From positions 1 to 64,000 of the forward strand of contig JAHLWZ010000801.1 of NCBI GenBank assembly GCA_020536535.1: a DNA stretch of 64,000 nt, written 5' to 3'. A program made the translations under genes and the position numbers. The notes under the pieces were generated by a model that was given only the letters and a program-made list of their open reading frames with translations, made no database searches and had not been told where the DNA came from. This document shows, one piece after another, positions 1 through 64,000 of this stretch; position 1 is the stretch's first letter, and each line of letters opens with the position of its first letter. The stretch is from Pelomyxa schiedti. Lineage: Eukaryota; Protista; Evosea.

Positions 1-1983
1 GACAATTGCTCTGATCGTGCCAAACTGGCTTTTCGAGATACTGGCATAGATGCCGTCCTTAGAATAGATGCACAATCCAATCCCAACGTTACTTCTTGTA
101 TTGCTCCTGAAGAATTCGTCGGGAAATTGCTTCAGGTCCCCCCCAAACCAGAAGAACCGTCTCCAGAACAACTCATGTCTCCTTCTTCTATCACAGTGCA
201 AGAGACCAGTAGCGAAATGACCAAAGTCTTGACACCTAATGAGCTTAAGGATCTGAACTCAGTACCTGTCGAGCAGCTTCCTACAGTTGCGGTTCCATCT
301 GCCAGTGAAGTACAAGCACGCACAATAGAATCCCTCGTTCCCAAAGCAGCAGAACCAGAACCACACATAATTGAACCAGAAATGAAAACTACAGAGCTGA
401 AGGTGCAGATAATGGAAGAGCAGAAAGTAGACACACTTAAATTGGAACCCACAAAACCCGAAGTGCACTCAATTCCAGTGGAAGTACAAATAAGTGAGCA
501 GGAAGCTTCTGCAGAAAAACTTGAAGTACCGGCTGTAACAGTGGAAGGGCTTGTAACAACTATGGAAGCGCACGAAGCCCAATTAGTAGCCAAAATGGAA
601 GTGCCTGCAACTGAGCCTGAAGTACTTGTGAATGCACCTGCAATAGATGCCAACGAAAATGACGTGCATGCAAACGAAACAGAAGTGCAAACAAGTAAAC
701 CTGAAGAAAAGAACCCTGAAACAGAGGCACTGCACCTCCCAGCCGAAATGAAAATTCCTGCACAAGAAACGAAGCCTGACTCACCAACTGATCATGTTCC
801 AGAGGTCACCCAAAACTCATTTGAGAAGCAACCTTCTACTTCACCAACCCGCCCCAAAATTACAGGCATTGCACAACTTTTGCAGGCAGCACAGCTGGTC
901 CTGGAACAAAGTCGCCAAAACGATCAAACCAAATCAAGCCCTCCTACGAATGTCCCCACAAGTGATACGTGTGACACACCTGCATCTGTACCCCCAAAAC
1001 GTGTTCTACCACCACCTTCAAGCCCTTCAGCATTAAGTTTAGCACTTGCTTCTGCAAAAGCGTCCTCAGTTAACTCTGTTTCCCCTCCGCAACTCTACGA
1101 TGAAAACAGCCCTTTACAGCAAGAAGAGTTACCTCTGCGTGTTCCTATCGCATTGAGCACAGCTAAAAGCTCTCCACCACACGCACAAACAACAGCTCCT
1201 AAAGAGGTTGCCCAATCTCCTTTGTCTCCTGTATCAGTCACCACCGCGAAAACCGCTACCACTATTGTATCCCCAGCCACTAGCAAAACTGAAATGGGTA
1301 CTACATCTCCTGGCTTGTCTCCACTTACTAGTTCAACGCCATCCAAATCCCCTGGAGGAACTAATGCAACTTCAAAAACAGCACAACCGGTAAGAATTCT
1401 GTTGGAAGTCCCTTTTTAAAAGTAATCCAGAACAAAACGGATATTTTGGCATCACTCACGGAAGGACTGTCAGGTTCATTTGAATTCCACCTCCAAACAG
1501 ACTGAATTTGGTTTCAGAAGAACAAGACGAATTTATTGTTATTGAATCCAAGCCAGATAAGCCAATTGAACAAAAAGCCAAAGAACCCACCCCTTCTGTT
1601 GGACTGAGTACCTCAACTGCAGCAATTTCCCCCGCAAAGCCGCGTTGGGTGGATGTGCGCATTTCTACTTTGTACCATTCTGTGAAACTAACCATTCATT
1701 CAGGAAACTAAAGTGAAGAAATGCGCTAGCTGTGGTTCCGCGTTTAGCGTCCTTAATAGAAAGGTAAAAACAAAATTCATCAAATAACACCCTCACCACT
1801 CAACAGCACCACTGCCGGAACTGTGGGCAAGTTTTTGACCAAAAGGTGCATTTTGTTTTATCCCAAACATGCGCACTAACCAAACCACAGTGTTGCCACC
1901 AAAAGATAGCACTACCTAAACTCGGATATAGCACCAAAGAATTAGTCTGTGATGCCTGTTACTACATGGTTAAGAACTCATGA
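1..1983 (+). CDS. FYVE zinc-finger protein, 5' end outside window; long Glu/Pro/Ser/Thr-rich region then spliced C-terminal FYVE domain
   Basis: Frame open from base 1 through the 127-1419 ORF. Splicing short introns gives WVD-ETKVKKCASCGSAFSVLNRKHHCRNCGQVFDQKCCHQKIALPKLGYSTKELVCDAC, with WxxD-like and RKHHCR signatures. Stop TGA at 1981-1983. Confidence 0.85.
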
Positions 1984-2124
1984 GGAAGAAGAGATCAACC
2001 CCATCACTAGAAACTCAGAAAAAGCATGAATTTATTTGAAGACCCGCCAAAGTGATCATTTAATTAAACGAAAAGATACTCCAAAAGCGAAAAACAAAAC
2101 CCACCCGCGGGGGAAGGAGACACG

Positions 2125-3520
2125 ATGAGCAGCGGTACGACTGGGGCGACGACAACAGCAACAGGCACGAGCGAGGCGACCGAGAGCGCGCCGCCCTGCG
2201 CGGCGTCGCCCGCCGACGAGATCAGCGACGGCGGCAGCGGGAGCGCGGCGTCGGCGTATGCGCGGGCGCCTCTTTTGCTGCACCACCCGCCGTCTCTTCG
2301 CAGCAACGACCCCGACGCGGCAGCGGTCGGCGGCGGAGGGTGCGACGACGCTTCGCGGAGGAACCCGGGCTGCTGCGTGACGGGCGGCGCCGGAGTGGGA
2401 GTGGGAGTGAGAGTGGGCGCGGAGACGACGACGACTACGGCGGCGGCGGCGGCGGCGGAGAAGGGGGAGTTCTTCCCGCCGAGGAAGAAGTTCATTTATG
2501 TGCCGGGCGGGCAGAGTTACGAGAAGCGGCTGGTCTGTTGCTTGTGCGGCCAGCCGTTGGAGGACCCCGTAGAGCACGTGGCATGCGGGGCCGTGTTTTG
2601 CTCTTCTTGTACTACTTATAATGTAACCTTCCCGCGTTTGGGTTAGTGGTGTCAGTTACTTACACTTACGCACAGAAAAGCTCGTGTAGCATTGCTGGGC
2701 CTCAGTGCCCGGGGTGCAACCGGGTCTGCAAAACAACACAACTGAGGCCACTGGTTGATGAGCATTTACTCTCTGAACTAGGAAGAATATTGGTGTTATG
2801 TCCAAATTGTCATTTGTCGGTTACAAGAGCAGACTATGAGAATCATGTCTCTTTGTGTCCTATGGGTAATTCTTCTTCACCCTCAATTATCAATAACCAC
2901 TGCTTAAAGAGTGCAGGAATGGATGCGGTGATAAAACAGTACTACCTAGAAGCATCGCTTTACACAACGAAGTTTGCTCTGCCTACATTGTGAGTTGCAT
3001 TGCTTCTTCAGTACGATGCCCGTGGAAGGGCCCACGTTCTGGTTTGGCGACTCACAGCGCGAATTGCCCATATGTCGCCCTACAGCCGCTTCTCCAGAAG
3101 CTACTTTCCACAATTAAAACTCAAGCAGACACTATCGACCAGCAACAGCAACATATTAGACTTCTCAGTGAGAAAGGACACATAGCCGACATTGAGAGAA
3201 TACAAAAAAGCACACAACAACATCACCCTATTTCCAATTCACCAAGATCTGATACTGCGGACTGTGATGCTATTGTCGGCTCGGAGTCTGGGAATGATCC
3301 TGGAGCAACTGAGGAGCTGAGAAAGAGGAGACAATGCAAGAACTGTCATCACGAATTCACTTTTTTGACAAATACCCCAACTTCTTGCCGCTATCACATT
3401 GGCCCAATGGTGTCTTTCTCCCCCTCCCTTTACGATCCTTGTTAATTGCTCTGTAGATCCAAAGAGTACGATATCCCCCTTTATTTGTTTCTCCATCTAA
3501 AATAAACAATAAACAATAAA
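2125..3520 (+). CDS. TRAF-like RING finger protein (RING, TRAF-type Zn fingers, coiled coil, C-terminal CxxC..CRYH motif)
   Basis: LVCCLCGQPLEDPVEHVACGAVFCSSC...CPGC RING; LVLCPNC...YENHVSLCP and CPWKGPRSGLATHSANCPY TRAF-type fingers across ORFs 2125, 2646 and 2990. 3' end approximate. Confidence 0.75.
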
Positions 3521-3578
3521 AAATTAAACCTCAATATCGATGTTGATGTTTCTTCTGCCAGTATGTATGTCTTCCAAT

Positions 3579-3916
3579 TTATTGGTTTGTATTAACCTCA
3601 TTCCCCAGTATGGGGTGTGTATTTAATTCCTTCACTGACTTGTGCCCTAACATTGTCATTGTGATTGCTCCTTTTAAATTCTTTGTTAGGCTGTGGTATT
3701 TTCCCATCCCCTCTGCCTTGACTGACACAAATGTAGGTCTGTTATAACTGCAATCAATTGTCATCAGCAGCACCTTGCTCAAAGGCACACTTTCACATGG
3801 AGTGATAATTATGGTCAGAACCTCCAATCCTCTTTGCAAAACAAAAAAGTCAAAGGAAAAAGCCAAGATAATTACTTGGTGATTATTGTAAGCCTGTCTA
3901 TGTTAGATAGGGCCAT
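3579..3916 (-). CDS. small hypothetical protein (two exons, tentative)
   Basis: MALSNIDRLTIIHQ followed by a plausible GT intron joining ORF 3579-3866. No recognisable motif. Confidence 0.25.
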
Positions 3917-4119
3917 CGCATTTGAATCGGAAATCTGCTCTTGTGGATCTCGCTGGCCAGAAAATTTGCTATTAATTGTCAGTTGGTTTTTTCATCGTGA
4001 TCCTTAAAAAAACATTCAAAAAAAATCAATACGAAATCGACGCACCCGAATGGTGGCTGTTTTTAAAACCGAAATCAAGCTCTTTTGGGATTTTTAGCAT
4101 ACAATGTGTATCACAGCTA

Positions 4120-7100
4120 TTACACAGCTGGTATTAAAAGAGAAGTAATTGTGACCGAGGGGAGGAAGTGCTCAGGCATGGAGTGTGGTACTGTCCAGCT
4201 GGGCATTGATTGCATAACTTGGCTTAACTGGCCAGTGTCACTGGTATCCATGTTTTGTGCTGTTAGTTTTACTGTGCACTGCCCTTGCTGTGTGGTAGTA
4301 AAGCTGATGGAATTGGTGGTCAGGAGTTGATTTCCGGTGTACTTTACCACGGCTGTGGCGTCTGTGACAGCTGTTTGTGTGTTGGTCAAATTAAATGAAA
4401 ACAGGATAATAAGAAGCAAAGGCGGGTTCATACCTCCTGCTAGGGCAATTTGATTTATCGCGATATTTGTAACTCCCAGCTCGGCATCAGTGCAGTTAAA
4501 TGCAATTTGATATCGCGGATAGGGGAGGCCAACTATCTCAAATTGTACATATCGGAGACTAGTTGATATATTATACAAGTTTTGTGTTACCTTGATTTGT
4601 ATGGGAAAAAAGGAAAGGAAAGGAGATTTGTTACCTGCAGAGTTGGTGGAGCTGCAGAGATGGGAGTTGTTGTGGGCATACACAGAGATTTTGAATTGGA
4701 GAGAAAAGTGTTACATTCCGCAAAATTGAAGCCCTTTTTTTGAAGGGCATCTTTCAAATCTCCAAGGCAACAGTCATTGGGTGATATGGAGATCTATCAA
4801 AGTGTTACTCTCAATTAGGAACTAAAGGGATAAATTTACATATGCTGAATTGGATTGACTATCAAAAACATAGTTGGGCACATATCGCAAAGGTGAATTT
4901 GAAGAATAGCCTTTCATAGCAGAAGCAACAATGAATAGAATTACTGTCACAACACCAATAACGGCTACAATCCAATATAAACCTAGACTTCTGGAACCTT
5001 GATCTCGATCTGCACAGAATTTCTGGGATGGAGCAGTTTTTTTAAAAAAAGGCAAATCTCTGTAATTCCTACATGTTGCTTAAAAAGAGGCCATAGAGGC
5101 CAGTTTGGGGTAATAATATTCTTCCCACCATGTGTCCAGGCGAGAATAAGTTGCATAGAAACCTAAAAAAGGTGGGGTGTTATATTGATTCAGTAAGTTC
5201 CCTACTCACAGAAAAAAAGAATCCCACATAAACACAAATTAAGAGAGTTCCCTGAGATTTAGCATATATCTCATATTGAGGGGCCACACTGCCAGGCACC
5301 ACTGCCTAGAAAAAAATTACTCGGTGGGATGAGCTGACCTGGTTACCAAGATTGGAAAAGCAAAGAAGAATGCATAAGGGAGTACACTCATCAATGGTAG
5401 CCATTCTCCCATAAATCTAATCAGTACCATCGTAAGAGTAAGTTTCTAAAGGTTTCTTTAGTGGGAAGAACGATAGAGCTTAGGGAGTACTTTGGAATCT
5501 CGTTGCATAATAGACACAATGTGTTTCGCAAGGAAGTGAAATCCAATTGCACAGGGAGCAGCTACGGCGGGATAGAGAAATATGATAGAAAAGCGCCAGC
5601 CACACGCCAGGAATATTATGAACATTGCGGAATATCTATCGTTTTTCAAAAAAAGCTACCAGGGTTTTCTTAATACAAAATGGACAGGCCTGCAATGGCA
5701 TCCCACTGAAGATCACGGCCATAGAAGTTGCGTACTATGAATGTTTTACGGAATCTCCACATAGTGTATGAAAACAGACTATGCGTAAGAAGAATACCAG
5801 CAAAGGAGGCACATGCAGACCTGTTAAGGTGTTAAGGGGTGTTTGTTGATCTTTTGTTTGTTTGAATAACTTACATTGCCACCAGAACACTGTAATTACT
5901 CACATATGTAAATTCGTTTATGCCCCATAACAGCAGTCCGAATAGTGCTGGGAAGCCAACTCCAGCCATAAGGGTGATAAAACCAAAGATCACACTCAAA
6001 GAAATGATAACAGTGTGCATTCCTACCATGTGGGCAAAGTGGTCGTGCTTCTTGGAGAACACCGCCAAGCATACAACCAAGCAGATTAATACGCATCCCA
6101 GTAATGCACCCCCTGTCCCCCAGGCAGCCTTCGTTGACGCCAAAAGGAAGGTCCCTGGTCCCGAAATGGAAAAAATCTCGGACTTGTCCTCTTTAAAGTT
6201 ATTGGTGAGCAGGTGCAAAACAGTAAATCTGCATTGGATTTACGAACAAGGTAAAAATTTAGGGGTACAAACAATAAATTATCTCCATCATGTTGTAGTA
6301 CACCACTAGATACACGTTCCAGTGTGTCCAAAGATGTGTGGTAGGTTTGCCCAGACATCATATGCAGAAGGTCTATTCCAGGGAGACCATAAGAATTGTA
6401 GACTAAGGAACGATTAGACTTTAATTACATCATTCTTCATACCCTGAAAACTCGTTTTTGGATAAAAGGCGCCGACTCTGTGTTAATGGTTACTTAGTTA
6501 TCAAACGCTAAAGGAAACCTGAACAAATCGCTAATAAACGAAAATCCAAGTGGATATGGAGCCTTGGCATAAGCTTGTGCTACTGAGTATTGTGAACTCT
6601 GTAACAACGATCAATAGTCAATCCAACTACGAATATGAGAAACTTGGGCAAGCATTGCTCCTTGCGATGCCGAACCAAGAGAATCCTGATTGATGAAACC
6701 AACAACAGTGCTAAGTAATAATCGGTGAATAGAGAAAGGACAAGGCTAACAACCTTTTCCAAGGAGAGTCATTCATGAATGACTGAGCTTCAAACATTCC
6801 TTCTTCTTGAAGACCAAATACTATAATGAATGCATTCCTGAAGGAAAATTTTAAAACGAAGAAATGGTGTAGGGGTACCTCAGGGAAAGGCCATCAGTAT
6901 CCACAATTGCTCTTAAAACTTCCAATGCAGTGGAAACGCCCACAAGATTGTCAGAGATTCCTGGTCTTAATCAATATGAGTACAAATGGGAGAAATTCTT
7001 TCGTTACCCTTGAATAGCAGAATCTTTTTTGTTGCTTTATTACTACCAGGACAATGGAAGAAAGAGGCATACCGATATGTGAATCAAGTAAGATAGCTCT

Positions 7101-8100
7101 GGCCTCATACCCTTTTAATTGTTTAGCTTGCAACAAAAAAAAAAAAAAAAAAAGAAACAAGGAGAGAATGAGTACCAGTTGTGTAAACACGGACTGAGAT
7201 AAGTGGGTAGGTCTCCCATATCGAATTTATTGAGGAAGAGGAGTTTCCACCAAAGGTTTCCCTAATCACAGTGATTAGTTCACAATCCTAATTTTTGTTG
7301 ACAAACCTGTAATCAATGTCCATATTGACACCTGCGTTTCCTTTTGTAACCTTCATGCTGCTAAGAATACTCAAAAGAGTGCCCACAGTTTCATTCAGTT
7401 CCAGAGTTCCCGCAAACCTGTTGTCACCAATATCTACCACTCGAGTTAAATATAATCTATCTCAACACTTTCGTGCCCCATTCAAAAACATATATTCCCC
7501 CACACCCAAACCAATCTCACTCCAACAAAAACCAAAAACCAAAAACCCAACAAGTCACACACCAGCAAGTTGCTGGAGATACTGCCTGGCCCTGGCCTCA
7601 GAGAACAGGCCGAGGTCCGCGTCGAGGCCCTCGGCCGGGGGCAGCCTCCTCACGCACCCCCACTCGGCGGAGAACCAGCACACCACCACCGTGACCACCA
7701 CGATGGCCCACCACATCGCCGCCGAGACCGCGCAGTCGCGCTTCAGCCGGGGCCGCGGCGGGGGCGGCCGCGGCGCGTCCTTGGGGGCCAGCGGCCACCC
7801 CGCGATGGGCTTGACCAGCCAGTCCGCCTCCAGGCTCGACGCACCCGCCGAGGGGCCCCGCGAGGCAGACGCCGTGACCGAGGCCGAGACCGAGGCGGGG
7901 GAGTGGGCAACGACGTCGCCGCCGCCGGCTGCCGGCAGCGAGGCGGAGACAGAGGAGGGGGAGGGGGACAGGGAGGTGGCTTGGTTGCCGTCGTCCAGGG
8001 GGTTGTAGTCGTCGTCAGAGGTGTCGATGAAGTCGTACAACAGAAAAGCAACGGCCTTGGACGACGCCGATTCACTGGTGGGTACCTTGTTGTACGACAT
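4120..8100 (-). CDS. M28-family membrane metallopeptidase (ERMP1/vacuolar membrane protease-like), multi-exon
   Basis: N-terminal TM then FSEARARQYLQQLA; AILLDSHI; PGISDNLVGVSTALEVLRAI; IIVFGLQEEG; YGLPGIDL...YHTSLDTLERVSSGVLQHDGDNLL; several TM exons at 4.8-6.2 kb; C-terminus ...MPSWTVPHSMPEHFLPSVTITSLLIPAV*. Confidence 0.85.
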
Positions 8101-8317
8101 TTTTTTAAATTTCGACGTTCGCAGAGCCAGATGTTGCAATCCGACTGACACAAGCATGCAGTGAAGGTGGCTGAGATGTGGGGAGAGTGCAATCCTCAAC
8201 GCTGCAACAAAGTGTCTCGAGACTGACAATGTTCTAGGAAACTCACCTTTCCACTGTGGGGTTTAGCATTCGTCACATATTTTTTGAAACGCGCATCAGG
8301 GGAGAAATCGTGTACGC

Positions 8318-9754
8318 ATGTATTGGGACTCAGACTCACTCCCAATGAGGTTTGTCGGGTTGACTCCGTTCGTCCCTGTGTCTGCTGAACTCGTCAATCA
8401 TGCATTGCCACTGATACTTGATATCGCTCCCATCGGGACGATAGCGATGCTGACCCTGGTGAGGCCTCGATTGGCACCGATGGCCATCCCAATGTTGGGG
8501 GAGTTGAGACGATGTGTGAATGGGGAGTTGAGCGGATCAGTGTGGAAGAGGGCGCTCGAGTTGGCCGAACAGAATTGTGACTGTCACTATTACCGATCCC
8601 TCCTCCGGCATGCTCCGATCCCACTGACGCACTGGTGGCTCTCCATGAAGTTCAATTGGATGCGATCACGAGGTGCCGACTTGCCCACGTTCCGGATGCT
8701 GGACCTCATCCTCGAGAGAGCGGTGGACTTGGCGATTAGGTCGGCACCCAGGCATGCTCACGGACTATCGTTCGTGTACTATGCCTCCATCATCCTCGGC
8801 CTTCCAAAGTTTCCGGACTTGAGGGAGTGGTGTTATCTGGATGAGCTGATTCCGATACCGACCGTTGACAATACCTTCCATCATCGCATTCGCGGGAAAT
8901 GGTGTCCGCCCATTGCCAAGACCTTCTGTGGGAAGCCGGTCATCCTGAACTCGACACCAGACGAATATAATGATGCCCCCTCCCTGACAGATTCAATCCT
9001 ACGCGATGGGCGATTTGTGCATCCGACATGTCTGCAATCGCTGGAAGGACCTTGGTATGAGGTTGGAGTAACGTTGGCAGACTTCCCGAGAGGTGATGAC
9101 GCAGAAACCGAGATCGACCGTCTCAGGAGGAAGACGGGGAGGAACGCCTTAGTGAGACAGATCATATCACTCCACGGGAGGAGACCTGAAGCACTGCTCC
9201 CGCATCTTCACCGACTTGGGGATCATGCACTTGCCAGAGAGATCATCGACCGTTGCCCCGACAAGAACCGTCCTGAGTTGGTCGAATGCTTCCTGAACTC
9301 ATGTTGGGATAAGAGGATGATGGAGATCCCCAGTCTTCAGGATATCGCGACCAGGTCCCAATTCACCCCGCTCTCAGGTCGACCCCTGTTCTCCGTCGAT
9401 TGGTATATCACCCCGGATACGAGGCCGGAGATGGTGCAGACCATACTCGAGCACACGGACTTCTGGTACTGGATAGGGAGAGAGATAATGTGTGGACAAG
9501 TGGGCGTCGCTCGATCCCTCGTTGTGGGACTCTTCGGGGTCAACCCTTCGCTCGAATCCGAGGCTGCGAGGATGTGTGGAGCCTCTCGACTGTGTCGCTA
9601 CTTAGGAATGGTGGGGCATGAAGACATCGATGGATATCTTATCACTCGTGTTCACGATTGGGGAGACTGGAGCGATCGAGATATTGCCTGTTCTCCATCG
9701 GACGCGAATTGGCTGCGCTCCCTCTGCCTCCGCAGCCATGGACGTACTGGGTGA
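8318..9754 (+). CDS. intronless orphan protein, 478 aa; weak F-box-like N-terminus
   Basis: Single uninterrupted ORF, uniformly GC/CpG-richer than neighbouring gene bodies. No confident domain. Confidence 0.7.
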   Translation: MYWDSDSLPMRFVGLTPFVPVSAELVNHALPLILDIAPIGTIAMLTLVRPRLAPMAIPMLGELRRCVNGELSGSVWKRALELAEQNCDCHYYRSLLRHAPIPLTHWWLSMKFNWMRSRGADLPTFRMLDLILERAVDLAIRSAPRHAHGLSFVYYASIILGLPKFPDLREWCYLDELIPIPTVDNTFHHRIRGKWCPPIAKTFCGKPVILNSTPDEYNDAPSLTDSILRDGRFVHPTCLQSLEGPWYEVGVTLADFPRGDDAETEIDRLRRKTGRNALVRQIISLHGRRPEALLPHLHRLGDHALAREIIDRCPDKNRPELVECFLNSCWDKRMMEIPSLQDIATRSQFTPLSGRPLFSVDWYITPDTRPEMVQTILEHTDFWYWIGREIMCGQVGVARSLVVGLFGVNPSLESEAARMCGASRLCRYLGMVGHEDIDGYLITRVHDWGDWSDRDIACSPSDANWLRSLCLRSHGRTG

Positions 9755-9790
9755 GATCGCGCTTGGTTGTCTTTAAATATTTTTACCCTC

Positions 9791-9864
9791 GACATCGCGC
9801 ACAACCAAGCACTATCTACCGATTCATGGAGCCATCCATTCGATGCTTGGTTGTGCGCGATGTC
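9791..9864. repeat. perfect 21-bp inverted repeat (hairpin) downstream of the orphan ORF
   Basis: gacatcgcgcacaaccaagca (9791-9811) is the exact reverse complement of tgcttggttgtgcgcgatgtc (9844-9864). The 32-nt loop contains atgga/tccat. Confidence 0.95.
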
Positions 9865-10019
9865 AACACACCACATGCCGTGAACGGCGCGAGGCCCAAT
9901 TGGGCATGATCCTAATGCAACCAAACTTCAACTTTTCCAGGTCTTAGCTGCCTCTGCTCGACTGAGCAGCACTTAGAACAAAAAAAAAATATATTACTTT
10001 CCAAGAAACAAATACTTTG

Positions 10020-10797
10020 ATGGTAACCCTATCAGCAACGGTTGGTGCGTTGGTGACTTTGAGTTGGTTCATAGCCCTAGCTGTGGGAGAAACAACAGAA
10101 TTGTGGGAACTCACCAAGACCCATAAAGGAAAAGGTTGCAACACCAACTAGAATTCACCTAGTTTTGGTGTTTGCTTGTGGGTTAACTTTTGGCACATGT
10201 AGGTTGTAATGGAATGTTGATTGAGGTTTTGGCATGGAAGATGGTTGCTGCAGATGATGCATGTGAGACCACTCCTTGTGAGGATTCTGATGATGGGATG
10301 TACAGCAGTGAGGTATGGTGCACTGACGCTCCTAGTGTTCCATCAGATGAGGGGTACGTATGTCTGGCTCGTTAACTCAGTATTATGAATGTTCTACTCT
10401 GCTTCGTTTCTTGATATTTGGAATAATGACACATAATAGTATTGTTACTGAATTGTGGCCTGGAAAGCGCCGTTGCCGAGGTGAAGCGACTGGAATTATC
10501 TGGAACACTGCAAACTGTGTTGACGGATACACACAGTATTGCAACGATGTAAGTGTTGAAGTATGGAATTGCCCCCTGTGTGGCAGGAAGTGCACAAAGA
10601 TATGGCCCGGCGACGATGGGCCTAATCAAGAAGGGGAGTATGATGGCCAGCCAGATGACTTGGACTACATGGAAGATATAAAACTGGGGGAGTGCTTTGA
10701 GTTTGATTTCGGTGATGAGGATGATACTGCCTGCCCGGCAATGATTGTTGAATGCAAGAGCCGATGGGAGCCAAGTGTAAGGACACCCATTGAATGA
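10020..10797 (+). CDS. small secreted Cys-rich acidic protein (about 3 exons)
   Basis: Signal-peptide-like MVTLSATVGALVTLSWFIALAVGE, then exons overlapping ORFs 10190 and 10360 with many Cys and Asp/Glu residues. Confidence 0.55.
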
Positions 10798-11458
10798 AGA
10801 CTATTTTACATAATATGTAAATATCCACCAACTTCACTGATGCTGTCTCCAAAACAAAAAGCCCGAGGACAGAAAAACAGCACAAGCAGAGGCAGAAAGG
10901 AGGGCTAGGCACAACTCTATGCAAAGAGAGCTCTAGTTTTAAAATCATTTTTAGATATTAAAAAAAAAAGTGAGCTCCATCTCATTTTAGATCACAAGCC
11001 AAGATATCTTGGTTCAAAAAAAATTCCGTAGTAATCACATTTGAGAAACAACAAAAAGATATTTGTATGTAAACTGATTTAACAAAAGAGATGGCTAAAA
11101 CCAAAAAAAAGATAACCATAGAAAACACGTTTGGCTCAGGATCAGGCTTTGTTGTCCATCCCCAACTGGGTCGCGGAAATCTCCCATGCAGTAGTGCCTT
11201 AAACCTTACAACTGGACCTTATCAGCATCCAGCAATGGCACCGCCTGGGAAACCCTCTCGAAACACATCAGAGTATGCCCTGACCAACCAAGACCGCGCC
11301 TCATGGCCCATAACAACAAAAAGCACCCCAAGTACCACTCTAGAACAACACGACACATAGGCCACTTCCAACAAGTTACCCCCAAAGGGTTCCACAGCAA
11401 TCAAAATGCCAAAGGTTCGTCTGCCCCCTTTTTTTTTCCCTTTTTATCTTCTAATTGG

Positions 11459-14400
11459 ATGCCGGTGCGAGGAAGGCAACAGCGACGACGAGGCGGAGGC
11501 GGCGGAGGCAGCACCGGGGGCGCCCCGTCGGCCTCCAGGAGGAACAAGCACAAGGCGATAGTGCGAGCCATCAGGGCCACCACGACGTCGGCGCAGCAGC
11601 AGCAGCAGCAACAACAACGCCGCCGGGCCTCGCAGCAGCAGCAGCAATCACAGCAACAGCAGCGGGCGCAGCAGGAGGGGCGACGGCAGGCCGCGGGGGG
11701 CGCGGCGATCACGCAGCGGCAAGTCCAGCAGGGGCGGCGGGAGGGAGATTACGACGAAGGGGAAGGCGGCGACGGCGACGACGAGTCGGGAGAGGATCCC
11801 GAGGGAGACAGCCAGGAAGAAGACGAAGACGAAGACGCAGACCCGGACGGGGACGGGGACGAGGACGAGGACGGGGAGGGGGAAGAAGAAGATGAAGATG
11901 AAGAAGAGGGGGAGGAGGGCGACGGCGGGGGCAGCAGCGGGGGGTCTGGGGACCTATTGTCGGACGAGGAGGAGGAGGAGGCGGGGGCGGCGGGGGGCGA
12001 GGACGGCGCGGGGCAGTACGGGGGCGGGAGGGGGGCCTGCAGCGACGCCGACGCGGGCGGCGGCGGCGGGGGCGAGAGCGACTACGAGAGCAAGTACTAC
12101 GTCGAGGAGGACGACGACTACAACGAAGCCGAAGAGGAGGCGGAACCAGAGGCCGAAACCGGATCAGGAGGCGCCGCTGGGTGTGGCGCCGACGGGGAAG
12201 GAGACGGCGACGGGACTCCGAGCCCAAAGGACGACGGTACTGTTGCTGATGGTCACTGCGGCGGCGGGAGTTCGCAGCAGGAGGATTGTGGGAATACAAG
12301 CAGCTCGAGCCCGTCTACATCGGCGCATGAAAAGTGCAGGTCGAATGATAACCCTAGTGGAGTATTGTTGTTTGAGTATCTTCCTTGGGTGCACTATAAT
12401 CCTGTATGTGACAACTTCTACTGGCCTTTTTCCCCACTTACGTGATTCGTATCTCTTTTTTTCCACAAGCCTTCATTAGCCAATTCATCAGCTTCTATCT
12501 CTGAGTCTGCTGGTGTTCTTCTGGTTATCTACACAACAGGGCACGTTTTTTTCCAACCTCTTACAGAAAAAACCAAACTTTTGCAGCCTGTGTGTGAGCG
12601 AAGCGTTGTGGTAGATGACATCGCAACATCCCCAGTTCCATCAAACTTGGTTTCTCTTGCCACTAATGCCGTAGTCATGACTCCACAATCCGTTGCACAT
12701 TCCGAGCAAGTGACACAACTCCCAAACGGGACTTTGAGAACGTCAACCCCGCCCAAGGACACCACAGGTAGTTCAACAGTGGAAACTACCTGTGCCGACA
12801 ACGCCCAAAAGCCAGTTTCACCATCAATAGTGAATGACCCACTGTCGAAGTCTTTCCTTTCCCCACAAGCAACATCTGCTAATGCTCCAACCGCCAATAC
12901 AATAACTCGGCACGTGATAAAAGATATCACCCTCCCCCACACAAGTATGTTGCACGTTGCCACATTCACCTTTGAACAAATCAAACCACGGAAGCTACTG
13001 CTCAGTCCTTGCAAGAGATTGCTGCTCATTCTTGGTTACATGAGACACAACCGCAGTGAACTTGTAGTGTATGTGCGCATCTTATCCCTTCTTTTTACTG
13101 TTGAATATTAATATTGTTTCTTATATCGATACAGGTTCAAAATACACACTTCACCAGCACCGTATTTCGAGATAATATTCCGTGATCTTAGTCTGTCTTA
13201 TAGAGATGTGTGTTTCAGTCCCAATTCTTGTCATCTGGCAGCACTTCTTACCAGAGCCCCTGGGTGCTTGTGCACTGTTCCTCTCCCGTGCGTTTCCCCG
13301 CCGATATATACTGCAGCAGGACTTGCTCCTTCTACTTCTTGCTCTCATAACAGGATCAACCTTAGCTATGGCGTTGGAGAGGGACACACTGGGTACCTAC
13401 ATTTTGAGTCACGAGAAGCTGGACCTGTTTTTTGTGCTGGACCTGTCAACAACGTGTGGGGTGCACCTCTGTGTATGACGCGGATAGCGTGCAACCCTTG
13501 TGTGCGTGTTATGGGGCACACATGTGGTCCAGGGGGAGTGAGTGGAGGATTCCATTACGTCACATGGTGTACCGGCGGAGGATGTGACTGCAGCTCCGAA
13601 TGTGGGAATGGGGAATACTGCCTCTGGTCTCTGGATACGTGTTCCGGTGCCCCAGGTGGGGTCTGTGGATGTGGGACGGGTAGCAATGGTGCCTGTAACT
13701 GCGGTGGAAAGTATTGCGCCAGATTGAGAACAAATCCCAATTCCCAACATTATCACACTAGTGTGCCTCTTCATCAACACCCACAGCACACAAAGCACAA
13801 AAACCCTGATTTCAGACCAACATACAGTTGGTGGCCAAGACTCCTGATATCTCGAATCACAAATCAGCAGTGGTTTCAGGTACCACATTGTCTGATGTTT
13901 ATCCAGCTTACAAACCACAAAAGGATCCAAGTACTCCAAAAAATTATATCGAAGACATACAATTTTGTTGTACTTGCCCAGTTTGTGAAGCTACACAATG
14001 GAGTCAGTTTCCACGAGGCCTTGGCGAAGTAGGATGCACTCAATGCGAACACAGTGGATGGCTGAAGCTGTTGTTTGCAGTGAGGAGAACCTGTTATGGC
14101 ACTCCTAGTGACAACGGAATCGGACTTCAGATGATGTGTATCGATAGAGGTCCGCCACCTCTCCAATGTATGCACCAAAAAGTGTTGTTGCATCTTAAAT
14201 CCACCAATTTCTTAGATGACTTGAACTTTCCTGAACCTCCTTGGTTTCAGGTAACGGATTCAATTGACCCAACTGACATATTGTGTGTGAAATGGACTCA
14301 CACACTACTGATTGGGTCGATTGTCAGTGGTGCCATCATTGTAAAGGTGATTCATTTGCCTACGAGTTGCTTTTACCTCAGTTACGCCAATAGGGGAAAG

Positions 14401-15348
14401 GGATGAGTGAGCTTGTAGATAACTGTTACAGTTCAGCATTCCTATCTCTTGACAACGATTTCACCCAAACAGCAGTAAATTTTACTCAATACGGAAGGTA
14501 ATTATCAACGGCAAGAGGAGCTTTCTAATTCATGTAGATATTACCGTTTCTGGACGGACATAGCCGGAAATGTGCGTGTACTCCTTGTGACACAGCAGAC
14601 TCCCACTATCCACCCAGAGTGGCGAGATCTCACACGCTGCAGAGCCGACTTAGTGAAGCTTAGACTTCTGGCTAGCAGGGTGGGTTACTTTATCAATGAT
14701 ATATCAATGGGTCAGTCTGTATACATGATGCTTTCCTGTCTGTGTGTGCCGTTATGAATTTTCTCCCTCAACGCTTTGTGCTCTTGTCCTTTCCTTGTGT
14801 TCCCTAAATCCCAACCTAAAATCTACACAGACTCCAAAAAAAGAACAGACGCCACCTACATGAAGCTAAAACTACCAAACTACCTTACCGATTCTGCGCC
14901 ACAAGCACAACCGGCTAAGACTAAGCATCCCGCGTCAGTTCAAAACACCTCATCCGCAACCAAAACAGCAACAACCACGCCCAGCACCACCAGCACCACG
15001 ACTATTTGTGCGACTAGCAAGACAAGTGGCACAAATTTGTGGTCAGGTGGAAAAGAACTGGCTAGTGCAGTTATAGGCCTACACTTACACCGGTGCCATC
15101 AGTGCCGAGTTGTACTAGGGAAACCTCTTCGCTGTGGTGGTTGCATGGCCGCCACCTACTGTTCAAAGGTTGACTATTTATCATAGCCCATTTGCTCCCT
15201 ACTGCATTACATAATAATAGTACCGGGGGTTCAAAATAACTCATTCCTTTCACAGGAATGCCAGAAACAACACTGGGCAAAACACCGCAGTTCATGCAAC
15301 ACTTGCACAAGAAAAGAATCACTGCATACCCCTGGTTCTCAGCACTAG
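11459..15348 (+). CDS. MYND zinc-finger protein with poly-Q/acidic N-terminus, beta-propeller-like middle and Cys/Gly-rich insert
   Basis: C-terminal CHQCRVVLGKPLRCGGCMAATYCSK|ECQKQHWAKHRSSC is a MYND finger. DVCFSPNSCHLAAL resembles a WD40 blade. Single-gene model inferred from continuous + strand exons. Confidence 0.7.
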
Positions 15349-15582
15349 CAGGGGGAAAAAAAACAAAAAAATCCAACAAAAACTCTAGAAGGAATTTTTT
15401 TAGTGGAAGTCGGCCGACAGGCGATAAACAAATTTTCTGGGTACGGGATTGTATTTTTTTTCTGTTTGTCATTTTTTCAAACTAAGCCATCGCGATCAGC
15501 GACGATCTCGGGTGCGACGCCCACCGTAACGAGAGAGATCATAAAGAGGGTGTAAGGTCTGATCTATTGATACTAGTTCTGC

Positions 15583-16708
15583 ATGGCGGCAACATCCACA
15601 ACATCTAGTAGTACAACAACGGCGAGCGCGTCGGCGAGCGGCACACCGGGGCTGAGATCTCACTCCGTGACGACGGAGGAGTTGAACGATTTCAGAGCGA
15701 TTTGCGGTGACTCAACTGGTTGGGAGTTACAAAACAAAGAAGCCAAGTACAACCTGTCCGTGTGGACGAAAAAGGTACCCTTTCTCTCCCCTTTTCCTTT
15801 TTCTCCTTTTTCGCTTCCTCCCTAACATGCATGTACAAAGACACCCGATTCCGAAGTTCTACAGCTCAAACTTTATGCGGAGTTCGAGGACGTACCTCCT
15901 GAAGTTATGTATGACGTCGTTCTCGATACTGCCTTTGGCTGGGTACACCTTGAACATACTATCTTGTGCTAAACCTCACAAAATACCAAGGAATGGGACG
16001 AGCACCGCACCAGGTCTCAGTCAATTGCTAACCCGTGCCCTTACGTAGAGTACTGCTATTATGCCGCTAAGGTACACGACACTAAATGCATTCTTCCTGT
16101 AAATTTTGATAGATGCCGAATCCTTTACGTCCTCGAGACTGGGTTCTCCTGGTATCTCTTCTATTTCATATCACACCTTTGACATACGGTACAGTATCTT
16201 TGGGGACCATTCAACGCCGAAGAATCCATCATGTACAGCCGGTCAGTTGCACACCCTGACTGGCCAGAAACGAAAGGTCTTCTCGCCATCAATTTGTTAC
16301 TAAACTAACCTTGAAATACAGATCGTGTCCGGTAAACAGTTGGACCTTTTTTTTATGGAATTAACTAGAAACCAGGGCCAGAAGTTTGCTTTCTGGATAC
16401 CAAATCAAAAAGAAAGGTGCCGGGGTTTCCCTGAACTATATAGCCCAAAACGACTGGAACGGGTACAGCCTACTCAAATTTGATTTTCTCCCACATTCAA
16501 GTGTAGAGCTGTACCAGTTTTCCTCGTGAACCAATGCACTCGCATGATCGCACCGTCCATCATTGACACACTCCACAAAGCTTGCCTCAACTACCCAACA
16601 TGGAAGGCCACACACAACCCAGAGAAAAAAACTTGGCATACTGGAGTCCCTGACACATGTGGACCAGTTGACCTCAAGGAACGGAAAAGGTTGTTGAAGA
16701 AAACTTAA
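15583..16708 (+). CDS. START-domain lipid transfer protein (PCTP/STARD10-like)
   Basis: GWELQNKEAKYNLSVWTKK; FEDVPPEVMYDVVLD; EWD; YCYYAAK-MPNPLRPRDW; SRSVAHPDWP; VPVFLVNQ...LHKACLNYPTWKATHNPEKKTW. Confidence 0.85.
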
Positions 16709-16812
16709 ACTGCCACCAAGGAGGAACACAGTCCCTCGTTTTGTGCTTGTTGGCAACAAAAAGAAAGAGGATTTTTTTTTTAAACATTGGCAAAAATACT
16801 TTTTTATTAGAT

Positions 16813-18096
16813 TTAGGCCCACAACCCAATTACAGCCATGGCTGCAGCACCCAATGACATGGCCAATAAAAGCCAGTATCGTAGTAGTGGCTTTTTATCC
16901 AGAATTTCTTTGTGAAAGTCTTCAGCCACCATGTCCACTAGGGACATAAAGATTAAAATTCCACAACTCACACTGTCTAGAAGTCCTTGGGTGAGAAGAG
17001 ACTGATAAGAGTCCGCTTCGTTGATGAGTGAAAGGCCGATTCCAAGGGCTATTCCGCATGGCGTTGTGATGCTGAATACAGTGATCATGAAGAGCTGTCT
17101 TGGTACGGACAGTTGTGCTTCAGAGACACTTACACCCAGGGCTATGCCTTCAAAGAACTGATGGAATGTCAACGCAATGAGCAGTGCTTGTACGTCCGAT
17201 TCATCGGTTGAAGCACCCAAGGCCATTCCAATGATTATACTGTGTAATGCAATTCCAAATTCAAGTACATGAGCCACAACATATGCCTGAACTGTAACTC
17301 CAGGTTCTATGCAAGATTTGAGCACGAAGTTGGTGAAATTATGCTTGTAATGTAAAACACACTGAGCAGTGCATGTTCATGACCATGGTGTTCATGTTCG
17401 TGTTCATGTTCATGTTCAGGAGCATGGGCCTGGTTGGCTGTAGCATCATTTCCCTCTTCTACCAGATGTTTATACTGTATATTCTGTCTTGAATGAAACA
17501 AAGGTGCATGTAGTGTATTGAGTGTTGTAGTGCGAGTGTCCGCCTTCAAGCCTTTAGGGGGAGGGGAATGGAACGGATTTGAAGAAAGGCCACTAACATA
17601 ATAGTCATCATCATTTTTTCTCTTTCCAGGACTGGTGAGGGATTTTAAAGCGTGAGAGATTGCTTGCTCAAGAAGAAGCACAAGAATTATAGAGACCATA
17701 GAAATCAACAAGGATACAGGATATTCTACCTTGAAGTTATTTTAAGATGGGCTGTAGCTTTTGGAATTCGGGTAGCATACATCTGGCCAACATTCGGCCA
17801 ACAACTCCTGAGCGGATGGCATGATATGAATAAAGGCTGTGGCAATAACGACGCCAGCGCCAAACGTCTTCCCCAACATAAAAATCATGTGGTCAGCGGA
17901 GAGTTTAGTACATCCTCGTAATATCAACGGCGTGGAGACACCTTGCGAAAACCCAAATGAGGGAAAGAAATAACGCCAACTTTAACGCACCAGCACAACC
18001 ACAAAGCAGAATTGTGAAGATAGAAACAATCCGCAAAGTGAAGGATAAAGTATGAACTGGATCTATGTAGGAACTCTCACTGCCTTCACTCGACAT
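16813..18096 (-). CDS. ZIP-family (ZRT/IRT-like) zinc/iron transporter
   Basis: GKTFGAGVVIATAFIHIMP; His-rich loop HEHEHEHEHHGHEH; LEFGIALHSIIIG; LTFHQFFEGIALG; C-terminal MAVIGLWA. Confidence 0.93.
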
Positions 18097-18430
18097 TGAT
18101 CGGTCTTCGCACCCACCGTCGTCTTTTTGTACGCTCCCCAAACACCGAGGGAAAATATCAAGAAGTCAATGAACTTTTTCTCCAAAGGAGTCGTTCCCCT
18201 TTTCGATCCGGGAAAAGTGATCGTCTCACAGAGGATCTGTGGAGTCAACTCACCGAGAGTTTCCCGAATTACAGAGCGAGCTGTTCGAACCCCCACGAGC
18301 CACGCACAACTGCCTGTTGAGGCCTGAACCGAAGAAAGTGATGAATTGAAGGTTTCGAGAAACAGCGAGGAACGAAATCGCAGGAAGAAACTTTGATCTC
18401 TCTACTTAATTGCAACACCGGGGTAGGGCC

Positions 18431-21400
18431 ATGACTTCCGAAGCAAAAACAACCTCGACAGTTGTCACAGTCGTGCCTCCGACTGTAGATCATGCTGCCT
18501 CCAGGCCTGTCTCCGCCGTTGAAACCACTCTGCATTTGGTGATTTCTTTTTTTTTTTAATTTGGCAACCAGTAACACATGTAATGTTGTATTGACTTTTC
18601 CCCCTCCGAATCTATTATTAACAGAGGCTGAAAGAGCTCGATAGAATTTATGTGCCCCCACCACAGCCTGACGAGAGATACTCCTTTGAACTGTTTGGAC
18701 ACACTTACAACTTCGACGGTCTGAAGCAACTTCTTGCTGCTGCCGACTTTGCCAAGTCGGGCGATCAAGGCCTCGTCATTGTCACACATGTGGGACGAGA
18801 GGCAGCGAGGCAGGCACTGAGCGGCCTCACTCTTCAGCACATGTAGCCCACACTCCCACACCACCGGCATCGCGGTTTTTTTTTTTTCTTTTCCTTTTGG
18901 TTCTCAATTGCTCTCCCTGTATCTAGATATGATCACCCACTACTGGATGAAAGAGGCCAAGTTGACTCTGTTATGCGTGTGAACTACGATCTTGATATGG
19001 ATGTATGGCCAACTATTCGTAACATGACAGTGGGTCAGCTAAAAGACCGTGAGCTCATAGTCCTTCTGCCAAATCAGGGAATTCTTTGTTAACGTTCACA
19101 CCAGATTTGTTGAACAGTGATGCACCAGAGATTGCGAGAGTTGGGCGAGGGTTAACAGGTTGAGGTTCAAAGCCATTTCAGCCTCCCTCACTTTTTTTTC
19201 CCCTCTTGCTAGGTGTCATGATTGCTGCAGTTGCTAAGTTAATGGATATTCATGAGTTGATTTGCGTACCAAAGCGAATATCATTCCCATCAAAAGCTAG
19301 ATCCACATTAGGTGTTCCTGGCACTCTTTCTGCCCGACTTCAACCCAATCACCAAATGGATGATGTTGATGGCATTTCCTTCCTAACGTGTGTTTATCTT
19401 GTTGCTTCTTGTATGTTCTACCATTCACTACTGGAATTTTAATGTTATAACAAAATCAATTATGTCTGCATACTTTATCCAGTAGTGTTGCAGTGAGGAA
19501 AATGGGTACTGACATAATTAGATACGTGGGACTCTCAATGGGAGTTGGTGACTGCCTCATTGGAGTTAATCCAGCAATTGACACACCTGACAGCATGTCT
19601 CGAGTACTTACTCGCCTCAATTCAATCCGGGAGAAATTTGATATTCCTACACAAATTTGCACATTAGGACATGTTCGTACACAATTGGCTTGCATTGAGC
19701 GAGGTTCCAGTTTTATTGCACAATACAACTATTCACCTTCAAAGGTGCTCCTTTGGACATCTTGTTCCAAAGTATTGCAGGGACAGATCGCGTTTTATCC
19801 GAGGAGTTTGATGTCACTGTTGACTTGCTTGACAGTGCTTATTATACAATGCTGAGAAATGCAAAAAGAACTGGTATAACAAAGAATTTCATGTATTTTG
19901 AGACAGGTCAAGGAAGGTATTCGCGTGGGTGTCTCTTTGTAGCTTACTTGCACCTCCAGTGAAATGACCTATGGAAAAAACAATGGAATTGATATGACAA
20001 CTTGCGAGGTTTGTCTATTTCTGTTTCGTACTCAATGTTCATCAACAACCAAAGGCTTTGAAGTATGGACTTGCAAGAAGATATTCTCCCTTTATGGTCA
20101 ATAACGTAACAGGTATGTCATTTGGAGATATTCTCCCTTTATGGTCAAATTTAAAATAACTTAGCTTCACAGGCTTTATTGGCCCAGAAACTCATAAGGA
20201 CAGCATGCAACTTATTGTTTCTAGTCTTCAAGATAACTTCTGTGGCAAAGTTCTGGGGCTTCCAATGGGCATGGATCCGTGCTTTACTTTGCATTCACAA
20301 ATTACTATCGAAGCTCAGCAAGTAATCTTGTTCTGAATTCTCATGTAAACCCTAATGTCTACCAATAGATGGCTACACAGTTGTGCACCGCTGCTGGAAC
20401 AGCATTTTTTATGGATGTATACTTGGTTAGTACAAAGCACAAATGTAACTTCAACTGACTTTGTTCTCTCAAGAATTCTGATAGGATGCTTGGCTATTTT
20501 ACAACAAGTGGCCATAACGTGCAGACTCTGCGGGAGGTAACCGAACCTGAGTCGTCACACGAATCTAAATGTAACACCCACTTTCAGGTGCATGCACTGC
20601 AACCGGCAGCAGAGTTTGCAAAATGGGGTATCAAACGAGGCATATTTGTGGAAAAGGATGGTCTAATCAAGCGTGGTCCCAACTGGGGGAACCCAAGAAT
20701 CTTCTGTGAAAATGAAGAAGAATTCCAGAGGCTAAAGAAGGTTTCTCTTCCTCGTTTCCTTCCTTGGGTTTATGTTTTCGCTAGCCCACCAACATGCTTT
20801 GGGGGCTTGAAAGTGCAGGACCCTGCCCTGCTAATAAGGTTCAACGAACTATGCGCGCAAGTATACCATCTCTCAGACACAACGTCACCCCTCACATACA
20901 AAGATATGGAAATCGCAAAGGAGGCTGTTTTTTCCGAATTAAATTTAGCCAAGCTCTCTGCTTTTGAGTATGGATTGCCCTTTTTCCACTTGAACCAACC
21001 TGTTCAGGTTCCGTATTATTGGAACCCAAGCTCCTTCCAAGGAAAAGTACTTGGGAGATCCCATTCTTGGGCAGAAGTTGGATCCCACTTCAAGAACAAA
21101 ATTAACTGCAGAGAGTATGGACATTCAGGTTCTCTTACTATCTTCATCACCAAGTTAACAAGATGCAATAGATTGTTATATCTGACGGCCTGAGTGCCGA
21201 AGCCATACATTACAATGTACCAATTATGTTGCCTATTCTTGAAGAGACTCTAAAAGCTTCCGGGTATCTCTAAATTTGTCCGCTTTTGTTTTCTGAATGA
21301 GTCCATAGCGCACGCCTGGGAAAACTCATAGTTGCCCGATACGCCCGCGTGAAGCTGATAGAGGACCTTGGGGCCATTCTCAACCCCAAAGTTGTGGTTA

Positions 21401-21783
21401 TGCTCGTAGGCGAACGCCCCGGAGGCGGCGCTGATGCCTCCCGCGCACTCAGTGCTTATGTTGCCTACCACATAACTGATCCAGAAACACGAAATGCAGC
21501 ATTACGGCACAACAAAGGTGCATCACCCAGTGGGTGGGAATACAATGTGGTCAACAGTATCTACTCTGGGGGTCAAGACCCAGAATCGGCAGCCGAAGTT
21601 GTATCAACCCTTGTATTGAACATGCTCAGGCTGAGAGCAGGCGGAAACAGGCTGTCAGCCCTGCTGGAGGCTGAAACGAAGGCAAAGAGCTCTGGTGGAG
21701 GAGTCAGTGGGAGAGCTGAGGCCCTTCCGCCAAAGCAGGAAACACCATCAGCCTCCCCCACCCCCTCTTCAACAAAGAGTTAG
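18431..21783 (+). CDS. eutBC: ethanolamine ammonia-lyase, fused large (EutB) and small (EutC) subunits, ~17 introns
   Basis: EutB motifs: LFGHTYNFDGLKQLLAAADFAKSGD, TLGVPGTLSARLQPNH, GLSMGVGDCLIGVNP, KFDIPTQICTLGHV, LFQSIAG, MYFETGQGS, YGLARRYSPFMVNNVTGFIGPE, GKVLGLPMGMDPC, MLGYFTTS. These continue without a stop into EutC motifs: SAGP, AKEAVFSEL, IVISDGLSAEAI, RYARVKLIEDLG, VMLVGERPG, SIYSGG. Confidence 0.93.
20079..20148 (+). repeat. 23-bp exact direct repeat, one copy in an exon and one in the following intron of eutBC
   Basis: agatattctccctttatggtcaa at 20079-20101 and 20126-20148. Confidence 0.9.
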
Positions 21784-21907
21784 AAGTACAACCAATCATT
21801 CAATCAATTCATTAAAATATCAAACACCTTGGCAAGTAAGTTAAACTTGCTGCTGTTCAAGCAAGGTTGAGCTTTTGGAAAGGGGAGGAAAAAATTCGTT
21901 TCTTCTA

Positions 21908-23083
21908 CTAGTACCTCAAAAAAGAGCCTCCCACAGACAGGAGGCCTTGTTGCTCCAAGGAAGGCAATATTGCTGTGCCGGGAGTAGAGCAGCTGGGGGT
22001 TGTTGCATTTGTGGAAGGGGAGGATGGGCTTGCTGTTGGCGGGGGTTTCACTGCAACTGCTACCGCGGCGGCAACGGCTGCTGCTACTGCGGCTGCTGAG
22101 GGTTTGGGAGTTGGTGGTGGGGTGACAGTGATACTGGGGGGGAGGGAGTTGTTTGCAGTGGTGGGCGGTATGCTAAGTGAAAGCATGGAGGCAAGGGAGG
22201 AGGAAAAGTTGCGAGTTGGGCCATTACGGGCGGTAGAGGGTGGAGAACCACATGGGGATGTGATGTCCTCAATCCCGTTAGGGGGAGAAGAGGATAGCCC
22301 AGACTTGGTGTGTATGGCGGCGGTATGTGAGGCTGTAGTAGAAGTAACAGAAGAGCTCAGCGGAAGTGTTGTAGTAAACACATTTGATATTGGTGTGCCG
22401 GATAGCACAGTTGGTGACAACAGTGGTGATGTGGGTGCACCCACACACTTCTGTTGGTGCTTCTGTAATGTTTGTTGAATACCACTCTGCTGACTGGTTG
22501 TGGTCGGGAGCTGTTGCACTGGTAGAGGTGGTTGCAGGGGTTTTGGTACCACAACGTCTTGTCTCATTGATGTACGTCGCACCTTTGCGCGTTTGTTTTG
22601 AAACCATATCTGTATCCTGCGCGTGGACATTCCCAACTCTGCAGCAAGGTGAAGCCGTGTCTGTTGGTTTGGCATGGTATTTGTTTGAAACATCATTTCT
22701 AGCAGGTCTAACTGCTCGGGGCTAGTGCGTTGGCGCTTAGGCTTTGGAGCTGGCATTGGGGGGTGAGGTACAGGGGTATGTAAGGTAGCTGGTGCGGTGG
22801 GACTTTGAGACAGCTTTAAGAGTAATACGGCAGCATCGGTAAGGTCACTGTGTAATAGTGAATGAGGGTGAAATGGCATTCAAGACGAAGATGTGAGGGA
22901 AAATAAGATATGGTGGGGGTGGTACTCCTCGTCCTCGGTCTCTCCTTGAGGAGCATCCTCATCCTCTTCTTCATCATCTACTTCCTCTTCACTTAGAGAA
23001 TCCAGCTCCTCCGGGAAGCGCTTCCGTGGGACGGAAAGTGGCCCACAGCGCATCACCGAAGAGCCATTAACAACCCCTGACAT
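21908..23083 (-). CDS. homeobox transcription factor (two exons)
   Basis: PKRQRTSPEQLDLLEMMFQTNTMPNQQTRLHLAAELGMSTRRIQIWFQNKRAKVRR, a canonical homeodomain with Q50. Acidic first exon in ORF 22880-23083. Confidence 0.92.
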
Positions 23084-23727
23084 CGTGTTCTACTGGTGTT
23101 GCTGTAATGCAATCAGAAAAAAAAAAACCAAGCTAAGCTTAGTTAAGAGGTAAAAAAAAAACGCATAGGAAAACCTACCATAAAAAACGACATCGTGAAC
23201 TTAATAACGAAAGGGAGAAAAAACGCGAAACCGCGTCGGTTCGAGGAACGTAAACCAACCTCAGTTGTTCGAAAGACCGACAACGTCGAAGGCCTTCGTT
23301 CTTGTTCGAAAGCGAGGGGAGAGTGGCAAATTGAAAACCAATTTTAATTTAATAAATGAAATTGTAACGGTTTCACGATAACGCACAGAATCCGAGCGAG
23401 GGTTATTATTATGATCCTAGAATGCACAATTCGACATTTTTGATGTTTCGAACGTTTATATTCCAGATCCAGCTTGTTGGGAAAGTACCCATTCAACCTG
23501 CTTTTGGTTCTGTAAGAGGCGTGGCCTGGGTGAGGGTCGTTGCGGGCAGAACAACGATGTTGTTTTTCTGTGTTATCTTTGCTCATACACATCTTTGTAA
23601 TGACGAGGTACCCGATACACAGGGAGCTCATAAGGTGGGTCGGTTGGCTGGTGTCTTGTTGAGCATGAACTCCCTGGTTCTGTGAATGTAGTTGGTCACC
23701 CTTCACCGAGAAAAAAGTTCTCACCGC

Positions 23728-25749
23728 ATGACAAAGAAGAGGAGCGCTGCGCGTAGAGGCACAAGCACAGCCGCTTCGACGACGACTACGAATGGCGGAG
23801 CCAGGGGCCGTGGCGGGGCGGGCCTGCCACTGCTGCGCCCGCTACACATCCCCATCCTCCTGCAACTATCGAGTCTTCGGCCGAGAGCTGCTCGTCCCCA
23901 CAGCCGCGCATCCCACCAGCGACAAGGACAGCGACGATGCGTGTGCAACAAAGGAGACAGGTAGAAAAAGCAGCAAAGCGTCGGGCGGCAACGACAACCG
24001 CGGCAGCAACAGCAACAAATCAAAAGGGAACCCCAGTGAGCGCTGCCATCGTGTCGACATTGACTGCCGCGATTACTGAACAGGAGTTGAGGCGGAAAGT
24101 AGATGAGCTTCAGTCGCACTATAGTGAGCTTCAGTCGCAATGTAGTGAGCTTCAGGCGCACAGTACAGATCTTCAACAGAAGCTCGCAGCTGCCGACACA
24201 AAGGGCAAAGAAAACTCGGAAGATCGCAAGCCATCGCATCGATACATGCAATATATCGAGGAGATTCTGAAACCCATCAAAACTCACACCTGGCCTCCTT
24301 CTGGCTTCTCCAAGTCACACTGTACAGCGCCAAGTCTTATCACCCATTATCCGGATACCAATCTTGATGTGAGTGTTCACCTCTACACAGATGTATTTGA
24401 TTGTTTTGTGGACTCAAATGTGAATCTTGGCTCACGTGGCATGGCCCTTCCCCCTTCCCCCAATCAGTGACCTAATCACTGTCCCTTTTCAGATTTCCGT
24501 TTTGCACGAGATATGATTGTATGCATGTCTGATCTCTATGGTTATGAGGGACAACGCCGGGATTGTTTTAATAACCAGATGTCCGTGCTTTTAGGGCCAG
24601 GCGTGACGCTATCACAGCCTTCTAGTGAACGCCCAACTCCAAGATGGCTCTACTGTTCCGATATTACTTCAAACAACAAAAAACCAGAAGGGTGAAGGTA
24701 TTACATAACTACCACGGTGTCTTAACTTGCTGAGTTTCAATCGAATAGGGGGTGAAAAGAAAGTTTATTCGAGGTTGCAGCTTACTACACCCAGAGTCTT
24801 ATGCCCAACCTTTTGTGTTTGTCCTGCTGTCCATGTTTGCTACTTGAGGTTGTTGGTTCCTCTCTGTTTGTCAATGGAGCATGTTTTGGCGAAGGTTATC
24901 TTTTGTCTGTTCCCTTATTTAGTTCTAACTCTGTAATAGAGCGAGTACTTGTTGATCCACTTTGTCCCCCAGTTCTCATGACCAACAGTTACCACTGGAG
25001 AGGTAATGAAGACGTTGCTCGAGTGTTTTCGAGAATACGCACATGTGTATCGAATTTGCAGAAGCATTATAGAGGCTTGACTGTGCCACCGGTACCTGGT
25101 CCTGGGGATGAACTACGTTGGCCGTATCTCACTTCCTTTAAAATCTTGTTTTCACATAAACCAAGTGCACTTTGATTCCCGCTCCTCACTCACTTCCATC
25201 AGTTCACTGTTCGATATTTGAACCGCCTGGCCCCAAATAGTCAAAAGCCTGTTTTCCTGGCACAGGAAGCTACCACAAAAGCTCGCCTTGTCGTTAAATT
25301 TACGGACCATGGAGTACATTGAGACCAAGGCGCTCAGCAACTCGGAGGTAAAAACTATTCCACCTTTTTATTTTTAGAAAGAAAATGCATCAAAGCAAGC
25401 TGAAGTGGCCTTACTGAAAGCAATGGGGATTTTTCATAGCCATGGTTATGTGCATGGAGACTTGAGGGAGCCCAACATTCTTCCCTGTTGAACGAAGTAC
25501 CTTGTGATAGATTTCGACTGGGCCGGCCCTGCAGGAACTGCCCTCTACCCTGAGTTTATGAACCACTGTGGTATTGAATGGCCCAAGGGAGCCGAAGATA
25601 GAATGCCAATAACAAAAGAACATGATCACCACTGGCTGATGAACCTGTTCAACTCCCGCTGCTGTGGACCCTACACCAGGCAATTTTGGGTTCCTCTTTT
25701 CTGTTCTGAGCTTGGATTTCCTGTTGCTCTCAAGACAGTCTTATGCTAG
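23728..25749 (+). pseudogene. disrupted Crinkler-like effector: coiled coil, REase-associated region, CRN-type kinase
   Basis: Heptad repeats ELQSHYS/ELQSQCS/ELQAHST; CCPCLLLEVVG...VDPLCP...VARVF...LQKHYRGL; HSHGYVHGDLREPNILPC*TKYLVIDFDWAG...YPEFMNH..IEWP.G...ITKEHD. Contains an in-frame TGA and frame breaks. Confidence 0.7.
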
Positions 25750-26035
25750 ATTAGATTTCACAGAATTGGCCTGTGCCTGCCTGGTGGTCACAGAAGACAA
25801 GTCAACACCTTCCACTTCATCTTATGCATCACCCGCGTGGTCACTACGCAAAATAGACGTGAAAAAAGAACGAAGCTTTTAGCTTTTCCCCAGCAGTTTT
25901 CCCCTTGTTAATAATAATCTTCAAAAATGTGTTCCCAAATGACAGCACCCCCCCGATTTCATCACCTTTTCATTTCCTTGGAGACAGGATCTCTTTCGTG
26001 CTGTTGAACGTCTCGTGAACAATCCGTCATCGGAC

Positions 26036-27161
26036 ATGGCTGCGACTACTCCTTCTGTGTTGTTTGTTGGCGATACGGCTCGTGACAAAATAGGCACACG
26101 CGGCGACGGATCTCCGATCTTTGTGGCTGGTGGGGGCGTTTATTACGGCGGCATTGCTTGCAGCTCGTGCGGGATGTCAAATGTGTCAGTTGTCACAAAG
26201 TGCGCCGCTAAGGATGTTCCGCTGTACACGGCCGACTTTGCAAGAGCTGGTTGGCTCGCGCGTCCATCTGCTGATTTTCCTAAACCTTTGCTTGCAGGAG
26301 TGAAAGTGACTTACTTACCGTCTGTGGAGTCCACTCAATGCGAGCACGCTTTCCCGACAGGAAATCCCGACAATCGTGTGACTGTGGCTGTGACGTTGGC
26401 TGACCCATTTACTGAGGGGGACATTACATCGCTGCCAAATTGTCCTTGTATTATGTTGAACCCACTGTATAAAGGTGACTTCTCAGTATACAATGATTCT
26501 CCCTGATCGCAGGATGTAGGTGCTTGTCCCGAGTTACTCCTCCCACTCCTCAAGAAGAAGACGCCATTTCTGGCTGCTGATGCTCAAGTACGAATTCATT
26601 ATTAATTATGTTTCTTACTTTTTAATAGGGATTCGTGAGGTGCGTCGAAGATACTGTGATGGTGCGACACCCTTGGCAACATATGGAACAATGGCTCCCT
26701 TACATAGATCTATTCAAAATAGACTCACTAGAAGTATTAGGCCAAAAATTACGTTACACGTGACATTCTTTAGGGCGAGCTGTTAACTGGCTCTGCTGAC
26801 CTCCCCAGTGCTTGTAGGCTTCTCCATCAAGCCGGTGCCAATGACATTCTTGCCACTCATCAAGATGGTGTGTTCCTCTCCCGAAAAGATGGCTCTCTCT
26901 TTGAAGCTCGATGGGGTTCCTGGAAGCTTGAGGGCAGGACTGGAAGGGGTGATACTGTAACTGCAGCGTATGCTTTTCCTTACATACTGATTTTCTATCA
27001 ACTCTTCCAAGGTTCATTACAGCACTGTTGCAAAAAGGTTTGGTTGGACAAGAGGCTCTGAACTTTGCTGCTGAGGTACTTTTTACTTACAGAGCATTAT
27101 TCTTATCTATCAACAGATATGCACTCGCAAGATGCAAAAGGCTGGTCCTTTCTGGGGTTAA
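26036..27161 (+). CDS. PfkB/ribokinase-family carbohydrate kinase, multi-exon
   Basis: VLFVGDTARD...VAGGGVYYGGIA; AADAQGFVR after splicing; anion-hole motif GRTGRGDTVTAAF; ends KMQKAGPFWG*. Confidence 0.85.
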
Positions 27162-27261
27162 TTTCTGGAGGCCGATTTTCGTCAAACACCGTAGTGCAAA
27201 ACATCATAAAGTAAAAAAAGTTTGTTTCGTTATTCTATTACACATATTTTTTTGTTTTTGC

Positions 27262-30200
27262 TTAAAAGAGACCAGTCTCCTTCTTGAGGGTTGTTTGTTT
27301 CCATGGTGGGAGTTTGTTGAAACTGTCCTTGGTCATCCCAAACGTAGCCATGAATTCTGTTGGGCTCAAAAAGAAGGGAATTCGTGTAGAATCCACAGCT
27401 GCCGGAAGTGGACGTGCCTGTAGAACTGTTTCATTGAGAGTGAGCCAAATAGTGTAATGCTAGGTGAGGAAACCTGAAAGAGGGAAGAATGGTTCCGTTT
27501 CTGCTTGCTGTGTCACAGCCGGGGTTGCAGGAGGTGAAACCGGTGTTGGGGGTTTGACTTTCAGTCCTGCAAATGTTTTTTGAGTTGAAATTTGAGGGCT
27601 TGAGGACACAGGGGCTGTGCCTCCTTCTGTATTGCTAAGTTTTCGCCGCGGTGAGGGCGAAGAAGAAGACGGCTGGCTTCTATCGGGTGGTTGCTGGTGG
27701 ATTTGCGATGTTGCCAGTGGTGGTGTAGGAGCATGCCTGGGTGAATGATTTTGTTGTATTACAGATTGGGAGTTTTGTAGTGGAGCTGAGGGAGTAGGTG
27801 GTTGGTGTAGAAGCGGCTGCGAAGTTGATATTGGCGTTTGCTGTGAGGTAGCCGGCTGGGCCTGAGAACCAGTCGGTTGTGAAGGTGATGGGGATGACGA
27901 TTGTACAGGGTTCTGCCTGAGTATCTGTCTAGTTTGTGACGGCTGGAGCTGGCCTGGCGATTGTGGCTGGGTTGGTGTGCGTGGTTGTTGTCTAGGTGTT
28001 TGGGATGGCCCTTGTGGGTGTGCTTGAGGCTGAACTTGCTGGGGTGGCTTTCGTTCGATGTGGCTCTTGGGCAGTGCTGTAGGACTAGCTCCCTCTTCAG
28101 GTTTGTCAAGAACCATAATTTCATTGCAGTCTTCAACCAAAATTTGCACCAGGTCCACAAGATCTAAGCATTTTACAGTCGTTTCTACTGTTACTACCTA
28201 GTAAAGGATCAATTTTTTTTTAAAAAAAACCTCTAACCTGGGGACGAAGAATGGCTGGAGTAAAAACAATACTTAAATTTCTTGGTGTCATCATACTTGA
28301 AGCAGAATGTGTGGCAGCAGTTGATATAAACTGAAGCAGAAAAGAAAGTACATTTCTGATTGCCAATATGGAAAAACATGAGTAGACAGATGGTAGAAAG
28401 GAAGTCAGACTTGTTACATGTAGGCATGGAAGTAAGCATGGTCTTCATTGAGGAAAGTTTTTCAGCATTGGAAATCGTCTTGTTGTCAGCAAGAGTTACC
28501 ATTTTATCATAAACAGGGTAGGGAAATAGTGGCTCCAGAAGAGTAGAGAAGAAAGACTTGAATGTCTATTTTGAAAATGTTCAGCAAAAGAGCCATATCC
28601 AGGATATGGGTAAAAACGAAAGCCCCAAACCCTAATAAATAAATATATAATGTTGGTTTTTTTCAGGCCTTGCCGAAGCGACAGAATGTATGCCATATTC
28701 TCCAATGATATCTACACCCTCCCACTTGGACTCATTGAAGGCACGTTGTAACTCTTCTATCTTTTGTTTGTTTCCCGCTTCACGAAATATCCCTTCTGTC
28801 CCAAGATGGGGAAGAAGGAGGTTTGCCAGTATTTGTAGAACTGACGGAACACCGTTGGAGCTATCTCTTATCACCAATTCGCTCAAGTCACCTCCAAAAA
28901 CCAGTGCCGGTGAGACACTGCTTTGAATCAGAAATGAAATTTGAGTTTCCATTTCAGCAGCTTGACTTGGAGTTGAAAGAATCATCAAGATACTTCTCTG
29001 AGGTGATACGAGCATAATGGAAGTGGCTCCACCATCGGTAGGTGGGACAGGCTCGAGTTTCACTGTTTTCAGCCACAACAACTCTTTGGCATTATATGAA
29101 ATGCGATTACGCTTTGCTAGTGCAAGAACGTCATTGAACAGAAAGAAATGTCGCTTGCTCTCTTTGTGCAGCAAGTGGCTTTTACTGACTATAGTGCAGT
29201 CTCCTTCACTGATAAAACGCCGGCTGGATTCTCCTTCCAGTGCCTTACTGTTGGCAAGGTTTTTAAGAATGCTTACCACCATACTTCTATTGCTTGACAT
29301 TTCATAGCTCACATAGAGAACCTAGTGACGGCTTTAGTAATGAGTAAAACGAACTAGTAGTCCAACCAACCATGTTGACGCGCTGTAACAGGGTAGTGGC
29401 AGTAGCTAACGACTCGAGTTCAGTTGGAGGGATCAAGTGCGAGAAGGCATTATTGTGGGCCAACTTAGCAGTAGCCTCCATGAGACTTTGCATTGATATT
29501 TCGTACTTTGAAATTTGCTGAAGTGGAGCTGGTAGAAGGTCAATGAGGCGAGCACCTTCAAGGTCACCTTCCAATTCCACTTGGGCCAAAAAGGTGGCAA
29601 ACCGAGGATTAGTCTGGCTCAGCATGATTACCGTCTGCACGGCAATGGGGACTAAATCATTATTGTTAAAAGAACACTCCAAAAACGAATAGAGAATGAA
29701 GGGAGTGGGAAAAAGAAAAGAGGAGTGTGAATAGAACAAATAAGAATTGTTCCGGAAACAAACCATTTTTGGAATACTGGCCATAAGCAGACAGCTGAGG
29801 AGCCACACTTGTGAACACCTCACCCACATTGCACACAAATGGCCAGTGAGTGGAATATACCTCATCCAGCTTCTTGTAAATCGTGTCATCAATGGCAGCA
29901 ACTGCATCCAGCGGCGAGAAAATTGCGGCGATTTCCTGCCCCGTCAGCAACGGCGCCTTGGTCTCGAGGGACTGCCTCAGCGGCGCAGCGAAGCCGTCCC
30001 TCAGCGCCGACACCTTTCGCCGAAAAGTGATTTCGACCTTCATCAAATCCCTCAGAGCGTCGTTCCTCGCCCTTAGTTCCGCAGATTTCCACAGTTTCAT
30101 CATCCTGGGCACTACCGTAGGGTGAGCCTGGGGCTGTGACTGGGACTGAGACTGAGGGGATGACGAGATGCAGAAGGAGCGGCGGACGCGGCGGCCGCGG

Positions 30201-30615
30201 AAGGCGGCCTGCACGCGGACGATCTGGACGAGGGCGTTGCAGAAGGCGGCGCAGCGCTCGGCCTGCTTGGCGATGCTCTTGAAGAACATGCGGTGCATGG
30301 CGCAGTCGCCGCCGTCGATGGCCCGCGGGTCGTCGGGGATCTGCGTCAGCATGGAGCGGATGGCGCCGACGTCGCGGCGGTAGGTCTCGAGGCCCTCGCT
30401 GAACGAGCCGTACAGGCCCTTGCGCTTCTTGGGCCCCGCGGCTGCGGCGGCGCCGGGGTTGGGCGGCGGGGTCGTGCCTGCTGCACTCGTCGACGACGCC
30501 GTTTCGGGAGGGGTTGGGTGAGAAACTTTGTTTGTTTGGTTTTTTTTTGTTTTATTCACAATCGCTTTCAAAAACTTTGCATGTTTTCCTGGTCTGTGAA
30601 AAACAGGTCTCTCAT
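27262..30615 (-). CDS. IQ-RhoGEF(DH)-PH-RhoGAP protein with Pro/Gln-rich linker and C-terminal villin headpiece
   Basis: IQ: [16 protein letters not shown]: [15 protein letters not shown]...IAAIFSPL...[21 protein letters not shown]...[14 protein letters not shown]: [14 protein letters not shown]. RhoGAP: VFGGDL...VPSVL...TEGIFREAG. Last exon: [50 protein letters not shown]. Start codon uncertain. Confidence 0.85.
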
Positions 30616-30783
30616 CACTGACACTCTTCTTATTTGTGAGGCACAGTGACGGAAGCACAAAAACCGCCACCGGGGGCCAGAGAATCATCCAATTTGGATC
30701 CTTCGATCGATTTGTTCCGTGTGTGCACACAATCTCGTTGGAACCGAACAAAACCAAAAAAATTGTAAATTTTTGTCGAGGTG

Positions 30784-32260
30784 ATGAAGGCCTCATCCGA
30801 CGAAAGCGACGACAACGGGCCAACTGCAACCGCACCTGTCTCCGACACCAAATCGAGATCCACGTACCCCGCGGCTGCCGCCGAGCCCCCGTCGTCGTCC
30901 CCATCGCCGTCGCAGCCGATCTGCGACGAAACGCGATCCTCCGCGACAAAAAGCGACTACGCGGGCACCAGCCCCAGCAGCGGCAGCGAAAGCGGCGCCA
31001 TCGGGATCGGCAGCGGCGTCGAAACGGGGACTACCAACGCAAACGCCGACGCCGACGCAAGCGGAAACGCGGCGGCCGGCACCTACGCCGCTTTGGTGCC
31101 GAGTGAGAGTCTGGAGGCGGCCGCGGAGAGCCGCGGCGATTCTGTGGCCGGCGGCGTGATTAGTGTGACTGTGAAGGTTTTGCCGCGGCGCACGGTCAGA
31201 GTGCGGGTTGTGCCGGAGGACACTGTGGCCGCGCTCATCCGATTGGTACCTACATACCTCTTGATTTAGTCTCTGAGCGTTTGCCTTCCTTCATTTGATT
31301 GCTTGTGTCAAATCATCTTTTGGGCGTTGTTCAAAGTCTGCCACTCATCATTTGAACAAACAAACAGGTTTTGCACGAATGCCCAGAGTTGCAGGATAAG
31401 ACTGTAAAAATCATTTTCAAAGGAAGATCATCCCAACCAGCTGCAACTTTGGAGTCTCTTGGAATTGTACAGGACTGTGTTGTTCATGCTGTAGTATCGG
31501 ACTCCAGGCCTGAAGTTCGAGTACCAGTGGTTTGTCTCCTTAAAATAAAAACAGCCCAGCACTCACATCTTAAAGGATACTGAGGGCTCTAGAAGTCACA
31601 ATCACAGTCACAGGCACAGCCACAGTCGTGGACATACTAACTCTCGTGGGCGCCGCCGCCACGCACACACCAACACAAACGCACATGCCCCGCTTCTCTA
31701 TGGAGAGGAAGAAACTCATGGCTTTGATCGGCTGATTACCTTGGGCTTTTCTCATGGAGAAATTGCTCAACTCCGTGACACATTTCATGCAAATAGAGAC
31801 ACAACTACTGTAGATATTTCACCTAATGCAAGGTTGGCTGCTGAAGACGTGATGGTGGACGAGATGCTCGGGCTGCGTGAAGGTAAAATTCTATAATTTT
31901 ATTCTATTACTGCTTTACTTACCATCATTAGCAACCCCGCAAACTCGGCCAGTAGCTGCCAACAATAACCCCTATTCAATGCACTACAACATCGTTGGAA
32001 GAGTAAGAGCAGGGGAGGGCTCCAACATGGATATGGTTTATGGTGTAATTATAGGCATGTTACTTGGTATAGTGATGGTCTTTTGGGTGAGTACAATCTA
32101 AATCCCGAGTGTAGCCTAACAGTCACCAGATGAGAGACAAATCCTTGTCACAGAGAACTAAACTAGGTACTTCATTCCCAATCAAAAGCAACCTTTACCT
32201 CTTCTCACACTTCCCCAATACAAAGGTCTTGTTACTGGACTGTGTATAAATCTAATTGTA
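30784..32260 (+). CDS. Dsc3-like (DUF2407) protein: ubiquitin-like domain, UBA-like segment, C-terminal TM helices
   Basis: VKIIFKGR...TLESLGIVQDCVVHAVVS (UBL); GFDRLITLGFSHGEIAQLRDTF; EGSNMDMVYGVIIGMLLGIVMVFW. 3' end approximate. Confidence 0.75.
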
Positions 32261-32431
32261 AAAATTTTGTCATTTTCCAGAGCATAAAAAGTTTCTTGTT
32301 TCTTTTACTTCCCACCAACCATTATTGGTTATTTTGCATAAGTATTTGGTTATGGTGGGTTCCAAACATATGTTACACAACAAACACACAAGGCAATAAA
32401 TAAAACCGCAAACCCCAAAAAAATAAGACCC

Positions 32432-32527
32432 CGAGGCCGGCAACGGCAGTCCTTTACCCAAGGGGCTCCTCCCAGGTCAGGAAGGAGTTAGCGCTGAGTG
32501 CTTGGGGAATTAAAGGTAGCCGCCTCG
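32432..32527. ncRNA. candidate structured non-coding element (nested multi-segment stem-loop)
   Basis: Nested pairings cgagg/cctcg, cggc/gccg, ccttta/taaagg, cccaag/cttggg, ggctcct/aggagtt. Intergenic and GC-rich. No family identified. Confidence 0.35.
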
Positions 32528-32981
32528 TCATCCTCAAACGCTCGCCACTAGTTGGGTGGTTGGTTATTACCTTAAGAGAGTCATAGTTGTTTGGTTTTAG
32601 AATTCGATGTAGCACGGCAACAAGAGGACAAAGGATAGCCGCACACAGACCTCGGGGCCAAAGTTTGGGGCGGGGTCCCCGCTTGTATGCTCAAAAATTT
32701 TCCGTAACTCCGACTTGTGGGATGGTGGGGGTGAGAACTGTCTTGGGCCGAGTTGAGAAACAACAAACATCGCAGGGGCCCTGGATCGGAAAGACGGCAG
32801 AATAAAAGTGACCTTCCCTTATGCCGGTTATGGGCGTCTTGATAGGCTGTCAGCATCTCCACGGCACCCCCGCAAACTCCTCCTTGCATGCCACGATGGT
32901 TTTTCCCTTTCCGTTCGTAAGAAGCCAATTATTGTGCCCTTTTTCTCACCACCATTCAAAGAGTTTTTTTTTTTGAAACAT

Positions 32982-34532
32982 TTATGTGGTTTTGGCAGAA
33001 ACACACGGAACGATGGCAAGAAGAGTACCTGTTGTGAGATCTGTGAGGACAGTGCCGGTTCTGAGGAGAGTTGGGGTAGATAGGTTCCAAGCCACAATCC
33101 CGCTCTGAAACGGAATTTTGCACGGGGAAAGAATCAATGGTTCTGGCTCGGTAATGTTTCTGGGCCAGAGAGTGAGACTGGGGGCGTCAATGTTGGGCAC
33201 AGTGTAAATTTGTATCGGGGTGTTTCTGGTGTCTAATCCAGAAACGCAGAACTGTGTTGTGCTTATGACATCAATGGGGTATTCATTCCCTATTTTGTGG
33301 GTACGGTTTGATTCTGGGCTGTAAATCTGCTTGTTAAAAATGATGTAGGGTTCGGACTCTGACCCAACCAACCTCTCTGGATACATTGTGTAGGGAGTGG
33401 TGAGTTCTTGCAAGACTACAACTGAGTTCGTTCCGCATGACTCTTTCAAATCCACCAGCGTCACACATCCCCAGTTGGCATCAAAGTTGGTGCCAAATAA
33501 CAGCAAAACATCACAATTCCAACCAGAGAAACATACATCCGAAGGGTACCTTTTGGCCAGGCGGTGAGGTAAACCCGTTTCAGGAAGCCCATCAACAACC
33601 CTCCAGAAAAGAACAGAATCCCGGGGGCCACGAGCTCTATGGTGCAGAACGATCCAATGTGAGTTGCAGTGGGCATTTACAAGCGAATATCCCCAATTCC
33701 CTTGTGTGAACAGATTCCTCACTACCACTCCACTGCAGTCAATAACATCCACTACTGAGCCGTTGCTCCTCGAGACCACAATCCTATCATCACCCCCCCC
33801 ACCAGAGACATCACTTCGACCACAACTGTGTACATTTGTACTTGTAGTTATAGGTTCTCCAGGGTTCTGTTTCTCTAGGTTTTCCTCTCTTGCTAATTTT
33901 GATTGACTGTTAACAGACCCAATATATCCCTCAAGGCAGCAGTGGCTTTCTCCCTCAGTCACAAAGTGCCTGCATTTGACAACGCCGAGTGTGTAAGACA
34001 CCGCAATGAATATATGCGGGCCGATCCCATATCTACGGTACGGTGGAGAATTCTGCTCATAAAGGCCCATCCAGCCTGCAATGGTGAAGGCGGCCCTCCT
34101 CTCTACGGCCACGACCCATTCCTGGCCCAACACACTCAACACACCAGGGCACCCAGACAGCACCCAAAGTGCACTCCCATAATTCCCGGCCGCGGTCTGC
34201 CTCCCCCTACATACTCTCGTCATTCCTATTGGTGGTCTTGTCGTTGGTCTTTCCATTCTGCGGCCATTCTCGTAGTCGTCGCCATGAAAACCAGCACACC
34301 TTCTGATCATTGCACCCACCGAAAGGGCAATAAACTGATCTTTGGCGGAAATGACTAGATGAGTCCCATTATTACCACTGGAGTCGTTTGCAGCCTCCAG
34401 GATCCGCGTCAGGTGGTACTGCACCCTCGTTGCCAGGCTCGCCCCTGGTTGTGGTCGGCTGGGAACATTGTGTCTCTTTGCTGTGCGCGGTTTTTTATTG
34501 TGGGGCTCCTCCGCTTGCTCGTTATCGTACAT
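32982..34532 (-). CDS. intronless hypothetical protein (~516 aa), probably a lineage-specific family; beta-rich C-terminal half
   Basis: Long uninterrupted ORF. N-terminal ISAKDQFIALSVGAMIRRCAG motif; repeated short beta-strand-like segments (IVVSR..VVDVID, WIVLH, VLLLFG). Confidence 0.7.
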   Translation of the reverse strand: MYDNEQAEEPHNKKPRTAKRHNVPSRPQPGASLATRVQYHLTRILEAANDSSGNNGTHLVISAKDQFIALSVGAMIRRCAGFHGDDYENGRRMERPTTRPPIGMTRVCRGRQTAAGNYGSALWVLSGCPGVLSVLGQEWVVAVERRAAFTIAGWMGLYEQNSPPYRRYGIGPHIFIAVSYTLGVVKCRHFVTEGESHCCLEGYIGSVNSQSKLAREENLEKQNPGEPITTSTNVHSCGRSDVSGGGGDDRIVVSRSNGSVVDVIDCSGVVVRNLFTQGNWGYSLVNAHCNSHWIVLHHRARGPRDSVLFWRVVDGLPETGLPHRLAKRYPSDVCFSGWNCDVLLLFGTNFDANWGCVTLVDLKESCGTNSVVVLQELTTPYTMYPERLVGSESEPYIIFNKQIYSPESNRTHKIGNEYPIDVISTTQFCVSGLDTRNTPIQIYTVPNIDAPSLTLWPRNITEPEPLILSPCKIPFQSGIVAWNLSTPTLLRTGTVLTDLTTGTLLAIVPCVSAKTT

Positions 34533-34744
34533 CACTTTTGATTACCGTAAATAAATTTGGGCTTTTTGTTGAGTAACAACACTACACGTAAAAAGCTGGT
34601 TTGCTTTCCGGTTCTTTCCATTGAGGGTTCCCCACAATGACCGGGCACCTTGACCATTAATACAAAATGCACTCTTGAGGGATTCCATTTAAAGTTGTGC
34701 TCCCACAAAAGCAAGTGGCTGAGTTACAGCAGTCTTTTTTTAGC

Positions 34745-34940
34745 ACAACCTATTCAAACTCGAAATTAATATCTCTGAGAAACACAAGGAGGATGTTAAT
34801 TACCTTGAGGAAAAAACCAGCTGGAGTGTCAACAAGAGAGTCAAGTAGTCATTATATATTACAACAACCTATTCAAACTCGAAATTAATATCTCTGAGAA
34901 GCACAAGGAGGATGTTAATTACCTTGAGGGAAAAACTAGC
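34745..34940. repeat. near-tandem duplication of 77 bp (period 119 bp, 3 mismatches)
   Basis: acaacctattcaaactcgaaattaatatctctgagaa(a/g)cacaaggaggatgttaattaccttgagg... at 34745-34821 and 34864-34940. Confidence 0.9.
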
Positions 34941-35614
34941 AGCTGCTGCTGCTGGAGTGAGTGACTGTAGTGAGTGCTGAGAGATTCGGGATGACTGAAT
35001 TGAATGCCTCAGTTAAGGAGGGTTTGTTGTAGTTGTTGTTCCGATGTTGTTCCGATGTTGTTCCGATGTTCCAAAACTCCTCCCACGCAAGCAACACTGT
35101 TCCAAAAGTCCAACACCACCACCCAAGTGTGTCATCAACAACAAACTTCAAACTAAACACGAGATTAATTGAAGGAAAAAGGAAGGAACGCAAAGAGGGA
35201 TATTCCGTACCTTGAGAAGGAAACAAAAAGGATCCTAATAGCCAAGGCAAAGAGTCGTAAATATCATTGAGTGAACTGCATATGAATGAACATGAAGGCA
35301 GTCACACTGGAAACAACATGCAGGAACAAAAGGTAAAGCAAAAGCAAAAAACAAAAACCAAGACACAAGAAACAGAACAAAAAAACCACTTTCGTACCCC
35401 AAATGGTGCCGCATTTTCGGATGTTTGTTGTTGAGGAACACACTGCTTGAATTATAGTAGCCATACGCTCCGTGTCGCGACGAAACGCACGCCCAAGGTC
35501 GCACCTCTACGCGTGCAAACGATTCGTTTTAATTAAATTTTTCGTTTTCTTGGCAACTGCGGACACTTAATTTTTTCCATTTCTTTTTTTTTGATGAAGT
35601 TGTGTGTAGATCCG

Positions 35615-37366
35615 TTAAATTGCCTCGAATGCGTTCAAGCAACAAGCCAATAGTTCAAAAAGACTGGCTTGTGCCGATTTGTCCCCAGCACAAGCAGCCC
35701 TCGTGTAAAGTTGATATGCCTTGGTCACGTCTTTTGGTCCGTGAAAGGCACCGTGTTCCAGGTATGTCGCAACCTTGATGATGGCACTGGCATAGCCCTT
35801 ATCAATGACTTCCTGGAAAAGGGTGTTGGCCTTGTTCACGTCCCTGTTCACTCCTAGGCCACATTCGTAGCACAAAGCCAACATGGTTTTTGCATCAGAT
35901 GACTCTTCTGCTGCCTTCTTCAGAATGGGAATGGCTCTGCGGACGTCGCGTTTCATGTCATAAGCACCCATCAACAGACCCCATCCAAGGGTTATCCCGG
36001 CTTCAGTGTTCCCCATTTCATAAGCCCTTTGAATGAGCGGCACCGCACGATTCATGTCAATGGGGATTCCTTCTCCCATGACGTAATGGCCACTGAGTTC
36101 CATCATTGCTTGAGTATCTCCGGCATCAGCGGCATTCTTCAGGAGCGAAAGTGCTTTTATCAAGTCCACATCAACTCCTATGCCCTCCTTGTAGTACTTG
36201 GCAAGTTTACGCATTGCTGGAGTGATTCCCTCGTTTGATGCTCTCTCTAAAAGCGAAACGGCTTGTTCTGGGTCAAATGTAACGCCTTCGCCATTCATGT
36301 AGTGCTCACTGAGATCGTACATTGCTATTGCACAACCACGTCCCACAGACCTCTGGTAAAGTTCAACTGCTTTTTTGGCGTCTTTCTCGACTCCTTCTCC
36401 AGTGGCATAACATCTGCCCAGGCGCCATAATCCTTGCCGATCGTTCATCTTTGCTGACTTCTGAAGAAGTGAAATGGCTTTTTCTGGATCAAATGGAACG
36501 CCATAGCCTTTAAGGTAGTGCTCACTGAGGCCGTACATTGCTGTTCCACAACCACCTTCCACGGACCTCTTATAAAGGTCGATTGCCCTCTTGACATTTT
36601 TCTCAACACCAACTCCCAAGTCATAACATCTGCCAAGGCGAAATAAGCCAGTTGGATCGCCTTTCTTAACAGCTTTCTGCAAATATGAGAGACCTGTCTT
36701 CACATCCTGTGACACTCCTTCCATGCCGTACAAGTAGAAGTCACTGAGATTGAGTTGTGCCTTCCATCCAAGCTTGGGATCATCTGCAGCCTTCTGGAAA
36801 AGAGGAATAGCCTTTTTCTCATCAATTGGAACGCCTGTGCCTTGTATATAAAGCTCTCCAAGGTCAACGCATGCGTCGGCAAGTCCAAGATCGGCAGCTT
36901 TCTGAAATAAAGCAGCTGCTTTGCTGGGATCTTTATCCACTCCCATGCCACCCAAGAAGCAGTTTCCAAGGATATACATTGCATCGGCATCCCCAGCATC
37001 GGCCCCCTTCGTGAGATAAGGAATAGATTTGGCCCAATCTTGCTCAATGCCACATTTCCCGCTGAAGTAGCAGCCGGCTATGTCAAATAGTGCCGCGGTG
37101 CTGCCGGCATCCACGGCCTTGTGTAAGTAGTGCATTCCCAGGATTGGATCTTTATCCGTTCCCTGCCCCCTGATGTACAATGTACCAAGCATGCGGAGCA
37201 TGTGGGGGTCGCCCTTTTTTTCAGTGACCGACTTGAAGAGAGCAAAGCCCTTTGGTTCTTTCTGGCCGATAACGAAGCGGCACTCATAGTCCAAGCGTTG
37301 ATTGCCAGTCTCTTTCCTACCAAGTACGCAGTTCCAGGTCAAATCGGTTGGAATCGCCTTCGACAT
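35615..37366 (-). CDS. Sel1-like repeat protein, intronless, 583 aa
   Basis: More than a dozen ~36-aa repeats of the type AMYILGNCFLGGMGVDKDPSKAAALFQKAADLG. Confidence 0.93.
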   Translation of the reverse strand: MSKAIPTDLTWNCVLGRKETGNQRLDYECRFVIGQKEPKGFALFKSVTEKKGDPHMLRMLGTLYIRGQGTDKDPILGMHYLHKAVDAGSTAALFDIAGCYFSGKCGIEQDWAKSIPYLTKGADAGDADAMYILGNCFLGGMGVDKDPSKAAALFQKAADLGLADACVDLGELYIQGTGVPIDEKKAIPLFQKAADDPKLGWKAQLNLSDFYLYGMEGVSQDVKTGLSYLQKAVKKGDPTGLFRLGRCYDLGVGVEKNVKRAIDLYKRSVEGGCGTAMYGLSEHYLKGYGVPFDPEKAISLLQKSAKMNDRQGLWRLGRCYATGEGVEKDAKKAVELYQRSVGRGCAIAMYDLSEHYMNGEGVTFDPEQAVSLLERASNEGITPAMRKLAKYYKEGIGVDVDLIKALSLLKNAADAGDTQAMMELSGHYVMGEGIPIDMNRAVPLIQRAYEMGNTEAGITLGWGLLMGAYDMKRDVRRAIPILKKAAEESSDAKTMLALCYECGLGVNRDVNKANTLFQEVIDKGYASAIIKVATYLEHGAFHGPKDVTKAYQLYTRAACAGDKSAQASLFELLACCLNAFEAI

Positions 37367-37955
37367 CTCTGTGTGTTTGTGAGTGGCGACGACATACGGT
37401 CAAAGACAAAACCCGAACGTGGTGCCGAAAGTACAATATTACCTTGGGTTGTTGCGTAGAACTTGTGCGGCACACTCGGCGTGGCGAAGAGACCAAGTTT
37501 TTGTTTGTTTAATCTGCAACTGTCGAGATCTGAGACTGAACGTAAGTTGGGGAGGAAAGCGGTATGGTGTGACAATATTATTGTTTGGTGCAGAGCCCAA
37601 CATACAAGGAAAATAAGTGGGACTGTTCAACAGGATCACAATGAAGCCTAATAAATAAACGTTTGGTGTTCGGTGGTGAAAGAGAGTTGTGTCATTCTGA
37701 GTCTTAAGCGAGAGTCGGTGACCCACTTATTATGGAGAGCTTTTCAACCCCGCGCAGGGGAATGGTGTCAACGGTTTTTTTGTTGTTCTTTGGGGAAAAA
37801 TGATGCCCCTTTGTCCGTTGGCCAGAGAAGTGGCTGAAGGTCATTGGCCTGAACACCTTCTCAATCCGTCCACACTCGGTCCCATAACTCCCGGGTTCTC
37901 CTGAATGCCACCCACACCGGAGTTTTCCACGCACACGAAAACCCGTTGTGAGAAA

Positions 37956-40952
37956 ATGCAACGAACCACGAGTTACGGCACGACCGGCACCAACGAAAAC
38001 GGAAGCGGCGGAGGAGGCGGCGGTGGTGGCACAGCTACGCCCCAGCACCAGCGGAGGCCCTCCGGCGCGTCCTCGTCGTCGTCGTTCGCGTCGGCCTACG
38101 AGACCGCGTGCGCGGCCATGAACGTGGTGCCCCTGACCCAGGTGCTCGCGGCTGGCACCAACTTGGACTTGTCGCGCGTCTGCATGAGCTCCCAGGTTGG
38201 CTGGCTTTGGCTGTGTTGGCTGTGATTTTTTATTTTGTTTTTAAAAAAAACCTATCGCACTCCATGGAATGATGGGCAAATTATGTGGGTTGGTTTTTGT
38301 TTGTTTGTTTGTTTGTTTGTTTGTTGTTGGTTTTTTTTTTTTTTTTTTTTATTCCCCATGTTGTTTTATTTTGATGTACTGTAGGCATGTGCGGCTCTTG
38401 GGGAGGCACTCAAGTTCGAGGGCAATATAACGTCATTGGATTTGAGTGATACTTCCGTGTCCGATACAGGTGAAACGGTGTGCGTGGTTGAGTTCTAACT
38501 GTGCTCCGTTTGCTTTTAATGTGACCCCACTCCATTGCACCGAACTCAAGTTTCTTCCAGGATGCAGCTCTATTTGCGAGGCACTGAAAAGTAACAATGC
38601 CATAACCTCCTTAAACCTGAGAGGGAATAACATCAGACAGCAAGGGGCCATCGCTGTAGCAGAGCTCCTGAAAAATAATTCTGCTGTCACCAAGTGTGAA
38701 CAATTTACAAATCACAGCTGCACTTTACACCCCTTTGCCAGGTTGTCTTTGGAATGGAACACTGTCGGTCTTTGGGATCAGGGCATTGAGGCAATGTCTG
38801 AAGCTCTCACTGTGAATAAATCCCTGGTTTATCTCGACCTTCGCAACAACAGAATAAGCCCTCAAGCTACAAGCAACATCGCTCATGCTATGCAGCACAA
38901 CACAACTCTTACCCATCTAGGTTGTAAGTAATTAGCATTGTACTGCATTCTCACTTCCTTAGATCTGCGATGGAACAACATGGGAATTATTGGTGGAAAG
39001 GCTCTTGTACAGGCACTGAAACACAACTTTTCATTGACGTTTCTGGACGTGGCTGGGAACGAAGTTCCTGCGGATATTTTGCAGGCCATAGGTGCCACAG
39101 AAATCAGTTTATTTTATCCTAAATACCATTCAACTTCACAGAAATAGCGATTTTACGTAACAGAGAAATTGGAGTGACAAACCGAATGTGCCTTCAAGAT
39201 CAAGCATCTTGTCGAATGGACCCTGAGGTACAGACAAATTTTTACACAAACAACTTCCCATGTCTCATTCATGTCATAGACTCTTGGAAGAAATAACATG
39301 TCTGTGACTGAAAAAAAAATTAGTTATAAAAAACGAAATAATTAAGAAAATAACGGGGAAAGGGGTAACACCACACCAATTTACTGGCCTCCAGGGAAGA
39401 ATTGAAAAATTCCGAGGGAATGAAGCAGAAAATACAACAACTTGAAGAAGAACTACGTGTGGCACGAGAGCTTTCAACCAACTCCCTTGCTCAAACACAA
39501 CAACAGTTGGACACAACAACCAAGGTTGACAACATATATCTTCAAAGTTTAAACCCGAGTCACCTCTGATAACACTTATCAGAGTTACAGACAACTGGAA
39601 CAAAAGTGTGCTGGAATGAAGCAAGACTCGAGAGCAGAGAAAAACAAGAACAGGAAATTGCAGGAATTCGTCAAGCAACTCCAGGAACAAAACAAGGGTC
39701 TTTCTACGCAAATCTCAGAACTTCACTCCACAATAGCAGAAAAAGAAAAGCAGTTTGGGCTCCAACAAGGTTTGCTCCAAAGTCACCACCACACTATTTG
39801 AAACGAATTGATAGAAGCATCTCGAGGACTGGAAAAGGAGGTTGATCAATTGCATAAAACTATTTCCCAGATGGAGCGTGCGGCAAAAGCTGCAGAAGCC
39901 GAAACCAAGACTAAGCTTCAGGCCATAACCGGGGAGCTTCAGAAAACGCAAGCAACTCTTTCTTCTACGGAGAAGGTTCTCCAGTTATAAATAATTACAC
40001 CCCAACGGGTTTCTTACACGACAACTCAGCTAGGGCAACAACTGAAGGCTCAGCTATCCCAAGAGAAGGAGCGGTACGAGCAACATATCTCCGAACAGCA
40101 ACAGCAGTTGTCGGAAGCGCAGAAGAAGGAGGTAAACACCGGCTTCCATATAATCCATTGGATACACCAACAGTTCACTTCAATGAAGGAAATTACCTCT
40201 CAAGAACTGTCTCAACGCGAAAACATCGTGTTGGATTTGCAGTCAAAGCTCAACGACATGAATGCAGAAATCACGGCACTGCAGAAGGAGTTGGAAGCTG
40301 CACACTGCAACCACGAGCAGTTAATAACTGCCCTCAGAAATTCAATAACATTCTTACCTACTCTCATCAGAGCGATTCTTGTGTCGAAAGAAATACAAGC
40401 CCACCAAATACAACACATAACCGAATTACAGTCTTTGCTCGCTAGGTCCGAATCAGAAGGTGGTGATACGAAAGTCCAGCTCGCACAAGTAACTACAATT
40501 CTTGTTGTGTGTGACTCATGACTCCAAAAGACAGAGGCCAAGCTCCAGAATGAACATACGGAAAAAGAGAAAGTCTTGAAGGAACTTGAACTGATGAGCC
40601 AATACAACAAACAAACGCTGGAGAATCAAGCTGCACAGTTCGCTGCCAAAGTAACAATGAATTTATCTCTGCTTCGAATTTTACACTTTTCCCCCTTTCA
40701 ATGCAGATATCCGCTATGGAAAGCAGACTGGCCGCGCAGGAACAGTCAACCCTGCGGCAACTCGCTTCACAAGAACAAGCAAACACCAAGCACATAGAAA
40801 CCATCACACAGCAACACCAGCACAGCCTACACCAAGAGGCAGAGAAATACGAGAAGCTGCTGTGCAGATTGGAGGAAACCCTTTCTGCTGCTCACAAGCT
40901 GGCCTTCTCTGAAGCACGGAGGACAGCTCCAAACAACACCCAGCATCATTGA
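37956..40952 (+). CDS. LRRC45: LRRC45-like protein (RI-type LRRs plus long coiled coil)
   Basis: LNLRGNNIRQQGAIAVAELL; LSLEWNTVGLWD; LDLRNNRISP; LDLRWNNMGIIGGKAL; LDVAGNEVPADILQAI. This motif order matches LRRC45 and is followed by coiled-coil exons. Confidence 0.75.
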
Positions 40953-41088
40953 GCATCCATGTGATCATCAACACACCTACTTCCACCGTGATTGAGATGT
41001 AAATAGACAGAAATATTCGCCAAAAATAGTTTTGTGTAGGTAAACAGTTATTACTGCATTTACAATTGATTTTTCCGTTTGAGCTTCT

Positions 41089-43615
41089 TTACTCACGGTC
41101 GCAGGTGAAATGCTGCGCGATGAACCCCGCCTTGAAAGAGCTCACTGTATTCGGAGAAAGGCTTAACGACAACTTGCAGGATATGTGACTTCTGTTCTGC
41201 AGTGTAATTGCTAAAGTGAGATTCACAGGGGGCCCACAGTCACGGTCACGTAACTCAATGACAACCCAATCCTTGAACGGAATGGCAACTGAATTTCCCT
41301 TGGAATCCATCAAAATGCTCCTGTAGATCTAATGTATGTTGGCAAAGTGGGTAAGAGTAGGAGAGCGAACTATGAGTAAGTAGCTCCAGGGCCCATTCAA
41401 GTGAACGGTCGACATAAAGGTCCACATAGCCGGTGCTACCGAACTCGGGTCCCACATCAGCCACAACAAAGCTCTCTGATATAGCTGTTCAGGTGTCTCG
41501 ATTCAAGCTAGAAATTTTACCTGGTGGCATAACAAAACATAAGGCCTTATACATCAGTAATCTCCATTGTTCTTCTCTGATGTGAGTGGAACCACTGGAA
41601 GAGGCTGTGTAACGTGAACTTAGTAATAGGATGTAAGTTGGGGGTGAAACACCTGTATCACTAAGAACATTGTATGTCAATTCTGTCCATGATATAACTT
41701 TAAGTGCATCGATGACGCATTCAACAAGGGATAAAGAGGAATGCCTACAGATATTACTTCTTACATCATGAAAGAAAGATAGCCAATCTGTATGTGACGT
41801 TAGTAGTGTGAAACATCAAGAAGTGACTTACAGAACCCGACAATTAAAGGTGCTGCGAACATCAAAACCTCATTGATGCTTTTGTATAATATCCCTCGTT
41901 TCACAAGTCTATCGGCGATGTTGTGTTGCTCTGGTGATAGCGCACTTGTTGGAATGGCGCTCTCCTTGGACTCCAAAATATATCTCAAAAACTGTTTTTC
42001 GGCAGCTATTTCCATATCATCACTTCCGTCGGAGTAGTTGATCAACGCTCTAGTTCCTCTCGCCACGTTAAGGGCTCATTCTGTGATAATGTAAGCCAGG
42101 TTTACTCTGCTTACTTAAGTAGAAACCTGAGTGTAGGAACCAAAAGATTTCCTCGAAAGAGAAAAGTCGTTTGGCCAGAATGTCCTGAATCAGTGAACTG
42201 GACAAGCCAGGATGTCCCCCAGTTAGGTTGAAGACTTCATCTAAGGCTGAAGGTGCAACTATTGGTAAAGCCTTTGATTGCTGGAGAGTATTAATCCGGT
42301 CTTTAATCTCATTACGTTCTTCCTGGTAGAGACACAACTGTTACCTTGAGGGAAGAAGATGATGAGATAACCTGTGAAAAAGCCAAAAAATCAAGAGACA
42401 GTGAGGAATTTGCAACAAATGTGACTGGTGTGGCTATTTTATAAGTTCAGTTCACAAAAAATAGTAGGGATCATACGTGCATTGGCAGTGTCACCATAAA
42501 GGGAAAAGAAGATCATGCAAAAAGTTGTTCGTGGGGCCTGGAGAAGGCTTTTTGCTGTCTCCCACATGGGTTTGGCAGACTCACATTTATAGGCCTCTTG
42601 TGCCTCATCCAAAATAAACACACCATGTTGCCCATTCAGCTGGGCTGCGATATTGCTCCAGAACTGTGGCTGGTTCCTATCCAGCATAGTGGCAGAGAAG
42701 ACCTTAAAAGGAATGAGGGGGAGTTGAATGTGAATAAAGTGTACAGGCAGAGTAAGTGCCTGGGCGGCAATAAGAGTCCTTGCCAAAGCAGTTTTCCCAC
42801 AATAGGGAGGCGCTTGCACCAGAATCGCTCCCCGTAGCAGGGCTCTAGACACTAGCTCATGTACTTTCTTTGCTCTTTTTGTCAAAATCACATCCTCCAA
42901 GCTCACACCTTCCCCTTTGGGAGGGTTAAATGAATGGATGAAATAGAATGGACAAACATCTTGCGGCATAATACGCTGATGAGGACTTGGCGATCGAAGT
43001 CCTTAGTGGCGGCAGTCTCTCAACGATTGGCACTAAAGTGTCTAGTGTTAGCTGTGGGTCACGGAATCGCATCAGCTGAAGCATGAAGTCGTCCGAGGCA
43101 GGGAACATTTGCACAACTCGTATGGCTTTTTCCACGCGCTGGGGGTGCATTCCCCTGAGAGTGCCAAGCAATGCGCACACGCGACTGGTTTCCCCCTTCC
43201 AATCGAATCGGCGACGCAAACGGTCTGCCTCTCCCTTGAGCCGGGCGACCTCCTCCTCCCTTTGCAGCAGTGGTTGTTGCTGTTGCAGTAGTGCTTGTTG
43301 CTCCTGCTGTAGTGCTTGCTGCTCCTGCCGTAGTGCTTGTTGTAGCTGCTCCAGTGCTTGTTGTTGCTGCTCCAAATGTCGCTGTACCGCTTGTTGTTGC
43401 TGTCGATTGGCGGTAAGGAACAAAGTCGCTGCGGAGCCGGCGTCGACATGGTCGAGAGCGAATTTGAACGGCTCGACGCAGACGTCTGCATTGCCAACTA
43501 CGTCTAGAAACTCGCCACAAAGCATTCCTGCCATTTCAGGAGGCAACAGCTGAGCCATTCTCCTCAAATCGTCCCGGAAACGCAACTCGTCGCCACAGTA
43601 GAGCTGTCGGGCCAT
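41089..43615 (-). pseudogene. Crinkler-like effector: header and Gln-heptad coiled coil, P-loop NTPase, restriction-endonuclease-fold domain; apparently disrupted
   Basis: Walker A ILVQAPPYCGKT; Walker B VFILDEAQ; LTGGHPGL; LMFAAPL; REEQWRLLMYKAL; DVGPEFGSTGYVDLYVDRSLEWALELL; DLQEHF; DWVVIEL. In-frame TGA at 42076-42078 under the simplest splice model and a +1 frameshift near 41287. Confidence 0.75.
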
Positions 43616-43741
43616 CTCGATTATTTTTGTGTTTTGTGTTCTGGCGTGCGGTTTCGTTTCTCCTGTGTGCAGCCATTGGAGGGTAACGTACCCCCTTTTG
43701 GGTGCGAAAGTTCAATCGTTTTTTGGCGGGGGACAAACTGC

Positions 43742-46738
43742 TTACAGGAAGTTGGAAAGTAAAGCGGTGGCGAAGGCGGAGCCGCAGGACTCGAGGTTAC
43801 AGTTGCCGTTCATGAAGCTGGCTTTGCGGGCAAAGACTGCGTCGTGTCGTGTGGGGTCTGGTGATGGTAATGGCGTGCTTGTGTTGTTGTGGATGAAGTG
43901 GGCCTGCCCAAAGGGCCCTTCCTGCGTGAGGGTTTGCACTCGCGACAACCACTGCTGGGCAAGCTCTGCGGTTGGTGAGAGGTGGTCGAAGTGAGCGGGA
44001 GAAGCTTAAACCTTTGCAGCCGAATGCAAATAGGATTCCACTAACGCGGCCAGGCCACCCAGGGTAGCTTCCCGTTGCCTATTTGTGGCGATTTTGTTTG
44101 TTAGTTCCCAGCCGCTGATCAACGCAACGATGAGATAACAGCTTCAGAAGCTTACTTGGTGATCGGCTCGGTACGTCTGGAACGCTGGAAGATTATGAGT
44201 TAAAGCATCTGGATCTGATGGGGCAAGGGCAAAAATCCAATCCGGTGTCAGTAACTCTGAGGAAAGAAACGCCACCATTTGTTGTTTGATGGTAGCAGGA
44301 AGGAATCTTGCCATGTTCTCTCCAACGTAAACAAAGTCAAGAACGGTTTTCACAATTCTCTCGGAGCCGTCTGGCTGTTTTGCCCCATTAATGTGGAAGA
44401 AAAGAGAAAGGAAAGGACCTGAAGGCATGCAAAAGGTCCATTTCGGAACAGACTTAACACGTTGGCAGCCAACAGTTTTGCCCTTTCCATGTATTCAGTC
44501 TTTTTTGTTCACGTTAGAAGAAGAAACGGAAGTAGTGGCGGGTGTCCGGGGACCAAAAAAACCCAACGAACGTACTTCTCCAGTCAGCTCATACAAAAAC
44601 TCAAGTCCTCCAACCGCACCAGCATTGAATGCTGCTATTTTATGTTCGTAGGTACTCACGCATTCAAGGATCTTAGGAGGATATTTAATTGTTGCTGAAA
44701 TTTACACAGCAGGGAAGGAGAGCAACGTTTTGGCAATCTCCGTAGTCAGAAAGCTCTGAACTTTGAGCAGCACAAGTTCGAAGGAAGTCCAAATGCTTCA
44801 AAGCCCACTGCTTGTCAGTGGTGATGTCAACATACCTAAATTGAGATGAGGAAGGAAGTAAAGGATCTTTCCACCTTTTTACACAGGAAAGCAATGCACT
44901 TCTATTCACACCGTAGCACATTCCAACCCCTTTTCCACTGATACATTCAATTCCCCAGTGGTGCATCAGTTGTGATTCGGACATAAAACGCTCTAAAATG
45001 TTCCGCAGAGCTGTGGGGTCCAGTCTGGCCAAAAGTGGTGCTTGGAACTCCACTTCCCAGAGGAATATTGTTGTGGGTGCCCCTTCAGGTCCCCCCCTTG
45101 GGAGGAAAAAATTCTACGCGTTGAATGTACTAAATATCAAGGGAGACTCATACCAGACATAGGCATAATCTATTGTCTTCCTTTCTTCACTCCTATTTGC
45201 AGAACTTTAGGGTAGGCAGGTAGGGATGTAAATACCAGATTGCTTGGCCACCAGTAGCTATTAACGCACGAGGTTGCTGTGGAGGAAACCTCCTCCGAGT
45301 CATGAGCAGGGTCTAAGTAACGATTACTACTCCTTTTGTTAAATGAATATGTACAAGAATAGACATGTAATAGAGCCGAGATAGATCGACTCCTATTTTC
45401 TGGAGTTCATGAGCATTTGTACAAGGAAAGGTTCTTATCGTACTGCTCCAAACAAAGAATATTTTGGAAGATGACCTTCAAACTCAGCATTGCCAGGTGT
45501 GAATGCAGCAGACCACACCTATTAGCTGAGTGATTACATGAAAGTAGCTTTGTCTCCAACATTTTGCCACAAAAATTTAAAGGATTCGAAATCAGCAATG
45601 GGGTTTGTAAGAGGTGTGTGATGCTCTTCAACTCCCATCAGTGCATACCTATTGGCGGTTCATTTAGGGGGAAAAAATGATAGCAAGCAGTCCATTTTTT
45701 ACCAGTAGAAAGGTACTCCTCTTGGCAGAGAAATCTTCGATACTCCAACTCTCCCTTGTTTAAGGAGGTGCTCACACTCCTCTCCTTTTTTTTTTTTTTT
45801 TTTTTTTTGTGAGGCTCAAACTGTTGTTTGGTAAATTGACGAAGGATACCAGGTGCAAGAAAATCAGCCAATTCGCTATAAATAATCTTACTCAGTGACC
45901 CTTCCACATAGACGTCCATACAACCAAAGGTTTTGCAGTCGGTCATGTGGAAGCACCCAGTGGGGCTCAGGCACACATTGTACTGAGGAACGTCTTCTGG
46001 AGGAAGGTTCCAATAGTCAGTGAAACGCCACACCCGTGCCAAACCACTGAAAACGAGAAATACGTCAATGTCCCTGTGCAACAAATAAAACCATTATCGA
46101 CTTGGCCGTGAATGCAGTGCAGTGCGAACCTATCGGCTGTAATGCATTCAATAATTGCATCTTTCTGAGGGTGCATTCTCACAGCTGTGTGCACGCCGCA
46201 AGACTCGCGCTCAAGTTCATAGCACTTCCATCGGTATTTCATCCCCTTCAAGACCCCAAGTCAGGTGGAAAAAACAGCTGGAATTTCAGTCTTCATAATA
46301 ACATCCAAAAGAAGTTCGTATAAATGATGTGGGACGTACTCTTTTTGGGAATTGCTGTGGCCTTCCGTCACTACCACACAAGAACATCATTCCAAATGGG
46401 CTGCTTATTCCAACAGGAGCACAAATGAAGTTCTGGACTCCACTTACATTCCACGCTGCCTGTGTAGTAGTAGTGGTTGGGTCTAGTTTTATTATTATTA
46501 TGATGATTATTAGTTTGATTTCGTTTGTTGGAGGTGTGGCGTCTGATCCCAGGATAAATTAGAGAGCAGGGGAGTGGTGTCACTTTTCCCCGCACTGCAC
46601 CTGCACAGTTCCCCTGAAATTCGTAATTGTGGGCAGGGAGGTGTGCTCCTCAGAGATTGGGGACCACCAGTCGCCGGCGAGGTCGTCTACAGTCGGCACA
46701 TCGCCACCCCCTAGGCCAACGTCCGGGCTCTTACTCAT
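43742..46738 (-). CDS. multi-exon hypothetical protein, function unknown
   Basis: Chain of minus-strand ORF segments (46580, 45967, 45638, 44685, 44144, 43742) separated by GT-AG intron-like gaps. No recognised domain. Confidence 0.5.
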
Positions 46739-46837
46739 GCCAAACGTTATGGTGCTTTTTTGTCCCTTCGGCGCAGACAAAATTTGATTGGTTTTTTTGC
46801 GAAGTCAGGCGTCGGCGGTGCGGGATCTCGCTTGTTG

Positions 46838-49800
46838 ATGGCATTCAGGCGACGCAGAGCCGGAAGTGCGACAACTGCAAAAGTGACTGAGGGTTCGTTG
46901 TCGCGATCTGTGACCGGCCCGCCGACTTTGTCTCGGATCTTGTCTTCGGCGTCATCATCTCCGACCTCGCCGTTCTCGTCTTCTCCGTCGTCGCGACTTC
47001 ATTCTGTTGGCTCTGCGACCACCAAGGAGCGTTCGTGCCACTTCAGCGACACAGACACGGACACAGAGAACATCGACCCGCATAACCCCTCTTCGGCACA
47101 GAAACGTAAGAATAGGAAGCGTGAGAAGAGCCCTTCATGTAGTTCCAGTGACAGTGATGCTTTACAAAAGAGTAGCAAAGATGTGTTTGATTTTGATGCG
47201 GGAATTGAGATGAAAGTGTCCCGCAAAAGACTTCCTCTCTGCCCAATTCGTCCCAACGTGAAAGAAACAAAACAAGAGGACCCTTTACTTAATGTGGAGG
47301 TCAAATCCAAAAAGAACAGAAGAAAGAACGAAACTTCAAACATTGACAAAAACCGTGGAAGTAATGTCACCCAAATTTTTAGTGCAAGGGATGCCAATGG
47401 GGGTAGTGCTTCTATTCCACCATCCACAAAAAGCACACCAAATTCAACACCTATTTTGCCAACTCCAGCCAGTCCCATTAAGCCACGTTCTCCATTGACT
47501 TTGAGGAGGAGATCAACTTCACTTCACCAATCACAGCAACCTGTTGTACCGCTTGAAACAGATAAACCAAGAAGCATTGAAATACAAGGTAATCTAGTTG
47601 CCATTTCTTTGTTGACTTCTCCAACCCCATGCACTTTTCAGTTACACAAGCAGACACACAGCCTCCAGTTTCGGATGTTAAAGTGGTACCCACAACAGAA
47701 ACCTTGCCTCGCTCTATTGAAAACTCTGGAGTTTCTTCTTCAACTCTCCCACCACAACAGGTCAACCTCAGCAACCAACTTCTAGACACATCAAAAGAAA
47801 AACCGTTCTCTTTGCCGGTTGGGTCCAATCCCGTTCTATCAACAGCCTCTTCACTCTCACCAACATCTCCATCACGCCGGCGTGTGTATAATCGATTTGG
47901 TCACACCGTTATATCTCCTGTATCACTACAACATATTCCAACTCCCACAACGCCAACCAAAGGACAACATGAATCCCCCACTCTATCTCCTGCAACACCA
48001 CCCAAGGGAACTCCAACTGTACCATCACAAGCACCTACCTTACTATCTTCTCCCCAGAAGAAAGATGTTGAGAGCACAGAAAATCAAAGTCCAACACCAA
48101 CTACTCCTCTAAGGCCTCATTCAGCTAGTGCAGGTCAGCAAGTTGTCCTAATAGGAATGAAAATTTGATATTAATGGTGAATAAGGGCTTGACAGAGGGT
48201 CTCCATTGCGAAGAAGATTGAGTGAGAGTGATTTGCTAGCTACACCTCCCCGTAGACTCCCTTTCACACCAAAAGACAAAGTAAGAAGCTTTTGAAAGGC
48301 TCCACTTAACCACACTTAGAGCCCTTTCTGCCTTGAAGATCCGACTACAAAAAACGCACACAAAGAAAAACCTTCCTCACAAAAAAGTAAACGTCCCCGG
48401 ATAACAAGAACCCTCTCACGGGTCAGACGGCGAAGTAGTTATGGAAGCGAATTTGAGGTATGTTTCCTGTCATCACTTCTTTCTAAACACTATATTAGGA
48501 AATTGATGAATCGGCATCATCCTTAGGAACTTCAGAACAGCAAAAAAATTTCCACCTTCTTGATGAAATTTCGTACCTTCTGGATGGCATAGAGATGGAA
48601 CGCCTTTCTGCTTGTCGTGCCAGGTTTTTTCCATTTTCATTTAATTTTTGTTAACGTTTTCGCTGAATCTCACACAGTTGCTGTAATTTTGTCAAACTAT
48701 GTAAGCATAGCACCAATGATGTAGGTCTCGTGCTGCGGGCCCACGGTTTGTTCGAAAAAATTTTTACATCTATTGATCATAAAGCTGCTGGTGATGAGGT
48801 AACAAAGTTAAAATAAAACAATTTAAAACCATGAAATGAAAGACTCTCTTCTTGTTCTAAAGGTGATGTCACTCTGTGCCGTTTCCGCTCTTTATTTTCT
48901 TTTGGGAGACCCTGCAAACCTATCCTATGCAAATGGGGATTGCCTTGCACTAGTAATAAAGGTCATTTTAAACTAAACCAGGTACATATTCAATTTACTC
49001 AGGTAGTCAAGCAACTACTTCTGTTGGGGTCTTTGAACAAAACCAGTCCCACACCAACGAATCCTCTGCATGTAGGCTCACCACCTTTGTCCCCTCCAAA
49101 AAAGAGGAAAAACTGGCTACTTTCTTGTGCCTGTGCCGATTCACCCCTAAAGCCTGTAACTGCTGGTGTTTATGAGGTTTTATTTCATCATCGTTGTAAG
49201 TTATGTGATACGATCTCCCTCAAAGCAGATTAGCCAAGTTCAGCAGTTATTTTCGAATCTCCCTCACAACTTCGAGGAGGTATGAAGGCACATTCTTCCA
49301 ACAGTCTGAAAATAACAATACAGATCACGGCGGGAGTTGTTGGGCTTGAGTGTCTACAACTAATTACAAGCTCACAAAAAAATCATTCTGTCAATGATGA
49401 GTGCCGAAAGTAAAGGGCCGTTACCCATCCACTAAAATAACGTACTTTCAGATGCGGTGCTCTAGAAGTGATACTGAGTGTGCTAAAAGGCTATAAAACA
49501 ACTTTGAAAAGTAGTTCTGATGTATGTCCCAGTGCAACTTTTTTTTCTTTTCAACAGTCACACAGAGGTGGACCAATCGCTCTTTTCTTTGGCAAGTAGA
49601 AAATTGTCTCAAGATTGTTGAAAACGTTACGTTCTTGAACTCTGAAAATCAACAAGTACTTGTTAGGGAAGGAGCAGTTGAGATACTGCTCAGTGTACTG
49701 GATGACAGCAAAAGCAGAGGTATCTATCTCTGAAAGAGACCATATGCAGAAGTTCCAACCTTCTTCCACTTACAATACCCAAAAAGTACAGACAATTACA

Positions 49801-50591
49801 ATTGCAATACTCAAAGCATTGATCAATCTTACGGAGGGCAATGAAACAGCCGCGAGCCCGTTTTATGGCAACCCACAAAGCTTGGATTTAGTAGTAAGTG
49901 ATCTCAATGACTCGATAGTACTCAGAACCAATTAGTCGGGGTTATTGTCCCTGCAATACCCTCCAAACTGCAATACACATGACATACGTGTACTTACACT
50001 AGGGCTTCTCATAAACTTGGCTGAAGGTAACCCACACATACGAGAAGCAACGATAAAAACAAGTACGCTTTGGGTGAAGAGGAGGAAATATGATAGATAA
50101 TGCCACACAACGTAGAAGTTGGACAGAAACCTCTTATGCCTTCCATTGTTGATATTTTCTTGGAGAACTGCACCACAACATCTTCCGAGGTGATGCAACA
50201 ACCTTTTGTCCAAGTACTAAATTTGCTTGCTTAGGAGATACCCCAGGAGAACCGGGTTCTAGCATCCTACGCCGCGCTCCTCGTTGGTTGCCTTGTACAG
50301 CAACACCCAAAGAACTGCAGCCTAGCCCTTGAAGCCCTGCCCACACACTCCTTCACCCACCTCACGGCCTTCCTGCGGGAGTTTGTGGAGTGGCAGGACA
50401 AGACCGGCATACTCACGCACAAAGCCAAACTGTCCTGCACCGAAGTGCTCAAAGTGCTCACCGACGCATCAGCAACAGCAACCACCGCAAGCTCACAACC
50501 CACTGACAACGAACCCATCATCACTTCAACCACAAGTACGGGTGTGAATTCCCAGCAGGAACAAAAACTCGCCGCGCCACGAAAGTCGTAG
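46838..50591 (+). CDS. WAPL: WAPL (wings apart-like) cohesin release factor
   Basis: Disordered S/T/P-rich N-terminus; LLDEISYLLDGI; LVLRAHGL; ENCLKIVENVTFLNSENQ; ILKALINLTEGN; DIRVLTLGLLINLAEGN; LASYAALLVGCL, in WAPL-domain order. Confidence 0.85.
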
Positions 50592-50929
50592 CAGGAAAGC
50601 AAAGTTGCCCTGCAAGGAAACCACAACCAAAATGATGGTTAGGCTAAATCTCATATTTCACACCGCGGGAAACTACAAAAATAAAACACCCGAAATCCAA
50701 ACTGGAAGAAAAAAGCAAAAAGCAAAATCACATTTGAAAACAATCAGTGCCGCTGCCCCATCACGCGTACGGGATTACCGGATCTGTCGGTGTAGCGGCC
50801 TCAGACACACAAGATAACAAGCAACGACGATCTGCCGTCGTGTTGTTGTGGTTCGTGCTTGTCCTTTTCCCCTTTTTTTGGTTTTTTTTTCCACCCCTTT
50901 CATTTCCTCATAAGATACTACAGTAGGAA

Positions 50930-53900
50930 ATGCAGCCCTCCAAAGACGATGCTTCACGTATTCAAGTATTTTCCTATTTTATTGTGATTTCTTTGGCACT
51001 TAATTATTCAAGTCCCGTGGCGTGAGTGGTTCCCCACATTCAATGGTATCTTTCCCATGTTTTCAGCTCTTTAGATGAAAATAATTTAAACAGAATCTAT
51101 CTTCCTTGATGAATATGCCCCCACATAACCTCCAGCAACAAATTCAAAACCTCCAAATGCAGCAACTACTACACTTACAACAATCACCTCAACAACCTAG
51201 CTTTAACACACAACAAAACCCCACATCCGGGGGGTTTTCTCTATTGGCTCCATCCACCCCTGCTGTCATTAACGAGATAGCACAATTACTTTCATCATCT
51301 CAACCTCAAAATCTACAACCAACCTTTCAGTTTGGAGGCTCCAGTAACGTTAGTACCCCAATAACCAATCCCCCATCACAACAATACATGGTTTCTACAG
51401 CAGTACCGTTTTCAATGAACCTACAAAACACACCATCAGCACAGTCTCTCACACCAACCCCAAATAGTACACCATCTTCAACACCCCCTGTTAGTGGCAG
51501 TGGTGTGAATTTGAGTGCTCTTCTCGGAATGATGAACATGCCAGGAGTCTTATCGGCAACAAACACGGGACTCGGCAATATGAACTTAGGAAATTTGGGA
51601 TTGGCTGGCTTAATGGGTAATAGTGGAGTTGGACACTTGTCTGGATTGGGCACCCCTGCAATGGGAAGCATGCCTGCGTTGCATACTCCCAATCCAATGA
51701 ACTTGCCTATGGGTCTGGGAAATTTTGGTACCAGTGGGCTTTCTTCACTGACTGGGCTTTCTTCACTAACTGGGCTGCCACCCATGGGTGGTTTGTCACC
51801 CGGAAACGTGGGTGCATTGGGATCAGTGGGCAACTTACCCATGGGAGGACTTGGCCTTGGAAGTGGACTTCAAATGGAAAGTGGAACAAACAATGGCGGT
51901 AATCCAGGATTTCCTCCAAGCCTTTCCAGTCTGGGAACGATAAACAACTCTCCTGGAGACACCACTGCTTCCAGACTTCTTCAAACAAGCAACATGAATA
52001 ATGTTCTTGGTAGTTTAAGGAATCTTTTTGGAAATGATGCTCCTTCGTTACTTGCATTCTTGGGGACATTACAAGTACCATACTACTATCTTTAGCAGTT
52101 GCATTTAACCTTTTCCAAGCCGCCTTTGGGAAACGATTCATCCTCTGGAACACATCCAGAAGGGGACCTTGTGGTAAATTCATCTTCCAAAAATCCACAG
52201 TACAATAAATAAGACTTCATGCAGGCCCCTCCCCGTAAAGTTGTAAGACTTCCTGAAATGCAAGATGTGACACACCCCCACTCAACCTCAGGAACCCCCA
52301 GCAATTCCACTGTGTCATCTATCCAATCCAATGCAACCGATTCTCAATTAAATAGTGCTGCCACTCCCTTACCTTCACAGCAGTTGCTTCAACAACTGCA
52401 TTCTCCATCAAGTAGTGATATTACAACACCTACATTCCCGGAATCTTCTCCGGAGTTCGACAGTACATGGAATGGCCTACCGGATCTGCCTGGTGCTCCA
52501 GCTGCGTTGGGTCTCAACAGCCCCGATTTAGTCAATGGTATCTGCCCAACAATACTCAATATTCACCTCTCTCAGCATTACAACGTGGCGTATCTCATCC
52601 CGGAGGGTTAGCTCCGGTATTACAGCAAGCACAGGCTTTAAGCATGACAATGGGGCTGACTATGCCAAGTGGATCATCTCCCCTTCAGCAGTCCGGAACC
52701 CCACTAGTGACAAGTGGTATTCTTATCTTATTTCCATGAAACATTGTTTATATTGATGCAGAGCCTCTCAACGACGAGCAACTCCAGCAAATTTATCACG
52801 AGGTGGAGCACAAACTTCATTCTGGGAACAACTGTGTACTTCATCTTAGCACCACTAAAATTCATCGAGACAAAAGCTTCCAGGTAAACCGCACTCCCAC
52901 AGCAGAAATCTAGGTTGATCCCGCAATAAGGTCCACCTTATCATGAGCTCTGAGTATCGAACGCAACATGGTCTCACAGACGAGAAAATTTTTGAGCAAT
53001 GTGTAAGAAACATGAAAACCTGCAAAGAAGGAACCAATGAGGGTATCGAGCCAAAACGTGCGCATCAGTTTTAATAAGATTTGCAGCCGTGCACTGCCCG
53101 ATTTGTTCCTCTACATCTGGAAAGCTTATCACCCTCAAAGCATCTAGTAAAAAAGTCTTTGAAGCTGCAAGAATGCCCAATGGCTATGTGTGTTGCACAT
53201 TGGATCGTTGTAAAAGTCACTGCTCATCCTCCAGGTTTTTCCAATTTTATCACTTGGACATACCCGACTGAACACGTAAAATAAATAGTGAACATCTGCA
53301 ATCCACCGTTCAACTAGTACTTGAACTTCCGGGGAATGAAGTAGTTCGCAGCCCTCCGTTCTCTCTAGAGAAAGGGAGATCAATAAGTATACTACTATAG
53401 AATGTACTGATTGCGCATCTTACTTCAAAAGGAAATGGCTCCCCAGTGGTGTCCCTAGCAGCAAATGCACAGCAAGTAGGTTCCTCGACTCAACTCACTC
53501 AACCTCAGCAGACGGGCCAACAGGCTCTACCACAACTGCAATCCCTTCAATCACTCTCTAATTCCAACCAAATGGGCCTGGCAATTGGCTTCCCTTCACC
53601 AGACAAAGTTTTACAAATTGGTGAGCCAAAAAATAGGCGTGAGGGTGCTTCTCCCATCAAGCTAATTTCATGCACCAGATTTGAAAGTGATGGTAAGAGT
53701 GAGTTCAACGAAACTCACCACCAATCAGGCTGCTGACTTTTCATCCCACTGGCTCAACTACCTCAATGCACTTCCAGGGTACTGTGATTTCACATACAAG
53801 CTCCTACCCGGTAAATCCTACCTTGAAGTCCCAATTAAACTCTAACAGTCTCTACCTCTAGGTCTTGGTACCACCTTCACCACTTTCAATTCCGCTGCCG

Positions 53901-54080
53901 CCGCAAATGAGGGAACACAACTTGCTGACAAGTACATCAAGAACGAGAAGAAGAATCTGTGGGATATGGACTTAACCGTACAAGGGTGGATTGTTTGCTT
54001 GTGCGTTTGCTCATGTTGGTAAATGTTCATAATTGAGAAAGTTGTATCCTTTTCCAGAACACTTATTTCTTTTTGTTCTT
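50930..54080 (+). CDS. CudA-like transcription regulator (long Q/S/G/N/L low-complexity N-terminus plus CudA-type core), tentative
   Basis: Spliced core VHCPICSSTSGKLITLK...CTLDRCKSHCSSSSEHLQSTVQLVLELPGNEVVRSPPFSL resembles the amoebozoan CudA DNA-binding core as recalled from memory. 3' end approximate. Confidence 0.5.
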
Positions 54081-54088
54081 GATTCTTG

Positions 54089-57000
54089 TTATGGTACACA
54101 CTGTTGGGCCATGGAGGGCAGTTGTTGCCTTAGAAACTCCATCACAGACACGTCAGAGAAAGCCACCAATTCCTCAGGTGTGGCTGGAGGGTAATTTACA
54201 GCCGCTCTTGGAGCAAAGCATGTGTGGTTCAGGGCTTCTTGTGCCGTGGGCCTATGTGTGGGTGCAAACCAGAGTAGCCGCTCTAGTAGAGCAATAAGGT
54301 CGGCGGGGTACTGCTGGAAGGCTGGAAGCCTAGACAGGCCGGAAAATCCATGAGAAGTGCAGCACTGCAGAACGGGGAATGCTTGTGAGTACTGCTTGGT
54401 GGCTGCAAACCCAAGTGACTTTGGAAAGAATATGTTAGTTGTGAGTACAGTGGAATGGGAGCAAACTTGCGCTGCAGCTACACTGAATAGTGCTCTACCC
54501 ATAAGCATTTCACCTAGAATGCACCCAGCAGCCCACATGTCAGCACTCTTCCACTGTACCGGCATTGAAGGTGTATTGAGGACCTCCGGGGGGTGGTAGC
54601 GAGTACAAGGCGGCGGCGATCCCTGACCATATTGAAGTTGTGGCAAACAAAGAGCATGGTCGAAAGAACAAATAACTGCCGGTGCGGAGTCACTGAGGTT
54701 CGTAGTGCTTAAAAATACTGCTGATGGCCTTAGCGAGCGATGTACCTGAGGAAGGGTAAGGATCTCATGTACGCCGATTTTTGTTGAAATGCATACAACT
54801 TCACGAGAATGTAAATAGCTCAAAGCGTGTAAAATATGGTTTGTGATGAGAACCTTTTGCTCAAAAGAGAGACGATTTTGGCGGATCAAGAAGTCGAGGT
54901 CGTATTTATAATATGGAAATGACACATAGATGTAGTCCTGGGATTCTTGTCAAAGACACTTGGGTTTTTTTAATAGAAATCATGAGAAGGCTCACATTTG
55001 GAGTCTGTACAAGGGAGACTATTTTTACAATGGATTTATGAGATAGTTTGTGCAGGAACATTGGATAACTGTTTAGAATGATTTAAGGTTAGGAGAGTGC
55101 TGAAAGGAGAGTGTTCTCAACCGAAATGCGTTCATCAATTCTTGCTGCTTGTACGGTAAAGGAGGAAGAGGAAGCTTCTTCAGTGACACAGACGCGTTAG
55201 AGTATCTGTAACCAGAATCAAAGGGTTTTTCAATTTAGCACATATACAAAACACTCCCAATGATCAAGAGAATCATACCACATACTGTTTTTTAGATGCT
55301 CTGAAGAAAGTCATATCCTGCATTCAAATTAAATCGAATCAGAATTGTATGCAAAAAATACTGTTGTTTCACCCAGCTGTTCGTGAAGAGTATATTGATC
55401 TATTGAGGTGATGAACTCTCCACTCGCAGAAGATGTCATCACTGAGGCGGTCATTGGTGGGACCCATGAATACACGAATTTCATAAAACTATCTTTGTTT
55501 TCCCCCGTAGTACTAGTAAGACAAAGAGCCAGAATACAATGAAACTACCTCCCCATCCACTAGTACTTTCAGTTGATTTAGTCGTTTTCGAGCAAGAAAT
55601 GTTTGATTGTAATGGTAGTGACTGAGACTGTACCTGCTGCGATAAAACTCGATTTTGTTCCGACTAGAATTGTTTGTTAGTTGCTGATATTACGAGTAAA
55701 GGCTTACCACATGCTCGATGACAGCCTCCTTTCTATTGAGCTCAGCCTGCATCTGAGAATACTAGGAAACTGATTAAGAAAAATTGACTATTTCTGGATG
55801 CAGTTACGGCTGCTTTTTGTTGTTCCAGCAGTAACTCAAATTGAGCTCTTTCTTGGGCAGCTTTTGCTTTCTCTATCTCTAGTTGTTGTTCGAGAAATGC
55901 TTTTTGTTCAATTCCCTCTTGTGCCTAAGCAAAAGGTTAGGTGTTGTGGCACTTGCATGAGTTTGACAACCAACTTTCGTTGGGCTAAAAAGGTCCTTTC
56001 TAATTCTTCATTCTCAGCATTTAGTCGTTGCAATTCAGTTTGAGCCTTATTTTTACCGTTGGTATTGCTTTTACAGCACATATATAGATAACCAGCATAG
56101 CACTAGCGCGTTCTGTTTCTAATTCTTTTTCTAGATTGACTTTGGCACTTTGAAGCTGTTCCAATTGGCCAAGAGACTGGTATCATTAGTGATTAGGGAC
56201 AAGATTATCATAGGAAGGCCACACAGTTGCTCTGTCCTGCTCAACGGTTTCTGCATTCCGCCTAATCAGGTCCAACTCTCTTTGAAGCTACAACTTTGGG
56301 GTTATTGTTCGTAGGATGAGTGATTTGACACATGCCGCAAGGCGTTCTTCTTCTGCCTCCTGTGTCATTTTCAGTGTTTGTGCTTGCAAGTTTTGCAGCT
56401 GTGCTTCTATCTTTGGGGTGGTGATTAGTGACCCTAGAACTGTAGGGTACGTGCATTTGCTTTCTCTTGCTCAAAACGTAGCTTGGATGCCTGAACAGAT
56501 TCTAGTTGGGTTTGGAGTTGTAATCTTTCTTGTTCACCGGAATTGCGAATTCCTTCTTCCTGTGAATAATAGAAGTAAGCCTATTTTAACGGAAAAAAAG
56601 AATGCCAAAACCAGTGTTCTCTCTCTTTCCAGCAATTGTTCCAAATTCCCCTTCTCACGTCTTAGTTGCTCAAATTCTTGCTTCTGTTTCTCAAAAACTC
56701 TGTACTGCTCGCGATTCAACCTTTGGGATTCGAACCATTTGTCCAGAGCCTCTTTCTCTTTCCTTCGGAGATCATCTCTTTCTTTTTCCAGTCGTTGCAG
56801 TTGCTGTGCAAGAACATTTGCCGAGTCTTGTTTTTCAGCTTGAAGCCGTTTCTTTTCATTTTCAAGCTTCTGGCAGGCATTGAGGGATTCTTGGTGTTGT
56901 CTCGTGGCAATTTCTGTCTGAAGAGCTCGTTCCCTGAGCCTCCTGAAAAGAAGTTGGACAAAGAATTTCTGTGACTCTCTGGTCAAACCTGATTAGCTCC

Positions 57001-57960
57001 AAAATTTCATTGGTTACAGTGGCTTTGTTCTGTGTTCTGGGATGGAGTGAGTACAAAAAAAAGGAATGTCTGTAGAGCACACAGTTCCTCAATGTGTCGC
57101 AGGGAATATTCTACAGTAAGATCGTCTAATGTACATTCTTTGCTACACACAGGACATTTGTGCGTCACTGGGATGCACTGCCGTATACACTCAGAACAAA
57201 AAGAGTGCCCACATTTGAGTATTTCCGCCTTTCTCTGCACCACAACGTCCCAGTCAGTATTGAATGTACATAGTTGAATATCCCCAAATTTAACATTTTG
57301 AAAAAAAAAAAAAAAAAAGTTGAGTGTTAGGGAATACAGATAACTTTACAAAGAAAAGGAAATGAAATCACAAGTGAGGTAAATTACCAGTGGCCCAACA
57401 CACAATATGCACTCCAGGGATTCCGCGGGGCTCAACTTTGCTTTCACGTTGGTCGATGTTGCCAGTAGCATTAAGTCACCCCCAACTGAATTATTCGCGG
57501 CACCACTGGAATTACCCCCCATCCCCATTCCCATAATCGTAGTGCTAGTGCTAGTGGTCGACATCGTGGCTGCGGGGCTTACTGTAGTAGCAGCAGCAGC
57601 CGACTGGGGCGCCGTGGTTGCGGCAGCGAGAAAGGGGGGACGCGAGGGGGGCAGCGGCGAGGTAGAGGGGGAGGACCTGCCGGACGAGGCGGATTGGTAC
57701 TGGGGCGGGGGCGGCCGCGCGGACGGGGAGGCGGAAGGGAGGGGAGGGGCGGCCCGAGAAAGCGGGGCCCCGGGGGCCAAGGGGGAGGAGGACAGCGAGG
57801 AAGGGGGCGGCGGGGGAGGCCGCAGGGACGAGAGCTGCTGCTGCTGGGGAGGAAGGAGCAAAAGAGACGAGACTCCCGACCCAGGCCTAAGTTGTGGCGG
57901 GTAGATTGGTGGTTGTGAGGTTGGTGGCGGCGGTGTGGCGGCTGAGGGCGGGTCTGCCAT
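54089..57960 (-). CDS. RING finger - coiled coil - CMGC/MAPK-like pseudokinase
   Basis: RING: LECILC...LKCGHSFCSECI...CPVC. Coiled-coil exons at 55.7-57 kb. Kinase fold: VSLKKL, ILHALSYLHS, VHRSLRPSAVFL, ICSFDHA, TRYHPPEVL, ADMWAAGCILGEML, LLERLLWFAPTHRPTAQEALNH. Confidence 0.8.
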
Positions 57961-59199
57961 TGGTTTAAACCAACTTAGGTGTTTTCTGCGAAATCAGATG
58001 GTCTGAGCCTCTATCTTGTGCTCTTGCCCCAGTTTTCCAAAAAAGCAACAATTTATACAGTATAAAAAGCAGCAATACCCAAACAAGGTCATTACAATGG
58101 AATGAGGTTTGAGTATTTTGGAGGTATCACTGGTGGGCTTTCTTGTGGAAGGGATCAAAAAGTCCTCGTCAGAGTCACAACAGTCATAGACTTCGTGGGT
58201 TTTCACAAGAATAGAATCCATCCTCTTACATCCTCTCTGCTGGAAATATCAGTTGGGATTTTGATGTGGAAGATACCAGACCAGACTTCTTCGATTTGCC
58301 CAAGAATGTCGCATCATCACACAGCACCAGGGTTCTTGACTTGCCCTAGAATTTCTCATCATCATGACAGCTGACAGTAAAATGTTGGGACTCACACTTT
58401 TAATTTTTTGGGTCTTTGGATCTTGCCATGTGATGCTCCTCAGACACTGGAAAGACCACGAAATTGTAGAACGTGTCTGGTCCCGATGTGGTCCAGACAT
58501 TTCAGAATTTTCCCTTCACAGGGCACAGAGAACCAGGACCTTTTCTGCCCCGTTGATGCCAAAAAGTGTGAGTCCCAAATGTCTGTCTACAATCTCTCTA
58601 CACATAATTTCGTTAATAGACATCCTTCGACTGGGTTTTGAAGGTTTGGTTTAGCGGCATCGGAATAATATTGCTGCAACCCACATTCTCTGAGACCTCA
58701 CATAACCCACTTGGCTGGGGGGGGCTAATTGCAATTCTGGACAAATGTTGGAACCCCAAAAGCCAAGGCAAGCCAAGATAACCAAAGTCTGCTGTTTCTG
58801 CATCAGCTTGCATCAGCTGGGTTCAGCTGCACCAGCTACTGGAGGAATCGCAATGCTATGCGCACATCACGTGTCCCGCTTCTGAAACAGGCAAGTGTGT
58901 GCATTCAACACCCAAAAACCTGGTTGTCAAAGGATGGGTGGGGTGACAGCCAAGGGTAACAAAAGAGCAGTTGACAGCTTGGCAAAGCCAGAGAAAAGAG
59001 AAACTTGTCTCAGCGTATTCCAAGAGCAAAAACAGGAATCGCGGAGACGGCTCGACACAGGGTCACGAGTTTTTTGTTTCCACGATGATGACACTTTTTT
59101 TCGCGAACCAAACGCAATTTTTTCCCAAAAAAACAAAGAGACGAAACCTCTTGGGGGGGTGTGCGACCAACAACACAGGCAAACGACTACCAAGAGAGA

Positions 59200-62100
59200 A
59201 TGTTCAAGAAGAAGCCAGCAGTGAAGCAACGTTACCGCCTTACGTACGTGATGGCCACTGGGCTACCCGACGGGGTCTCGTCGGCGTGCGTGGGGTGGAA
59301 GCGAGGCTCCAAGAAAGAGAACCAAGGCACAACGGCTTCGAAGCCGGTCAGGGCCGGGACGTGCGAGTGGGCCGAAACCGTAACTGTCACTTGCACACTT
59401 TTCAAGGAGGCTTCGTCTTATGTATTGCAATGTTTATTCTAATTTTGTATTTTTTATCGTCTTGCGGGTTGGGTACAAATCGGACAACTTAACAAACCAA
59501 AACATAAAAGGATGCCAAAAATATTATCTTCTACGTAAAGGAGGATAAGGGAAAGAAAAAGAGGACATTGGGTAAAACCACAGTCAATATGAGTGACTAT
59601 GCCGATCTTGGTGGCGCTGTTAAGACAGCCACACTGAATCTCAAGAAAAAAGGCTCTAAGGGCGGGCCTCTTTCTTTACTTGTGTGTACTAATTTCCCTG
59701 AAATGGCTTTAATTGTAATTCTTCTAGATTAAAATTACCTCTGAAAATTTGGGAGTCACATCCGCAGCGTATCTCCATCTTATTTCTTGATATTTTCTTT
59801 TTCACTTTCCAAAGAGAAGATGAAACTGATGTGCTGTTGTCTGAAGCTGATGTAAACCATATATACTATACCCACTTAACCCTGTTCAGGAAGATGAAGA
59901 TGAAGAAAAGGTCGACTTCGAAGCTGAAGACAAATCTGATGTATTTGACAAACCTGACAAATTGGACAAGCCCGCTGTTGAACCAAAACCAACGGCATCT
60001 ACATCACCATCAGTTACAATTAGCATCACTGCCCCTGCTCCAAGTACCACAGCAGCTGAGGAATCAGTTCCATCCTCACCTCACAAAGATTCTCACAGCA
60101 GCAAAAAGTCTCACAGTCGCGAGACCAGCTCCTCTCATTCTTCAAAAGAGCATTCACATTCAAGACACCATTCATCCTCCAGCAGGGAGGAAGACAGAGA
60201 GAGTGCACCTGTAGTGAAAGATGAAACCACTACTACACCTAAATCTCCCAGCTCAGTTCCAACACATAGTGACACTCACACTGATGCATCCCCGCACAAC
60301 GATGAAATCAGTTCTCTCAGAGAACAAATTGCCACCTTAACAAAATCCCGTGATACCCTAAAAACTGAACTGGACAAGAAAGAGAAATCAGCTAAGCACT
60401 CTCAGCATGAATCTACGAAAGAGATAGAAACATTGAAAACTAAGCTTTCTGAACTTTCCACAGACCACCAGAAAGTCAAAGGTTTGAACCCCCACCTTCC
60501 CCATTACGTGCTTAAACCCACAATACAGATGATTTGCTCTCGAAAGAGAACCACATCCGTGATATCGAATCTGCACATTCCACTAAGGAAGCAGACTTGG
60601 TGGCCCAAATTCGAGTTCTTGAGGCCAAAGGCACCCCAAGTAAAAGTTCATCTGCGGAATCCAATACACAGCTCACAGAACAGCTCACTGCCTTGGAAAA
60701 GAAAATGAATGCGGAGAAGATACGCAGTGAAAAAACAATAGCTGACCTGAAAACGGCATTGGAGAGAACCCAAGCTGACTTGAAGCAATCAGAAGAAATG
60801 GCTGCAAAGCAGAAGAAACCAGTAAAAGAGGATGTCGCTGTACAACTTCAAAAACTCACCATTGAGATGGAGCAAACCAAAGCTAAAGTTAGGCAGTATG
60901 AAGAAGAAGTGGCTGGACTCTCGAAAGAAAATAGTGGCCTTAAAGCACAGTACGCGGAAAGTCAAAAAGCAGTTGCTGATTTCAAATCTAAGCTTGCTAA
61001 CCTCAGCTCCCACCCAGAAGCTGAGAGGGGACATAAAAATAAGGAAGAATTGATTGCGAAACCCGATGAAGGGTTAGAAACCAAGTGTGCAGGCCTGAAA
61101 GTGGAACTTGACACCTCCAATAAGAGAGTGGTGGCACTTGAAGCTGAACTGCAGGAGCAATTGAAGGTTTCTTCCAGATGACTTCTTTCAACCTGTAACC
61201 TTCCCTTTAGGTTGTCACGTCACTGAAAGGAGATGTGGCACGTATTACCAATCAATTTGAGAAAGCCAATATAGAAACTCGGGCTGCAGCTGCAACAGCA
61301 GAATCCCAAATTAACAGTTCGCACCAGCAGATTAAACTTGCTGAAGACTTATTGATAACCAAAACTGCAACTTGGGAGCGAGAAAGGCAGCTTCTCCTCC
61401 AATCTTCAGGTGCAGCTCAAGCGGATCTACAGCAACAACTGCAAACAGCAACTGAAAAAGAAACTGCTACACACAGAGAGCTTGAAGCAGCTAGAAACAG
61501 CTTACAGGAGATGACTATAAAGTTGTCGCACAACAACACCCAAACTGAGCAAATCCGCACTGAGCTGCAGACATCCAAAAAAACCAACACAGATTTACAG
61601 TCTAACATTGAACGACTTAAAACTGAACTGAAGAGACAAACTGATGATTCGGAAAAACTTCAACAGCAGCTCAAACACAAAACTTCTCAGATTGACAGAT
61701 TGAAGGAAGAGAGAGATAATTTGGCCAAAAGAGTGGAACAAGCAGCATCAGGGAATTCGGGGGCTGAAAGCAGTGAATCTATCTCACGCACTGTGGCTAC
61801 TTTACGAGATAGCAATCACGACCTCCTGGACAAATTAGAATCTGAAACCAGTTCCTTGGCCAGAGTTTCCCAGCAACTTACAGAACTGAATGCTGAAAAA
61901 GATGAGTTATCAAATAAACTGCGCACTGCACTTCAAGAAATCGATGATTTGCGCCATAAGCAGAGCGAGTTAGAAAGTCAAAATTCCCAACTGTCGTCAG
62001 AATTGTCTCACTTCAAAGTCAAGCTTAATGTATGTATTTCTATCAATCTACAATAAACCCATGAAAAAGGAAATTTACTTAGGAACAAACTTGCTTGAAT

Positions 62101-63942
62101 GCAGACCTGCAGTCCCAGCTTTCCAATACGCGGAAAACCACCACCGACCTGCAATCGTCCCTTACTGACAGACAAGCACAGTTCCTCCATGACACCGAAA
62201 AAATTAGAGCAGAGTCCCGTGATCAAATATCCAAATTGGAAGGGACCAGAACACAAATGCTCCAAACCATGCAAAAGCTCAAAGAGCAAGTCAAGAAGTT
62301 GGAGGGTGATAGGGATGAATTGGAAGAGAAACTGCGTAATCAGCTTCAAGTAGGCCAAGAAGATGCACAGGAATTAGAATCTCTACGCAAAAAATTGAAA
62401 GAATCTCAGAAAGCAAAGAAAAAGATGGAGCGTCATGCCCAGGTGGCCCATTTTCTTTTAATCAAATCTATGGGAATTAATGACTTGCGTGAAGGAAAGT
62501 GGAGATAAGCAACTACTAGCTAAAGTCCAGGTTTCATTTTCTTATTTCCCCTTGAGTCACTAACGAACATAGCAAGCAGAGCACAAGCTAAAAATCGAAG
62601 AATTCCTCCTCAATGCACTGTTCAGTGCTGATTCATCACTATTTGACGCCCAAGGTGTTCCCTGCACAGCATTGCTTATCATAGACCGATTGCAGCAATG
62701 GAACAGCCTGAAAAAGCCGGACAGTGACTTCTTTGAGAAAATAGCTGAGAGAATAAAGACTATCTCACTGGTACGACAACTTGTAATTTAGTTTGGTTTT
62801 TCGGTTTGATTCAAAAACAAACTACTTCCCAGGGGTATAAAGACAACCTCATGATGTCCACATACTTTGTAACTGTGACCTGGAGTCTTCTGAATTTCGT
62901 GCAAGGGACTCTCGTACCACCAAGGTAACCTCCTATTATCGATTTTACCTCTATTTGGATAACATAAAGCACTCAGCCGGACAGAGTACATCTTGAAGCC
63001 CAGTGCGGCACCCGAGGGTGAGGTCCCTCGATTCGTGTTCCAATTACAACAAGTACTTCACGAAATATTCTTCATGCTGTTGCAAAGAACAGAGCATGTA
63101 TGCCCTCGTTATTAATTACACCTTCGGGATTGAACCTATTTTCTTACAGATTCTTGACGGAATCCTGTGCCAAGCAATCTTTGAACCACCTGAACAACTC
63201 AGGGTGAGCGGTGCTTCTAGGTAGAGGCATCCATTTTCACTTGATTTCACTTTTTCAAAACACCTAAATAAAAAAAAGATCCGCTGCTGCCAAACCAAAA
63301 GGAGGGCCCAGCATAACTGATGTTATCCAGATTCTCCAGGAAACACTCCAAAGACTTCTTGACAATGGAATTTCCCGGTCTATTTGCTTCCAGTTCTTCT
63401 CTCAGTTGTGCTACTGGATAAACGCCCGACTTTTCAACCAGCTTGTCAACCAACCTGGATGCTGTATCCACCCCCTTGTGACCAAATTTTAATGCTTACT
63501 TTTTTTTTTTCCCCTCTGATTGAACAGGCACGTGTGGAAAAGGATTCCAAATCAAATTAGGTCTTTCCTCAATTGAAGAGTTCCTGTACCAGAGTGCATT
63601 CCTCAGCCGTGCAAGGTAAAACCACCTCTCACTCATTTTATATTCTCCTATCTCACCTCCACTACCTATCTATCTGTTCACAGGCAGCGCTTGGACCACA
63701 TCAAGCAAGCTGGGAACCTGCTCATCATGGACAAGGCAGTGCTGTTTGACGAGACCATAGTCCACACAGCCTTCAGCGCACTTAACCCAGTCCAGCTTGC
63801 CCACATTGTGCACTCGTTCAAGCCGGATTCTCTGATGCCGGATCCTGTGGCACCAAGCGTTCTCGGCAGAATACAGAGGCTCAATCCATCATCCTCAACT
63901 CCATTGATTCTGGATCCTAACATATTACTCACATTTGGTTAA
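59200..63942 (+). CDS. NT-type C2 domain - long coiled coil - Dilute (DIL) domain protein
   Basis: NT-C2: CVGWKRGSKKENQGTT...CEWAETVTVTCTLF...TLGKTTVNMSDYAD. Coiled coil at 60.3-62.5 kb. DIL: QFFSQLCYWINA..FNQL, GFQIKLGLSSIEEF, LDHIKQAGNLLIMDK, SALNPVQLAHIVHSFKPD. Confidence 0.85.
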
Positions 63943-64000
63943 ACCAAATACGTAACTTTATGAGCTAAATAAAGAAATGGAATAGCCTTGTTGGGGATTT

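Follow-up and report, generated by a model that had tools for sequence, protein, structure and literature searches.

Eukaryotes have long been credited with few B12 enzymes. The apparent presence, in an amoeba, of an intron-rich gene that joins both subunits of ethanolamine ammonia-lyase (EAL), EutB and EutC, in a single chain raises the question of whether this is a working host gene, whether its product would act on ethanolamine, where it came from and what it might do for its owner. The locus lies in a stretch of 64,000 nucleotides from Pelomyxa schiedti (positions 1 to 64,000 of contig JAHLWZ010000801.1, here C801), which we refer to as the window and whose coordinates are used below unless another contig is named. 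The first-pass annotation of this DNA, made from the letters alone, had supposed a probably anaerobic protist as the host, and P. schiedti is indeed an anaerobic amoeba.

Gene structure, copies and host setting

Placement of donor and acceptor sites on the window sequence gave a gene at 18431-21783 of the forward strand, running from ATG to TAG through 18 exons and 17 introns. All 17 introns are of the GT-AG type and are 40-134 nt long, much as the first-pass annotation had proposed when it read about 17 short introns and an in-frame EutB-EutC. The coding sequence (2388 nt, 795 aa) is free of stops up to its final codon at 21781-21783. The protein is identical at 795 of 795 residues to KAH3757468.1/KAH3757505.1, which GenBank names ethanolamine ammonia-lyase by automatic annotation only, and intronless bacterial fused proteins align to it end to end with 50-57% identity. 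As both comparisons agree, the splicing pattern is not a product of chance, and the gene structure is a homology-supported model.

Exon 1 (18431-18538, aa 1-36) encodes an N-terminal extension that is without counterpart in most bacterial relatives and has a pLDDT below 50; it is the exon with the least homology support and is present in the GenBank model. Exon 2 (18625-18842) opens both EutB and the region common with bacterial fused proteins. EutB continues through exons 3 (18927-19048), 4 (19105-19158), 5 (19213-19387), 6 (19522-19703), 7 (19745-19916), 8 (19960-20008), 9 (20055-20112), 10 (20173-20321), 11 (20369-20425) and 12 (20474-20536) into exon 13 (20588-20740), which holds its end and the EutB/EutC junction (residues 499-527). 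EutC follows in exons 14 (20785-20860), 15 (20904-20967), 16 (21008-21128), 17 (21172-21263, with a DGLS motif) and 18 (21309-21783), the last comprising the EutC core with a GERPG motif, a disordered tail from about residue 770 and the stop codon. In an exon-by-exon search, exons 2, 5, 6, 7 and 10 matched Pfam EutB (PF06751) in profile order, four of them above the cut-off on their own, and exons 16, 17 and 18 matched Pfam EutC (PF05985), also in profile order, exon 18 alone scoring 65 bits against a cut-off of 25.8. A 23-nt piece of exon 9 (20079-20101) recurs exactly inside intron 9 (20125-20147).

The genes around the locus are ordinary eukaryotic ones, i.e. a ZIP zinc transporter upstream (16813-17927, reverse strand), a homeodomain protein gene downstream (21908-22879, reverse strand) and, further downstream, a PH/RhoGAP gene (28632-29312, reverse strand). 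The window also contains an intronless 478-aa ORF without a Pfam match (8318-9754, forward strand).

Searching the whole genome, we found four loci that match EutB and EutC. One of them (at about C801:117,300-120,650) is the window gene's exact twin in inverted orientation. The contig (C801:1-139094) is an inverted repeat with arms of 69,455 bp around a 172-bp spacer (69456-69627), and the window lies in its first arm; a sample of about 35 kb of the arms revealed no mismatch, and their ends are 99.8% identical. The genome was amplified with phi29 (PMC8887013). Such a near-perfect palindrome in phi29-amplified DNA makes us doubt that the twin is a real duplicate, and the palindrome is likely an amplification chimera. 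The repeat probably also means that every window gene is annotated twice in GenBank. We thus count three real copies.

The two paralogues, on C1129 (KAH3732714.1) and C899, both splice to stop-free proteins. They are 54% and 53% identical to the window protein, respectively, and 64% identical to each other. Each has 17 introns in its EutBC part, and the pair has 14 intron sites in common exactly (15 when one adjacent column is counted), whereas the window gene has none in common with either. The window gene and the C1129/C899 pair therefore appear to have gained their introns largely separately. For five of 16 window introns, the paralogues have a same-phase intron 2-3 codons away, where 0.9 would be expected (p about 0.001, with a distance threshold picked after looking), and intron replacement or sliding may have taken place. 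The introns concerned begin at 19388, 19917, 20426, 20861 and 21129.

The GenBank model KAH3732714.1 deserves two remarks. It omits about 27 codons (C1129:4913-4834) that our homology-guided model reads as an exon, and it carries a 478-aa N-terminal part (P0133 aa 1-475, C1129:6170-7688) with no match in Pfam or the Atlas. We considered a fused EutA, but this part did not match a profile of 32 EutA sequences; it is probably a merged upstream gene.

The published genome (52.4 Mb in 5337 scaffolds, 7.4 introns per gene) derives from whole-genome-amplified single cells taken from a polyxenic culture (PMC8887013). This provenance, together with the artefact-like palindrome of C801, could suggest that the locus is a bacterial contaminant, or a pseudogene in decay, and no functioning gene of the host. 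We regard this as extremely improbable. Seventeen spliceosomal introns interrupt an open frame, the flanking genes are those of a eukaryote, the best bacterial relative is at most 57% identical, and two further intron-rich paralogues are stop-free. The introns within an open frame bear out the domestication that had been proposed for this gene: it is a real, intact and domesticated member of the EAL family.

The substrate site and position 362

The single-chain EAL-family identity suggested earlier was upheld by Pfam, with EutB and EutC in order, by matches in the PDB and by a fold overlay. A PDB search matched 3ABO chain A (3abo_A) over aa 58-498 (E 2.6e-96) and EutC chains over aa 530-752 (E 4e-22), the regions over which E. 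coli EutB and EutC match the window protein. This search returned two-chain enzymes only and no solved member of the fused subfamily. The AlphaFold model of the window protein, built with 145 sequences, has a pLDDT of 89.3 and a pTM of 0.88, with disorder at the ends only. In Foldseek it overlays 3abo_A with an rmsd of 1.9 and a TM-score by target of 0.95, and 3abo_B with a TM-score of 0.80; its fold is much nearer to EAL than to diol dehydratase.

All six motifs named in the first-pass annotation are present, i.e. SARLQPN (starting at residue 207), GVNP (240), YFETGQG (337), GFIGPE (380), MGMDPC (411) and LGYFTT (454). Q162, N193, F329, D362, M392, L402 and Y404 are substrate-site residues of E. 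coli EAL, whose structure and mutagenesis point to the carboxylate of Asp362 as the group that binds the substrate amine. In the alignment, all nine E. coli positions from R160 through Y404 have identical counterparts, so that the substrate site is intact as had been claimed. These are R209 (19335-19337, E. coli R160) and Q211 (19341-19343, Q162) in exon 5, N242 (19568-19570, N193) in exon 6, E339 (19900-19902, E287) in exon 7, F381 (F329) and D414 (20274-20276, D362) in exon 10, M444 (M392) in exon 11, and L454 (L402) and Y456 (20495-20497, Y404) in exon 12. E287 and R160 are catalytic in EAL (PMC4155860).

The protein scores below the NCBIfam cut-offs for EutB (NF011649, 446 versus 554 bits) and EutC (NF003971, 141 versus 230 bits). 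The shortfall is equally large for two bacterial fused proteins, which indicates that only EAL of the canonical two-gene type is covered by these models. The window protein has the layout of the fused subfamily, i.e. one ORF, the common junction motif and full-length similarity, while 29 of 223 positions highly conserved in that subfamily are altered in it.

One of the substrate-site positions sets the window protein apart from most of its relatives. Among 253 bacterial members of the fused subfamily, position 362 (E. coli numbering) is Ala in 227, Gly in 14, Ser in 9 and Asp in 3, so that the Asp is replaced in 250. The window protein and the C1129 paralogue have Asp, and the C899 paralogue has Ala. 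By keeping Asp362 the window protein is the more canonical EAL, and the position raises the question of whether the rest of the fused subfamily are true EALs; no assayed member of the subfamily was found. Among the bacterial fused proteins, of which L073-L076 and P0078 are examples, the L074 locus has as its neighbours genes for glutamine-synthetase-like, peptidase C26, iron alcohol dehydrogenase, aldehyde dehydrogenase and FGGY kinase proteins. A metagenome scan for nearer relatives of the Asp type returned one ordinary bacterial gene of the Ala type only, and among viruses there were four matches at 40%, all of them to EutB only.

It might be argued that the window protein is a B12 radical eliminase of the EAL family with another substrate, such as a vicinal amino alcohol or a diol, and that the whole fused subfamily has shifted. 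The loss of the Asp362 carboxylate in nearly all bacterial members and in the C899 paralogue points this way, as do three paralogues at 53-64% identity, which suggest divided roles. However, the window protein has Asp at this position along with every other substrate contact, the bacterial neighbours include EutA and, once, the ethanolamine transporter EutH, and the fold is far from that of diol dehydratase. We therefore consider another substrate unlikely for the window protein, and judging from its sequence and modelled structure we predict, with fair confidence, that it is an active ethanolamine ammonia-lyase. The Asp/Ala split between the paralogues, taken with hundreds of bacterial fusions, offers a cheap and direct test of whether the subfamily as a whole is EAL.

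Bacterial fusions and ancestry of the gene

The single chain is not an invention of the amoeba. Exon 6, used as the query against bacterial genomes, gave 50 loci, and at 32 of them both halves lie in a single ORF, most of these being 47-55% identical to the window model over its length. Their hosts belong to Planctomycetota, Bdellovibrionota, Pseudomonadota, Myxococcota and others; bacterial fused EutBC also occurs in Desulfobacterota. Thousands of further bacterial fused EutBC proteins exist, the best match being 57% identical. The junction of the window protein has the same motif and length as in the bacterial fused proteins, which rules out a eukaryotic origin of the fusion and answers the earlier question of whether the closest bacterial homologs are already fused. 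The idea that a linker had replaced the EutC targeting extension in the amoeba thus falls, since both the linker and the loss of the extension arose in bacteria already and were inherited by Pelomyxa.

Quick maximum-likelihood trees place the fused subfamily and the three Pelomyxa copies on one branch (SH-aLRT 100), with the three copies outside all 51 sampled bacterial members (SH-aLRT 99) and C1129 and C899 as a pair (SH-aLRT 99). As all three lie outside the sampled bacterial clade, the donor cannot be identified by name; the outside placement may be due to long branches being drawn to the outgroup. A constraint grouping the three copies was not rejected (p-AU 0.96, LG+G4, 34 rows), and its likelihood was higher than that of the free quick search. 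Judging from these sequences, one old acquisition followed by duplication would fit, and so would two transfers out of one lineage. Two candidate eukaryotic relatives, P0137 and P0162, turned out to be bacterial long-read fragments. The bacterial-type origin assumed by the first-pass annotation stands, and it follows from the wide bacterial and near-absent eukaryotic distribution of the family rather than from nesting.

A bolder scenario, which we consider doubtful, is that the Pelomyxa copies represent an early branch of fused EutBC that has no sampled bacterial survivors and kept Asp362 as the ancestral state. Most fusions of bacteria, and C899, would have lost it and taken up another substrate or mechanism. 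The amoeba would then have two B12 radical eliminase activities, no EutA and an undescribed eukaryotic means of renewing the cofactor.

Cobalamin supply, metabolic role and known systems

EAL is inactivated in turnover and bacteria rely on EutA (PMC5821096). The absence of eutA and shell genes from the window, noted at first reading, was confirmed and extends to the genome: neither EutA (PF06277, two queries) nor a microcompartment shell protein (PF00936) was matched, nor was an adenosyltransferase of the CobA type, absences that weigh little in a fragmented, intron-rich assembly about 82% complete. Nor does the window protein have the EutC targeting peptide of the eut microcompartment system. 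The genome search did recover an adenosyltransferase of the PduO/MMAB type in two exon-like pieces on C850, in answer to the earlier suggestion to look for one, as well as MetH pieces on C73. Other B12-related genes were seen as well. An intron-split gene at C939:306-3642 (L070, reverse strand) has its best match in IcmF, a fused isobutyryl-CoA mutase/MeaB GTPase, rather than in ordinary methylmalonyl-CoA mutase, which is unusual in a eukaryote, and C996 carries an intron-containing stand-alone corrinoid protein resembling the MtgC/MtbC methyltransferase partners (L081:1123-2322, reverse strand). Published symbiont transcript tables include genes for cobalamin synthesis and binding, so the symbionts might be a source of B12.

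Going by the known chemistry of EAL, adenosylcobalamin would be held where the barrel of EutB faces the EutC domain. Binding of the substrate would shift E339 (E287) and cause cleavage of the Co-C bond, and the adenosyl radical would abstract a hydrogen from ethanolamine, upon which the amine would migrate and ammonia and acetaldehyde leave. We suggest an ancient acquisition, probably a single one, of an already fused bacterial gene, which was duplicated before or during intron gain. The enzyme might work free in the cytosol without a microcompartment or EutA, spent cofactor being replaced through release or protein turnover, and the host could adenosylate a corrinoid that it obtains from prey or endosymbionts. 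The benefit would chiefly be ammonia from the phosphatidylethanolamine of ingested cells, and acetaldehyde could be reduced by iron alcohol dehydrogenases, of which the genome encodes several.

Alternatively, an EAL could serve carbon and energy metabolism, its acetaldehyde passing to acetyl-CoA or acetate, or it could feed acetaldehyde or ethanol and ammonia to endosymbionts. P. schiedti has syntrophic bacterial and methanogenic symbionts and gains ATP from acetyl-CoA (PMC10579272), which favours such a use. On the other hand, the search for AdhE or an acetaldehyde dehydrogenase, also suggested at first reading, succeeded for one half only: the AdhE profile matched in its alcohol-dehydrogenase part (511-758 of 872), and the acetylating aldehyde-dehydrogenase half was not found, a weak absence given an exon-wise search of the same incomplete assembly. 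As no acetylating aldehyde dehydrogenase was found, nitrogen salvage seems the likelier role, and we hold carbon or energy use to be rather unlikely, although less so than a change of substrate.

The classical EAL of E. coli and Salmonella (PDB 3ABO, EC 4.3.1.7) resembles the window protein in both subunit folds and in the substrate-site residues listed above. It differs in being encoded by two genes, only 39% and 30% identical to the respective parts of the window protein, in being accompanied by EutA, EutT, EutE and shell genes, and in the N-terminal microcompartment-loading extension of EutC (about 80 residues ahead of the aligned part). The bacterial fused EutBC proteins (about 730 aa) are much closer, given their single chain, the same junction motif and length and their end-to-end identity, and no shell genes adjoin the four loci examined. 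They differ from the window gene in being intronless, in lacking the disordered N- and C-terminal tails, in having nearly always Ala, Gly or Ser at position 362, and in their eutA gene: 24 of the 32 fused genes have one at a distance of 4 kb or less, and at the four closest loci examined it is the gene immediately upstream. By its published description, Pelobacter carbinolicus provides a parallel to the window gene in this last respect, since it has fused eutBC1/2 genes without eutA and grows on ethanolamine (PMC3543383).

The bacterial fusion, one eukaryotic fused EutBC and the GenBank gene name are thus already known. No mention of the Pelomyxa gene was found in the P. schiedti papers and supplements searched, and in the literature searched we found no description of the three real copies, the intron pattern of the paralogues, their deep placement or the Asp/Ala split. 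What Pelomyxa contributes is an intron-laden, three-copy family in a eukaryote and a single-chain, EutA-free predicted EAL well suited to expression and assay. It also contributes to the view that anaerobic protists with symbionts make heavy use of B12.

The novelty first ascribed to the single-chain enzyme of an anaerobic protist has to be given up in favour of Anaeramoeba flamelloides, for which a laterally acquired fused EutBC was presented as new to eukaryotes, with EutE absent and a nitrogen role proposed (PMC11550330, Suppl. Note 3). No sequence of this protein was among the matches found, so the likeness is drawn from the published description: both hosts are anaerobic, symbiont-bearing amoeboid protists with a lateral EutB-EutC fusion, a host adenosyltransferase and no EutE. 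By this analogy, the arrangement and the nitrogen role proposed for Anaeramoeba would match our proposal for Pelomyxa. The two differ in that Anaeramoeba belongs to Metamonada and Pelomyxa to Amoebozoa. EAL is rare in eukaryotes, and as far as the literature searched shows, Pelomyxa is, after Anaeramoeba, the second protist lineage to have it, and the first amoebozoan.
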